From Guillardia theta CCMP2712 (lineage: Eukaryota > Protista > Cryptophyta), in NCBI RefSeq assembly GCF_000315625.1, contig NW_005434582.1, forward strand, positions 62,001 to 126,000: a stretch of 64,000 bases of DNA, written 5' to 3'. A model generated the notes under the pieces. The model saw nothing but the letters and a program-made list of their open reading frames with translations. It did not search any database and had not been told where the DNA came from. Both the position numbers and the translations under genes were made by a program. Of the stretch, positions 1-64,000 are shown piece by piece (within the stretch, counting starts at the first letter, position 1; every line of letters begins with the position of its first letter).

Positions 1-98
1 CTCCTTACCTGGGCCTAAACCCTCCTCTCCTTCGGCTCGTGTCTCTTTCTCCTCCTCCCCCTCCCTTTCCTCTCGTCCTTCTCATCTGCTCCTCGCAG

Positions 99-1281
99 TC
101 TGCGACATAGGATTCTCAGAGGCCAACGCTGCCGTTGTCTGCCGCCAGCTCGGCTGCCCCGCGGCCGGAGAGGTCATGAAGGGCTTCGGGCGAGGGACTG
201 GCATGATCTGGATGGACGGGGTGCAGTGCCAGGGATCAGAGGGAAAGATTCAGAACTGTCCCTCCAACGGATGGGGGAGGCACGACTGTACCCACGAGGA
301 TGACGTAGGGGTCTGCTGCCGGGACGGCTGCGGGGTACCTCCTCCTCCTCCTGTGCCGGAGGATGATGAGGAATACGACGAGAATGATCCCGAGCACCGG
401 AGAAGAGTGGAAATTCCTCCTCCTCTCCCTGTCCGACTCGTTGGCTGCACTGCGACCTCGGTACCCGCTCTGCCTCTTATACCTTGATTGTTCTCCTCCA
501 GCTCGACGATTTCCTCCCCCATCCTGGTTTCCCTCCTCCCTCCCTTGCTCCTCCTTTTCTCTGGTTCCTCGTTCTCCTGCTGGTATCTTGCGCCCCCCCC
601 CCCCCCGTCCACTCCTCGATTCCCTTTCCTCCACTCATGCTCTTTGACAGTCTGTGGGAGGATGCTGTCGTGTAGAGATCAAGTACAGTGGAATGTGGGG
701 AACAGGTTGGTAGAGCTGGAAGCGTTGGCGCGAACTGACAAGCGTCTAGTGTGCGATGATGGCTTCAGCGATGCCAACGCTGCAGTTGTGTGCCGACAGG
801 TTGGATGCTCGGCGGTAAGGAGAGGAGAGGAGAGGAGAGGAGAGGAGAGGAGAGGAGAGGAGAGGAGAGGAGAGGAGAGGAAAAGAGAGGAAAAGAGAGG
901 AGAGAAAAGGGTGAGGGGGGGAGAGGGAGAGGAAGGGAAGGGAAGCGAAAGTGAGGAGATGAAATAAGTTGATTGGAGGGTAGAATGGAGGAAGTGAAAA
1001 ATCTAATCCACATCTGACCCGCTTCTCTCTCTCCAGCGTCTCTCGCCCCTCGTTCGGCAGCAAGGAAGAACTTCCTATCTGGATGAGCCGCGTGAGCTGT
1101 ACAGGGCAGGAGGTGAGGAGGAGGGAAAAGGAGGGAGACGGGCTAGAGTTGACGCGCAGAGCAGGACGGGATCTCAAACTGCAAGTTCGCTGGATGGGGC
1201 AAGCATGATTGCGCTCATTATCATGATGTTGGAGTTTGCTGCAACCCTGGATGTGCTGCGCAGGACGCCGGAGTAGTCTGA
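99..1281 (+). CDS. Scavenger receptor cysteine-rich (SRCR) domain protein, 3' exons (two SRCR repeats; 5' end outside window)
   Basis: Spliced translation gives VCDxGFSxANAAVVCRQ(L/V)GC, IWMDGVQCQGSE..IQNC...GWGRHDCTHEDDVGVCC, and a second repeat ending GWGKHDCAHYHDVGVCC; TGA at 1279-1281. Confidence 0.85.
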
Positions 1282-1491
1282 TGAGGATGGAGGACACAAG
1301 TGGGAAGGAGGAGAAAAGGAGAGGGAAAGTTGGAGGAGGAGGAGTGTGGTTTCGGTGAGGGATTGGGCAAGATAGCCATGTTGCTGATTGCGGTAGGACG
1401 TGAGAACACGCGTTTATTAGTGTTGATAGTCGTGTACTCTTGAACTCCAATCCCACGTGAGCAGCACGTATCTTGTTGTATATTTTACAGA

Positions 1492-4002
1492 TCAAACGTC
1501 TTCTAGAGTACGACTCAATAAAGTTAAGATCTGGTCTACTCTCGTTGTTAACATGTCCAACTTGACATCTTGAGATTTTAGCATCTCCTCATGCTCCTTC
1601 ATCTTCCTCATCATTGCACTTATCACATCTCCTCCTCCTCCTCCTCCTCCTCCTCCACATCCACATCCATTCTCATGACTCCCTTCTCGCGCCCCCCCAT
1701 TGGCCCCATTGGCCTTCTCGTCTCCCACACCGGCGTATCCTCCCATCTCTCCCTCCTCCCACTCCTTCACGCTCGAGCTCCCCAACGACGTCTGCCTCCT
1801 CAGCTTGTTAAAGCTCTGCTTCTTGCCGAGCAGCGTCGGACTAGAACCTTCCACCGCCCCGTCCGCCCGCGCGTACTTCTTCATACGAGAGCTGCTGATT
1901 TGCTGCATTCTTTGCGTCGCCCTCAGCCACAAGTCCGTGCTGGAGGACTCCTGGTCCGGGTACTCCCTCCTGTACTTCCTGAGCACATGCATGACCATCT
2001 CTTGCCACCTCCGCACCGACACGTCCGTCCATGCCTCCTCCTCCGGCGGCCTCCGACTGTGAGCGAAGGAGCAGCCGTCGAGCTCGTTCTCAGACGACGC
2101 GAGGCTGTCCGAGCCCTGCTGAGGAGGAGTTTCATTCTCATGCACGGGGAGCCAGAACTCATCCTGGGCCCTCTGTTGTTGTTGTTGTTGCTGCAGCTGC
2201 AGCTGCTGCTGTTGCTGTTGCTGCTGCTTGCGCTGTTGTAACCCTGCTAGCATTTCCTGCCGGATGCTGTCGGGGTAGCCGGAAAGAACATACTCGAAGC
2301 TTTCCTTGGACAGGAAGTAGCAGTGAACGAGCGTGATGGCAACAAACTCCTCCATATCGTTGGGATGAACGTCGCCACTCTCCTCCTCCTCGCTCCCCTC
2401 TCCTTCCCCGGCCTTAGGGGCGGGTGTGAGGAGGGAGCGCTCGCCGAAGTAGTCTCCGGGGTGGAAGGTGGAGACGAACTCGTTATCGCGGACGAGGATG
2501 ACGGTGCCGGAGACGAGGATGTAGAGATCCGTGTGGCGGGAGGTGGCGACGGGGACGAAAGGAGCGTACAGCTTCGTGGTCATGCGGGACCAGAGGTCGA
2601 CTAGAAAGTTCTCCTTGCTGTAGTCCTGGATGCTCTGGAACAAGGGGATCTGCAAGAGCAGGTCATGCTGGAGGAAGAGGACGAGGTGGTTGTGGAGGTT
2701 GGCTGGAGTGAGCTGGAGAGTCTTGCTCCTCGCTACCTGCCCCTGCTTCGTGCGGATCATGAAGTCAGCCCAGCGCACAATCTTCTTCTCCACAGCATGA
2801 GGAACGTCCTCGGCCCGCAGGAACTCGATCACCGATCCGATCTCGTTCTCCCTCTCCCTCGAGTTGAGGTTTATCCTCTGCACCGCGTCCTGCACTTCAG
2901 CAAGGAGGGTGCCGAAGATCAGGACACCGCAGTAGAAGAGGCAAACACAGTAGATTCTCTCCGCAGCGTTGTCCCCCGAAATGTCGCCGAAGCCGATGGT
3001 GCAGAACACTGTGTTGACAAAGTAGAAGCAGAGGACGTAGCGGTCGAACAGGCCAGCAGTGGTCAGGTTGTTCTTCTCGAGGAAGAGTGTGCGCTGCTCC
3101 TCGGTGTTGGTCAGCTCCTTGATGAGCCAGAAGCAGCAGGCGGACACGTGGACGAGGAGGCAGATGAAGAGCATGGTCTTGATCATCCTGAGAGCAAAGG
3201 GCGGGAGCCGGAAGTACTCCCCTGCAGCAGCAAGGAGGTCCAACACCTTGCCGAACTTGAGGGTCTTCAGCAGCCGAGCTATTCTCAGAGGCTTCAGGGA
3301 CCTCAGCACGCGGCCGAAGGAGGCGGGAACGTAGTCTTTGTGATTAGAGTCGTGCAGGCAGGACTTGTACAGGGCGTACTCGTAGTAGGAGACAGGGACA
3401 GAGGTCACCAGGTCGAAGAAGAAGCCGGTGCGGAGGTAGTGGCTGACGGTCCTCTGGAAGTCGTCCTTGTACTCTCCTTTCTCCATGAAGCCAACGAAGA
3501 ACGTGAGAAGAATCTCGGCGATGAAGAAGGTGTCGACGAACATGTCGAACTCCAGGGTCATGTTCTTTTGACACGGGTCCTGGTTCCACAGGAAGCCAAC
3601 GGTGAACGAGCTGACGACCCCCGTGTAGACGAGGAGGGATGCGGAGAGGGTCGTCACAGCGATCCAGAAAGGAGAGTATGGGTGGATCAAGCGGGAGCCG
3701 GGTAGCCCAGCATGCTGCGGCCCGATGCCAAAAATCCTCTTCTTCCAACCTCCCGAAGCACGCATCTTGTACTTTGCCTGCTCGATAGCATACTGCTTCT
3801 CAAGGATGGCCATCCTCTCCAGCCTGTGGCTCATAATGTCTGACGGAGCGTAGCTTCCCTCCTTGACTGACTTCTTTCTCTTATGAAGTTGCTCCTTGCC
3901 GTCAAATTCATGTGATACCGAAAAGCCAAACGACCAAGATTTCTCCAACGTCTCCTCATTGTGAGCTATAGCTTTCCGCGCAGATGCTAAGTTTCGGAAC
4001 AT
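1492..4002 (-). CDS. Voltage-gated K+ channel of the CNG/HCN/EAG type with C-terminal cNMP-binding-like domain, intronless, 836 aa
   Basis: Hydrophobic TM segments, basic S4 (RVLRSLKPLRIARLLKTLK), pore TVFCTIGFGD, C-linker, CNBD (LYILVSGTV...GDYFGE), polyQ and coiled-coil tail. Confidence 0.92.
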   Translation of the reverse strand: MFRNLASARKAIAHNEETLEKSWSFGFSVSHEFDGKEQLHKRKKSVKEGSYAPSDIMSHRLERMAILEKQYAIEQAKYKMRASGGWKKRIFGIGPQHAGLPGSRLIHPYSPFWIAVTTLSASLLVYTGVVSSFTVGFLWNQDPCQKNMTLEFDMFVDTFFIAEILLTFFVGFMEKGEYKDDFQRTVSHYLRTGFFFDLVTSVPVSYYEYALYKSCLHDSNHKDYVPASFGRVLRSLKPLRIARLLKTLKFGKVLDLLAAAGEYFRLPPFALRMIKTMLFICLLVHVSACCFWLIKELTNTEEQRTLFLEKNNLTTAGLFDRYVLCFYFVNTVFCTIGFGDISGDNAAERIYCVCLFYCGVLIFGTLLAEVQDAVQRINLNSRERENEIGSVIEFLRAEDVPHAVEKKIVRWADFMIRTKQGQVARSKTLQLTPANLHNHLVLFLQHDLLLQIPLFQSIQDYSKENFLVDLWSRMTTKLYAPFVPVATSRHTDLYILVSGTVILVRDNEFVSTFHPGDYFGERSLLTPAPKAGEGEGSEEEESGDVHPNDMEEFVAITLVHCYFLSKESFEYVLSGYPDSIRQEMLAGLQQRKQQQQQQQQLQLQQQQQQQRAQDEFWLPVHENETPPQQGSDSLASSENELDGCSFAHSRRPPEEEAWTDVSVRRWQEMVMHVLRKYRREYPDQESSSTDLWLRATQRMQQISSSRMKKYARADGAVEGSSPTLLGKKQSFNKLRRQTSLGSSSVKEWEEGEMGGYAGVGDEKANGANGGAREGSHENGCGCGGGGGGGGGDVISAMMRKMKEHEEMLKSQDVKLDMLTTRVDQILTLLSRTLEDV

Positions 4003-4559
4003 TGCTGCTAGGACAAGAGATTATCTCCCGATCCTCTTGCGTCGCTTCCTCTAAAGCCCCACAAGCACAACGACTGTCAATACACAACAGTCCCCCACAC
4101 CGTCACTGCACGTTGCACTGAGAAGCTTGCTCCCGATGAGAGCTGCTGTCACGAGCTCACTTGGTTCTCCTGCTTTCTTCTCGCGATCTCTACCATTGTT
4201 ACCTGCATGGTTCAGCAGCTTTCTCCTCCCTGCCGTCACTGTCCTTCATCCATGTCCCCTGGGCCATGGTGCAAGGAAATTCCCCCGGAAGTACTTGCAG
4301 GTTTTAAAACGTCTAAAACTATCACAGTTAATATTGGTACAAATGATAATATTACTAATACTTCATACCTCTTGTTGGGGCTAAATTTAGATCTTAAAAA
4401 TATTTAATAATAGCTCAAACCACATGGAAGTAAAAAAAAACAGTTTTTGACTACTTCTTTGTTATTTTTAGTTCCCGGTCCGTATCCCACTTGTATTTCC
4501 TAAATTTACTCATCCAAGGCCCTGGTACAACCGTGAAAACAACGGCTGAACCTATCATA

Positions 4560-5495
4560 CTGCCAGTCATGATCATCCTGACTCAGTGAGGAGTACGGCA
4601 CTGCACCCGGTGTCGGACCGGGCCGTACCTCAGTGACCGTGGCCGGAGGCCGGGCCCAACGGAGGCTCCGAGGCTCAGCGCCGCGGCCAAGTCGGCCCGC
4701 GGGACCGTTCCGGAAGCCCGGCGACTAACTTGCCGGCTAAACGGTTCCGGTTCAAGAGTCGGAAGTTCCGAGTTCCGAAGTTCTGAGTTCCGCCGGGAGC
4801 CCGCCCGTTCAACGCGGGGTTACGGCGGTTGGCCGGCTAAGCCTGCCCCGGGGGCCGTGCCCCCCGCCGGGCCGGCAGTCGGTCCCGCCGAGCCCCGGGG
4901 CGCGGCGCCTCTGTGCCTGAGCCCGGGGGCCCGGGCCGGCAGACTAAGCGGCGGGCGGCCCCGAGTCCGAGCTCGGAGCCCGGGCCGGGCCGACTCTCAC
5001 GGTCGGTCCCGGGGCCGGGCCGGGCCGGGCCGCCGGGACTCGGGGTCAGTCCGCCGCTCGCCTGACGGGCAGGCTCACTGACTCATGCCCGAATCGAACT
5101 TCCCCGGCGGAATGACTCAGTGACCCGGGACTCCGGGACGCCCGGCCTCACTCTCCGGCGACTCACTGAGTCAGGCCCTCCGACTGAGCTCGGATGGCCG
5201 GCGCCCCGGGCCCGGTCCGCCGGCCGGGCGGCCCGGCGGGTCCGCCGGGGCCGGGTCACCGGTCACCCGGTTTCAAGGCCGCGAGTCACGGCAAGTCAAG
5301 TTGGGGGACAGCAGTTGGCAGGATGGGGTTCAAGTTTCAAGTTTGGTTCTCGCTGTCTTTTCTCTTCTCCGAGTCTCGCAGCCGAAGTTCAACCGGCCAG
5401 CGCAACACTCAGACAGTGTCAGTGAGGGTCAAGCCTCCTCGACTCTCCTGATTGTCCTCGTACTGATCTTCAAGTCAACTTAACTTTGAGAAAAG
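4560..5495. repeat. GC-rich intergenic island (CCGG/GGCC/ACTCAG-rich) ending in a ~50-bp motif shared with other islands
   Basis: Composition; terminal actctcctgattgtcctcgta..tgat..aacttaac.ttgag.aaag also at 49268-49316 and partly at 38465-38496. Confidence 0.55.
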
Positions 5496-5839
5496 AGTCT
5501 GACCAGTATCGGACCAAAACTCGCCGGGAACCGTCCGCAATTCATGCTGATCATAGCCCGGCACATCAGACTCGGAGTTCATGATGCCATGATACCTGCC
5601 ATGATCGAAAAGCTTCTCTCAGCTTCATGCTCAACCATCATTGCCTAGCACCCTGTATCAAAATGCACGATGACCAAAGTACACGACCCGGATGTATATT
5701 TCTCATGACATCCGTCCAGGTGAAAAAACTGCAATGTACCTCCCCGGTCGAGTCCTCTGCCGATAAACAGACCCCCACAGAGTTGCGCAACCCCCTTCCC
5801 TACCGTCGACATGCACGCGGTCTGTTTATTCATACCTGC

Positions 5840-6238
5840 TCATTGCTCTATCGCCCTAGACATGTACGCGTTGTACACCCTCCTCACGTCCTGGTTCATG
5901 TCTGGCACCTTCACCAGCGTCCAGCTTCCTTCCTCCTCCAACGATGACTGCAGCAGCCTCCGCTCTGACTTCTTCACTGGCATGATGGGGTGGCGAGCAG
6001 CTGCAGGGCGGATGCCGCCAAGGAGCCTCGGGACGCTGTGAGCTGGCCAGACGGGAGGGGCGAGGGAAGGGTGGGAGGGGTCCAGGTCGTCGCTGGAGGA
6101 GAGGGAGAGGTCTGCTAGAGCAGGGAGGGATCTTGAGGGCTTGAGGGAGCAGTGCGAGGAGAGCCATGGGGGATGGGTGACGGCGAGGAGGTCTTGCAAG
6201 GCCTCTTGCGAAGAGGATCTTGGGAGTAGCTGCACCAT
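5840..6238 (-). CDS. Small unknown protein, family copy 1 (132 aa)
   Basis: Near-identical to inverted copy 7291-7695; homology starts at ATG (MVQ) with an in-frame 6-nt indel. Confidence 0.55.
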   Translation of the reverse strand: MVQLLPRSSSQEALQDLLAVTHPPWLSSHCSLKPSRSLPALADLSLSSSDDLDPSHPSLAPPVWPAHSVPRLLGGIRPAAARHPIMPVKKSERRLLQSSLEEEGSWTLVKVPDMNQDVRRVYNAYMSRAIEQ

Positions 6239-7290
6239 ACTTTGGGTCGGATCAAAACTTTTGGATTCTTGAATGCGTATTGCAATGTATATGTTTTGTC
6301 AAGGTTGGTGTTCAAGAAGCTCTTGTTGAACGAGTGTGATGAATTGTTTCTGTGACGATTTTCTTTCGTTTGCTCGGGATCGGCAGGTTTTTGTATACCT
6401 TGAGCTGGAGGAAGACGAAGGGGAGGGGAGGGGGCGGGGGGGGACTAAAAAGTGGCAGGGAGGTGCAAACCATAGTTGAGTAAAAAAGGGAGGCCAAGAT
6501 TTTGTTCGGTTCCAAATCACTCTTTTTCGAGTTCTTCTGAACCACCCTACCCCTCATTTCATTCATTTCAACCGGTACTGAGACCACCCCACCCTGTTCA
6601 ATCAAACATGGGTGACTTCCAGTGCCCGGCCTCCCAGGCCCCATCACTGTCATCATTCCGTACCCGTCCTCAACACTATACCAAGTACCGGTACGATACA
6701 TAAAATTAACCAAATTTATAAAGGGCACCGGGCCCCTGTGGCCGGGCCAGGACTCAGCAGGCCGGGCCCGGCCCGACCCTCGGAGCTCAGTAATACTTAC
6801 ACTGAATATAAAAGTGCTCCGGTCTCGACGAAAAAAACGTTTTTAAACGTATTAGTACGAAAGAGTCGCCAAGTGGCGGTTCCGAAACGATGTGTTTATC
6901 GCACCCGGCCCCCACACCACCCACCTCAAGCAACAATGTATGTACTCTGGTACCGGTACATTTAATGGAAGTGCGGCAGGGATTGACAGGGGTCCGGGGA
7001 CCATCGGGCAGCACAAGTTTCTCGCACCCTGCCACGTCCTGCCCTGGTCTTACAGGCCCTTCGGACCTTCGTCTGTAAGCCCCTGCCCTCCCTTGGTGCC
7101 ACGCCCTTCTCCTCCTCTCCCAACTTCACCCATTCAGGCTCCAGCTCAGTTGCAACAGTCTCAGCGGCCTCCTGACGGAAGTTCAAGAACATCTTTCCCC
7201 CTCCTATCAACCACTGAGTCCTCTAAGGCAGACGCAAGCCGAAGTGAAAGCCGTACTTGAACGGAGTCATTCATGATTCAGGTACAGGCT

Positions 7291-7695
7291 ATGGTCCAGA
7301 ATCTGCATCTTCCAAGATGCTCTTCGCAAGAGGCCTTGCAAGACCTTCTCGCCGTCTCCCATCCCCCATGGCTCTCCTCGCACTGCTCCCTCAAGCCCTC
7401 AAGATCCCTCCCTGCTCTAGCAGACCTCTCCCTCTCCTCCAGCGACGACCTGGACCCCTCCAACCCCTCCCTAGCCCCTCCCGTCTGGCCAGCTCACAGC
7501 GTCCCGAGGCTCCTTGGCGGCATCCGCCCTGCAGCTGCTCGCCACCCCATCATGCCAGTGAAGAAGTCAGAGCGGAGGCTGCTGCAGTCATCGTTGGAGG
7601 AGGAAGGAAGCTGGACGCTGGTGAAGGTGCCAGACATGAACCAGGACGTGAGGAGGGTGTACAACGCGTACATGTCTAGGGCGATAGAGCAATGA
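7291..7695 (+). CDS. Small unknown protein, family copy 2 (134 aa)
   Basis: MVQ...RRLLQSSLEEEGSWTLVKVPDMNQDVRRVYNAYMSRAIEQ; AATAAA just after the stop. Confidence 0.55.
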   Translation: MVQNLHLPRCSSQEALQDLLAVSHPPWLSSHCSLKPSRSLPALADLSLSSSDDLDPSNPSLAPPVWPAHSVPRLLGGIRPAAARHPIMPVKKSERRLLQSSLEEEGSWTLVKVPDMNQDVRRVYNAYMSRAIEQ

Positions 7696-7942
7696 GCAGG
7701 TATGAATAAACAGACCGTGTGATGTCGACGGTAGGGAAGGGGGTTGCGCAACTCTGTGGGAATCTCTCTAGTTAGGTGGATGTCACAAGTGCGTTATTGA
7801 AGTGGAGGAAGTGATGCACAGATCGAAGAAGCATTGTGATGCAGCACATTTGTGAGCTATGCCATGTTTTGGTGCATAAGGTTTGTTGGAAAACAGAAGA
7901 ACTTTTATCCTGAGGTATTCAAACTCATTACTCTTACTCAAA

Positions 7943-8365
7943 TCATGTTTTATTCTTGTTGTAGTAAATTTTCGGTATCATATAGGAAATGTACAGACTC
8001 CTCGCCTCTGGTCTCCTCGCCTCAGTCTCGATCCAGGTGTACCCGCCTTCCTCCTCAAGCGATGACTGCAAAAGCCTCCTGGTCTGCACCTTCCCGAGCG
8101 AGGGCTTGGGGGAAAGCTTCTGGAGCCTGATGCCAGCGAGGAGAGGGCTAGGCTGATGCGAGGAGGAGGGATGTGATGCAGAGAGATCGCTGTCGAGGGC
8201 ATTGAGAGAAACGAAGAATGAGCAGGGGCAGTAGGAGGGAAAGTATAGGTGGCAAGGATGGGAGGGATGCGAAGGAGGGATAAAGAAGAGACGACAAACT
8301 CTGTGCTGAGAGGCTGTCTTCTGTTGTACTCCTTGCAATGAGGCTTCGCTACAACAGCCCCCCAC
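7943..8365 (-). pseudogene. Family copy 3, partial or degenerate
   Basis: 7990-8202 is the reverse complement of 8830-9042; no in-frame ATG upstream, and the C-terminus diverges after RRPEAR. Confidence 0.45.
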
Positions 8366-9042
8366 TGTCGCCTTTCCCGATCAGTTTGCGTTGTTACTAC
8401 ACGGGCGCCCTCTTACTTGGTTCTTTTCATTTTTACTACAACAAACCGTGGCAACAGGTGTGTCATTCTGACATTAGATTAGTCGTTTCGCTGACAAACG
8501 CGAAAAATGCATCTAAATTTAGAATGTCATCCGTTGGTCACTGTAGTAAATTCAATATCCCAGCAGCAGCCCCCCCTTATTTGACCCGGCCAGGTTTGCT
8601 CCCCTCCCAAAACTTCCCACCCGCCCCCCTCCCTAAAGGATTCTTTCCTCGCTCCTGTGCCCCCTCCCGTGCTTCATCATAGCAATGGTTCAGTCTCCAA
8701 CCTCTCACTCTCCCTGCCACAACCTGCTTTCCTGCCCACGAGGACGCTCTCATCTGCAATGGGCTCTCCAATCCCCCAAGGAAGCCTGCCTCCCCTCTCT
8801 GCCTCCCTCCCCTGCCTCTCTTCCTCCCCATGCCCTCGACAGCGATCTCTCAGCCTCACATCCCTCCTCCTCGCATCAGCCTAGCCCTCTCCTTGCTGGA
8901 ATTAGGCTCCAGAAGCTTTCCCCCAAGCCCTCGCTCGGGAAGGTGCAGACCAGGAGGCTTTTGCAGTCATCGCTTGAGGAGGAAGGCGGGTACACCTGGG
9001 TCGAGACTGAGGCGAGGAGACCAGAGGCGAGGAGGCTGTACA
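7990..9042. repeat. Second inverted repeat, arms 7990-8202 and 8830-9042
   Basis: 213-bp arms, near-identical reverse complements. Confidence 0.92.
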
Positions 9043-9074
9043 ACGCGTACATATCCAGTATGATAGAGAAGTGA
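8685..9074 (+). CDS. Small unknown protein, family copy 4 (129 aa)
   Basis: Starts MVQ; ends RRLLQSSLEEEGGYTWVETEARRPEARRLYNAYISSMIEK, homologous to copies 1 and 2. Confidence 0.55.
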   Translation: MVQSPTSHSPCHNLLSCPRGRSHLQWALQSPKEACLPSLPPSPASLPPHALDSDLSASHPSSSHQPSPLLAGIRLQKLSPKPSLGKVQTRRLLQSSLEEEGGYTWVETEARRPEARRLYNAYISSMIEK

Positions 9075-9359
9075 GATGCTGTAATGAGCTTTGACGACTT
9101 GAAATATCATCATTGAATAAAAACTCATGGAAATTCACCAGTGTTTTCTCGGATTGAGCGCGTGATCAACTGCGATGCAGACAAATGATCGTTTACTTCC
9201 CTTCAAATCTACATTCAAGCTCCTCCTCTTCTCTCCTCTCCTCTCCTCTCCTCTCCTCTCCTCTCCTCTCCTCTCCCTCCTAACATACACAAGAGGATCA
9301 ATCCAAGCAGCGCCTTCTCCTCCTCTGCTCCCCTCCTGACTTCATCTATCCATCTACAC

Positions 9360-10435
9360 ACTCAGGGTCTTCACCGTGCACTCGTTGCACCTGCATCTGC
9401 CATGCTATCAGCGCGAGCAAGCACGAGAGTTCCTGCTCACCTGCCAGCTGTTGACAGCCAGAGGCCCAGCATCTCCACCTCGGATCCCAGGAGGCGGTAC
9501 CGGCGCAACTTCGGGCACTGGGAGGGGTCCGTTACAGGGAGCAGGAAGGGGTTCAGCAAGCTCACAGAGCGCGTTGACCATCTGGTGCATCTTTTTGCGG
9601 TACCTGTTGTCTTTCTCCTCCTGCAACCTCTTGCGCTTCGCCTGCAGGAGGAGGCGGTCAGCGAACGACCCCTTCAACAGCGCTACTTACATGCTTGTCC
9701 ATGACATCGATGCCTTTGTGCGGCTTCGCTGGAGGCTGGACGGGTCGATCAGAGCAGGAGAGAAGGAAGAGGAGGAAGAGAGAAGGAAGAGGAGTAAGAG
9801 AGAAGGAAGAGGAGGAGGAGAGAAGGAAGAAGAGGGTGAAGCTCAGGAGGATGAAGGAGGAACAGGATCAGGTGAAGGAGGAGGAAGGAAGAGGAAACAA
9901 CCTTGCCGGAGACTTCATCTAGGACGACTTCCAGGCACCTGCTCGCACTGTTGACCCATGGAATGCGATGTCGGGGCTTGTGGCCTTACCTGCAGAAGTC
10001 GTTCTTGTCGGACCAATATTGCCGTTCCTCCTTTGGGATCTACACGCCAAGTCACATCCTTGAGCTCCTCGCACACTGCTGACGTCTCACTTTGTTCCTC
10101 CGCTCCCGATCTGCCGGGGCCAGGCATGCCTGAGGAACCAGGAAGGTTGCGTAGTCTTGCCCTGCTCGAAGCGTCAGGGTAGAGGCGAGGGAGCGGAGAG
10201 GGGGGAGGAAAGCGCAGGAAATGGGGAAAGCGAGAGCAAGGTGGAGAAGGAGGAAAACATGGTAGAAAAAGAGAGGAGAATAGGTGATAGGAAGCATGAG
10301 GGGAAACGTGTGAAAGAAGGAGGAGGGGGGGAGTGAGATAGACGAGCATAACGGACGGAAGGAGCACAGGGGTTGAGGTCCCAACCGCAATGGAGCAATC
10401 TCCATCCGAGACGCTTGAGGACGTCGTCGCGATGA
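9360..10435 (-). CDS. Multi-exon hypothetical protein (boundaries approximate)
   Basis: Coding-like blocks (FADRLLLQAKRKRLQEEKDNRYRKK; ELKDVTWRVDPKGGTAILVRQERLLQ) separated by purine/pyrimidine-tract introns. Confidence 0.4.
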
Positions 10436-10614
10436 AAGACCCAGGCCTGAGAAGACGTCGATTAGATCAACAGAACGAAAAGATGGAAGAGGAAGAGGAG
10501 GAGGAGGAGGAGGAGGAGGAGGAGGAGGAGGAGGAGGAGGAGAAGCAGCAGCAGCAGGAGGTGGTGGTGGAGTAGAGGTCGAGCAAGATGGGGGAAGGTT
10601 GAAGGGAGGACAAG

Positions 10615-13004
10615 CTAAGAGCCAACCTTATATCTCGTCCCTCCATTAGAGCCAGGGTCGTTGATCTTCACTGAGAGTTGAACCCCGTCGTCAGGGTCAA
10701 CAACCCCAGCCTGACCCCCGGGCATGGCGCCTGTGGATGCTTCAGGGAGGAGAGAAGAGCTGGGGAGGAGCTGGACGAGACCTCCCTCCAAGGATTGCAA
10801 CGATCCGTCACGAGCAAGGCTCAACCCGCAGCCTTGCTGCGTTCCTAGCGGTCTAGAAGCACGAGGTGAGGAGAGGAGAGGAGAGGAAAGCAGGAGCAGG
10901 AGATGACCAAGGAGAAGGAAAGAGAAGGTGGAGAAGGGAAGTAGAAGGGGAGAAGGGCAGAGGAACAAAGAAGAGGAGCAGCGACGAGGAGGTTGAGGAC
11001 TCAAGAAACACAAAGGCTTAACCTTGGGCGGTTCGGGTCTGGAGGAGGGGGGACGTGATCTGCATCATCGTCGGGGTCCCAGGCATCGCGTCGATCGTCG
11101 TCGCCATCTGTGAGCTCGTGCATGTGCTTCTCGTGGTATCGGCTGGCCAGGAAGCATCAGCATCAGCAATCGCTCCTCCTCCGCCCCCCCCCCCCCGCAA
11201 TCGCTCATCTCACTTCCTCTTCTTCCTCGTCTTCATCCTCCTACTCTCGCCCACTCTCCTCTCCTCCTCACCTCCTCATCTCCGCAGAAGATCGTTTGGC
11301 AGGGTCCAGCCACACTCCAAGCTGCCTTGCCTTCCCTCGAATGTGATGCTCGCGCGCGGCCTGGAGGCAACCGTGAGACGACGGGAGCTGAGCTCTTCAG
11401 CCTGAACCTCCACGTTCTTGCTCTTGCAGGTCGCCACATGCGCTTCAGCAGACTTGGCGAGCGTGTCGAGCTCCGTCTGCGGCAGGGGAAACTGAGGCGG
11501 CGACAGCAGGGGGAGGTTCAGACCTTGACGGAAGCGATGCGAGCAAGGGCGTTTGACCTCCGGCGAGCAGTGATCCCCAACCTGAGCCTCTCCTGGTCGT
11601 GTTCCGTCAGGCCAGACGGTCACTTCCCTCCTCCAATACTATCGCCTCCTCAACAAACTACTACTACCAACTCGTCCCCGTTCCTGTCTTCTCTCCTTCC
11701 TCCTCTCCTCTCCTCTTCTCTTCCTCACCTCCTCTCCTCCATACGTGCACACCAGCCCCTCCACCATGGGCAGCGCGTCCTTGGGGAGAGTACACCGGAG
11801 AAGCTCCCAGGTCTCGCGGTCTCCCGTGAGCAGCGAGCCAGCATGCTCTCGTTCTGTCATGGCCATGTTGCGGAAGAGCATGTCGATGTGCCGCACCTGC
11901 ACAGCGACTAAGAGCCTGCGGAGGAGGAAAAAGGAGGAGAGGAGGAAGCGAATAAGAAGTAGAGGAGAAGAGGAGAGAAGAAGAGAGCGTAAGGATCCTT
12001 GAGAGCGTACCAGGTAGTCTCCTGGCATCCCCACAGGGTTCGACATCACACCCTGCATGATCTGCCCGGGGCCCAGAGGATCAGCTTGCTTGTCTACCAT
12101 GGGCACCACCACGACATTGAGCCGCTGCAGCAGGTTGAGCCTCGGGGAGGAGAGGAAGCGATCAGTCCTTGCCTGCAAGATCTTCTCGCCGATCCTCTCA
12201 CGAGACGTGGGCGCCTGGTAAGTTTGTGGCTCGAGCTAGGATACTGTCAAAATCTCGCAAGGGAGAGCGTGGGGAGGACAACACCTGCGCATACTTGCTC
12301 TGGGGACCAGTAGGCTCCTCGTTGGCCTGATACTGCGAGTGAGCGAGAAGCAGCTGCAGGCAGCAGGATAAGACCTGCTCGTTGGCGATCCGGATGATCT
12401 CTTGCATGGTCGCGGAGTACTCGTCGATGTAGAGGCTGATCAATCGCTGTCTTGGCACGAGCATCCAGTGCTCCACCATGTCGTCGAAGGACTGCTTGCC
12501 CATCAGGGCCAGGCAGACTCGGAGGAGAGCAGCGACGTGCGCAGGATTCGTGTCGTGATCTGACTTGATCCCGAACGCCTTCACGTCCAGCCGGCCCTCC
12601 GACACTGCGCACTTGAGCTGAACCAACCGCATATGCAGGGCAGTCGCCTGGTCGGAGAGGCGCATGGGGAGGACGGACCGCTGCAACGTGCTGCATCCCT
12701 TCTTGAGCGTCTGGGTGGCAGAGGGAGGGAGGGGAAGCTCGATGAGGGTGCTGGGAGGCGGCTGCTCCTGCCCCTTGAACTGCTTGGGATGCTTGTCCAC
12801 ATGGACTCCTCGGAGAATCTGAGTCTGGTAGGACTCCGCCTTGAAGAGAAGGGATCTGAGACGGTCGATGCAAGCGACTAGGATGTTGGGTTGTTTGTGC
12901 TCGAGGGCTGCGATCAGCCGGTCTGGCGGCACCTCCATGATCGACGACATGGACAGCTGCATCGGCATTCCGCCACCCACGCGATCATCAAGCACGACGG
13001 ACAT
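10615..13004 (-). CDS. Multi-exon hypothetical protein
   Basis: Long first exon 13004-12285 (MSVVLDDR...), GT-AG intron to 12214, further GC-rich exons, last exon ending ..GTRYKVGS*. Confidence 0.65.
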
Positions 13005-14880
13005 GCTGGGTCGACAAGGCGCAGGTGCTGCACAACTATCGAGGAAAGTTTTTCACCCCTGAATGCTCCTGTGAGGAATGTCAGAACGATGCGGAAATCG
13101 ACGCAAGCATAGTGGAATATTGTTAGCTCCAAAACAAAGATACGGGTTACTTTCTGTGGTTAGCGTCTGTTCTTCAGCCTTGAGGAGATCGGATCAAACC
13201 GTATCAAGAGAGTAGTATGCGTCTTGATCGTCAATCAGTCAAAAGGGGGGGGAAGATGCCGCTAGCAAGGAGGAAAACGGGGCCGTAAGGGGGCAAGGCT
13301 TGCAAGTGAACACAACGGGGCAGCTGCTCAGCACACCATGGGTTTAGAAGGGGAAGGAGGGGGAGAGGGATGGGCTGTGGGGAGGAAGAGGTGGAGCGAG
13401 AGGAGGGTGGCATCCGTAGCGGGGAGGAGGAGGAGGAGACATGCTCTGCTAGGTTTTGAGCCCATGCCCTCCATTGCGACAAGAGGGTCAACAGGCTCCT
13501 TCTAGCATGGAAGTACTCGATGATTAGGGGAAACAGTGGTCGATGGTGGGGTGGGGGTGGGGTAAACAGAACCTAGTGGGGAAAACTTTCGAGACTAGGG
13601 GTACCACCAGGGTTGAGCAGTACCAAGACCGGACTAGGGGTGGTATTGATATTTAGTACCATTTTATTTTAGGTATACTATTTCAGTAGTCATGTAGTTC
13701 AAACATTCCGTACAAATATAAATATGTTTTCAATATTAGTACTGATTATTTTGATCAATATATCAACTGAAGGAGTTTGGCAAGGTCTTGTGGCCCGGCC
13801 ATCAAAAATAACGGCTGTAACCGTACAGAGAGATTGGCGATACAGGGAGGGTAGGGGGTGGGTATAGAAAATTATGACCCACCCTATTCGTACTCAATGA
13901 TATGGAGCTAGACGGGGTCTAATGTCCACGGGTCGTCAAGAATATCCAGCAGGGTTAGGTAGAAGGGGTGGGTAGTGGATGGTCCCGCAATGCTGGATGA
14001 GATGCGAAGGGTTGTGGAGATAGAAACAGCAAGTGGGGAGGAATGCTGACGGATCGATGGCATAACACCGCCTGTGCATGTGATCATGTGCTGCTTCTAC
14101 TGTGTCCTTCAGCGCTTTGAAAGTATGTTCCTCATGGTTGTTGTTGCAAGTTGTGAAGGATGGGGTTCCCCAGCGACTAGTGTGTCTGCCTCAAGTGTGT
14201 TACAAGCTGTTGATATTGCCAGGTTGATGTCTGAAATCGATCATTCTTTTATCTTTGGCTCTAACGATAACCGGCTCACCTGTCATGCGAATGTCTTATC
14301 TCGGTCTCACTGAAGATTGAACACGTCACCTGTCACCTTCGATTTCAACTTTTCATCTGATTCCCCCCTGTGACGTTTAGTGGCCACTTGAGTGCAGAAG
14401 CCCTCGAGTGTATCAAATTGATCTTTTAATCCAACACTCTCTAGCATCCGCTGCTGCTCGAAGAAACGGGACCAACATACCCTTACAAAGACCTAGCTTT
14501 TCGACCTAGCTTTTGGCTACCCAGTACCTTCATCTCTGTACATCTGATTGAGACCCGAGCAATGATTTCCCTCCTCTGTAGTACAATCCCTGCGATCACT
14601 GAAATTTTCTCTCCAACAATCGTGATGACTCACTTCATGTTGTTTCCCACGCCTTTCCCATAGCACCTGTTCCCTTGCCTGTCTTGGCCTGCTTGATGCC
14701 TACTTGATGCCTACACGCGACTTTTTCTGCCTGTTTTATTGTGTTTTTCCATTTTCTCCCCGATCGAGCAATCTTAGTTATATTACCGAGACGAAAGAGC
14801 CCAAAGCTTTGAATGCCGCAAGTGACATTTTCTGACATCCCCCGTTTGTTCAGGCTGGATTTTCTCTTTCGCCATCGAAG

Positions 14881-15349
14881 ATGCATTGTCTTCTTCGTTT
14901 CGTCGCTCTCTTCATCGCTGTACAGTGCATCTATGGCCAAGGTACATCTCTAGAGGCCCCACCATGCTCGATGCCCTGACTCTGCTCGCGCCGTCTCAGG
15001 ATACAACCTGAGGAATGGGGGGAACGTAGCGCTTGCGAACTCTGAGCCACTGGTTACCGCGAGGACGATCGAAAGAGCGAAGCAGCTGTCCATGGGAACT
15101 CCCTTGAAGGGCATCCGAGTCTTCGTTCCCGAGGGCCAGACAGCCCAGCGAGCGGTGGAGAACCAGCTCGCTGCTCAGCACATCAAGATCGCTCCCAAGG
15201 GGACTATGCTGGAGGCTGCGGAGTCGACCTCAGCATACGCCAACGTGCCATGGTGGGTGTTCCTACTGACGTTCTTCGGATCCATCGGCACTATCTGTGC
15301 CATGTTCTACATCACTGAGAGGATGTGGGACAAGAGACAACAGAGCTGA
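14881..15349 (+). CDS. Small type I membrane protein, 136 aa (exons 14881-14941, 15000-15349)
   Basis: Signal peptide MHCLLRFVALFIAVQCIYG; phase-1 GT-AG intron; C-terminal TM VPWWVFLLTFFGSIGTICAMFYI then a short tail. Confidence 0.75.
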
Positions 15350-15731
15350 TGAGTGAGATGAAGTCGAGCCCCAGCGCATTAAAGACAGCCATTGAAAGCG
15401 TTCAGAACTGCAGCGCGCTAGTTTGAAGGGTGTCCTAGCACTACAGTGCAGGAGAGATGTGCGAGGGGGAAGGAGAGGAGTAGATCAGGGGCGAGCATAG
15501 TTGGACAGCCGCATGCCCCCTCCATCAGTGCGATGGTCCTGAAGCGTGCGAGGCTCGAAGAGGAAGGAAGAGAGCTGCTTCTAAGGACCTGACACGTCCT
15601 CCGACCTGCTTCCACTTGCTCTTGCGCCCTGTCAACGCCATATCCTCAAACAGCGATCACCTCACCCTCCTATCCCTTCTCGGCCATCAGCTCCCGCTCC
15701 TTCTCTGCAGCGCTGCAGGCAGGCATGCGCA

Positions 15732-16703
15732 TTGAGGGTCTCGGGAAGGAAGAGGAGGACCCGGTGGTGCAGCAGCCAGCGGCTTGACGAGCCGCCGGCT
15801 GGCGATGAGCTGGAGGCGAAAAGTCAACAGGTCCAAACCCAGGAGAAGGCGCAAAAGGGGCAGGAAGGAAGGGGGGGGGGAGGGGGAGGGGCGGCGGAGA
15901 GAGTGAGGATGGCGAGGTAGGCATGAGAGGGAAGTAACTGTAAGCTCCTTCAGCAGCTCCTTGACGTCAACGTGAAGATCACCCCGATGGCGACAGGATC
16001 CCGCTCCCTCGGCCTCCCCGGCCCCTGCAGAGGTCAGGCATAGCAAAGGGATGGGAGGTGGGGATGAGGATGCAACACGAGGCCAAGATGCCTCAGGAGG
16101 AGGAGGAGGAGGAGGAGGAGGAGGAGGAGGAAGAGCGAGGAGGAGACGAAGGCGCAATGTGCACCTCCCCTCCTCCGTTCGTGCTAGAGCCGTCAGAGCT
16201 ATCAGTCCTAGTGTACCTCTCCTGCCTCTGCCTCTGCTGACTGCCGCCATCCATGCAGAGATCACCGGCTATGAGCCGCATCGTGCGGATCATGCGGCAG
16301 CAGAGGATGGGAGGGAGAGCGCGAGATGGCTGACCGGACTGTCTGCCATGGCAACCAAGAAGGATCCCCCATCGTTGTGCGGGAGGTTATCATGGTAGGA
16401 GGACGTGGATGTCTGTTGCTAGAGCAGAGATGATCGAAGTCCTTTCAGGCTGCTGTTCTTCCCTTTCATCCTAGTCGGCAACTCAATCTTCATCTTCCTT
16501 CTACCTTGCCTTCAAGTCTACGCGGACAGGTGGCATGCTGGATAGGTGGCGTTGAGGGATGGGTTGACGATGCTCAGGCTCTTTGGGAGATGTTTCATGG
16601 GCATCGGGCGCTACTGCTGCTGCTTCTGCTTCTGCCGATGCTGGAGGAGGAAGAGGAAGTGTGTGTGCTTCGAGTTCGAGGTGAAGATCGAAGAGAGAGA
16701 TGA

Positions 16704-16735
<32 letters not shown>

Positions 16736-18955
16736 AAGGAGCAGGAGCAGGAGCAAGAGCAGGAAGACAACTGAAAGAGCAGGAGGAGCTAGTGGATTGT
16801 GATGGGAGGAGCAGGAGGAGCAGGAGGAGCAGGAGGAGAAGTAAGTGAAGGAGTTGACGAGGAAGACAAGAGGTGGTGGGAAGGAAGGTTGGGGAGGGGC
16901 AGGGTGATAAGGGAGGGAGACAGGAGTGGAGAGGATGGGAATGGTAATCCAACGCATGCCCGAACAGGACAAGTCGTTTCCTCCCAATTCCACATCGCTG
17001 GGTAACTGGAAAGGAAGGCAAGCAAACAAGACCCTCCGTCCCCTGCTTAACGCACGTGGCAGGTCAAGGGAGAATCTCGATGCGGCGATCCTGTGGAAAC
17101 GAGCAGGAGACTTGTGGGAGGGCCCAGCAGCTCGGCTGTTCAAGAAGAGAAGCTCACCGGAGGACATCGCGCAGGTTCCTTGATGGTTGACAGAGGAACG
17201 AGAGCTGAACACGCTGTTGCTGCTCAGGGGCAGCTGGGGGACTGCTGGTAAGGGGAGGGAGATGGAGAGGGGGTGAGGGGGTGGCTGTAGCAGGGGAACT
17301 GCTGGTAAGGGGATGGTGTTGGGGAGGGGCAGTGAGAGATGTTGTGGCGCAGGCTACTTGCTGCGCTCGCGTGCTTGTCCGAGCGAGCTGGGGCGATCGA
17401 GAGATGTTTTGAGACGCGAGAAATCAGCGTGAGAGGACTGTACAAGCTCAAGCTCTATGATGGGCAGCGAGAAGAGTGAGAGGAGGAGCAGGGGAGGAGG
17501 GGAGGAGGGAAGGAGAGGAGAGGGGAAGAGGAGGAACTGGGAGAGGAGAAGGGGACGGAGAAGTCAGTAACGGGCCTAAATAGATGGGTTCGCATGATTA
17601 TCGACGATTACCTTCCAACAGAGCACGGTCAGGTAAAGCAGTTCTCTACCCTCTACTCTCCTCCTCTGCTCCTCTCTAAACTTACCATCCTGTTGGTCTT
17701 TTCTTGTCTCTTGCCCTCGTTTTCTTCCTGCCTCTCCGCAACATCCCACCAACTGATACTCCACAGCCAATCTTTGCTCAGCCCAATGGAAGGGAGATCT
17801 GGGTTCTGCTATTGGAGAAAGCTTTTGCAAAGGTTGCAAATCAAACTGGAACAAATTGAGGAGACTGACCTGTTCCTTGTCTTGTCTTCATGTTGTTTTT
17901 CTTCATGTTGTCTTGGCTTGCATTGTAGTTTTGCGGAGACTATCAGTCCCTGGCAGGAATGAAACGCTGCAGTCATCCAGCCAGATCTCAGTGATGGTAT
18001 TGGAACAGGCGGGCATATCCTATGGGCGTTTCAAGCCATGACGGGAGACAATGTGATGCATTTCTCCAAGGAAGACAGCAAGTGAGTTTACAGCTCTTGC
18101 TCCGTCCCGTCTGCCTGACTCGGTCGTTAGGTGGTGCAGATACGACATGCGACAACCTACTGACGAGAACAACAAGAGGAGAATCGGGTTGAGAAAGTGA
18201 GCGCTAGATGAGGGAAGACAGGCGGACAGACAGGCAGGGAGAAAGACGGGAAGGAAGGGAGGGAGCATAGGAGGGAGCGTGGAACAGAGGAAAGGAAGGA
18301 GACAGAGGGACGGAGAAAGGGAGGGAGGAAGAGAGAGAGGAGGGGGGGGGGGGGAGGGAGGGAGAGAGGGAGGCATCCCAGCTCGTGATGCATTTCACCT
18401 TCGTCATGATGTATCTTCAGCCTGACGTCTCTGGACCTGCAGAACGGAGCCGCCGGAAGAGTACAAAGACGACGAATTCTACAAGATTCTACAAACTTAC
18501 GATGCGGTAGACAGAGGCGTTGACAACCCTTCTTGACGAGCCACCTTGTAGCTGAGGTCTGTGATGGGAGCGGGTTCGGATCTGGATGGTTCTGTCTCTG
18601 TGAGAAATCTCTTCTCTGTTGGTTCATGTTCTCACATGTTCCTACTGTTCACACATTTTCCTCCTTCTCACATTTTCCTGCTGCTGTGACTTGTTGGATG
18701 TTAGTCGAGAAACGGAATTCGACCAGGTCACGCGTACAGGTAGGTTTGAGTTGTGATGAAGAGCAAACTTACTTGAGCCAGCATCATCTCAACGCAGAAA
18801 GTGAACAAATTTTGTATGTTGCAACTGCGCGACCCCTGGGGGGCATTTGATTGGTCGGGTGAGAAGACAAGAAGAGAAGAAGGGTGAAAATTGAAGGAGG
18901 ATAGGAAGAGAGTGAAATTCAGAGATGAAGGAGAAGAAGACAAGTCGATGGAGAG

Positions 18956-19003
<48 letters not shown>

Positions 19004-20130
19004 GAGGACGAGGAGGAGGGGGACGAGGACGAGAAGGAGGACGAGGAGGAGGAGGAGACAGGTAAAGTGAGATGAGGAGAACAGGGTAGTTGTTCGAGGA
19101 AGTAGTAGAAGATGAAAACGTAGAAGAAAAGCAGAGTGAATAGAACAATCAGGGATCGACTACAAGTCCACGAGGATAGAGGCAGGTGGAGGTTGAGGAC
19201 AGTTGCCAACTCTCATTTTAGGTGATTGGTCGGCCAAGAGTTCACTATGGAAGCAACATCCCAACGTCGCCAAAGTAAGCAAGACTTTGACGTTTCCAAC
19301 AGAATTGAGGAGTTTCCGATCTCTTTTTGAACTCTTGCACGCAGGCGTGTAAGTTTGACGAGAGCGGGAAAGGATTCTTTTGGATGGAGATGAAGGTGAC
19401 TCATGAGTCGAGCGTTCGGGCAGTTTTGATCTGAGAGTTGTTGGTAGGACTTCATAAGACATTTCGACTACATCGACATATGTCACAGGTAGCAAGCGTA
19501 AAAGATGTCGGACAAACTATCTCATCATTGTCGTTCCTGCAACCGCAACTATCTACTTTTCTCGCTCCAGACAACAACACCTGCAAATCTTCTTGAATAC
19601 TTCTCATATCTATCACCTCAACCAAGATTTTGTTTTCAACAATCATTACAATCATTACAATCGTCATCGTCGTTGTCATCGTGAATGTTTCACAGCAAAC
19701 TTGAATGAGAGCAAGCAAAGACGTTGAGAAAGTGATGACTGGGCATCTTGTATCAGGAGGACAGGAGTGGGTGACCTCCGACTTGAGATCGACGAAACAT
19801 CTGGATGCTGCGGCCCTTTAAGCGGATGCATGTACTTGCTCTAATCAACCATGATGATGATGAGGAGGAGGAGGAGGAGGAGGAGGAGGAGGAGGAGGAG
19901 GAGGAGGAGGAGGAGGAGGAAGATCATGATCATGATCATGGAGGTGGTGGTGATGATCATGGTAATGATAGCAAAGATCTGTTGTCCGTGTGCTTATCGC
20001 CTGCCTTGAACCTCAAGTTGGACAATTCTGATCGTCTTGCAGGAAAGGCTGTGCGTCCTACTACTGCTGCTGTCGAGGATGCAGTGCTCTCTGTTGCGAG
20101 CAGGAAAACTTTCTTGAAAGATGTCAGTGA
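15732..20130 (+). CDS. Calpain-family cysteine protease (CysPc) with Cys-rich C-terminus; many exons, 5' end uncertain
   Basis: D.SFPP, W.RA, DIAQGQLGDCW (Cys 17243-17245), IIDDYLP, WVLLLEKAFAK, GHAYS (His 18729-18731), LRDPWG, GDWS, GFFWM..DF..HF; ends KGCASYYCCCRGCSALCCEQENFLERCQ*. Confidence 0.9.
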
Positions 20131-20321
20131 GAACGTGACGTGATGTGTTTGAGCAGGAGAGCAGGACTGAGACTGTCAGACCGAGCAAAACATGTTGCTG
20201 TGTGTGACGACAGGGATTTCACACCGCAACGAGAAATTTTTATCGAGTTTCACAAAATCTTTCCACAAAAATTTTAACGGTGGAGAGAAGAGGAGAGAAG
20301 ATTTCAACCTTGGACGAGAGA

Positions 20322-26429
<6,108 letters not shown>

Positions 26430-27168
26430 GACAATGACGCTGAGGTCAACCTAGTCGACGTTCTTGTCGGACAACCTGACAACCGAAGACGATCGTAAAG
26501 ACTCTACCGCCACCCTCCAATCGATCAATGATGAATCTACCGTGAGGTCTCTCCCTCTATCCTTCCCTCCTTAGCTCTACCTCCTCCCCTCCCTCCCTCC
26601 CTCGCAAGAAGAGGAAACATAACAAGCTCTATCTCGTACTTTGCTTATCATTCCATGTCGCTAAACCGTGACGCTTGGTTTTTACACTCTCCACTAAACT
26701 CTCTCATCAGGACCTTTCTCCTCCTCCTTTCTCGCCTGCCCACTCCACAAAGCTCAAGCGCGCTGGGAGGAGGATTGTTCTGCGGCGAGACAAGTGCATC
26801 TCTGTCTTGGCCTGAGTCTCCATTCGGTCTGCTTTCTACATCTCCGTACTCGTCCACTCCTTCCTTCTTCCTTCCTTTCCCTCCTCCACGCTCCTGATGC
26901 CCCTCGCTTACGCTTTTCTCTTCGCAACCAGCCTTGTCTCTGCACCATTCTCTCTCCTCCTCCCTCGCCTCTTCCTTCCTTCCGTTCTCCTCCTCCATTG
27001 CCATGCGCCTCCCTCCTCCCTCCCTCACGCCTGCCTCGCCCTCCTGCATTTGCCGCGTGCTGGGGACACTAAAATCACTCAACAAGGCAAAATCGCTCAA
27101 GTAAAGGCAGGAAGAAACCTGCAGGGAGGTTGTGGGGAGAGCAACGCCGGGAGAGAGGAAGCAAGAGG

Positions 27169-28857
27169 ATGTCGAAGCCAGCGCCATCATGGCTCAAGGG
27201 ATTCGCGGGCAAGAGGAAGGAGGCTGCTAAGGAAAGCACCCCGTCCTTCGATGCCAAGGTGTCGCTCTACCTCCTGAACGATCTCAGTGCTGAGATGGCT
27301 GAATGCAGAAGGCCAAGACTGCGCAGGAGGAGGGAGAGGGTGAGCTTGCCTTTCCCTGTGCCGTGCGAGTGCCGACGGCACGCAGGGATCGAGGACTACA
27401 TGGCAGACCACATCCTACCGCAGGACGAGGCGTCATCGCGCAGACGGGTGTGCTGCGTCCTGCTCTGCGCCATCGGTGGAGTGATCTGGAAGGGTCAGGT
27501 GGAGAGGAACACAGAGAAGACGAGGCCGTTGAAGGAGAGAATGAGCGAAGCACTGGACAAGGCAGGAGCTGAGAGCGTGCGAGGTGTGCCTGACATGGCG
27601 CGCTCAGGGGCTCAGCAACCCCATCGGTAACGACAACATCGGGTTCCGGCTGGTAACTTTGCGCCTGCTGGGGGGTAGGTGGTAGTTATAGCATGCCGGC
27701 AGTTGTCGAAGATGGGATTCAAGGAGGGCCAGGTGTTATGAATCTTCATGTTTTTCCTGTGTTTCATCTCCTTTCAATCCTTCTGCCCTCCTTTCTCCAT
27801 TCTGTGTCCTTCTATCCTGTTTTCTCCCTCCTGTTCTTTCCTCTCTCTCCCTCCCTCTCTCTCCCTCTCTCCGTTCCTCCCATCCATCCCTCCCTCCCTC
27901 TCCCTCCCTCTCTCTCTTTCGCTTCAACGTGCTCACGAGGATGGCAGGGGCTGGGGAAGGAGAAGAGCGGGCTAGCAGCTCCGCTAGATATTCACATGAA
28001 GGTAGATGCTTCTGTTGACGCTGAGGAGGGAAGGAGACGACTTGACCGCCCAGAAGGCAAGCAGGAGGGGTCTTGGAGTCGAAGAGGAGACGAGGAGGAT
28101 AGCCCAGGAGCAGGCAAGAAACAAGGTGAACACGGCGTTTCGTCCCTAAGATGTCTGACTGAGAATGTAAGGCCGAGAACGTATCCAACCTCAAGGACTC
28201 CTTCCTCTCGAGGCAGAAGGCAAACTTCGAGACGAAGCAGGTGTAAGCACTGGCAACGTTCTCCCTCCTCATCCTCCTCTCGCTCTTCCAGAACATACGG
28301 GACCTCTCGAGGGCGCAGAAAGTTTGCGAGACCCTCGACCGAGCAGCAGGTGATGTGCCCCTGTACCTCCTCCCTCTTCCGCGTTCGGCCGACATGACGC
28401 ATCGCGCCAGGTCTTGAGAATCCTCAGCTGTGGGGCATCTCCATGGACGAGGACGGGAAGCTGGCGGGAGAAGAGGCAGTGGAGCAGCGGATAGAGGCTC
28501 CTGATGGGAGCGCGTACTCCCGTGTTGTGAGCGGCAGACCTCAGGACAGGAGCGAGATGTCGCCGGAGGACATCGTCTCCCTGCTGTCAAGGTGAATTTC
28601 CCCTCAGCTCCGCCTACCTGAGACGCTTGCGCCCAACAGCATCATTCTCCACCTCCGGACCGTGCATCACTTCTGCTTCCCCTGCAGCGGGCGCTTCCCA
28701 TCGGCAGAGGTCGAGGGTCGTGATGCAGTCTCGGGCTTTGGTGACGTCACTACAGGAGGTCGAAGGGCATCTGCAACAGTCGGACGACTGCCTGCAGCGG
28801 TTCCAGCAGCTCGGGAAGGGACAGGAGGAGAACGATTTGGATTTCAGTGACTTCTGA
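27169..28857 (+). CDS. GPATCH11: G-patch domain protein, GPATCH11/CCDC75-like, multi-exon
   Basis: EDYM..; G-patch (PIGNDNIGFRL/LSKMGFKEGQG/GLGKEKSGLAAPL); AQKVCETLD; C-terminal HLRTVHHFCFPCSGRF (DUF4187-like). Confidence 0.75.
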
Positions 28858-28901
28858 AGGAGACAAATATACAAGAATCATATGTTGAACCATCCAACGT
28901 G

Positions 28902-29297
28902 CTAGAGCTCTATGCCCAGCCTCTTCTGCTTATCTCGGATGTAGATGGACGTCATCATAAAGCCCAACGTCACGCCTTGGGCCACCACACGCGCCCTCAT
29001 GAAAACTTGCGAAGCCATCTTGTTTCCCTTCTGGAACTGCCGAAACCCTGAAAGGAGGATGCCTGCAGTGATCACACAACCTGCCCATACTCGTAAGGAC
29101 GCTGCAACTTGCGCATGCCAGCGGTGGGTCACCGAGAGGCACCACGGGACTCTGTGCTCCGAGGTATCTGTAGAGAAACCTATCGAAGTCTGAAATCTCT
29201 GCATGGAGAAGGCACGGGTCAATGACAGTTTGGCTTCAACGTAAACTCTTACCTGTCTTGTTCGCTTTTGCGTTATCCTCCATCCCTGAACAGGCAT
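28902..29297 (-). CDS. HIG1-domain (Rcf1/HIGD-like) mitochondrial inner-membrane protein; 5' end uncertain
   Basis: P.VPLG|CVITAGILLSGFRQFQKGNKMASQVFMRARVVAQGVTLGFM is the HIG1 signature. Confidence 0.85.
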   Translation of the reverse strand: MPVQGWRITQKRTRQVRVYVEAKLSLTRAFSMQRFQTSIGFSTDTSEHRVPWCLSVTHRWHAQVAASLRVWAGCVITAGILLSGFRQFQKGNKMASQVFMRARVVAQGVTLGFMMTSIYIRDKQKRLGIEL

Positions 29298-29627
29298 CGT
29301 TTAGCAAAAGGTAGGAGGGGCATCGAAGATTGTTCTGCATCACGCAAGTTCCTCTCACAAATTGCTTCGAACTGATATATTAGATGTTCAATAACAAACT
29401 TTGACGAACACAGCACAAATTCATCACTCTTTGGCATATATCTATCAGTTAGACACATACTACACCCTGCTGCACTCTCTAAGTGCAAAAGAAGCTCCAT
29501 AGAACCCAAGGAACCTTGCTGCAGCAGGATGCACGAACCCAATCCCAGCATTCTTTGCTATTTTTGCTGATCACGAAGTCGCAGGGCGGCATGATCTACT
29601 CATTACAATGCTTGCTTGTGTCCCTTA

Positions 29628-30078
29628 TCTCCTCTCCTCTCCTCTCCTTCCTTCTCTCTCCTCTCCTCTCCTGACCTCACCTCTCCTGACCTCACCTCTC
29701 CTCTCCTCTCCTCTCCTCTCCTCTCCTCTCCTCTCCTCTCCTCTCCTCTCCTCTCCTCTCCTCTCCTCTCCTCTCCTCTCCTTCCCTTCCCTTCCCTCCC
29801 CTCCCCTTCATCTCCTCCTCCTCTCCTCTCCTCTCCTCTCCTCTCCTCTCCTCTCCTCTCCTCTCCTCTCCTCTCCTCTCCTCTCCTCTCCTCTCCTCTC
29901 CTCTCCTCTCCTCTCCTCTCCTCTCCTCTCCTCTCCTTCCCTTCCCTCCCCTCCCCTTCATCTCCTCTCCTCCTCCTCTCCTCTCCTCTCCTCTCCTCTC
30001 CTCTCCTCTCCTTCCCTTCCCTCTCCTTCCCTTCCCTCTCCTTCCCTTCCCTCCCCTCTCCTTCATCTCCTCTCCTCT
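29628..30078. repeat. (CTCTC)n pyrimidine microsatellite
   Basis: Direct reading. Confidence 0.95.
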
Positions 30079-30437
30079 CAACTGCGCCCCCTTTCCCCCT
30101 CCTTCGGCCATGCACCCAAAGCGCCGCCAAACTTGAAAGCAGGCAGACCGGAGAGAAATTCGGCGCCGGGCGCCACCAGCCCGGCCATGGCCCGGCCATG
30201 GGGCCTGGGGTTTTGGCGCGGTCTGCAAAGGTTTGTGGAGGCTTGACTTTCGCGGTAGTTTGAAACCTCTCTGAAAGTATTTCAATGCCCTCAAAACCAC
30301 CCGGTCTTTTGATGATCAAGTACCCACATAAGTATGTCCATCCCAAGCCGAAGTTCTCTTTGAGCTCTGATTTCGACCTCAAAGCTCAACCCTCCCCAGT
30401 CTAAGCACCCCTCTCGCGAAACCGCGAAACTATCGCT

Positions 30438-31405
30438 ATGCAGTTACTGCTCCGCCGCGTCTGGGCTGCTGGGACTAGCCTCCATGCAGGCCTCTCAGGC
30501 CTTCACCCGCGAGTACACTCCTTCATCACAGCTGCTGATGCATCATCTCGCAATCACTCCTTCATCACAGCTGCTCATGCATCATCTCGCAATCACTCCT
30601 TCACCACAGCTGCTGATACATTATTTCACGATCGCGCTTCAGCATATCTCAAGCATGCGTGTGAGTTGCTGAAGATTAAAGCTCCAACTGGGAACGCCTA
30701 TGCCGTTGCACTAGCGCTGAATGATAAGGATGCGGAGAAGGAGCTGCAGCTGCAGAAGAAGGATGCGGAGAAGCAGCTGCAGCTGCAGCTGCAGCTCCTG
30801 GAGAAAGATCATCAGATTATTGTCAACTACTACAAACGGCGAGTGGCATACATCACTCAGAGGTGTAGAGTTTGTTTGCCACCATGGTGTGGCCTCTACC
30901 CTCTACTGAATGATTGCACAAACACAGGTATCTGGTTGAGGATCTTTTCAGGAAAGCTATGGATATTATTGCCAACAGCAAGGACGAGGAGATCAACTCT
31001 GTACAGAAAGACTTGCCGCGGAAGGACTTGGGGCTGATGATGAAAAGAGAGCTTTCTATGAGTGCGATGAATAGGCACTTGCAGACGAATAATAGCTTAC
31101 GACTGGCCGTATGGAAACGGATGGGGTTACCAGAGGACCTTTTGATACCTAGGTTATCAGAAGAGAAGATGTTGTATGGGTACCTGTCGGAACACATCCA
31201 TGGACCGACGGGGCTGTTTGTGTTTTTATCTTCACGTGCAGCTAAAGAGGAGATCAGATTTTTCAGCGATGTTGCACACGTTTTCAAGAAGGAGGTGGAC
31301 TTTTTCGACGACGCGTCAGCAGAAGAGGGAGAGCTGATGGAAACTAAATCTATCCTGGAAAAATATAGGCGAAAATCTGAGGACGACAGCGAGCCAAAGC
31401 CATGA
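30438..31405 (+). CDS. Unknown protein, copy 1 (300 aa; exons 30438-30862, 30928-31405): presequence-like N-terminus, coiled coil, LYGYLSEHIHG motif
   Basis: Phase-2 GT-AG intron joins ..AYITQR|YLVEDLF..; 39-nt internal repeats (HSFITAAxASSRN). Confidence 0.75.
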
Positions 31406-31589
31406 CTTGAATAGGATCAAGGCACTTTTCGATATATGCTTGCTGATTACTGATCATAGTATGTTGCCTGCAGAGTCTTTCTGATATGCGACGCCGAGAT
31501 AGAAGCTTAGATCATTGTCTGTTGTCGTGTTGTACCCTTTTGTGTTAGTCATGAATTCGTCGAATGACGCAAACAAAACTGTACTGTTG

Positions 31590-32160
31590 CTTGCTTGAAT
31601 GATGTGGCCGCATCCACAACTAAGGCTATCAACATCTCCCCCTCCTGTTTGTCACGATCACCGATAATGGAAGAAGCAGTGATCTGATGTGCATGGTTGA
31701 AAGCAGCCGAAGTCCCGTAAGTCTTGACATAGTTTTTTCCAGAAGTTTCTGCCACTGCTAGGTAAACCGTAGACTGATTTGTTGCGGATTTTGAGGTATG
31801 GTGACTTGATATTGCAGAGCTCACGGAACTGTGGAGGTGTCTTGATCAGGATGTACACCGCCGTAGGTACGGATGCAGTCAAGTATGCCGTCGAGATGTC
31901 CTGGCATCGCATTAGGGCCATTGTTTGGCTCGAGCTATGGCAAGGAGTCATCGGATGGTGGCAGGATTTGCAGTCGCAGAGAACGAGTCTAGGTCATCAA
32001 TGCCCTGTACTGCGTTATACCCTCGGATGATTGCCCTTGCTTTATACTAGAGCCTTGTCCCTTGCTGATCTGATTGCTGAAATCAATGATGCGGTTCTAG
32101 GTTGTTGTCGTTGAGGGCTTCATTGATCGAAGGGTCATCATTCTCGCTCGGGCCTCCCCT
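31590..32160 (-). mobile_element. Degenerate Ty1/copia reverse transcriptase fragment (stops, frameshifts)
   Basis: DPSINEALN; YKARAIIRGYNAVQGIDDLDSFSATA..TIR*LLAIA; DISTAYL; KSVYGLPSSGRNFW; DHCFF; IALVVD. Confidence 0.85.
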
Positions 32161-33037
32161 CCCAGTGTGCCACGGTTGAATGTGTCTATCATTACTCCAC
32201 AGAGCTGGGCCTCTTTGTGAAGGCCTGCTCCTGATATGGGATGCCCCAGTTGATATAATGATCGAATGCAGCGCCCTAAGATGGTGTAGCAATGTGGCAT
32301 TGACGAATCTCTGGTGATAGAAGGAGGCAGTGGCGAGCAAGGTTTTCGATGGGACCAGGGCCAACAAATGCCTCAACGCCAGCTGAGGCAACATCTCTGA
32401 CACCTCTGATCACCACTTTAGCTGTGCGTGAAGATAAAAACACAAACAGCCCCGTCGGTCCATGAATCATCGACTCGCTTAAACCTGGTGGCGGCCTGGC
32501 TGCCATTGCGATTTCCTGCAAACTTGCGATTTATTGACTAAAAAAGGAAGGGCAAACCGGAGCAAACAAGGAGAAGGAGAAAACCGACAACTCCGCCTCA
32601 ATAAAACACTAGGAAAGGAAAGAGGCAGCAAGGATCAGGACAAGGAGCAGTAGCGCAAGGCCCCTGCAAGGAAGACGGCAAGACCCATGCGAGAGCGATA
32701 CTTACCCACCCCCTCCCCATTCACACACCCTGTGTATTTACGCGAAAGATACCGGTACTAGACCCTTTGATTGGCTGTTCCACCCCCGTGGCCCGGCCAT
32801 GGGGCCTGCGGTTTTGGCGCGGTCTGCAAAGGTTTGTGGCTCTTGACTTTCGCGGTAGTTTGAAACCTCTCTGAAAGTATTTCAATGCCCTCAAAACCAC
32901 CCGGTCTTTTGATGATCAAGTACCCACGTAAGTATGTCCATTCCAAGCCGAAGTTCTCTTTGAGCTCTGATTTCGACCTCAAAGCTCAACCCTCCCCAGT
33001 CTAAGCACCCCTCTCGCGAAACCGCGAAACTATCGCT

Positions 33038-34014
33038 ATGCAGTTACTGCTCCGCCGCGTCTGGGCTGCTGGGACTAGCCTCCATGCAGGCCTCTCAGGC
33101 CTTCACCCGCGAGTACACTCCTTCATCACAGCTGCTCATGCATCATCTCGCAATCACTCCTTCATCACAGCTGCTCATGCATCATCTCGCAATCACTCCT
33201 TCACCACAGCTGCTGATACATTATTTCACGATCGCGCTTCAGCATATCTCAAGCATGCGTGTGAGTTGCTGAAGATTAAAGCTCCAACTGGGAACGCCTA
33301 TGCCGTTGCACTAGCGCTGAATGATAAGGATGCGGAGAAGGAGCTGCAGCTGCAGAAGAAGGATGCGGAGAAGCAGCTGCAGCTGCAGCTGCAGCTCCTG
33401 GAGAAAGATCATCAGATTATTGTCAACTACTACAAACGGCGAGTGGCATACATCACTCAGAGGTGTAGAGTTTGTTTGCCACCATGGTGTGGCCTCTACC
33501 CTCTACTGAATGACTGTTGCACAAACACAGGTATCTGGTTGAGGATCTTTTCAGGAAAGCTATGGATATTATTGCCAACAGCAAGGACGAGGAGATCAAC
33601 TCTGTACAGAGAGACTTGCCGCGGAAGGACTTGGGGCTGATGATGAAAAGAGAGCTTTCTATGAGTGCGATGAATAGGCACTTGCAGACGAATAATAGCT
33701 TACGACTGGCCGTATGGAAACGGATGGGGTTACCAGAGGACCTTTTGATACCTAGGTTATCAGAAGAGAAGATGTTGTATGGGTACCTGTCGGAACACAT
33801 CCATGGACCGACGGGGCTGTTTGTGTTTTTATCTTCACGTGCAGCTAAAGAGGAGATCAGATTTTTCAGCGATGTTGCACACGTTTTCAAGAAGGAGGTG
33901 GACTTTTTCGACGACGCGTCAGCAGAAGAGGGAGAGCTGATGGAAACTAAATCTATCCTGGAAAAATATAGGCGAAAATCTGAGGACGACACTGTCAGCG
34001 AGCCAAAGCCATGA
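33038..34014 (+). CDS. Unknown protein, copy 2 (302 aa; exons 33038-33462, 33531-34014)
   Basis: Copy of 30438-31405 with an in-frame 6-nt insertion near the C-terminus. Confidence 0.75.
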
Positions 34015-34198
34015 CTTGAATAGGATCAAGGCACTTTTCGATATATGCTTGCTGATTACTGATCATAGTATGTTGCCTGCAGAGTCTTTCTGATATGCGA
34101 CGCCGAGATAGAAGCTTAGATCATTGTCTGTTGTCGTGTTGTACCCTTTTGTGTTAGTCATGAATTCGTCGAATGACGCAAACAAAACTGTACTGTTG

Positions 34199-34769
34199 CT
34201 TGCTTGAATGATGTGGCCGCATCCACAACTAAGGCTATCAACATCTCCCCCTCCTGTTTGTCACGATCACCGATAATGGAAGAAGCAGTGATCTGATGTG
34301 CATGGTTGAAAGCAGCCGAAGTCCCGTAAGTCTTGACATAGTTTTTTCCAGAAGTTTCTGCCACTGCTAGGTAAACCGTAGACTGATTTGTTGCGGATTT
34401 TGAGGTATGGTGACTTGATATTGCAGAGCTCACGGAACTGTGGAGGTGTCTTGATCAGGATGTACACCGCCGTAGGTACGGATGCAGTCAAGTATGCCGT
34501 CGAGATGTCCTGGCATCGCATTAGGGCCATTGTTTGGCTCGAGCTATGGCAAGGAGTCATCGGATGGTGGCAGGATTTGCAGTCGCAGAGAACGAGTCTA
34601 GGTCATCAATGCCCTGTACTGCGTTATACCCTCGGATGATTGCCCTTGCTTTATACTAGAGCCTTGTCCCTTGCTGATCTGATTGCTGAAATCAATGATG
34701 CGGTTCTAGGTTGTTGTCGTTGAGGGCTTCATTGATCGAAGGGTCATCATTCTCGCTCGGGCCTCCCCT
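34199..34769 (-). mobile_element. Degenerate copia RT fragment, copy 2
   Basis: Same sequence as 31590-32160. Confidence 0.85.
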
Positions 34770-35646
34770 CCCAGTGTGCCACGGTTGAATGTGTCTATCA
34801 TTACTCCACAGAGCTGGGCCTCTTTGTGAAGGCCTGCTCCTGATATGGGATGCCCCAGTTGATATAATGATCGAATGCAGCGCCCTAAGATGGTGTAGCA
34901 ATGTGGCATTGACGAATCTCTGGTGATAGAAGGAGGCAGTGGCGAGCAAGGTTTTCGATGGGACCAGGGCCAACAAATGCCTCAACGCCAGCTGAGGCAA
35001 CATCTCTGACACCTCTGATCACCACTTTAGCTGTGCGTGAAGATAAAAACACAAACAGCCCCGTCGGTCCATGAATCATCGACTCGCTTAAACCTGGTGG
35101 CGGCCTGGCTGCCATTGCGATTTCCTGCAAACTTGCGATTTATTGACTAAAAAAGGAAGGGCAAACCGGAGCAAACAAGGAGAAGGAGAAAACCGACAAC
35201 TCCGCCTCAATAAAACACTAGGAAAGGAAAGAGGCAGCAAGGATCAGGACAAGGAGCAGTAGCGCAAGGCCCCTGCAAGGAAGACGGCAAGACCCATGCG
35301 AGAGCGATACTTACCCACCCCCTCCCCATTCACACACCCTGTGTATTTACGCGAAAGATACCGGTACTAGACCCTTTGATTGGCTGTTCCACCCCCGTGG
35401 CCCGGCCATGGGGCCTGCGGTTTTGGCGCGGTCTGCAAAGGTTTGTGGCTCTTGACTTTCGCGGTAGTTTGAAACCTCTCTGAAAGTATTTCAATGCCCT
35501 CAAAACCACCCGGTCTTTTGATGATCAAGTACCCACATAAGTATGTCCATCCCAAGCCGAAGTTCTCTTTGAGCTCTGATTTCGACCTCAAAGCTCAACC
35601 CTCCCCAGTCTAAGCACCCCTCTCGCGAAACCGCGAAACTATCGCT

Positions 35647-36691
35647 ATGCAGTTACTGCTCCGCCGCGTCTGGGCTGCTGGGACTAGCCTCCATGCAGGC
35701 CTCTCAGGCCTTCACCCGCGAGTACACTCCTTCATCACAGCTGCTGATGCATCATCTCGCAATCGCTCCTTCATCACAGCTGCTCATGCATCATCTCGCA
35801 ATCACTCCTTCACCACAGCTGCTGATACATTATTTCACGATCGCGCTTCAGCATATCTCAAGCATGCGTGTGAGTTGCTGAAGATTAAAGCTCCAACTGG
35901 GAACGCCTATGCCGTTGCACTAGCGCTGAATGATAAGGATGCGGAGAAGGAGCTGCAGCTGCAGAAGAAGGATGCGGAGAAGCAGCTGCAGCTGCAGACG
36001 AAGGATGCGGAGAAGGAGCTGCAGCTGCAGAAGAAGGATGCGGAGAAGCAGCTGCAGCTGCAGCTGCAGCTCCTGGAGAAAGATCATCAGATTATTGTCA
36101 ACTACTACAAACGGCGAGTGGCATACATCACTCAGAGGTGTAGAGTTTGTTTGCCACCATGGTGTGGCCTCTACCCTCTACTGAATGATTGCACCGTCCA
36201 AACACAGGTATCTGGTTGAGGATCTTTTCAGGAAAGCTATGGATATTATTGCCAACAGCAAGGACGAGGAGATCAACTCTGTACAGAAAGACTTGCCGCG
36301 GAAGGACTTGGGGCTGATGATGAAAAGAGAGCTTTCTATGAGTGCGATGAATAGGCACTTGCAGACAAATAATAGCTTACGACTGGCCGTATGGAAACGG
36401 ATGGGGTTACCAGAGGACCTTTTGATACCTAGGTTATCAGAAAAGAAGATGTTGTATGGGTACCTGTCGGAACACATCCATGCCGCCGGACCGACGGGGC
36501 TGTTTGTGTTTTTATCTTCACGTGCAGCTAAAGAGGAGATCAGATTTTTCAGCGATGTTGCACACGTTTTCAAGAAGGAGGTGGACTTTTTCGACGACGT
36601 GTCAGCAGAAGAGGGAGAGCTGATGGAAACTAAATCTATCCTGGAAAAATATAGGCGAAAATCTGAGGACGACAGCGAGCCAAAGCCATGA
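35647..36691 (+). CDS. Unknown protein, copy 3 (324 aa; exons 35647-36137, 36208-36691)
   Basis: Copy with an in-frame 66-nt coiled-coil duplication and a 6-nt (AA) insertion after HIH. Confidence 0.75.
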
Positions 36692-36879
36692 CTTGAATAG
36701 GATCAAGGCACTTTTCGATATATGCTTGCTGATTACTGATCATAGTATGTTGCCTGCAGAGTCTTTCTGATACAGTGCGACGCCGAGATAGAAGCTTAGA
36801 TCATTGTCTGTTGTCGTGTTGTACCCTTTTGTGTTAGTCATGAATTCGTCGAATGACGCAAACAAAACTGTACTGTTGC

Positions 36880-37178
36880 TTGCTTGAATGATGTGGCCGC
36901 ATCCACAACTAAGGCTATCAACATCTCCCCCTCCTGTTTGTCACGATCACCGATAATGGAAGAAGCAGTGATCTGATGTGCATGGTTGAAAGCAGCCGAA
37001 GTCCCGTAAGTCTTGACATAGTTTTTTCCAGAAGTTTCTGCCACTGCTAGGTAAACCGTAGACTGATTTCAACCGTTGCGGATTTTGAGGTATGGTGACT
37101 TGATATTGCAGAGCTCATGGAACTGTGGAGGTGTCTTGATCAGGATGTACACCGCCGTAGGTACGGATGCAGTCAAGT
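36880..37178 (-). mobile_element. Truncated copia RT fragment, copy 3
   Basis: Matches the copy-1 relic up to gcagtcaagt, where the array ends. Confidence 0.75.
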
Positions 37179-37257
37179 CAGTGGATAAAGTGACATGTGG
37201 CACACAGCGATTGAATGGATGGAGAAGAAAGATTAATAGTAGGCATGCATCCTAGCA

Positions 37258-37445
37258 TAAACCCTCCACAATAAAAGGAACCCTCCACAAACCTTCCACA
37301 TATATTTGAAGAGTGAAATGGTAATAGAGAAAGGGGTTGTGTGGAGGGTTTGGAGGGTTTGGAGGGTGTGGAGGGTTGAAAATTGAATTGGGGAAAATCA
37401 AAAAATATTTGGGAGGAGCAAAATCAAACCCTCCACCCTCCACAC
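37258..37445. repeat. Direct and inverted (AACCCTCCA)/(TGGAGGGTT) short repeats
   Basis: aaaccctccaca-like x3, tggagggt(t/g) x4, then aaaccctccaccctccaca. Confidence 0.8.
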
Positions 37446-38099
37446 CTGCCACGGGTGTGATAATTTCATCAATGATGATTGTTTTCTTTTTATTCGGTTC
37501 AGGTCATCGGTTGGGTGCTCCGGGACCACTGTGCAGACGGCAGAACTTCGGAACGGCAGAAGGGAAGAACGGCCATTGGTCACCAAGGGGGGAGCAAGCT
37601 CCCGCGGCAAGGCTGCGCCATGCCTTTCCGCCCCCTTGCTGAAATCATGTGAAAGCCTGACGAGAATGATAAGGGAAAGTGATAGAGATAAGAAGGCAGT
37701 TGTTCATAGTTGAGTCACGAAGGAAAAGTGTAATACGTCAAAAAAGTCACGAAGAAAAAGTGTGATACCCAAAACGGTCAAATAAGTCAAATGGTATTAA
37801 GCTGCTAGCAGCTCTAGCCCGGGCCGCCTGAGCCTACTACGCCGCTCAGCGGCTGAGTGCCGTGCAGAGACTGAGGAAAACGGCGTTGAACGCCTCACTC
37901 GGAAATGTCAGATTCAAGCCTTGGATTCGGAAGGAATAGCACTGAAATGATACCAGGCTATGACATATCAAAACGACCAACCGGCAATAAGCGGTGGTCC
38001 CATCGAAAACCTTGCTCGCCACTGCCTCCTTCTATCACCAGAGATTCGTCAATGCCACATTGCTACACCATCTTAGGGCGCTGCATTCGATCATTATAT

Positions 38100-38496
38100 G
38101 AGTTCGGCACCCCGGCACCCTGGGACGCGGCGTGCCCGTACCCGGCAGTGACCGTACTAGCCTACGGTGCCACCGTGGGTGTGCCGCCGGGCCGCTGGCC
38201 GTGACTGGCAGCTGGCCCGGCGGCGCGTTGAAGTACGGTCCGGTCCGCAGGCTGGCTTCCGATTTCCAGTCCGGCGGTCGGTCCCGGCGCCGGCCGCGCC
38301 GCCCCGGGCCGGCACAGTGCTGGGAGTCTCCTATGATGAGTCATGCCCGACAGTGCCCGGCCGCCCCCCCCCCCCCCCCCGGCGCCGGGGCCCGGCCCGT
38401 ACCGTCACATGGCAAGTCACTGGGTGAGGGTCGACTCACAGGCTGGTTGGCCTGTGCGGCAGTGTCGTACTGATTTTAACTTAACTTTGAGTAAAG
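38100..38496. repeat. GC-rich intergenic island with shared terminal motif
   Basis: tcgtactgattttaacttaactttgagtaaag at 38465-38496; gtgagggtc and ggcaagtca shared with the 4560-5495 island. Confidence 0.55.
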
Positions 38497-39059
38497 GGTT
38501 CAAGACAAACGGACAGTGTCAACTTCACAGGTCTGAAACTTTTGGATTTGTTTGAAACTTTCAAGATAAATTATCAAAATAGATCTGAAAATTTCTCCAA
38601 TTTATTCGCCCAGATTCAAAAATTTCGGTTGTGCTGTAAGCATTCAAATCTGAAACGTTGAAGTTTTGATGACACGATTGAACGAAAAAGAGTCTTTTCA
38701 AGTCCAATTGAGTGTTTTCATAGGGGGTGGGGTAGGATGTGATGAGTAAATTAGGGGGTGATGTTATGGAGAAAAAGGGGGTACTGTTGTCATAAGTTGG
38801 ATGATGGGGTGTAGGGGGTATAACAACAAGGATGAACGGATGGAACACGTAGAAACGCAAGGGGAACAGGAGTGCGTCAACATGCGGACGAGGAGGAGGA
38901 GGAGGAGGAGGAGGAGGAGGAGGAGGAGGAGGAGGAGGAGGACGATAGCGAGAAAAATGAGAGAGAGGCTTGGAAAGCGTGCGCCAATCAGCACCGTTGA
39001 CTCGAAAGTGACTTGCAAGTTGTGAAGACTAGATTACGATCAAGTCGACGATGGCAAGG

Positions 39060-39124
39060 ATGACGGTGATGACGGTGATGACGGTGATGACGGTGATGAC
39101 GGTGATGACGGTGATGACGGTGAT
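39060..39124. repeat. 9-bp tandem repeat (TGACGGTGA) x7
   Basis: Direct reading. Confidence 0.9.
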
Positions 39125-39543
39125 AATAAGTTGATTCATGATTTGAGTTGTGCCACCAGTTGTGTGAATTGCCAAGGGAGTGTTTAGATAGCGATGAGTT
39201 CAACCATGACAAGGACATTTTTTATGGAGAACAGGTTGTCGGTGATTGTCAAGGTAGCCATCGTGCCTGGATGGGCAAAGATGGAGTATGCGCAGATGTA
39301 CACTTAGCAGATGAAAGTCCTTTAAAGGCGTAGAATGAAATAGTCTTATTCTCCGCGATTCTTGAGATGGCACGAGCAGTACCTTCAACCCTGGCTGCCT
39401 CTCCCGCAATGTGCTCGCCTCCTTCGATCTGCTCGCAAACCTACATGTAAAGATGCCCGCATGAGAGGCATGGCGCATTTCGATGAATGATTTGGAAGAA
39501 CCCACCCTTGTTCTCTTCAATTGTAACTCACCCTTTTGTCAGG

Positions 39544-42500
39544 ATGCGGGACCTGCTGCTGTTGGGATTCCTTTCATGCCTTACTGGCGTGTCATCCTTC
39601 ACCCAGCCCTCCCTCCTCTCACATGCTAGGCACTTTAGCCTTCACAGGTCCATCGCGAGTCGACGGGGCCCTCCGTTGAAACCTGCCCATGTCCGAACGC
39701 CCTGCCGTCTCCACACTAAGACTACCATGCTTCTGCGGCAATCGGCCGCTGAGCTGAACGCAATTGCGCAGGAGCTCCTTGCTGTGGGAGAGCTAGAGGT
39801 GGGGGAGGTGAACAGCTTGATCAAGCTGGGGAAGTTTGGGACGAGCAAGAGCGGAGCGGTGCTGGTGCGTGAAGGGCAGGACGTAACAGTTCCGCTCGAG
39901 GAGAGGAACGTTTACCTGCTGCTGTCAGGATCAGCAGAGGTCACGCGAGGAGGAGAGGTTGTCTCGAAGCTGAGCTCAGGGGAGTTCATCGGAGAGTCGA
40001 GGTTCCTGGAGGTTGAGACGCTGGAGAAGCTCAAAGTGATCAAGGCGGATTTCGTAGAGGAGACTTTCAGGAGCGTCGACCTCGACAAGAGCGGGAGTAT
40101 CAGCCCAGCCGAGCTCCAGACGACGGCGAAAGCGCGAGCTGGCATCGAGCTGAGCCTGGAGCAGGCGGAGCAGATCGTGGCTGCGGTTGACTCCAACAGC
40201 GATGGGGAGGTGCAGCTGGAAGAGGTCAAGAGGGCGGTAGCGAAGATGGAGGGGAAGGAGTTCATCAGGGACATGTTCCTGATGATGGACAAGGATGGAT
40301 CAGGAGCGATCGATGCGAGGGAGCTGCGGGCGGCGCTGGAGGACAAGCTTGGGGTGCAGCTCAACGACGAGCAGGCAACGAAGCTGATCGAGATCCTGTC
40401 GACCGGGAGGGATCAGCTGACGCTGAACCAAGTGATGATGCTCTCGCAGAAGATGAGGGAGAGTGAAGTACTCGAGCGGACCTTCAGGCTCTTCGACTCC
40501 GACGGCTCGGGGAAGATCGACATCAAGGAACTTGGGCCTCTGCTGGCTGCCCTCGGGGTCCAGCTGAGCAAGGAGCAGGTGCAGGTGCTGGTGCAGTCGC
40601 TGGACCTCAACAACGACGGGGAGATGGACGTGCAGGAGCTCAAGTCCGGCATCGCGAGGCTGCAGGGCAACGTCGTCGGCCGCTTCGGCAACGTCCTGCG
40701 GCTGTTCGAGGCGGTTGCCTTCGGCTCCCAGCGAGGGTCGCAAGTGTCAGTGACGGTGAAGGCAGGGGAAGGAGAGGAGGAGGCGAAATTCATCTCGTGG
40801 AGCATCCCCGAGCTGCTGGAGTTCTTCGCTAAGAATCCTTCCACCGCCTCCAAGGTCAAGTCCATCTGGGCCATCAAGCTCGCCATGAAGCTAAAGGCGA
40901 CGACTGGCCTGCTGTCCCCCAGCAAGCCCTCATCTACTCCTGCCTCGTCCCAGCAGCAGCAGAGCGAGGAGGGGGACCCCCTGACTCCTGCGGAAGGGAA
41001 GCCCGCGGACTACGGGTACGGCAGCAACTTCGTGTACGGGCGGTACGGGGATCTCGGACCTCTGAGACGGGCCGTGCCGGCGAACCTGGTGCGCATGGCG
41101 GTGTGGAACTTCGGGAGGGAGTATCGGGCACTGAGGAACGCGTTTCGGCTGGGGGAGGTGAGGGAGCTTGTCAACAGCGTGTCGGGGGCAGGCGCATGGT
41201 TCCGGTCCAAGCAGGCGCTCAGCAGGATGCTGGGGGAGTGCACGGAGGAGGAGAGGAGGGAGAAGCTGGCGGAGATCTTCAAGTCTATCGACAAGGACGA
41301 GTCGGGGGCGATCAGCGTGGAGGAGCTGCGGGTGGCGATCGGAGAGCTCGGAGTGGAGGCGACGAGCAAGCAGGTGGAAGGCATGCTCAAGGTGGCGGAT
41401 CAGGACGCGTCCAAGGAGATCTCGCTGGAGGAGTTCAGCTCCCTGGTCAACAGTCTCCTCAAGTCCGGGGACAAGTTTGACCTGATCATGAAGAAGAAGG
41501 GTTGGCTCCCTCCCCCCGTCGCCAAGTTCATCCTCTTCCTCACCTCCTTGCTCGGCAACGTGGACGAGGGCGTGGAGGAGGCACTCAAGGATAACCTGCG
41601 GCCCGTCCGGGGGTCCGAAGTCCCTCCTGAGGCGAGGAGGCTGCAAGAGAAGGTAGCTCGGCTCGTGCTGGACAACGACGCGGTGGCGAAGAGGGAGGAG
41701 ATCCGCATGGAACAACTGAAAGTTTCCCTTGAGAAGGCGCTGAAGGAGGAGAAGAGCCCAGCCCAGCAGGAGTTTGTGCAGTCCCTCCAGTTGACTGCCA
41801 CCCCAGCACTCATCATGGTGCCTTACACATTCCTCTGCTGGCTCATCGACGTTCTCTTCGTCAACCGCCCGATCCAGCGCTTCTGGTTCCTGGAGACGGT
41901 GGCTAGGATGCCCTACTTCTCCTACATCACCATGCTGACCCTGTACGAGTCGCTCGGGTGGTGGCGATCGTCCATGGACTCGAGAAGGGTTCACTTTGCG
42001 GAGGAATGGAACGAAGTCCAGCACCTCAAGATCATGGAGGCGTTGGGAGGGGACAGGAGCTGGTTCGATCGCTTCATGGGCAGGCATGCAGCGATCTTCT
42101 ACTTCATCATCCTCAACCACATCTGGCTCCTCTCCCCCTCTCTCGCCTACAACTTCTCCGAGCTGATTGAGTTCCATGCCGTCGACACGTACGGGGAGTT
42201 TGTTGACGCCAACGAGGAGCTTCTAAAGTCGCTTCCTCCCCCCCAGGAGGCGGTGGAGTACTACAACAGCAAGGATCTCTACCTCTTCGACGAGTTCCAG
42301 ACTGGGAGGACGCCCAAGTCGCGCAGGCCAGTGATCCGCTCCCTCTACGACGTGTTCTGCAACATCCGAGATGACGAGTTGGAGCATGTGAAGACCATGT
42401 TCCAGTGCCAGACCTCCCTCCAGCAGATCCAGAGCCCCAACGCGCAGGCGGCGGAGATGGAGAGGAAGCAAGAGGAGTCTGTGGAAGGGGGGATGGAGGG

Positions 42501-42603
42501 GTGGGCCTTCCCTTCAGACGAGGACCTGAAGGAGGAGGAGATACTCAGGAAGGTGATCGAGCTGAAGAGGGAGGAGCTGAGGGCGCTGGAGCAGAGGCTG
42601 TAG
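39544..42603 (+). CDS. PTOX: Plastid terminal oxidase (PTOX) fused to a split cNMP-binding-like domain and 8 EF-hands; bipartite plastid targeting; intronless, ~1019 aa
   Basis: Signal MRDLLLLGFLSCLTGVSS-F plus basic transit; PTOX motifs RFWFLETVARMPYFSY, HFAEEWNEVQHL, ELIEFHAVDTY, DLYLFDEFQT..RRP, NIRDDELEHVKTM; EF loops DLDKSGSISPAE, DSNSDGEVQLEE, DKDGSGAIDARE, DSDGSGKIDIKE, DLNNDGEMDVQE, DKDESGAISVEE, DQDASKEISLEE. Confidence 0.93.
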   Translation: MRDLLLLGFLSCLTGVSSFTQPSLLSHARHFSLHRSIASRRGPPLKPAHVRTPCRLHTKTTMLLRQSAAELNAIAQELLAVGELEVGEVNSLIKLGKFGTSKSGAVLVREGQDVTVPLEERNVYLLLSGSAEVTRGGEVVSKLSSGEFIGESRFLEVETLEKLKVIKADFVEETFRSVDLDKSGSISPAELQTTAKARAGIELSLEQAEQIVAAVDSNSDGEVQLEEVKRAVAKMEGKEFIRDMFLMMDKDGSGAIDARELRAALEDKLGVQLNDEQATKLIEILSTGRDQLTLNQVMMLSQKMRESEVLERTFRLFDSDGSGKIDIKELGPLLAALGVQLSKEQVQVLVQSLDLNNDGEMDVQELKSGIARLQGNVVGRFGNVLRLFEAVAFGSQRGSQVSVTVKAGEGEEEAKFISWSIPELLEFFAKNPSTASKVKSIWAIKLAMKLKATTGLLSPSKPSSTPASSQQQQSEEGDPLTPAEGKPADYGYGSNFVYGRYGDLGPLRRAVPANLVRMAVWNFGREYRALRNAFRLGEVRELVNSVSGAGAWFRSKQALSRMLGECTEEERREKLAEIFKSIDKDESGAISVEELRVAIGELGVEATSKQVEGMLKVADQDASKEISLEEFSSLVNSLLKSGDKFDLIMKKKGWLPPPVAKFILFLTSLLGNVDEGVEEALKDNLRPVRGSEVPPEARRLQEKVARLVLDNDAVAKREEIRMEQLKVSLEKALKEEKSPAQQEFVQSLQLTATPALIMVPYTFLCWLIDVLFVNRPIQRFWFLETVARMPYFSYITMLTLYESLGWWRSSMDSRRVHFAEEWNEVQHLKIMEALGGDRSWFDRFMGRHAAIFYFIILNHIWLLSPSLAYNFSELIEFHAVDTYGEFVDANEELLKSLPPPQEAVEYYNSKDLYLFDEFQTGRTPKSRRPVIRSLYDVFCNIRDDELEHVKTMFQCQTSLQQIQSPNAQAAEMERKQEESVEGGMEGWAFPSDEDLKEEEILRKVIELKREELRALEQRL

Positions 42604-42849
42604 AGGATGTTTGATTGTTCCTCAAGTTCATTCGTGAACCGATTTTTCCCCTCATCGCCTCCACCAGGAAGTCTGCGAGCATTGTTACTGAGTACCCACT
42701 TCAAACCCACCCTCCCCTCTCTCCCTCCCCTCTCTCCCTCCCCTCCCTCCCTCCCTCCCTCCCTTCCCTCCCTCCCTCCCTCCCTCCTCTTCCTATCCCT
42801 TCCTTTCCTTTCTCCACTCCCTCCCTCAAATCTTCACGCTCCTCTCCTT

Positions 42850-48125
<5,276 letters not shown>

Positions 48126-49069
48126 GCGTGATAAACAAACTATCCCATCTACTAGCGCTTTGATCGTTATTATGGCTGGTCCATTCCTTACAAGCCAGAA
48201 AAGACACACAGTTTTCAAATCAAGTCAACAACTTCATCACCAATCCCTTGAACTTCATCATCGCCATCACCTCCTCCTCTACATAACAATCAGCATCGTC
48301 TCTTCTATCATCATTATCATGTTGAAACCGTTGCTGAGACTCGTGTTCGTTGCTATTTCAAACGGCAGCGTGATCACCGTCGCCATCGTCAACATACATC
48401 CCATGACGACTACGATTGGGACACAGCCCGTTGTTGAAAGCCTCTGCATGTTCTCATCCTATCCTAAGCATCTTGATCTTGCTACTCCTCTTCATCTTCA
48501 TCCTCCTCTCCCTCTCAGACCGCCATTCTCTTCTCTCCCCTCCTCTCCCCTCTCCCTCCTCCAAGTCATTCGTCACGTACCCGATCCCTGACATGTTGCG
48601 ATCCTAGAGCCCCACCACCCCACCCTGGTTTTGGTACACATTTCACCCCCTTTGCCCCTTTGACCCTACCCCCTCATGAAGTTCCCTACCGGTCATCACC
48701 TGTATGTCTGTTCAGCCACAATACCCACATGGACCTGACCACCCTGTCAGAAAAGCAGAAAACTCACAAATACCCCTCCTTTCTATCGATAAATTACCCG
48801 TACTAATACTACCCTCAAAAGTAAGATGTTTCAGAAACACGACCCCTGCGGAGACCCTCTGAAATTAAGTACCCTACCCAGTCCAAATGCATTTTACGAC
48901 CCCGCATCACCGGAATCCACCACCCCTACCCACCACTTACCTGCCCACCTTTCATAGTTCGAATGACCCTAAAAGTGTGAATATAAAAATTGGTATGATG
49001 CTCAAACTAATTTCATATTCTCATCTCTTATTTTCAAAATTAGGCACGGTCTTGGTTGAAACTGCTCAG

Positions 49070-49316
49070 GCACACGGCACCGCCGTCGGAGATCGGGGCG
49101 GACTCGGGCATCCGCCGCCGGCTAATGATCAATAACTCACCGTCACGGTCGGATCGCCGGCCGGGCCGGGCCGGGCCGCTCAGTGCGCGGCTGCCCGGGC
49201 TAGGGTCATTGCCGTGCGGCCGCCGGGGCCCCCTCCAACGGGTAAAAATTGAAAGGTGCGACGGTTCACTCTCCTGATTGTCCTCGTATTGATTTTTAAC
49301 TTAACATTGAGTAAAG
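49070..49316. repeat. GC-rich intergenic island with shared terminal motif
   Basis: actctcctgattgtcctcgtattgatttttaacttaacattgagtaaag at 49268-49316. Confidence 0.55.
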
Positions 49317-49638
49317 TTTCAGTAGATACTGATGAGTCAAGTGGTTGGAGTAAACTCAGGCGGATATAGGAGATACCAACCGTTGCGTTATTCCACAGAG
49401 TCACACTACTACTAAAGCAAGAGAACGCCACTGATGAGCCTGACAGCAAGCAGAACCCACTCGCCTCAGAGTCAAATACGAGGACAGCAAATTGGAAGGC
49501 AGCCCTGTACCTTGTCGTCAATCTACTGACTTCTCAACGCTGTGCGTCTTTTTAACAAAAGGATATGCTGACGACGTGACCAGTACATACGGGATTTTCC
49601 GTCGTCAGCCTCTTGGTCCCCCACACCCCCGTACCCTC

Positions 49639-50145
49639 ATGGTCCGCGATCCTTCAATTGTCTCCATCTGTCTCTTACGTTTCCTGCATTTGACCCTCGC
49701 CAGGCAGGTAGATCCTTGCTGACAAAAGATCTCATCGCTTCATATCCTGGCAGCGGAGTGTTCCGATCTTTACCACACCCTCCCCCGGGAACCAATAACT
49801 AGGACTTGCTCCCCTGCTCTCCTCACTCGCGATGTGCACTGGCCCAGTCCTCCCTCCCCGCTCCATCCGCTTCAAGGAGGACTGGCTGCCGGCTCCCAGC
49901 AGCAGGCCCTCGCTCAAGCGTTCGCTCAGACCCGTTGGCATATCCTGCAAGCCTGTCGTGAAGGCATCGGGAGAGGGAGAAGGAAGAAGGAGCTGCTTGA
50001 CGAACTTACTGGAGGCCAGGAGGAAGGCAACGGAGTGCAGCCAGGCTGCGGGGGATGTAGAGGCAGCATGACGCCATGGAGGAGGCACCGATGCCGGGTC
50101 ATGACGACACTTGTACTGTACAATAGGATGTTTGATAGAGGGTGA
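49639..50145 (+). CDS. Possible small hypothetical protein (ATG-only exon, then ISSLHILAAECSDL...)
   Basis: ATG|GT donor and ctgac..ag acceptor opening a long frame to 50145; no homology recognised. Confidence 0.25.
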
Positions 50146-50809
50146 TGTATGAATAATTTTTTTGGCTGTCATCTTGCAAGAGCGTGTGCGAAGAATATGC
50201 GAGAAGCAAACCGATGAGACAGCGACAACTGTAGTTCGATTAAGAAGCCAACCATCTGAGAAGCGCATGGCAGGATGAGAATGGGAGGATGTGATACACA
50301 CGATCAGCACATACCATTCCTGGCTGAACACTAGGGCGCTTTGATGGTACAGATCTTCGGGAGTGACAAGATCTGCGATATCCTCATGCTCATGTGATGT
50401 CGTATCTGTGACAGCATAGCACAACACAGTACATGTAACATCATAGAATATCGTAGTAAAGCTTGTGTGTGGGCTGGTTGTCCACCAACGAATAAATACT
50501 AAACAAGGTGAAACTTCACCTTATGCATCAACAACTTACAAGGCTTCTGAAACATCTTGACGCCACTCTGATCCAGAAGGCCCTTCTATTACACAAACGT
50601 CATGGTGGTTTTTTGTGGGGGGGAATTGTACAATGATGACTGATTGGTCGGGATCAACTTTGTGCTCTGCAGTCTTGACTCTACTGAGGGCCAACATCTA
50701 GTGACCATCCGTTCATCCATGGCCGCGACATGGCGACTTGTAGTATCATATCTTGGCTGGGCTGCTGAGGGTGAGTCGTTCAAGTGAACTTTGAAATCTT
50801 GTTGGAAAC

Positions 50810-51610
50810 CGTGTGGCATGGGGGCCGCGGCACCGCCGGTGGGCACCGTCCGATTTCCGAAGTTCCCCGGCCGTTCAGAGCTGCCTGGTGCCCCGGGCGT
50901 CGCCGCGAGTCGCGGCGACGGCGTACCTGCGGCACCTCAGCCTCATCCGACGGTCAGCCTGCCGTCAGCGGACAGGCCGCCCGCGGCGGCCCGGCGAGAA
51001 CCGTACTGAGCCTCGGAGTCACTGGCTCCGACACCGGGGCCGCCTCGGCGGGCCCTCCCGGCGGAGACTCTCAGAGGCGGCACTGACTCAGGCCCATGGC
51101 CACCGACACTGACCGTGACTCTCGCAGTGATGCCATGATGATCATGACGGATCACATGGCCGGCCGGATCATGATGGCACAGGCTGAACTTGGGCTGCCA
51201 GAGGGCCTCGGACTTGGGCGCGGCAAGGCTCAGCCCGGCACTGCGGCACTGGCCGACTAAGTTCAGTGCCGGGGGCCCGGGCCGCCCCGGTCCCGGGGTC
51301 AAACGGAACTTCGGAAGTTTCGGAAGTGACTCGGCAGTGGCCACGGTGAGAAACTGTCACGGGCCGTTGTGACTGTGACTGGCGTGACTGCCAACGGTTA
51401 CGCGCCGACTATTGTGAGTCGCAACTTCAATCAGATATGGGGTCAACTAAGTTCGTTCTTCCGAGTTCCTCTCTCTCTCTTCCCGGAGTCCGGGCCGCCC
51501 GGCCTTTCCTCCTCCTCTCTTACCGTCACTGACTCTCTCGTTCTTCTCTCTTCTCTTCAGTACGGTAGTGCCTGATGATCTTTCAAACTTGCGGACGGGC
51601 GCCGCGCGGC
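50810..51610. repeat. GC-rich intergenic island
   Basis: Same vocabulary as 4560-5495 (CCGG, ACTCAG, CATGATCATG, TTCCGAAGTTC twice). Confidence 0.5.
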
Positions 51611-52138
51611 GTGCCCCCATCCTTGCCCACATAGCGTTGTCGGGTCAAGGAACTTGCTGACAATTGGGATTTGTACCAGATCCAGGCATTTTCCAGTACA
51701 AAATTGTGTGTGAGTAAAAAATCGAAGGATTGGAAGGTTTGAAAATCCATTTCCAGCGCTGCAAGTTCAACGGCAACCGGGGGTAATTGAGAGCTTAGAT
51801 AAGTAAACAGTTGTTCCTATTGCCTTTGCATAGGATCACTTAGGCCCTTGTATAGTGGAGTAATGATTTGTACCAGAACCTGATGGGTAGGCGTGGTAGT
51901 ATTTCAAATGATTCGAACCCAACGGACGCGACAGGGGGGTGGGGGGTACAGGTCTTGGTCTGGTACTGTAATGGGTACCTTTTAAAATACATTTAGCAGA
52001 GGGGGTCTCCCTCCCCATCTCCCTGCCCTCCGCACTTGCGCATCCCTATCCTTCCCTGTCCATGAGTCTCAGACTCTCGTCAGACCTTCCCTGATGACCC
52101 TCAACTTTCTTTGACGCTTCTGTCTGCCTTGTCCTTCC

Positions 52139-53950
52139 TCAACTTGCTGGAAATTCAAACTCTGAAACCATGCCCATGAGTTGACAAGAACTGAGTTTCT
52201 CAGTTTGAATGCGGGAGGAAAGATGATTCATGGAATGAAACTCAGGTGTGCATATATCAAGCTGATGGATACGAGTCGTATAGCACTGGCAAATGACTGT
52301 CATTTTACTTCTCAATGATACAGCATCAAGAACTTGCTCTCGATCCATCAGTACTTGCAAAGGGTCATTTTTCAGACAGAACTTCGAGTTCATCTTTATT
52401 TTGCGTCGATCCACACGATGACATCTGTTTGATACACTATGTTTGATGAATAGCAAGAAAGCAAGGCTGAACTGTGCACCGCTTGACTGAATTTTCTACA
52501 ATACTCTTCAATTGTGTAAGAGAGCATGTCACATGTAATCATACCAGGCAAACAAGTCACAGTATCGCTCCAAACCGCGTTGTGCTTAAAACTGAGACTC
52601 TACATGAAGATGTTATCGGACTAGTCGAATGATGTACAACTTTATGGTGATACGTGGTTTAGAACTGTTGCAAAGCGGACATGGGAATATGTAGCGGCCT
52701 AGGTGATGTTTTCAACGTACTTCAATAAAACAAAGCCAAGTTGTTGCTAACAACATCATCATTTCTCCATGAGCCTGCATGACCTGATGTACATGTTAGA
52801 GAAGTCGATGCTCATTCATCAAAAGAGTGGTTAGACAAGAAATTGGTAGATGCTTCTGCGCAGCATTCTTGTGTATGTGGAATCGTGCACACTCACCGTC
52901 GTGTGGAAGTGTTTGCACATTCTTCTGCGCAAGTCTCATACATTGTCCTTATCATCTGGAATGGTTGACTTTTGCTGCAAGTAATATGAGCAGCGCAAAG
53001 TTGGCAAACTTATCCATATGGTTGGAATGCCGGCGATGCATTGCAGCCTGCATAGCACCTGAGCGCTTTGTTCCACTTATCGCTTGATTCCTTCCAAACA
53101 ATTGATGATATCGCAGCATGCAACTCGCATTGGCCCAAGGGTGTCAAGCGAGGAAAAGATCAGGATGATGGAAGGGCGAGAATGCAGCGAATAAGAGAAG
53201 CTGGTCAGGCTCAGTTTACTTTGTGTAAGAAAATGCCAATGCTTTGTACATGTTAGGTTACAAAGAAAGAGGCAAGAAAGCTCTGGTATGAGACTCGAGA
53301 AGAAAAATTTATTCAAAAGGGTATGTCCATTTTCGTCTGCATGATTCAATCGCATCCAACATCAATTAACTGCTCCTGATACCATGTCAGTCTAGTCACA
53401 ACAAAGATATCAGCACCTTGAAAATTTCTTGCTTCGACTCGAGGTGAAGGAAATGAACTATGATTTACAATGCTATAAGGGGTATCGTTTTGTCGCTCAA
53501 AGCGTCTTGATTGTAAGTCATGAAATAGAACACGACATGCAATCAATTTGCAAGTCATGCCTTCATGTGGTACCTCATCACTGCCATTTGATGAATGCAC
53601 TGGTATTCCTTGAAACTCTTTACATGCCTTGGCAATACTCTTGCATATTTGCTCAGACCGCCCTCAAGCCCGACTCTTTGCAGCAGATTCCTATGAAATA
53701 AGTATAGATCATGCTGTCTCCGTGACATGCTTCATGACTTCCTACTTATTGCTCATGAGAGTCAATGTCATCCATCGTACAGCGCCACTAGCGGACGGTC
53801 CGTGCGGAGTACTCCTTATTCAAGCTGCTAAAATCTATGATGATCAACCCTCTTTACATGTGTTTGCAATCACAGAGATGTTTTCAGACTGCTGCGCTCA
53901 CACCAGATTCTGCAGGGATTGCCTCTTCTTGTCCTCGTCTGAGCTCTCCT
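52139..53950 (-). CDS. Possible multi-exon ankyrin-like protein, unresolved, lower GC
   Basis: Fragments GADIFV, QLIDVGCD and LNHADENGHTLL resemble ankyrin linkers; no continuous model built. Confidence 0.25.
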
Positions 53951-54786
53951 GCTGCAGATGAGTCACGTCTGCGTAACATTCACTTGCTAACCTTGGATAT
54001 GCAACCAGGGAAGGGAAGGGGCAAGGCTTGAGAGCTCCCTCTGATCTACAAGGGTGGTCTATGTTGGTCGGAGGCAGGGTAGGGTCCAAAACTTGACCCC
54101 ATCGGAGAAGGGACTTTCACTGGGAAACAGGTGGGTCCAAAGCATCATAGTTTGAACAGGGGAGGTACCGCATAAACTATTTTGGTACCAGTTTTCCTAA
54201 CAGTACTCTATAAGTACCATAAAATTGGTACTGTTGGTACAAATATTTGCTACCAGGAAGTACCCTACCGCCTTAAACAGGTCCCAACCAATTTGAATCA
54301 GCTCCCAGCCGTCTGACCCACCCCAGACCCCAACTGCCATTTGCTATTCACATGTGTGGAAGGATACCCCCACAGAAAACTATTGGAAACCAGAGGGGTC
54401 AGTTGAGAGCGACAACGCTATGCAATCATGGCAGATACCCTTCTATCCTTTCAAGTGACTGAGTCTACTTCATAAATACTCTTACCCCAGAAGCCAATCA
54501 CCTACCTGCTCTTACCGTAGTACTTCGCTACAGCCGCTCATACATTCCGAAGTTCCGTCCGATCCGATCCGATCCGATCAGCCGGCCGGCTCACCGGCGG
54601 CGCGGCCCGCCCGGTCTGCCCGGGCCGCCCGCGGCCCGGCGGCCGGGCGCTCCGAGGTCGGGGGCCGCGCGCGACTCAGCCCGGCCGGCCCCTCTACAAA
54701 AACGCACGTGCACGAGCGCAGGGATCGGCGAGGAAGCGACCACATGGCCGCATGGCTTCTCGGTAGGTGACGCGCCGCCGCTCGTG

Positions 54787-56085
54787 ATGGCAGCCCCTCC
54801 GCAAGCCGCCTCTATGAGGGGCCATGACGATGGTGACCTTGGATGCCCGAGCGACGATGGGAGCTCGCGCCGAAGTGACAGACTGACGGCCAAGAAGTGG
54901 AGGGCAAGAGCATGGGCGCTAGGGAGGGTTATAGCGGAGACGGACAAACCTCAGGTTGTGAATCAAAGGATCTACTTCCCTCTCGAAGACTGTTTCCAGC
55001 AGCACATGCTCCTTTCGACGAAGAGATGGCGATGAGCCAGGTGAGATGAAGGATTCCTTTCCTCCTCCTTGTCCTTCTGGTTGTACGTGTGCCCGTGCTG
55101 TGTAAGAGGAGAGGAGGGGATGAAGCGGTTCTATACGGTCGAGACACTCGGATTATGCGGGAAAGATCTCAACACAGAATCGCAAGATAGATACCATGAG
55201 TGTGAGGCAGTAGGACCCTCGCGGATACTTCATGAGGCCGAGGGTTTTGAAATTGCTCCATACATTCTCATGAGCGATTCGGTTGCTGGTGCAGCTGTTG
55301 TTGCTGTCGTCGTTACAGTTGTTGTTTCTTGTTTCAATTCGTTGTTTTCTATGTTTGTCTTGTATCTGTGTCAGGCTCCGCGGGTTGCTCCCAATGAGGA
55401 TAAAAAAATCCAAGGCTTAATTACTGAGCGTTCGATGACGTTTCGATTTGACAAGCATATGTCTGAGGGATGCAACCCCGGAGCCTTGCTGTACTCTTGT
55501 TGCATATTCGAGGCGTGTAAGGCGTGTGAAAAATTATGACATGCCACGCAGGGGCGAGCAAGTCTGGTACAACATCCAAGTGAAAGAAAAGATCTTGGAG
55601 AACGCAGCCTGGTATCTCCTCCCCCTCCTTTCCTGGTATCTCCTGCCCACCTCCTCCTCTCCCCATCCCCACCTCCTTCCCTCCTTCAGTTCAGATCCCC
55701 TGCTCCGCTTGCTTTCCTGTGTTTGTTTTCTGCTCCCCTTCATGCATTCCCTTATGCCTCCTCTCCTTCCGCCCGATGCCGCTTACCGCGAGGCTGTCCG
55801 CTCGCCATGGTCAGTGTTCGAAAAGTGGCAGAGAAGGAAGTGACTGCGAGGGCACCTTCGCTACGCTTCCATCGTAGCCACAGGAATCTCGCGGCCCACA
55901 TGCTCCTTTGTGTGAACACCTTGTTCTTGCTTTTGCTCGTCCTCGTCCTCTTCCTCCTCCTCCTCCGCTGTTTGCTCACCGGATACCTCAGGGGCTATCC
56001 TGATCCTCGGCAAGGGCGAGAGAACATCAAAGGACATGTCACGTTCGCGACAGGCAAGGGCGTGAGAATAGAGACGGCAAGCTGA
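54787..56085 (+). CDS. DUF427 (NTP_transf_9) domain protein, candidate selenoprotein (exons 54787-55040, 55552-55611, 55992-56085; Sec TGA at 55033-55035; ~135 aa)
   Basis: GRVIAETDKPQVVNQRIYFP..HMLLSTKRWR-TGA-AR|GEQVWYNIQVKEKILENAAW|GYPDPRQGRENIKGHVTF..KGVRI matches DUF427 on both sides of the TGA; SECIS downstream. Confidence 0.85.
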
Positions 56086-56144
56086 GGATGATGAGAGAAT
56101 GCGAACAAACACTCCTAGAGTGCGTCGCATGCTTGAGATTCCTC
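56084..56144 (+). promoter_or_regulatory. Eukaryotic SECIS element (type II-like) in the 3' UTR
   Basis: Helix I GAGGA/UCCUC; AUGAG at 56091-56095 and UGAG at 56134-56137 form the quartet; 11-nt helix II AGAAUGCGAAC/GUCGCAUGCU; AAA at 56107-56109; mini-stem CACUC-CUA-GAGUG. Confidence 0.85.
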
Positions 56145-56304
56145 GAGACAGAGTTGTGAATGTGTAATATCGCTGTATCATCATGTAAGCTAGAGAAAGA
56201 AATGTATGATCTTGTAACAAACAAACATAAAGATAGATTAAATGTTGTGAGATAATGAATGAGAGTACACTGCAGAAGATTTCCAGAATTGCGCATCTTG
56301 CTTT

Positions 56305-58578
56305 TCACTGCTGGAATGCAGTGCTATTGCCATTATTCCAGTTCTGTCCGAAGATTCAGATTTCACAGACAACAAGGTTTGTATACTTTGAAGATAGAAA
56401 AGGCATGCAGAGGGATTGCAGGATGGGAGGCAAATGAAATCAAACAATAAGAATAAACAGAGAACGAGCAAAAGGAAAGGAAATGAAGGAAACAGCAGCA
56501 GGGGAGAGAGCAACATGCCGTGAGGATGGTTGCAATTGTGTGTGATTGATAAGAGTGATGATAGATATCCAGATGTTTCTTCTTCTCATGCTCTCACCTC
56601 TCTAGCCTCGTCACTTCCTTGCCCTCGGACCGAGTCGATGGTGGCGAAGGTTCCCCGGGCTGGCTGACTCTGAGCACCAGCAGCAGCAGCGGAGGAGGAG
56701 GAGGAGGAGGAGGAGGAGGAGGAGGAAGTATCCTCTTTGCTGTTGCTGGAGCCGAAGAGGAAGGAGAGGCCCCAGGCGATCCAGCCTTGCTTCTGCTGCT
56801 TCTGCTCCTCCTCCCGCTCAAGGACTATGAGCGCTGCGTTGGGGGTTAGACCCAGCTCCTTCCTGGTTGACCAGTCAATGGAAGGAGAGAAAGGAGGAAA
56901 GATTACATGGTCCTGTTGCTATGCTCCTTTCTCGTGAGCTCACGCTTGGGATAGGACTGAGAGGCGATCAGAGGCAAAGCAGGAGGAGGACAGGAGACAG
57001 GAAGGAGAGGAAAGAGATTGTACGAAGAAGATTGAGTTGAGAGGAGGCGAGGAGAGGGAAGAAGTGGAGAGGGAAGGAGAGAAGGAGGAAGATGGCAGGC
57101 AAACGAGGCAAAGGAAGCAAAGAAGGAAGGAAATAAGGAAAGGGCGCAAAAAGGAGACGACAGGAACAGGAGAGGGGAGGGAAAGGGAGGGGAGGGGAGG
57201 AGGAGAGGAGAGGAGAGAGGAAAGGACGGGAGGAGCACCTGTACAAAGATCAACTTCTTCTTGTCTGCCTCCACACTACCCGGCAGGTCCTGGACGAAAT
57301 CGAAGGCTCCTCCCAGCACTTCATCTGACAACAGCTGAGCGACTTGCTAACCCCAGCTGGTGCCCACCTGCTTCAAACTCTCGACGGACTGTCGAACCAT
57401 CGGCGAAACGAAACAGGAGGACGGCACAGGAGGACGAGGTCTGTCCGGTGCTCTTCTCCTCCGGCACGCTCGCTTGGGAGCTTGGCAAGGTTCAACTAGA
57501 TGAGGAGGAGGGGGAGGAGGAGGAGGAGGAGAAAGGAGGAGGAGAAAGGATGAGGAGGAGAAAGGAGGAGGAGGAGACCTGGAGGGTTCGGACAGTTTAG
57601 CTTTCTTGGTTTGATTCTCGTCCCTGCTCGCATCACTGAGATCAGAACAAGATACATCTCCATGCTGGAAGCAGAAGGAGCGGGGCGATGCAGAACACCT
57701 GTCCGCGTCATCTTGATTGTTCTTCTCCCTCATCTCCATCTGCCATGCCTCCCGTCATCTACAGCATCTCCACTCCTCCTCCCGCTCACCTTCTTACTCT
57801 CAACGCCCACCTCCTTCCTGTACCATGGCGGCGCGCACTCCAGCAAGCACTCGATCATCTGGGGACGAGGACAGGCATGTTCAGCAAGCATCCTCATCAT
57901 CTACTTCCTCCCACCATCGTGTCGCCGATCTTGACGTCATGGGTCTCGCACAGAGTCTTCATAATACCTCCATCCTTGTCCACCATCTGCAGCTCGTCTC
58001 AATCTTCTTGATATTGTCGCGTCCACAACAGACCTGAATGGTCGGAGTATGATCCACTTGCGTTGCCTGCCTCTCCCCTTCACTCAAGGTCTTCTCCTCC
58101 TCCTCCTCCTCCTCCTCCTCCTCCTCCTCTCCTCCTCCTCCTCTCCCTCTTCCTCCTCCTCCTCCTCCTCCTCCTCGACCACCACCTTCATTCTGCTCTC
58201 ATCCTCCTTCGCCTCCTCTCCACCAGCCGCTCCTCCTCCTCACCTTTGCATACTTCCCTCCCTCGCTGGTGTCGACATTCAGTCGTACTGCGACTACACA
58301 CCTGCACCATCACCATATTCAGCGCCATGTCGTCGCAGCATGTCGATCAGGAGAGTCTTGCTTCACCTTTCCATGATCTTGACGATGTCCTGGTTGCTCC
58401 ACAGAGTCTCCTCCATGCGCTCTACAGCCTCGTCGTCGAAGTCGCCATGGAGCAGAGCAAGAACAATCTTGTCCTCCTGCATCACGTACATCACCCTGTC
58501 GTCTGACCCGCTCGCTCTGACCTGGCCTGCGCACTCGAGCGCCTCGCTGAGACTATCTTTGAAGGAGATGGCGGACAT
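56305..58578 (-). CDS. UBXN4: UBX domain protein, UBXN4/erasin-like, multi-exon
   Basis: N-terminal FKDSLSEAL..LALLHGD..; UBX (RFADGSTVRREF, SYPKREL, ELGLTPNAALIV); hydrophobic GWIAWGLSFLFG; C-terminal NWNNGNSTAFQQ*. Confidence 0.78.
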
Positions 58579-58605
58579 CTGGCAACAGCATCAGCATGCG
58601 AGGCA

Positions 58606-58705
58606 GAAAACGAGCGAATACGAGCATGCCGGGGGAGAGGAAGGAAGCCTCGCTCGTTCGCTGGTTCCTTCCCCTCCCTCGGCATGCTCGTATTGGCTCG
58701 TTTTC
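58606..58705. repeat. 41-bp inverted repeat with 18-nt loop (hairpin), abutting an N gap
   Basis: 58606-58646 vs 58665-58705, 3 differences. Confidence 0.85.
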
Positions 58706-58976
58706 NNNNNNNNNNNNNNNNNNNNNNNNNNNNNNNNNNNNNNNNNNNNNNNNNNNNNNNNNNNNNNNNNNNNNNNNNNNNNNNNNNNNNNNNNNNNNNN
58801 NNNNNACCACTCACCTCCTCCTCCTCCTTCTCCTCCTCCTTCTCCTCCTCCTCCTCCTCCTCCTCCTCCTCCTCCTCCTCCTCCTCCTCCTCCTCATCCT
58901 CATCCTCATCCTCATCCTCATCATCATCATCATCATCCTCCTCCTCCTCCTCCTCCTCCTTCTCCCTTCTGATCTC

Positions 58977-59883
58977 CTATGTAGGAGCCAGGAACCGAGG
59001 AGAATCCACTTCCGTCGGACCTCGGCGAGTCTCCAGCGCTCCTCTCATGTAGTTTGGGGATGACAGAGGAGGTCGTTGGCGTGCAGGGCCAGGAATCAAC
59101 GGCTCGTTCTTCGATCCCATCGCCTTCAACATCCGGGAGGTGAGAAGGAGCACCTGTACGGAAGAGATGGGAGGGGAAGGAGGTAGAGGAAGGAAGGAGC
59201 AGGGGGGAACAGGAGGAGGGGAGTAGGGAGGGGAGGAAAGGGTGGGTTGGGGAAGAGAGGAGAGGAGAGGAGAGGAGAGGAGGGGGGGCAGGGGAGAGGG
59301 GAAGAGAGGAGAAGAGAGGAGAGCAATACTTGTGAAGGTCTTGTTGTGAGATGGTTGCCGGCAGTTTGGGCATGCAGACGGAGGGAGGGCGATCAAAGAT
59401 CTCGACGAAGAGACTCTACGAGAGCTGCGGGAGGATGCGATCAAGTGCCCTCCCGAGTTTGCATCTGACGTGAGAAGATCGTCAATGCCGAAGATGTTCT
59501 TGTGGCGAGGGCGAGTGTTGACGCTGATTGCAGTTTTACTTCGGCCTTGACAAGCTTGAAGATCATCAGGTTGGAACAGTTGGAGTTTGATGTGATGTGA
59601 TGTGATGTGATGTGACGGTGAGCTGCTCCTAGAGGGCGATGTTGAAGCCAAAGTCAAAGTTCGATGTCGAGCCTCAACAGTCAAAGAAGGTGCGAGGGCG
59701 AGGAGGAAGAGGCTCGTCTGATGGAGGGTCGAAAGGTCAAGCGCTCTGCAAGCGGAGAAGACTGGCGTGTGGATTTCTTCAAGGTAGTTTGCGATGGGTC
59801 AAACTCGTTGGTTATGGATCTTGATCATTTCTACTGATGGCGTTCATGACTGTCAGCTATGGTTGTGATTTTTTGGTTTTCGT

Positions 59884-59953
<70 letters not shown>

Positions 59954-59966
59954 AATGGTGATGATA

Positions 59967-60015
<49 letters not shown>

Positions 60016-60908
60016 GGAGGAGGAGGAGGAGGAGGAGGAGGATGACAATGTTCATGACTATGTTCTCTTCTTGAATCTACTTCTCTCCAACCTTCACAAT
60101 TTTGATACAATTTTGACACATTTGAGTCAGAATTCTGCACAATCCTCCCGCTCTCGTGATAGTGGAATGGACGCGAGAGCTCGGGCAGAACAGGTAAGAT
60201 GATGACGCAAAACGATCGTCATCATCATCATCATCATCATCATCATTAGCGTAGTCTCCATCATCATCATCATCATCATCAGCATCAGCATCAGCGTCAT
60301 CATCGTCAGCATCACCACCACCGCCGCCGCCGCCGCCGCCGCCACCACCATCCTCACCCTCACTCGCTTTCTCATCATTATCATCTCCACCGCTACCATC
60401 AATCTGATCAATTTTCTTAGCGCATGTTAGAAGAAGCCATCGCAGAGTCTGCACGACTAGCAGAGAAGTGAGTTGTGATCTTGATAAGGAAAGGTGGTTC
60501 ATACGGAGTGTCATGAGCAGGAAGAAGAAGAAAGGCGATCAACAAGAGCAAGTTGAAAAAGGAGAGCACGACGAAGAGATGCAAGAGATGGAAGTAAGCA
60601 TTCAGTTGTCTCTTTCTTTGGATCTTTGTCTTGTGCTTCGTCTCAGGAAGATCTCTTATTTCATCGCTGTTTGCTTCTCCGCTGCTCGTCCTTTCCTTGA
60701 CTTCTCCGCAAGTCTGCAGATCAACCTAACGGTCAATCCGATATGAATGATCAAGATCAGCCAGAGTTTTCAGCGGGATAATAGAAGATCCGTCGCTTTT
60801 CCATGGTTTATTTCTTGGAGACAATGATCGAAATGCTACCATCATGTCGAAAAAACCACTTGTGATGTCTATCAGTCTTGTCCCTGTTAATCTTTCTTGC
60901 TCCCACAT
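58977..60908 (-). CDS. Multi-exon hypothetical protein (boundaries approximate)
   Basis: Coding-like exons (MWEQERLTGTRLIDITSGFFDMM; MLKAMGSKNEPLIPG..PRFLAPT*) between microsatellite introns. Confidence 0.35.
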
Positions 60909-61365
60909 CGTGGAGAACTGACAAACAGGAATCAATGAATTTTGTGATTCATTCCCTCCTCGTGTTCCACTTCCTTCATCAGATTCCATTTCACTCCGCT
61001 TCCCTTTGGTTTTCCTCCCTCCCTCCCTCCCTCCCTCCCTCCCTGCCCTCCCTCCCTCCCTCCCTCCCTCCCTCCCCTCCCTCCCTCCCTCCNNNNNNNN
61101 NNNNNNNNNNNNNNNNNNNNNNNNNNNNNNNNNNNNNNNNNNNNNNNNNNNNNNNNNNNNNNNNNNNNNNNNNNNNNNNNNNNNNNNNNNNNTCCCTCCC
61201 TCCCTCCCTCCCTCCCTCCCTCCCTCCTCCTCTCCCTGCCTGCCTGCCTGCCTTCCTTCCTGCCTGCCATCAGCTCTCTGCGCTCCTCCTCTCTCATCGT
61301 CTCCATCCCTCCCCTTCTCTCTCATCATCTCCATCCCTCCCATTCTCTCTCATCATCTCCATCAC

Positions 61366-62455
61366 TCACTCTGGATCATACGTGTACCGATGCATCATGA
61401 TATGCAGCTCGTCTTGAACATCATCGTCATACTTGCAACACTCATCATTTCATGTCACCATCATCCATCCCGCACTTGTCAAACTCCGTCTCCTTGTACT
61501 GATGAACGCGGAAACCTGTTTGCTTGTCCCCATGAGAACTCTCGACATGCTCGCAACAGCAACACACCTCCAGCATCGGCGAGATGGGCCAGGAACCTTA
61601 CAAGACACGTTCAACACCTTGGAAGCAGTGAAGTTGTAAAGACAATCTCATCTCACATGAAGGAGAAGGGTCTGTTCATGAAGATGGAGTAGACGATCAC
61701 CTGGACACGGCACATCTCACAACTAGACAACCAATCACAACAGCAAGTTAACATCTCTATGGCAGAATCTCTGCAGCGTCCACAACAACTCCTCGTGTAC
61801 TTCAGGGATACTGAACACTTCCGCTAAGATCACAATGTCAAACTTCACATCTCCCGCTCTTGACAGCGGAGACTGGTCCCAGTACTGCTCTCCCCACCTG
61901 GTTTGATCGTTGTCAGGCCGATGGAACAACAGGAGGCAAAACCTCACGTCAGCTCCTCCACTGAGATCGATCCTCCCTCCACCTTCCTCTCCTCCATGGA
62001 GCCTCCGATGCACTTGACGATGTACTCCCTCCCTCCTGTCTTGACCCCTCGCTCCTCCTCTTCCTTCCACTGCTTGATGTTTGCTCCCAGCACGTCGAGA
62101 TCCCCCAGGGAGGTGTTGGTTGCCGTTACCTGCGCCCCCATCTCGTACAGCCCCCATGCCAGGTGCCCCACCCCAGCCCCTAGCTCAAGGATGCGTTTTC
62201 CTTTGATCTCCTCCTTCATATTTGTCCTACCATCCCACCTTGTAATCAGCAAGAGCTCGGCGCCTCCGTCCTCTGACCTGAAGTAGTTGAGCAGCAGGAG
62301 CGAAGCATTCCACACTATCCCCTCTCCTTCGTTGCTGAAGTCTGCGAGCCGGCGAGCCATCTGCCAGCTCAGGGGTGAGCAGGAGCAGGAGCAAGAGCAA
62401 GAGCAAGAGCAAGAGCAAGAGAAGCAGGAGCAGGAGCAGGAGCAGGAGCAAGAGA

Positions 62456-62524
<69 letters not shown>

Positions 62525-62813
62525 TAGCTGAGACAGCAGCTCCCACATCAACAGCTGCTATCCTAACATGCCCTCCACATCCCCCTGCCCTCCCCTGGCC
62601 TCCTGCAACGATCGCTGTTGCCTCCCTGCTCTCCTCTCGTCCTTTCCTCCTCTCTTCTCCTCCTCTCTTCTCCTCCTCCCCTCCTCTCACTTCCCTTGAT
62701 TGCTTCCTCCCCCTTCCATCTGCTCTCAAACCCTCCAGCATTCTCCCCGGCTCCCTCCTGCTCCTCCCTCTCGCCCACTCCCCCTCGCCTGCTCCTGCAT
62801 TGTTCGGCCGCAT
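61366..62813 (-). CDS. SAM-dependent lysine methyltransferase, METTL21/Methyltransf_16 family
   Basis: GIVWNASLLLLNY, GKRILELGAGVG, ELT|WG, KFDIVILAEVF..LLWTL; last exon ends ..RYTYDPE*; start uncertain. Confidence 0.85.
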
Positions 62814-63026
62814 CTCGGAAAACCTTCAAAGGATTTATTTTTTACCCCAGGTCAACAAATGCAGCGGGGAAATGGGGGGAGGGGGAGTTTGTGCAGGGGA
62901 AGGACATGGCGGGAGGGAGGAGGCGGGCAGGGGGGGGGTAGGAGAGGAGAGAGGAGAGAGGAGAGGAGAGAGGAGAGGAGAGGAGAGAGGACGGCAGCAA
63001 CTCACTTATCAGTATCAGCAGGAGGA

Positions 63027-64000
63027 ATGGCGAGGGCGGGAAGAAGTGAGCTGTAAACCTGGCTGAGTGTTGGAGCATGGCGAGGAGCAGGGGGCGCCTG
63101 CTGTTCGGCATTTCGGTCATGCTGACGATCAGCACCACGTGTGACAGCCATGGCGGGAGCGTCCTGAGCACCATCGTCCACTGCTGGAAGCCGAAGATCG
63201 ACCAAGTGTGCGAGCGGGCCATGAGCTTCAGCAGGGCCATCGAGGAGATTGGTGAGGGTCCGACGAGCAGCATGGCACTGAGCAGGGACATGGCGATCGA
63301 GCCGCACGTCAACCACAGCATCATGATGCACATGGAAGCTATCGACATGCACCTCTCCGCCATCGGCGGCTTCCTGTCGGCGCTGAAACAGGGGCCCAGG
63401 AGCCCGACCCAGGCTAGCAGGGGAGGGACGGTAGGGGATCCGTCGGAGGTGCTAGCGGAGGGGATGTGCAGCGCAGCGTTCAAGGGGGACCTGAAAACTA
63501 TCAAGATGCTGATACAGAACGGAGCCGATCCCGACGCCTGCGACTACTTCCACCGGACTGCGCTGCACCTTGCGTCGGCTGAAGGTCACGTTGAGATAGT
63601 CCGGTACCTGCTGTCCATCAAGGCGAGGGTGGACTGTGTGGACAAGTGGGGAGGGAGTCCTCTGACAGACGCTGTGCGTGCCGGACACGAGCAGATCCAG
63701 AAGCTCCTGCTCGACGCTGGGGCCGGGAGATCCTCCTCTCAGCCCCGCAACGCTCGTCCTGGGCAGCAGGAGAGTTGGCTGATCCGGAGGGAGGACGTGA
63801 GGATGGGCAGGAGGCTCGGGGAGGGAGATCAAGGAGTCGTACTGCAGAGCGAGTGGAGGGGGATGCCCGTGGTGACTAAGATCCTCAAGGATGCAGAGAA
63901 CGTAGAGCAGCAGCATGGGTTCCTGCACGAGATATCCGTCCTCTCCCGGCTGCGCCACCCCAACCTCGTCCTCTTCCTCGGAGCCTGCCTGGACTGGGAC
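63027..64000 (+). CDS. Ankyrin-repeat protein kinase (ILK/TKL-like); runs off the window; start uncertain
   Basis: GADPDACDYFHRTALHLASAEGH, DKWGRSPLTDA; kinase N-lobe LGEGDQGVV..WRGMPVVTKIL, FLHEISVLSRLRHPNLVLFLGAC. Confidence 0.9.

Follow-up and report, generated by a model that had tools for sequence, protein, structure and literature searches.

The closest described relatives of the protein encoded at the present locus are the bacterial and cyanobacterial DUF427 proteins (PF04248 / COG2343; structure 3DJM, Rhodobacter sphaeroides), which comprise the same domain from end to end and share with it the motifs Y-F-P, S-x5-[C/U], G-x-x-x-[YW]-Y, A-A-W-x-Y-P-x-P and I-K-G-x-V-x-F. The locus lies in a 64,000-nt stretch of the genome of the alga Guillardia theta, hereafter the window. 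The C-terminal half of its product matched 3DJM with an E-value of 5.6e-4, and the best plasmid-borne match, from Picosynechococcus, showed 40% identity over the same half. The two forms differ after one column, where bacterial DUF427 has Cys followed by P/S-W/Y-K-G, whereas in the eukaryotic form the UGA precedes A-R-G and the stretch is shorter by one residue; the eukaryotic selenocysteine (Sec) form also adds introns, a 3′ SECIS element and an N-terminal extension.

Human MsrB1 is a selenoprotein that carries its catalytic Sec near the C-terminus, whereas the Sec of DUF427 would lie mid-domain, at the tip of a hairpin. On the one hand, the MsrB1 / SelR family resembles DUF427 in its interchange of Sec and Cys, in its 3′ UTR SECIS and, judging from a structural model of the Cys homologue P0002, probably in its beta-tent fold class. 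This model (pLDDT 97.9; of P0002, not of the window protein) has a beta-tent fold and matched 3DJM with Z 16.7 and human MsrB1 with Z 6.0 (rmsd 3.3 over 83 residues), and its Cys45 is the last residue of beta-strand 36-45, at a tight hairpin turn. On the other hand, there is no detectable sequence similarity between the two, DUF427 is without the methionine sulfoxide reductase motif, and it differs from MsrB1 in systematically lacking the beta-tent zinc site (PMC4287342). Algal families such as AhpC_b (PMC7539508) likewise combine eukaryotic Sec forms with nearest Cys relatives that are prokaryotic, and they were likewise truncated at the UGA in annotation and found by UGA/Cys alignment plus SECIS, although DUF427, in contrast to them, does not have a thioredoxin fold. 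DUF427 is absent from the 42 named families in the text of that study, and the searchable literature held no relevant link between DUF427 (or COG2343) and the terms selenoprotein or selenocysteine, the unnamed 'hypothetical' algal families (including three of Ostreococcus, PMC2375036, and 'Hypo', PMC7539508) being outside the comparison. The co-mentions of DUF427 and selenoprotein that were found were irrelevant to any such link, and many apparent DUF427 matches were to DUF4276 or DUF4278, names that begin with the same characters. As far as the searchable literature goes, DUF427 is therefore not a known selenoprotein family, as the first-pass annotation had supposed.

The locus is an expressed three-exon nuclear gene for a small single-domain DUF427 protein (Table 1). 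Its reading frame opens with an ATG at 54787 and reaches, at codon 83, an in-frame TGA followed by GCCAG and then by the GT donor at 55041, which coincides with an RNA joint. Both joints (55040/55552 and 55611/55992) were found in RNA contigs and raw RNA reads; the raw-read run is 3′-biased, with one read over junction 1 and four over junction 2. Because a single 650-nt contig from run X11 spans all three exons (covering 54738-55037, 55549-55610 and 55991-56278), the TGA is exonic, and the mature mRNA keeps it and runs through exons 2 and 3. By the rough measure of word depth, the spliced contigs of run X4 were about tenfold deeper than the unspliced ones. The spliced coding sequence comprises 408 nt or 135 codons in frame and ends at a true stop, TGA, at 56083-56085, and poly(A) loose ends in the raw reads lie at about 56259 and 56274. 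The 5′ leader contains two short upstream ATGs (54735 and 54744), with a stop within a few codons of each. Exon 1 encodes an N-terminal extension (some 42 residues) and then the N-terminal half of DUF427 up to S-T-K-R-W-R-[TGA]-A-R, the last codon being represented by its first two bases. The positions given in the first-pass annotation for the TGA, for a donor 5 nt beyond it and for two downstream exons that continue in frame as the C-terminal half of DUF427 all proved correct by sequence, translation and RNA joints, and the truncation that it expected of a gene finder is present in the public annotation, which stops the protein at 82 residues (P0001). Among the homologues, intron 1 has a counterpart of identical position and phase in L042 (TGA GCC AG/GT), and L039 and L040 have an intron at most 1 nt from the position of intron 2.

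Table 1. Features of the DUF427 gene in the window
Feature	Position	Strand	Basis
mRNA 5′ leader	54723..54786	+	RNA contig starts at 54723, 54738 and 54743
Exon 1, coding part	54787..55040	+	Translation; 3′ end set by RNA joint
In-frame TGA, read as Sec codon (predicted)	55033..55035	+	Translation, alignment, 12 homologous loci
Intron 1, GT..AG, Arg codon split AG/G	55041..55551	+	Joints in runs X21, X4 and X11
Exon 2, G-E-Q-V-W-Y-N-I-Q-V-K-E-K-I-L-E-N-A-A-W	55552..55611	+	Translation, RNA
Intron 2, GT..AG, right after the A-A-W motif	55612..55991	+	Joints in all four RNA runs
Exon 3, coding part, G-Y-P-D-P...G-K-G-V-R-I-E-T-A-S	55992..56085	+	Translation, PF04248, RNA
Type II SECIS (candidate)	56083..56145	+	RF00031 25.1 bits; MFE fold
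3′ UTR up to poly(A) sites	56086..56274	+	Raw RNA reads

The profile PF04248 (DUF427 / NTP_transf_9, a Pfam short name that was given no weight as evidence of function) has a gathering score of 22.1 bits. The piece downstream of the TGA exceeded this score (33.1 bits, profile 53-92) and the upstream piece alone fell below it (18 bits, profile 3-40), while the orthologue P0188, in which the TGA was called as W, gave one match over profile 3-92 at 43.1 bits. By these scores, the full domain would be obtained only with read-through of the TGA. The TGA was proposed to fall exactly on the conserved Cys of DUF427, and this was borne out in two ways: with the YFP motif, 11 residues away, as the reference point, S-x5-TGA is in register with S-x5-C of plasmid-borne bacterial DUF427, and MAFFT by itself set the TGA column on the Cys, followed by a one-residue gap. 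The shorter spacing raised earlier as a caveat is real (U-A-R-G in the window against C-P-W-K-G in the Cys form), but U-A-R-G is a signature conserved in the whole Sec subfamily rather than the result of misalignment. The column is not invariant across DUF427, being Cys in about 11 of 17 diverse members and Ser, Asp or another residue in the others, and because it varies, a catalytic role would not be universal in the family.

When read at the DNA level, all 12 homologous loci from other organisms (within L028-L045) had TGA at the Cys column, with conserved flanks on both sides (S-x-K-R-W-R before it and A-R-G-E-Q-V-W-Y after it). Among them are loci from Sanguina aurantia, a green alga, from an AT-rich flagellate and from ocean metagenomes. 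The flanks are conserved in genomes ranging from 32% GC to GC-rich. Picozoa single cells yielded fragments of two more homologues at the protein level, their DNA being outside the TGA count. Among further ORFs of the N-terminal half, 28 of 31 terminate precisely after ...K-R-W-R or ...K-R-H-R, and a single one, P0229, continues past this point with W at the column. Automatic annotation splits the gene at the UGA or reads Trp there, in the fetched loci as well as in the ORF clusters. No Cys form of the eukaryotic Sec-DUF427 subfamily was seen among the homologues found; the column is Cys in bacteria and TGA in eukaryotes, which is the distribution that the first-pass annotation had looked for. 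Fused homologues carry a C-terminal domain that is rich in Cys and about 170 residues long, and which had neither a Pfam match nor a significant match in the window's genome (E 0.46). A word-based search with the N-terminal piece returned only the window's own truncated product, a PF04248 search of the genome missed even the window gene, whose exons are too short to be picked up in that way, and a protein search found no paralogue in the genome. With a cyanobacterial DUF427 as the query, only close cyanobacterial relatives were returned, and these served as alignment rows.

The SECIS-shaped hairpin reported to start at the true stop is the sole RF00031 (SECIS_1) match in the 64 kb. It sits in the 190-nt 3′ UTR with a per-family E-value of about 4e-4 for the window (1.6 / 4227 families) and an MFE fold of -22.3 kcal/mol (z = -2.4), and its 25.1 bits lie under the Rfam gathering score of 35. 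Helix I begins within the stop codon, the AUGA core (56091-56094) is followed in turn by a 12-nt helix II strand, an unpaired AAA (56107-56109) and a 5-bp apical mini-stem, and UGAG stands on the 3′ side (56134-56137). All the SECIS motifs, namely the AUGA core, unpaired AA, 3′ GA and helices I and II, are present. Genome-wide, RF00031 matched best within the 3′ UTRs belonging to two genes for thioredoxin reductase, at 27.2 and 24.4 bits, and a further match (26.4 bits) follows 66 nt after a match to the Rdx family; the window element falls within the 24-27 bits of these elements of the same genome and has the AUGA-N12-AAA layout in common with them. A model of our own, R1, seeded with four known SECIS elements of this genome, gave no match in the window with default filters and, with filters off, scored the window element at only 10.9 bits (E 2.7), level with junk matches; R1 was judged too small and over-fitted and was left out of the support for the window element. 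At L039, L040 and L042, representing two distinct orthologues at three loci, SECIS-shaped MFE folds occur 73-82 nt past the stops, and R1 gave E-values of 0.02-0.04 for the elements of L039 (18.1 bits, E 0.022) and L040. An Rfam scan of all the homologue loci detected no SECIS, and none was found by hand scan in the two-domain and AT-rich homologues, where several contigs end early. The hand scan was convincing only for L039, L040 and L042; candidates in L037 and in Sanguina (L038) were not strong enough to be put forward, and the stretch downstream of L043 does not fold as a SECIS.

The genome also contains the machinery for Sec, a check suggested by the first-pass annotation: tRNA-Sec was found at 72.9 bits with anticodon tca, together with SepSecS (423 bits) and SelD (290 bits), and two of the genome's selenoprotein-family genes have an in-frame TGA. 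The proposal that the UGA is read as Sec is thus supported by transcripts, the conserved TGA, the Cys column, the SECIS-shaped element and the Sec machinery. Very probably, the window holds a nuclear gene that is functional and encodes a single-domain DUF427 protein of 135 residues, with codon 83, UGA, decoded as Sec. We infer the incorporation of selenium into the protein, a catalytic role of the Sec and a redox or metal role of the DUF427 domain. In the proposed mechanism, the type II SECIS hairpin that opens the 3′ UTR of the three-exon spliced mRNA would direct the Sec-insertion machinery to the UGA, some 160 nt upstream of the hairpin, and Sec would take the place of the family's single conserved Cys. 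Sec or Cys could then act as the reactive nucleophile in a thiol/selenol-dependent redox or transfer reaction, and the resolving residue may be the semi-conserved Cys of Y-F-P-x-E-D-C, 13 residues upstream, a cysteine that is absent in 7 of 30 homologues.

Sec is costly to insert. In selenoproteins it nearly always serves a redox enzyme as its catalytic residue, which speaks against a genuine selenoprotein whose Sec is structural or metal-binding instead, as a relic of the second beta-tent zinc knuckle (C-P-x-[CK]-G). Such a role would fit the CxxC zinc knuckles that Mis18/Yippee, cereblon CULT, MsrB and the RIG-I C-terminal domain bear at hairpin tips (PMC4287342), as well as the beta-tent fold matches of the P0002 model and the predicted position of the DUF427 Cys at a hairpin tip. 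However, a lone Cys or Sec cannot build a tetrahedral site, and the systematic absence of the zinc site from DUF427 comes from the same survey (PMC4287342); we consider a non-catalytic Sec unlikely, though it is the strongest of the competing explanations. Decoding of the UGA without selenium, either because the code is reassigned (to Trp or Cys) or through near-cognate read-through independent of a SECIS, is improbable. It would agree with the full-length proteins that code 4 gene callers give with W at the column (P0130, P0188 and P0229) and with the distant homologues in which no SECIS was detected. Against it, TGA also terminates the same gene in the window (56083) and in L029, L032, L035, L037 and L043, which indicates no change of the genetic code; in L039, L040 and L042 the true stop is TAG. 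Furthermore, the genome has tRNA-Sec, SepSecS, SelD and the selenoprotein-family genes, the stop is kept at a single column that is Cys in the bacterial relatives, the classic Sec/Cys pattern, and the three closest forms have SECIS-shaped elements. Finally, the gene could have become a pseudogene recently or yield only a truncated product of 82 residues: a Cys codon (TGT/TGC) would have turned into TGA by a single base change, and the downstream exons would be decaying. This would suit the length of the public annotation (P0001) and the sub-threshold SECIS score. It is highly improbable, however, given that the TGA recurs, followed by conserved coding sequence, in at least 12 loci and about 30 more ORF clusters from very different genomes, that no Cys form was seen in the eukaryotic subfamily, that both introns downstream of the TGA are precisely spliced, and that the 3′ UTRs of this gene and of two distinct orthologues contain a SECIS-shaped element. 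With identities of 37-68% and GC contents that differ, the homologues cannot be copies of one contaminant either.

With UGA decoding as Sec taken as the preferred reading, the fixation of Sec at the conserved Cys would point to the active site of DUF427 and to the kind of chemistry to test. It would provide a first chemical clue for a domain whose members in bacteria, fungi and algae number in the thousands and whose structure, although solved, is unexplained, and would add a family without the thioredoxin fold to the eukaryotic selenoproteome. A wider reading, for which we find belief and doubt about equally balanced, is that Sec-DUF427 represents an unrecognised eukaryotic selenoprotein family with obligate Sec, distributed over this alga, chlorophytes, Picozoa, the AT-rich flagellate and many uncultured marine protists and in most lineages fused to the Cys-rich C-terminal domain, that its Sec marks the reactive centre of all DUF427/COG2343, and that the family may take part in redox chemistry of the thiol/selenol-imidazole or sulfoxide type. 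The last suggestion is made because bacterial DUF427 is encoded together with some sulfoxide synthase genes of the ergothioneine/selenoneine type. The occurrence of a Sec/Cys pair beside the association of DUF427 with thio/seleno-imidazole biosynthesis genes is to be taken as a functional lead only; COG2343 adjoins 5.7% of the thio/seleno-imidazole synthase genes (PMC13674229, Table 1).

The first-pass annotation proposed that the DUF427 (PF04248/COG2343) gene in the window decodes an internal UGA as selenocysteine (Sec). What it observed is confirmed, and its interpretation is supported: the locus is very probably a true selenoprotein gene, and by far the best reading of codon 83 in the 408-nt, 135-codon spliced coding sequence is Sec insertion. 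The part preceding the TGA matches the Pfam profile PF04248 over positions 3-40 (18 bits) and the spliced C part over positions 53-92 (33.1 bits); therefore, two halves of one domain flank the TGA. Four RNA-seq runs, one as raw reads and three as contigs, were compared with 54400-56700, and the proposed exons and the exonic position of the TGA were borne out by the splice joints and by a transcript contig (X11) running through the TGA. The raw-read run was strongly 3'-biased, with junction 1 crossed by one read and junction 2 by four, and the + strand corresponded to the first mate in nearly all of its reads. None of the runs showed any sequence difference from the genome, and in run X4 the word depth of spliced contigs was, as a rough measure, about 10 times that of contigs running into introns. 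A genuine stop would be odd here: the next exon junction is only 8 nt further 3', and two precisely spliced introns come after the TGA.

Coordinates and TGA contexts of the window gene, its relatives (L, fetched DNA loci) and related elements on contigs of the same genome (G000:C)
Feature	Location	Strand	Detail
Exon 1, open frame	ATG 54787 to TGA 55033-55035	+	sequence
GCCAG, then GT	GT at 55041	+	directly 3' of TGA; sequence
Exon 2	55552-55611	+	in-frame G-E-Q-V-W-Y-N-I-Q-V-K-E-K-I-L-E-N-A-A-W
Exon 3	55992-56085	+	in-frame G-Y-P-D-P-...-G-K-G-V-R-I-E-T-A-S-stop
Junction 1	55040/55552		GT..AG, three runs
Junction 2	55611/55992		GT..AG, four of four runs
Full spliced mRNA	54738-55037, 55549-55610, 55991-56278		one 650-nt contig (X11)
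Poly(A) tail starts	56259 and 56274		RNA reads
Rfam SECIS_1 match	56083-56145		25.1 bits
SECIS-shaped matches	G000:C9:797976-798038 (L015); G000:C115:159947-160003 (L016)		27.2 and 24.4 bits; just 3' of two thioredoxin reductase genes
SECIS-shaped match	L024 1677-1737, G000:C298		26.4 bits; 66 nt 3' of Rdx-family (SelW/SelT-like) match
SECIS-shaped match	G000:C107:204324-204386 (L017 1501-1563)		21.5 bits
Glutathione peroxidase match	G000:C23:677350-677673 (L019)		one in-frame TGA
Rdx-family match	G000:C53:169707-169913 (L021)		one in-frame TGA
AT-rich (32% GC) eukaryote	L028, L043-45		S-N-K-R-H-R-TGA-A-R-G-E-Q-[I/V]-W-Y-N-L
Ocean metagenomes	L029-31		S-N-K-R-W-R-TGA-A-[S/R]-G-E-Q-V-W-Y-H-V
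Metagenomes	L032-34		S-D-K-R-W-R-TGA-A-R-G-E-Q-V-W-Y-H-V
Metagenome	L035		S-S-K-R-W-R-TGA-...
Metagenome	L036		intron immediately 5', then V-TGA-A-R-G-E-Q
Metagenome	L037		S-A-K-R-W-V-TGA-...
Logan assemblies	L039, L040		S-P-K-R-W-R-TGA-A-R-G-M-Q-V-W-F
Metagenome	L042		S-P-K-R-W-R-TGA GCC AG/GT; intron place and phase as in window gene
Sanguina aurantia, green snow alga, NCBI genome	L038		S-F-K-W-T-TGA-A-R-(intron)-G-T-Q-H-W-Y-D
Logan assembly	L041		S-F-T-W-T-TGA-A-R-(intron)-G-R-Q-H-W

With the 50-residue C part as query, exhaustive HMMER searching returned 49 matches, many of them ORF fragments starting (M/V)-W-Y-H a few codons past the Sec column. Several matches were fetched, and every locus whose DNA was read carries an in-frame TGA at that column; fragments of two further homologues were matched in Picozoa single-cell genomes. 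A profile of the N halves recovered 33 clusters. Of the 31 that were new, 28 stop precisely at ...K-R-W-R or ...K-R-H-R, and another continues as ...K-R-W-R-W-A-R-G-E-Q, the W being a code-4 call of TGA; P0188, an orthologue called in the same read-through manner, matches PF04248 in a single stretch (profile 3-92, 43.1 bits). Pairwise identity among the N halves is 37-68%. The pseudogene reading is excluded by the retention of the TGA at one column across these relatives. L039, L040 and L042 end in a true TAG stop, and the window gene and several others end in TGA, which shows that TGA has not been reassigned here. The first-pass annotation had asked for TGA or Cys at this column in homologues; TGA occupies it in the eukaryotic loci and Cys in bacterial DUF427, and no Cys form of the U-A-R-G (Sec-A-R-G) subfamily was seen among the homologues examined. 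This conserved-TGA pattern is what marks a Sec/Cys family pair as a rule, and its sharing by relatives is the decisive evidence for the Sec reading.

The placement of the TGA on the conserved DUF427 Cys also held. In Picosynechococcus and Burkholderia, the DUF427 proteins encoded on plasmids have the order Y-F-P, 11 residues, S-T-x-x-T-T-C-[S/F]-W-K-G, and the window protein reads Y-F-P, 11 residues, S-T-K-R-W-R-TGA-A-R-G. Unaided MAFFT alignment of 22 sequences put the TGA column on the Cys, and the spacing noted earlier as one residue shorter appears there as one single-residue gap after the column. Cys occupies the column in ~11 of 17 diverse members (Ser, Asp or other in the remainder), and the column is conserved without being invariant.

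The predicted SECIS-shaped 3' hairpin is present. The Rfam SECIS_1 match, the sole SECIS match in the whole 64-kb window, lies on the correct strand within the 190-nt 3' UTR, but it falls below the gathering score of 35; its E-value of 1.6 across 4227 families corresponds to ~4e-4 for the SECIS family alone. The unconstrained minimum-free-energy (MFE) fold of 56078-56152 has the canonical type II shape (-22.3 kcal/mol, z = -2.4), with helix I starting within the stop codon and the core ~160 nt 3' of the UGA in the mRNA. For calibration, the same model run across the genome gave only three matches, and the best two genome-wide follow the thioredoxin reductase genes, one of which ends ...S-G-C ahead of its stop. 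The thioredoxin reductase and Rdx-family scores place the SECIS range of this genome's selenoprotein families at 24-27 bits, and the DUF427 element lies inside it. These type II matches are useful positive controls for the selenoproteome of this genome, and all share with the DUF427 element AUGA, 12 nt, AAA, a 3-5-bp apical mini-stem and 3' N-G-A-N. A covariance model built from four known SECIS of this genome nevertheless scored the window element as junk-like (10.9 bits, E 2.7) and L039 at 18.1 bits (E 0.022). AUGA-N12-AAA hairpins whose MFE fold is a SECIS lie 82 nt past the stop in L039 and L040 and 73 nt past it in L042. The Rfam SECIS search gave zero matches in any homologue locus, and no SECIS was found for the homologues with two domains or for the AT-rich ones; a number of those contigs stop right after the gene. 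The element at L017 has AUGA-N12-AAA and a strong helix I, and no selenoprotein ORF was recognised upstream of it.

The Sec machinery was sought in the whole genome (87 Mb, 669 contigs). The tRNA-Sec that the first-pass annotation wanted checked is present in one copy (72.9 bits; ARAGORN call SeC, anticodon tca), together with SepSecS (423 bits) and SelD (290 bits). No Rfam SECIS was detected in the 1.5-kb flanks of the L019 glutathione peroxidase and L021 Rdx-family matches.

The AlphaFold2 model of P0002, a cyanobacterial Cys homologue, reached a pLDDT of 97.9 and resembled the DUF427 structure 3DJM (Z 16.7), the Mis18 Yippee-like domain (10.2), the cereblon CULT domain (6.1), human MsrB1 (6.0), the RIG-I C-terminal domain (5.7), Mss4 (5.0) and Gfa (4.2). 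MsrB1 is a selenoprotein. In the model, the Cys is the final residue of strand 36-45, from which a turn of three residues (S-W-K) leads into the following strand, whereas the Sec subfamily has a two-residue turn (A-R). The modelled fold is a beta-tent and, given the selenoprotein MsrB1 and the Cys at the hairpin turn, we propose a reactive selenol, which at the exposed hairpin tip would serve as nucleophile in redox or transfer chemistry. The Cys of Y-F-P-x-E-D-C, 13 residues 5' of the Sec column in the window protein and in 23 of 30 homologues, could be a resolving residue. A beta-tent fold has been proposed for DUF427, from which the zinc site is absent (PMC4287342). COG2343/DUF427 adjoins 5.7% of bacterial ergothioneine/selenoneine-type sulfoxide synthase genes (2026, PMC13674229), a neighbourhood that may offer a substrate lead, nothing more.

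The domain belongs to PF04248 and the recoding is an ordinary eukaryotic mechanism; Sec-DUF427 is a new family inside a known kind of system. The combination itself appears new, as the first-pass annotation had suggested: no paper in the literature searchable here links DUF427 or COG2343 to selenoproteins, and DUF427 is absent from the family names in the text of an algal selenoproteome survey (PMC7539508). The comparison covers those papers and family names, as distinct from the unnamed 'hypothetical' Ostreococcus selenoproteins, the 'Hypo' family, the list for Aureococcus and the table of Seblastian candidates. The expected truncation by gene finders was evident, as all database entries met were unnamed, 'hypothetical' or 'DUF427 family' and were either truncated at the UGA or given Trp there. 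The interest of Sec-DUF427, moderate to high, lies in the testable chemical handle that it offers on a large domain family of uncharacterised function.

In most other lineages (L029-L035, L043; proteins P0132, P0133, P0139 and P0188), Sec-DUF427 is fused via a low-complexity linker to a C-terminal domain that the window protein lacks. This Cys-rich domain of ~170 residues carries the motifs C-H-[TQ]-N-C-[GS]-R..Q-G-T-[AC]-F-L and K-P-G-R-M-C-Y-F, and had zero Pfam matches and no significant match in the window's genome. The motif E-W-x-x-R-K-x-x-H/R-x-x-D-P precedes DUF427 in L029, L032, L035, L037, L039 and L043, whereas the N-terminal extension of the window protein is without it. L043 is an intron-poor, AT-rich (32% GC) eukaryotic metagenome contig of 78.9 kb (sample label 'chicken_3') encoding GDI, radial spoke protein 3, PI3-kinase and a two-domain Sec-DUF427; in its relatives, the gene caller applied a TGA=Trp code.

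The 5' leader of the window gene holds, within 54735-54760, two short upstream ATGs (54735 and 54744), each stopped within 4-8 codons, and some transcript contigs begin 3' of the first. Ahead of the transcript start, short tandem CCGAT units (54555-54580) lie just 5' of a very GC-rich stretch (54580-54690). A convergent gene occupies the minus strand at 56343-56700, with an intron at 56344-56597 (CT..AC joint, RNA); one X4 assembled contig joins the DUF427 exons to this gene, which puts the 3' ends of the two very close together or in overlap.
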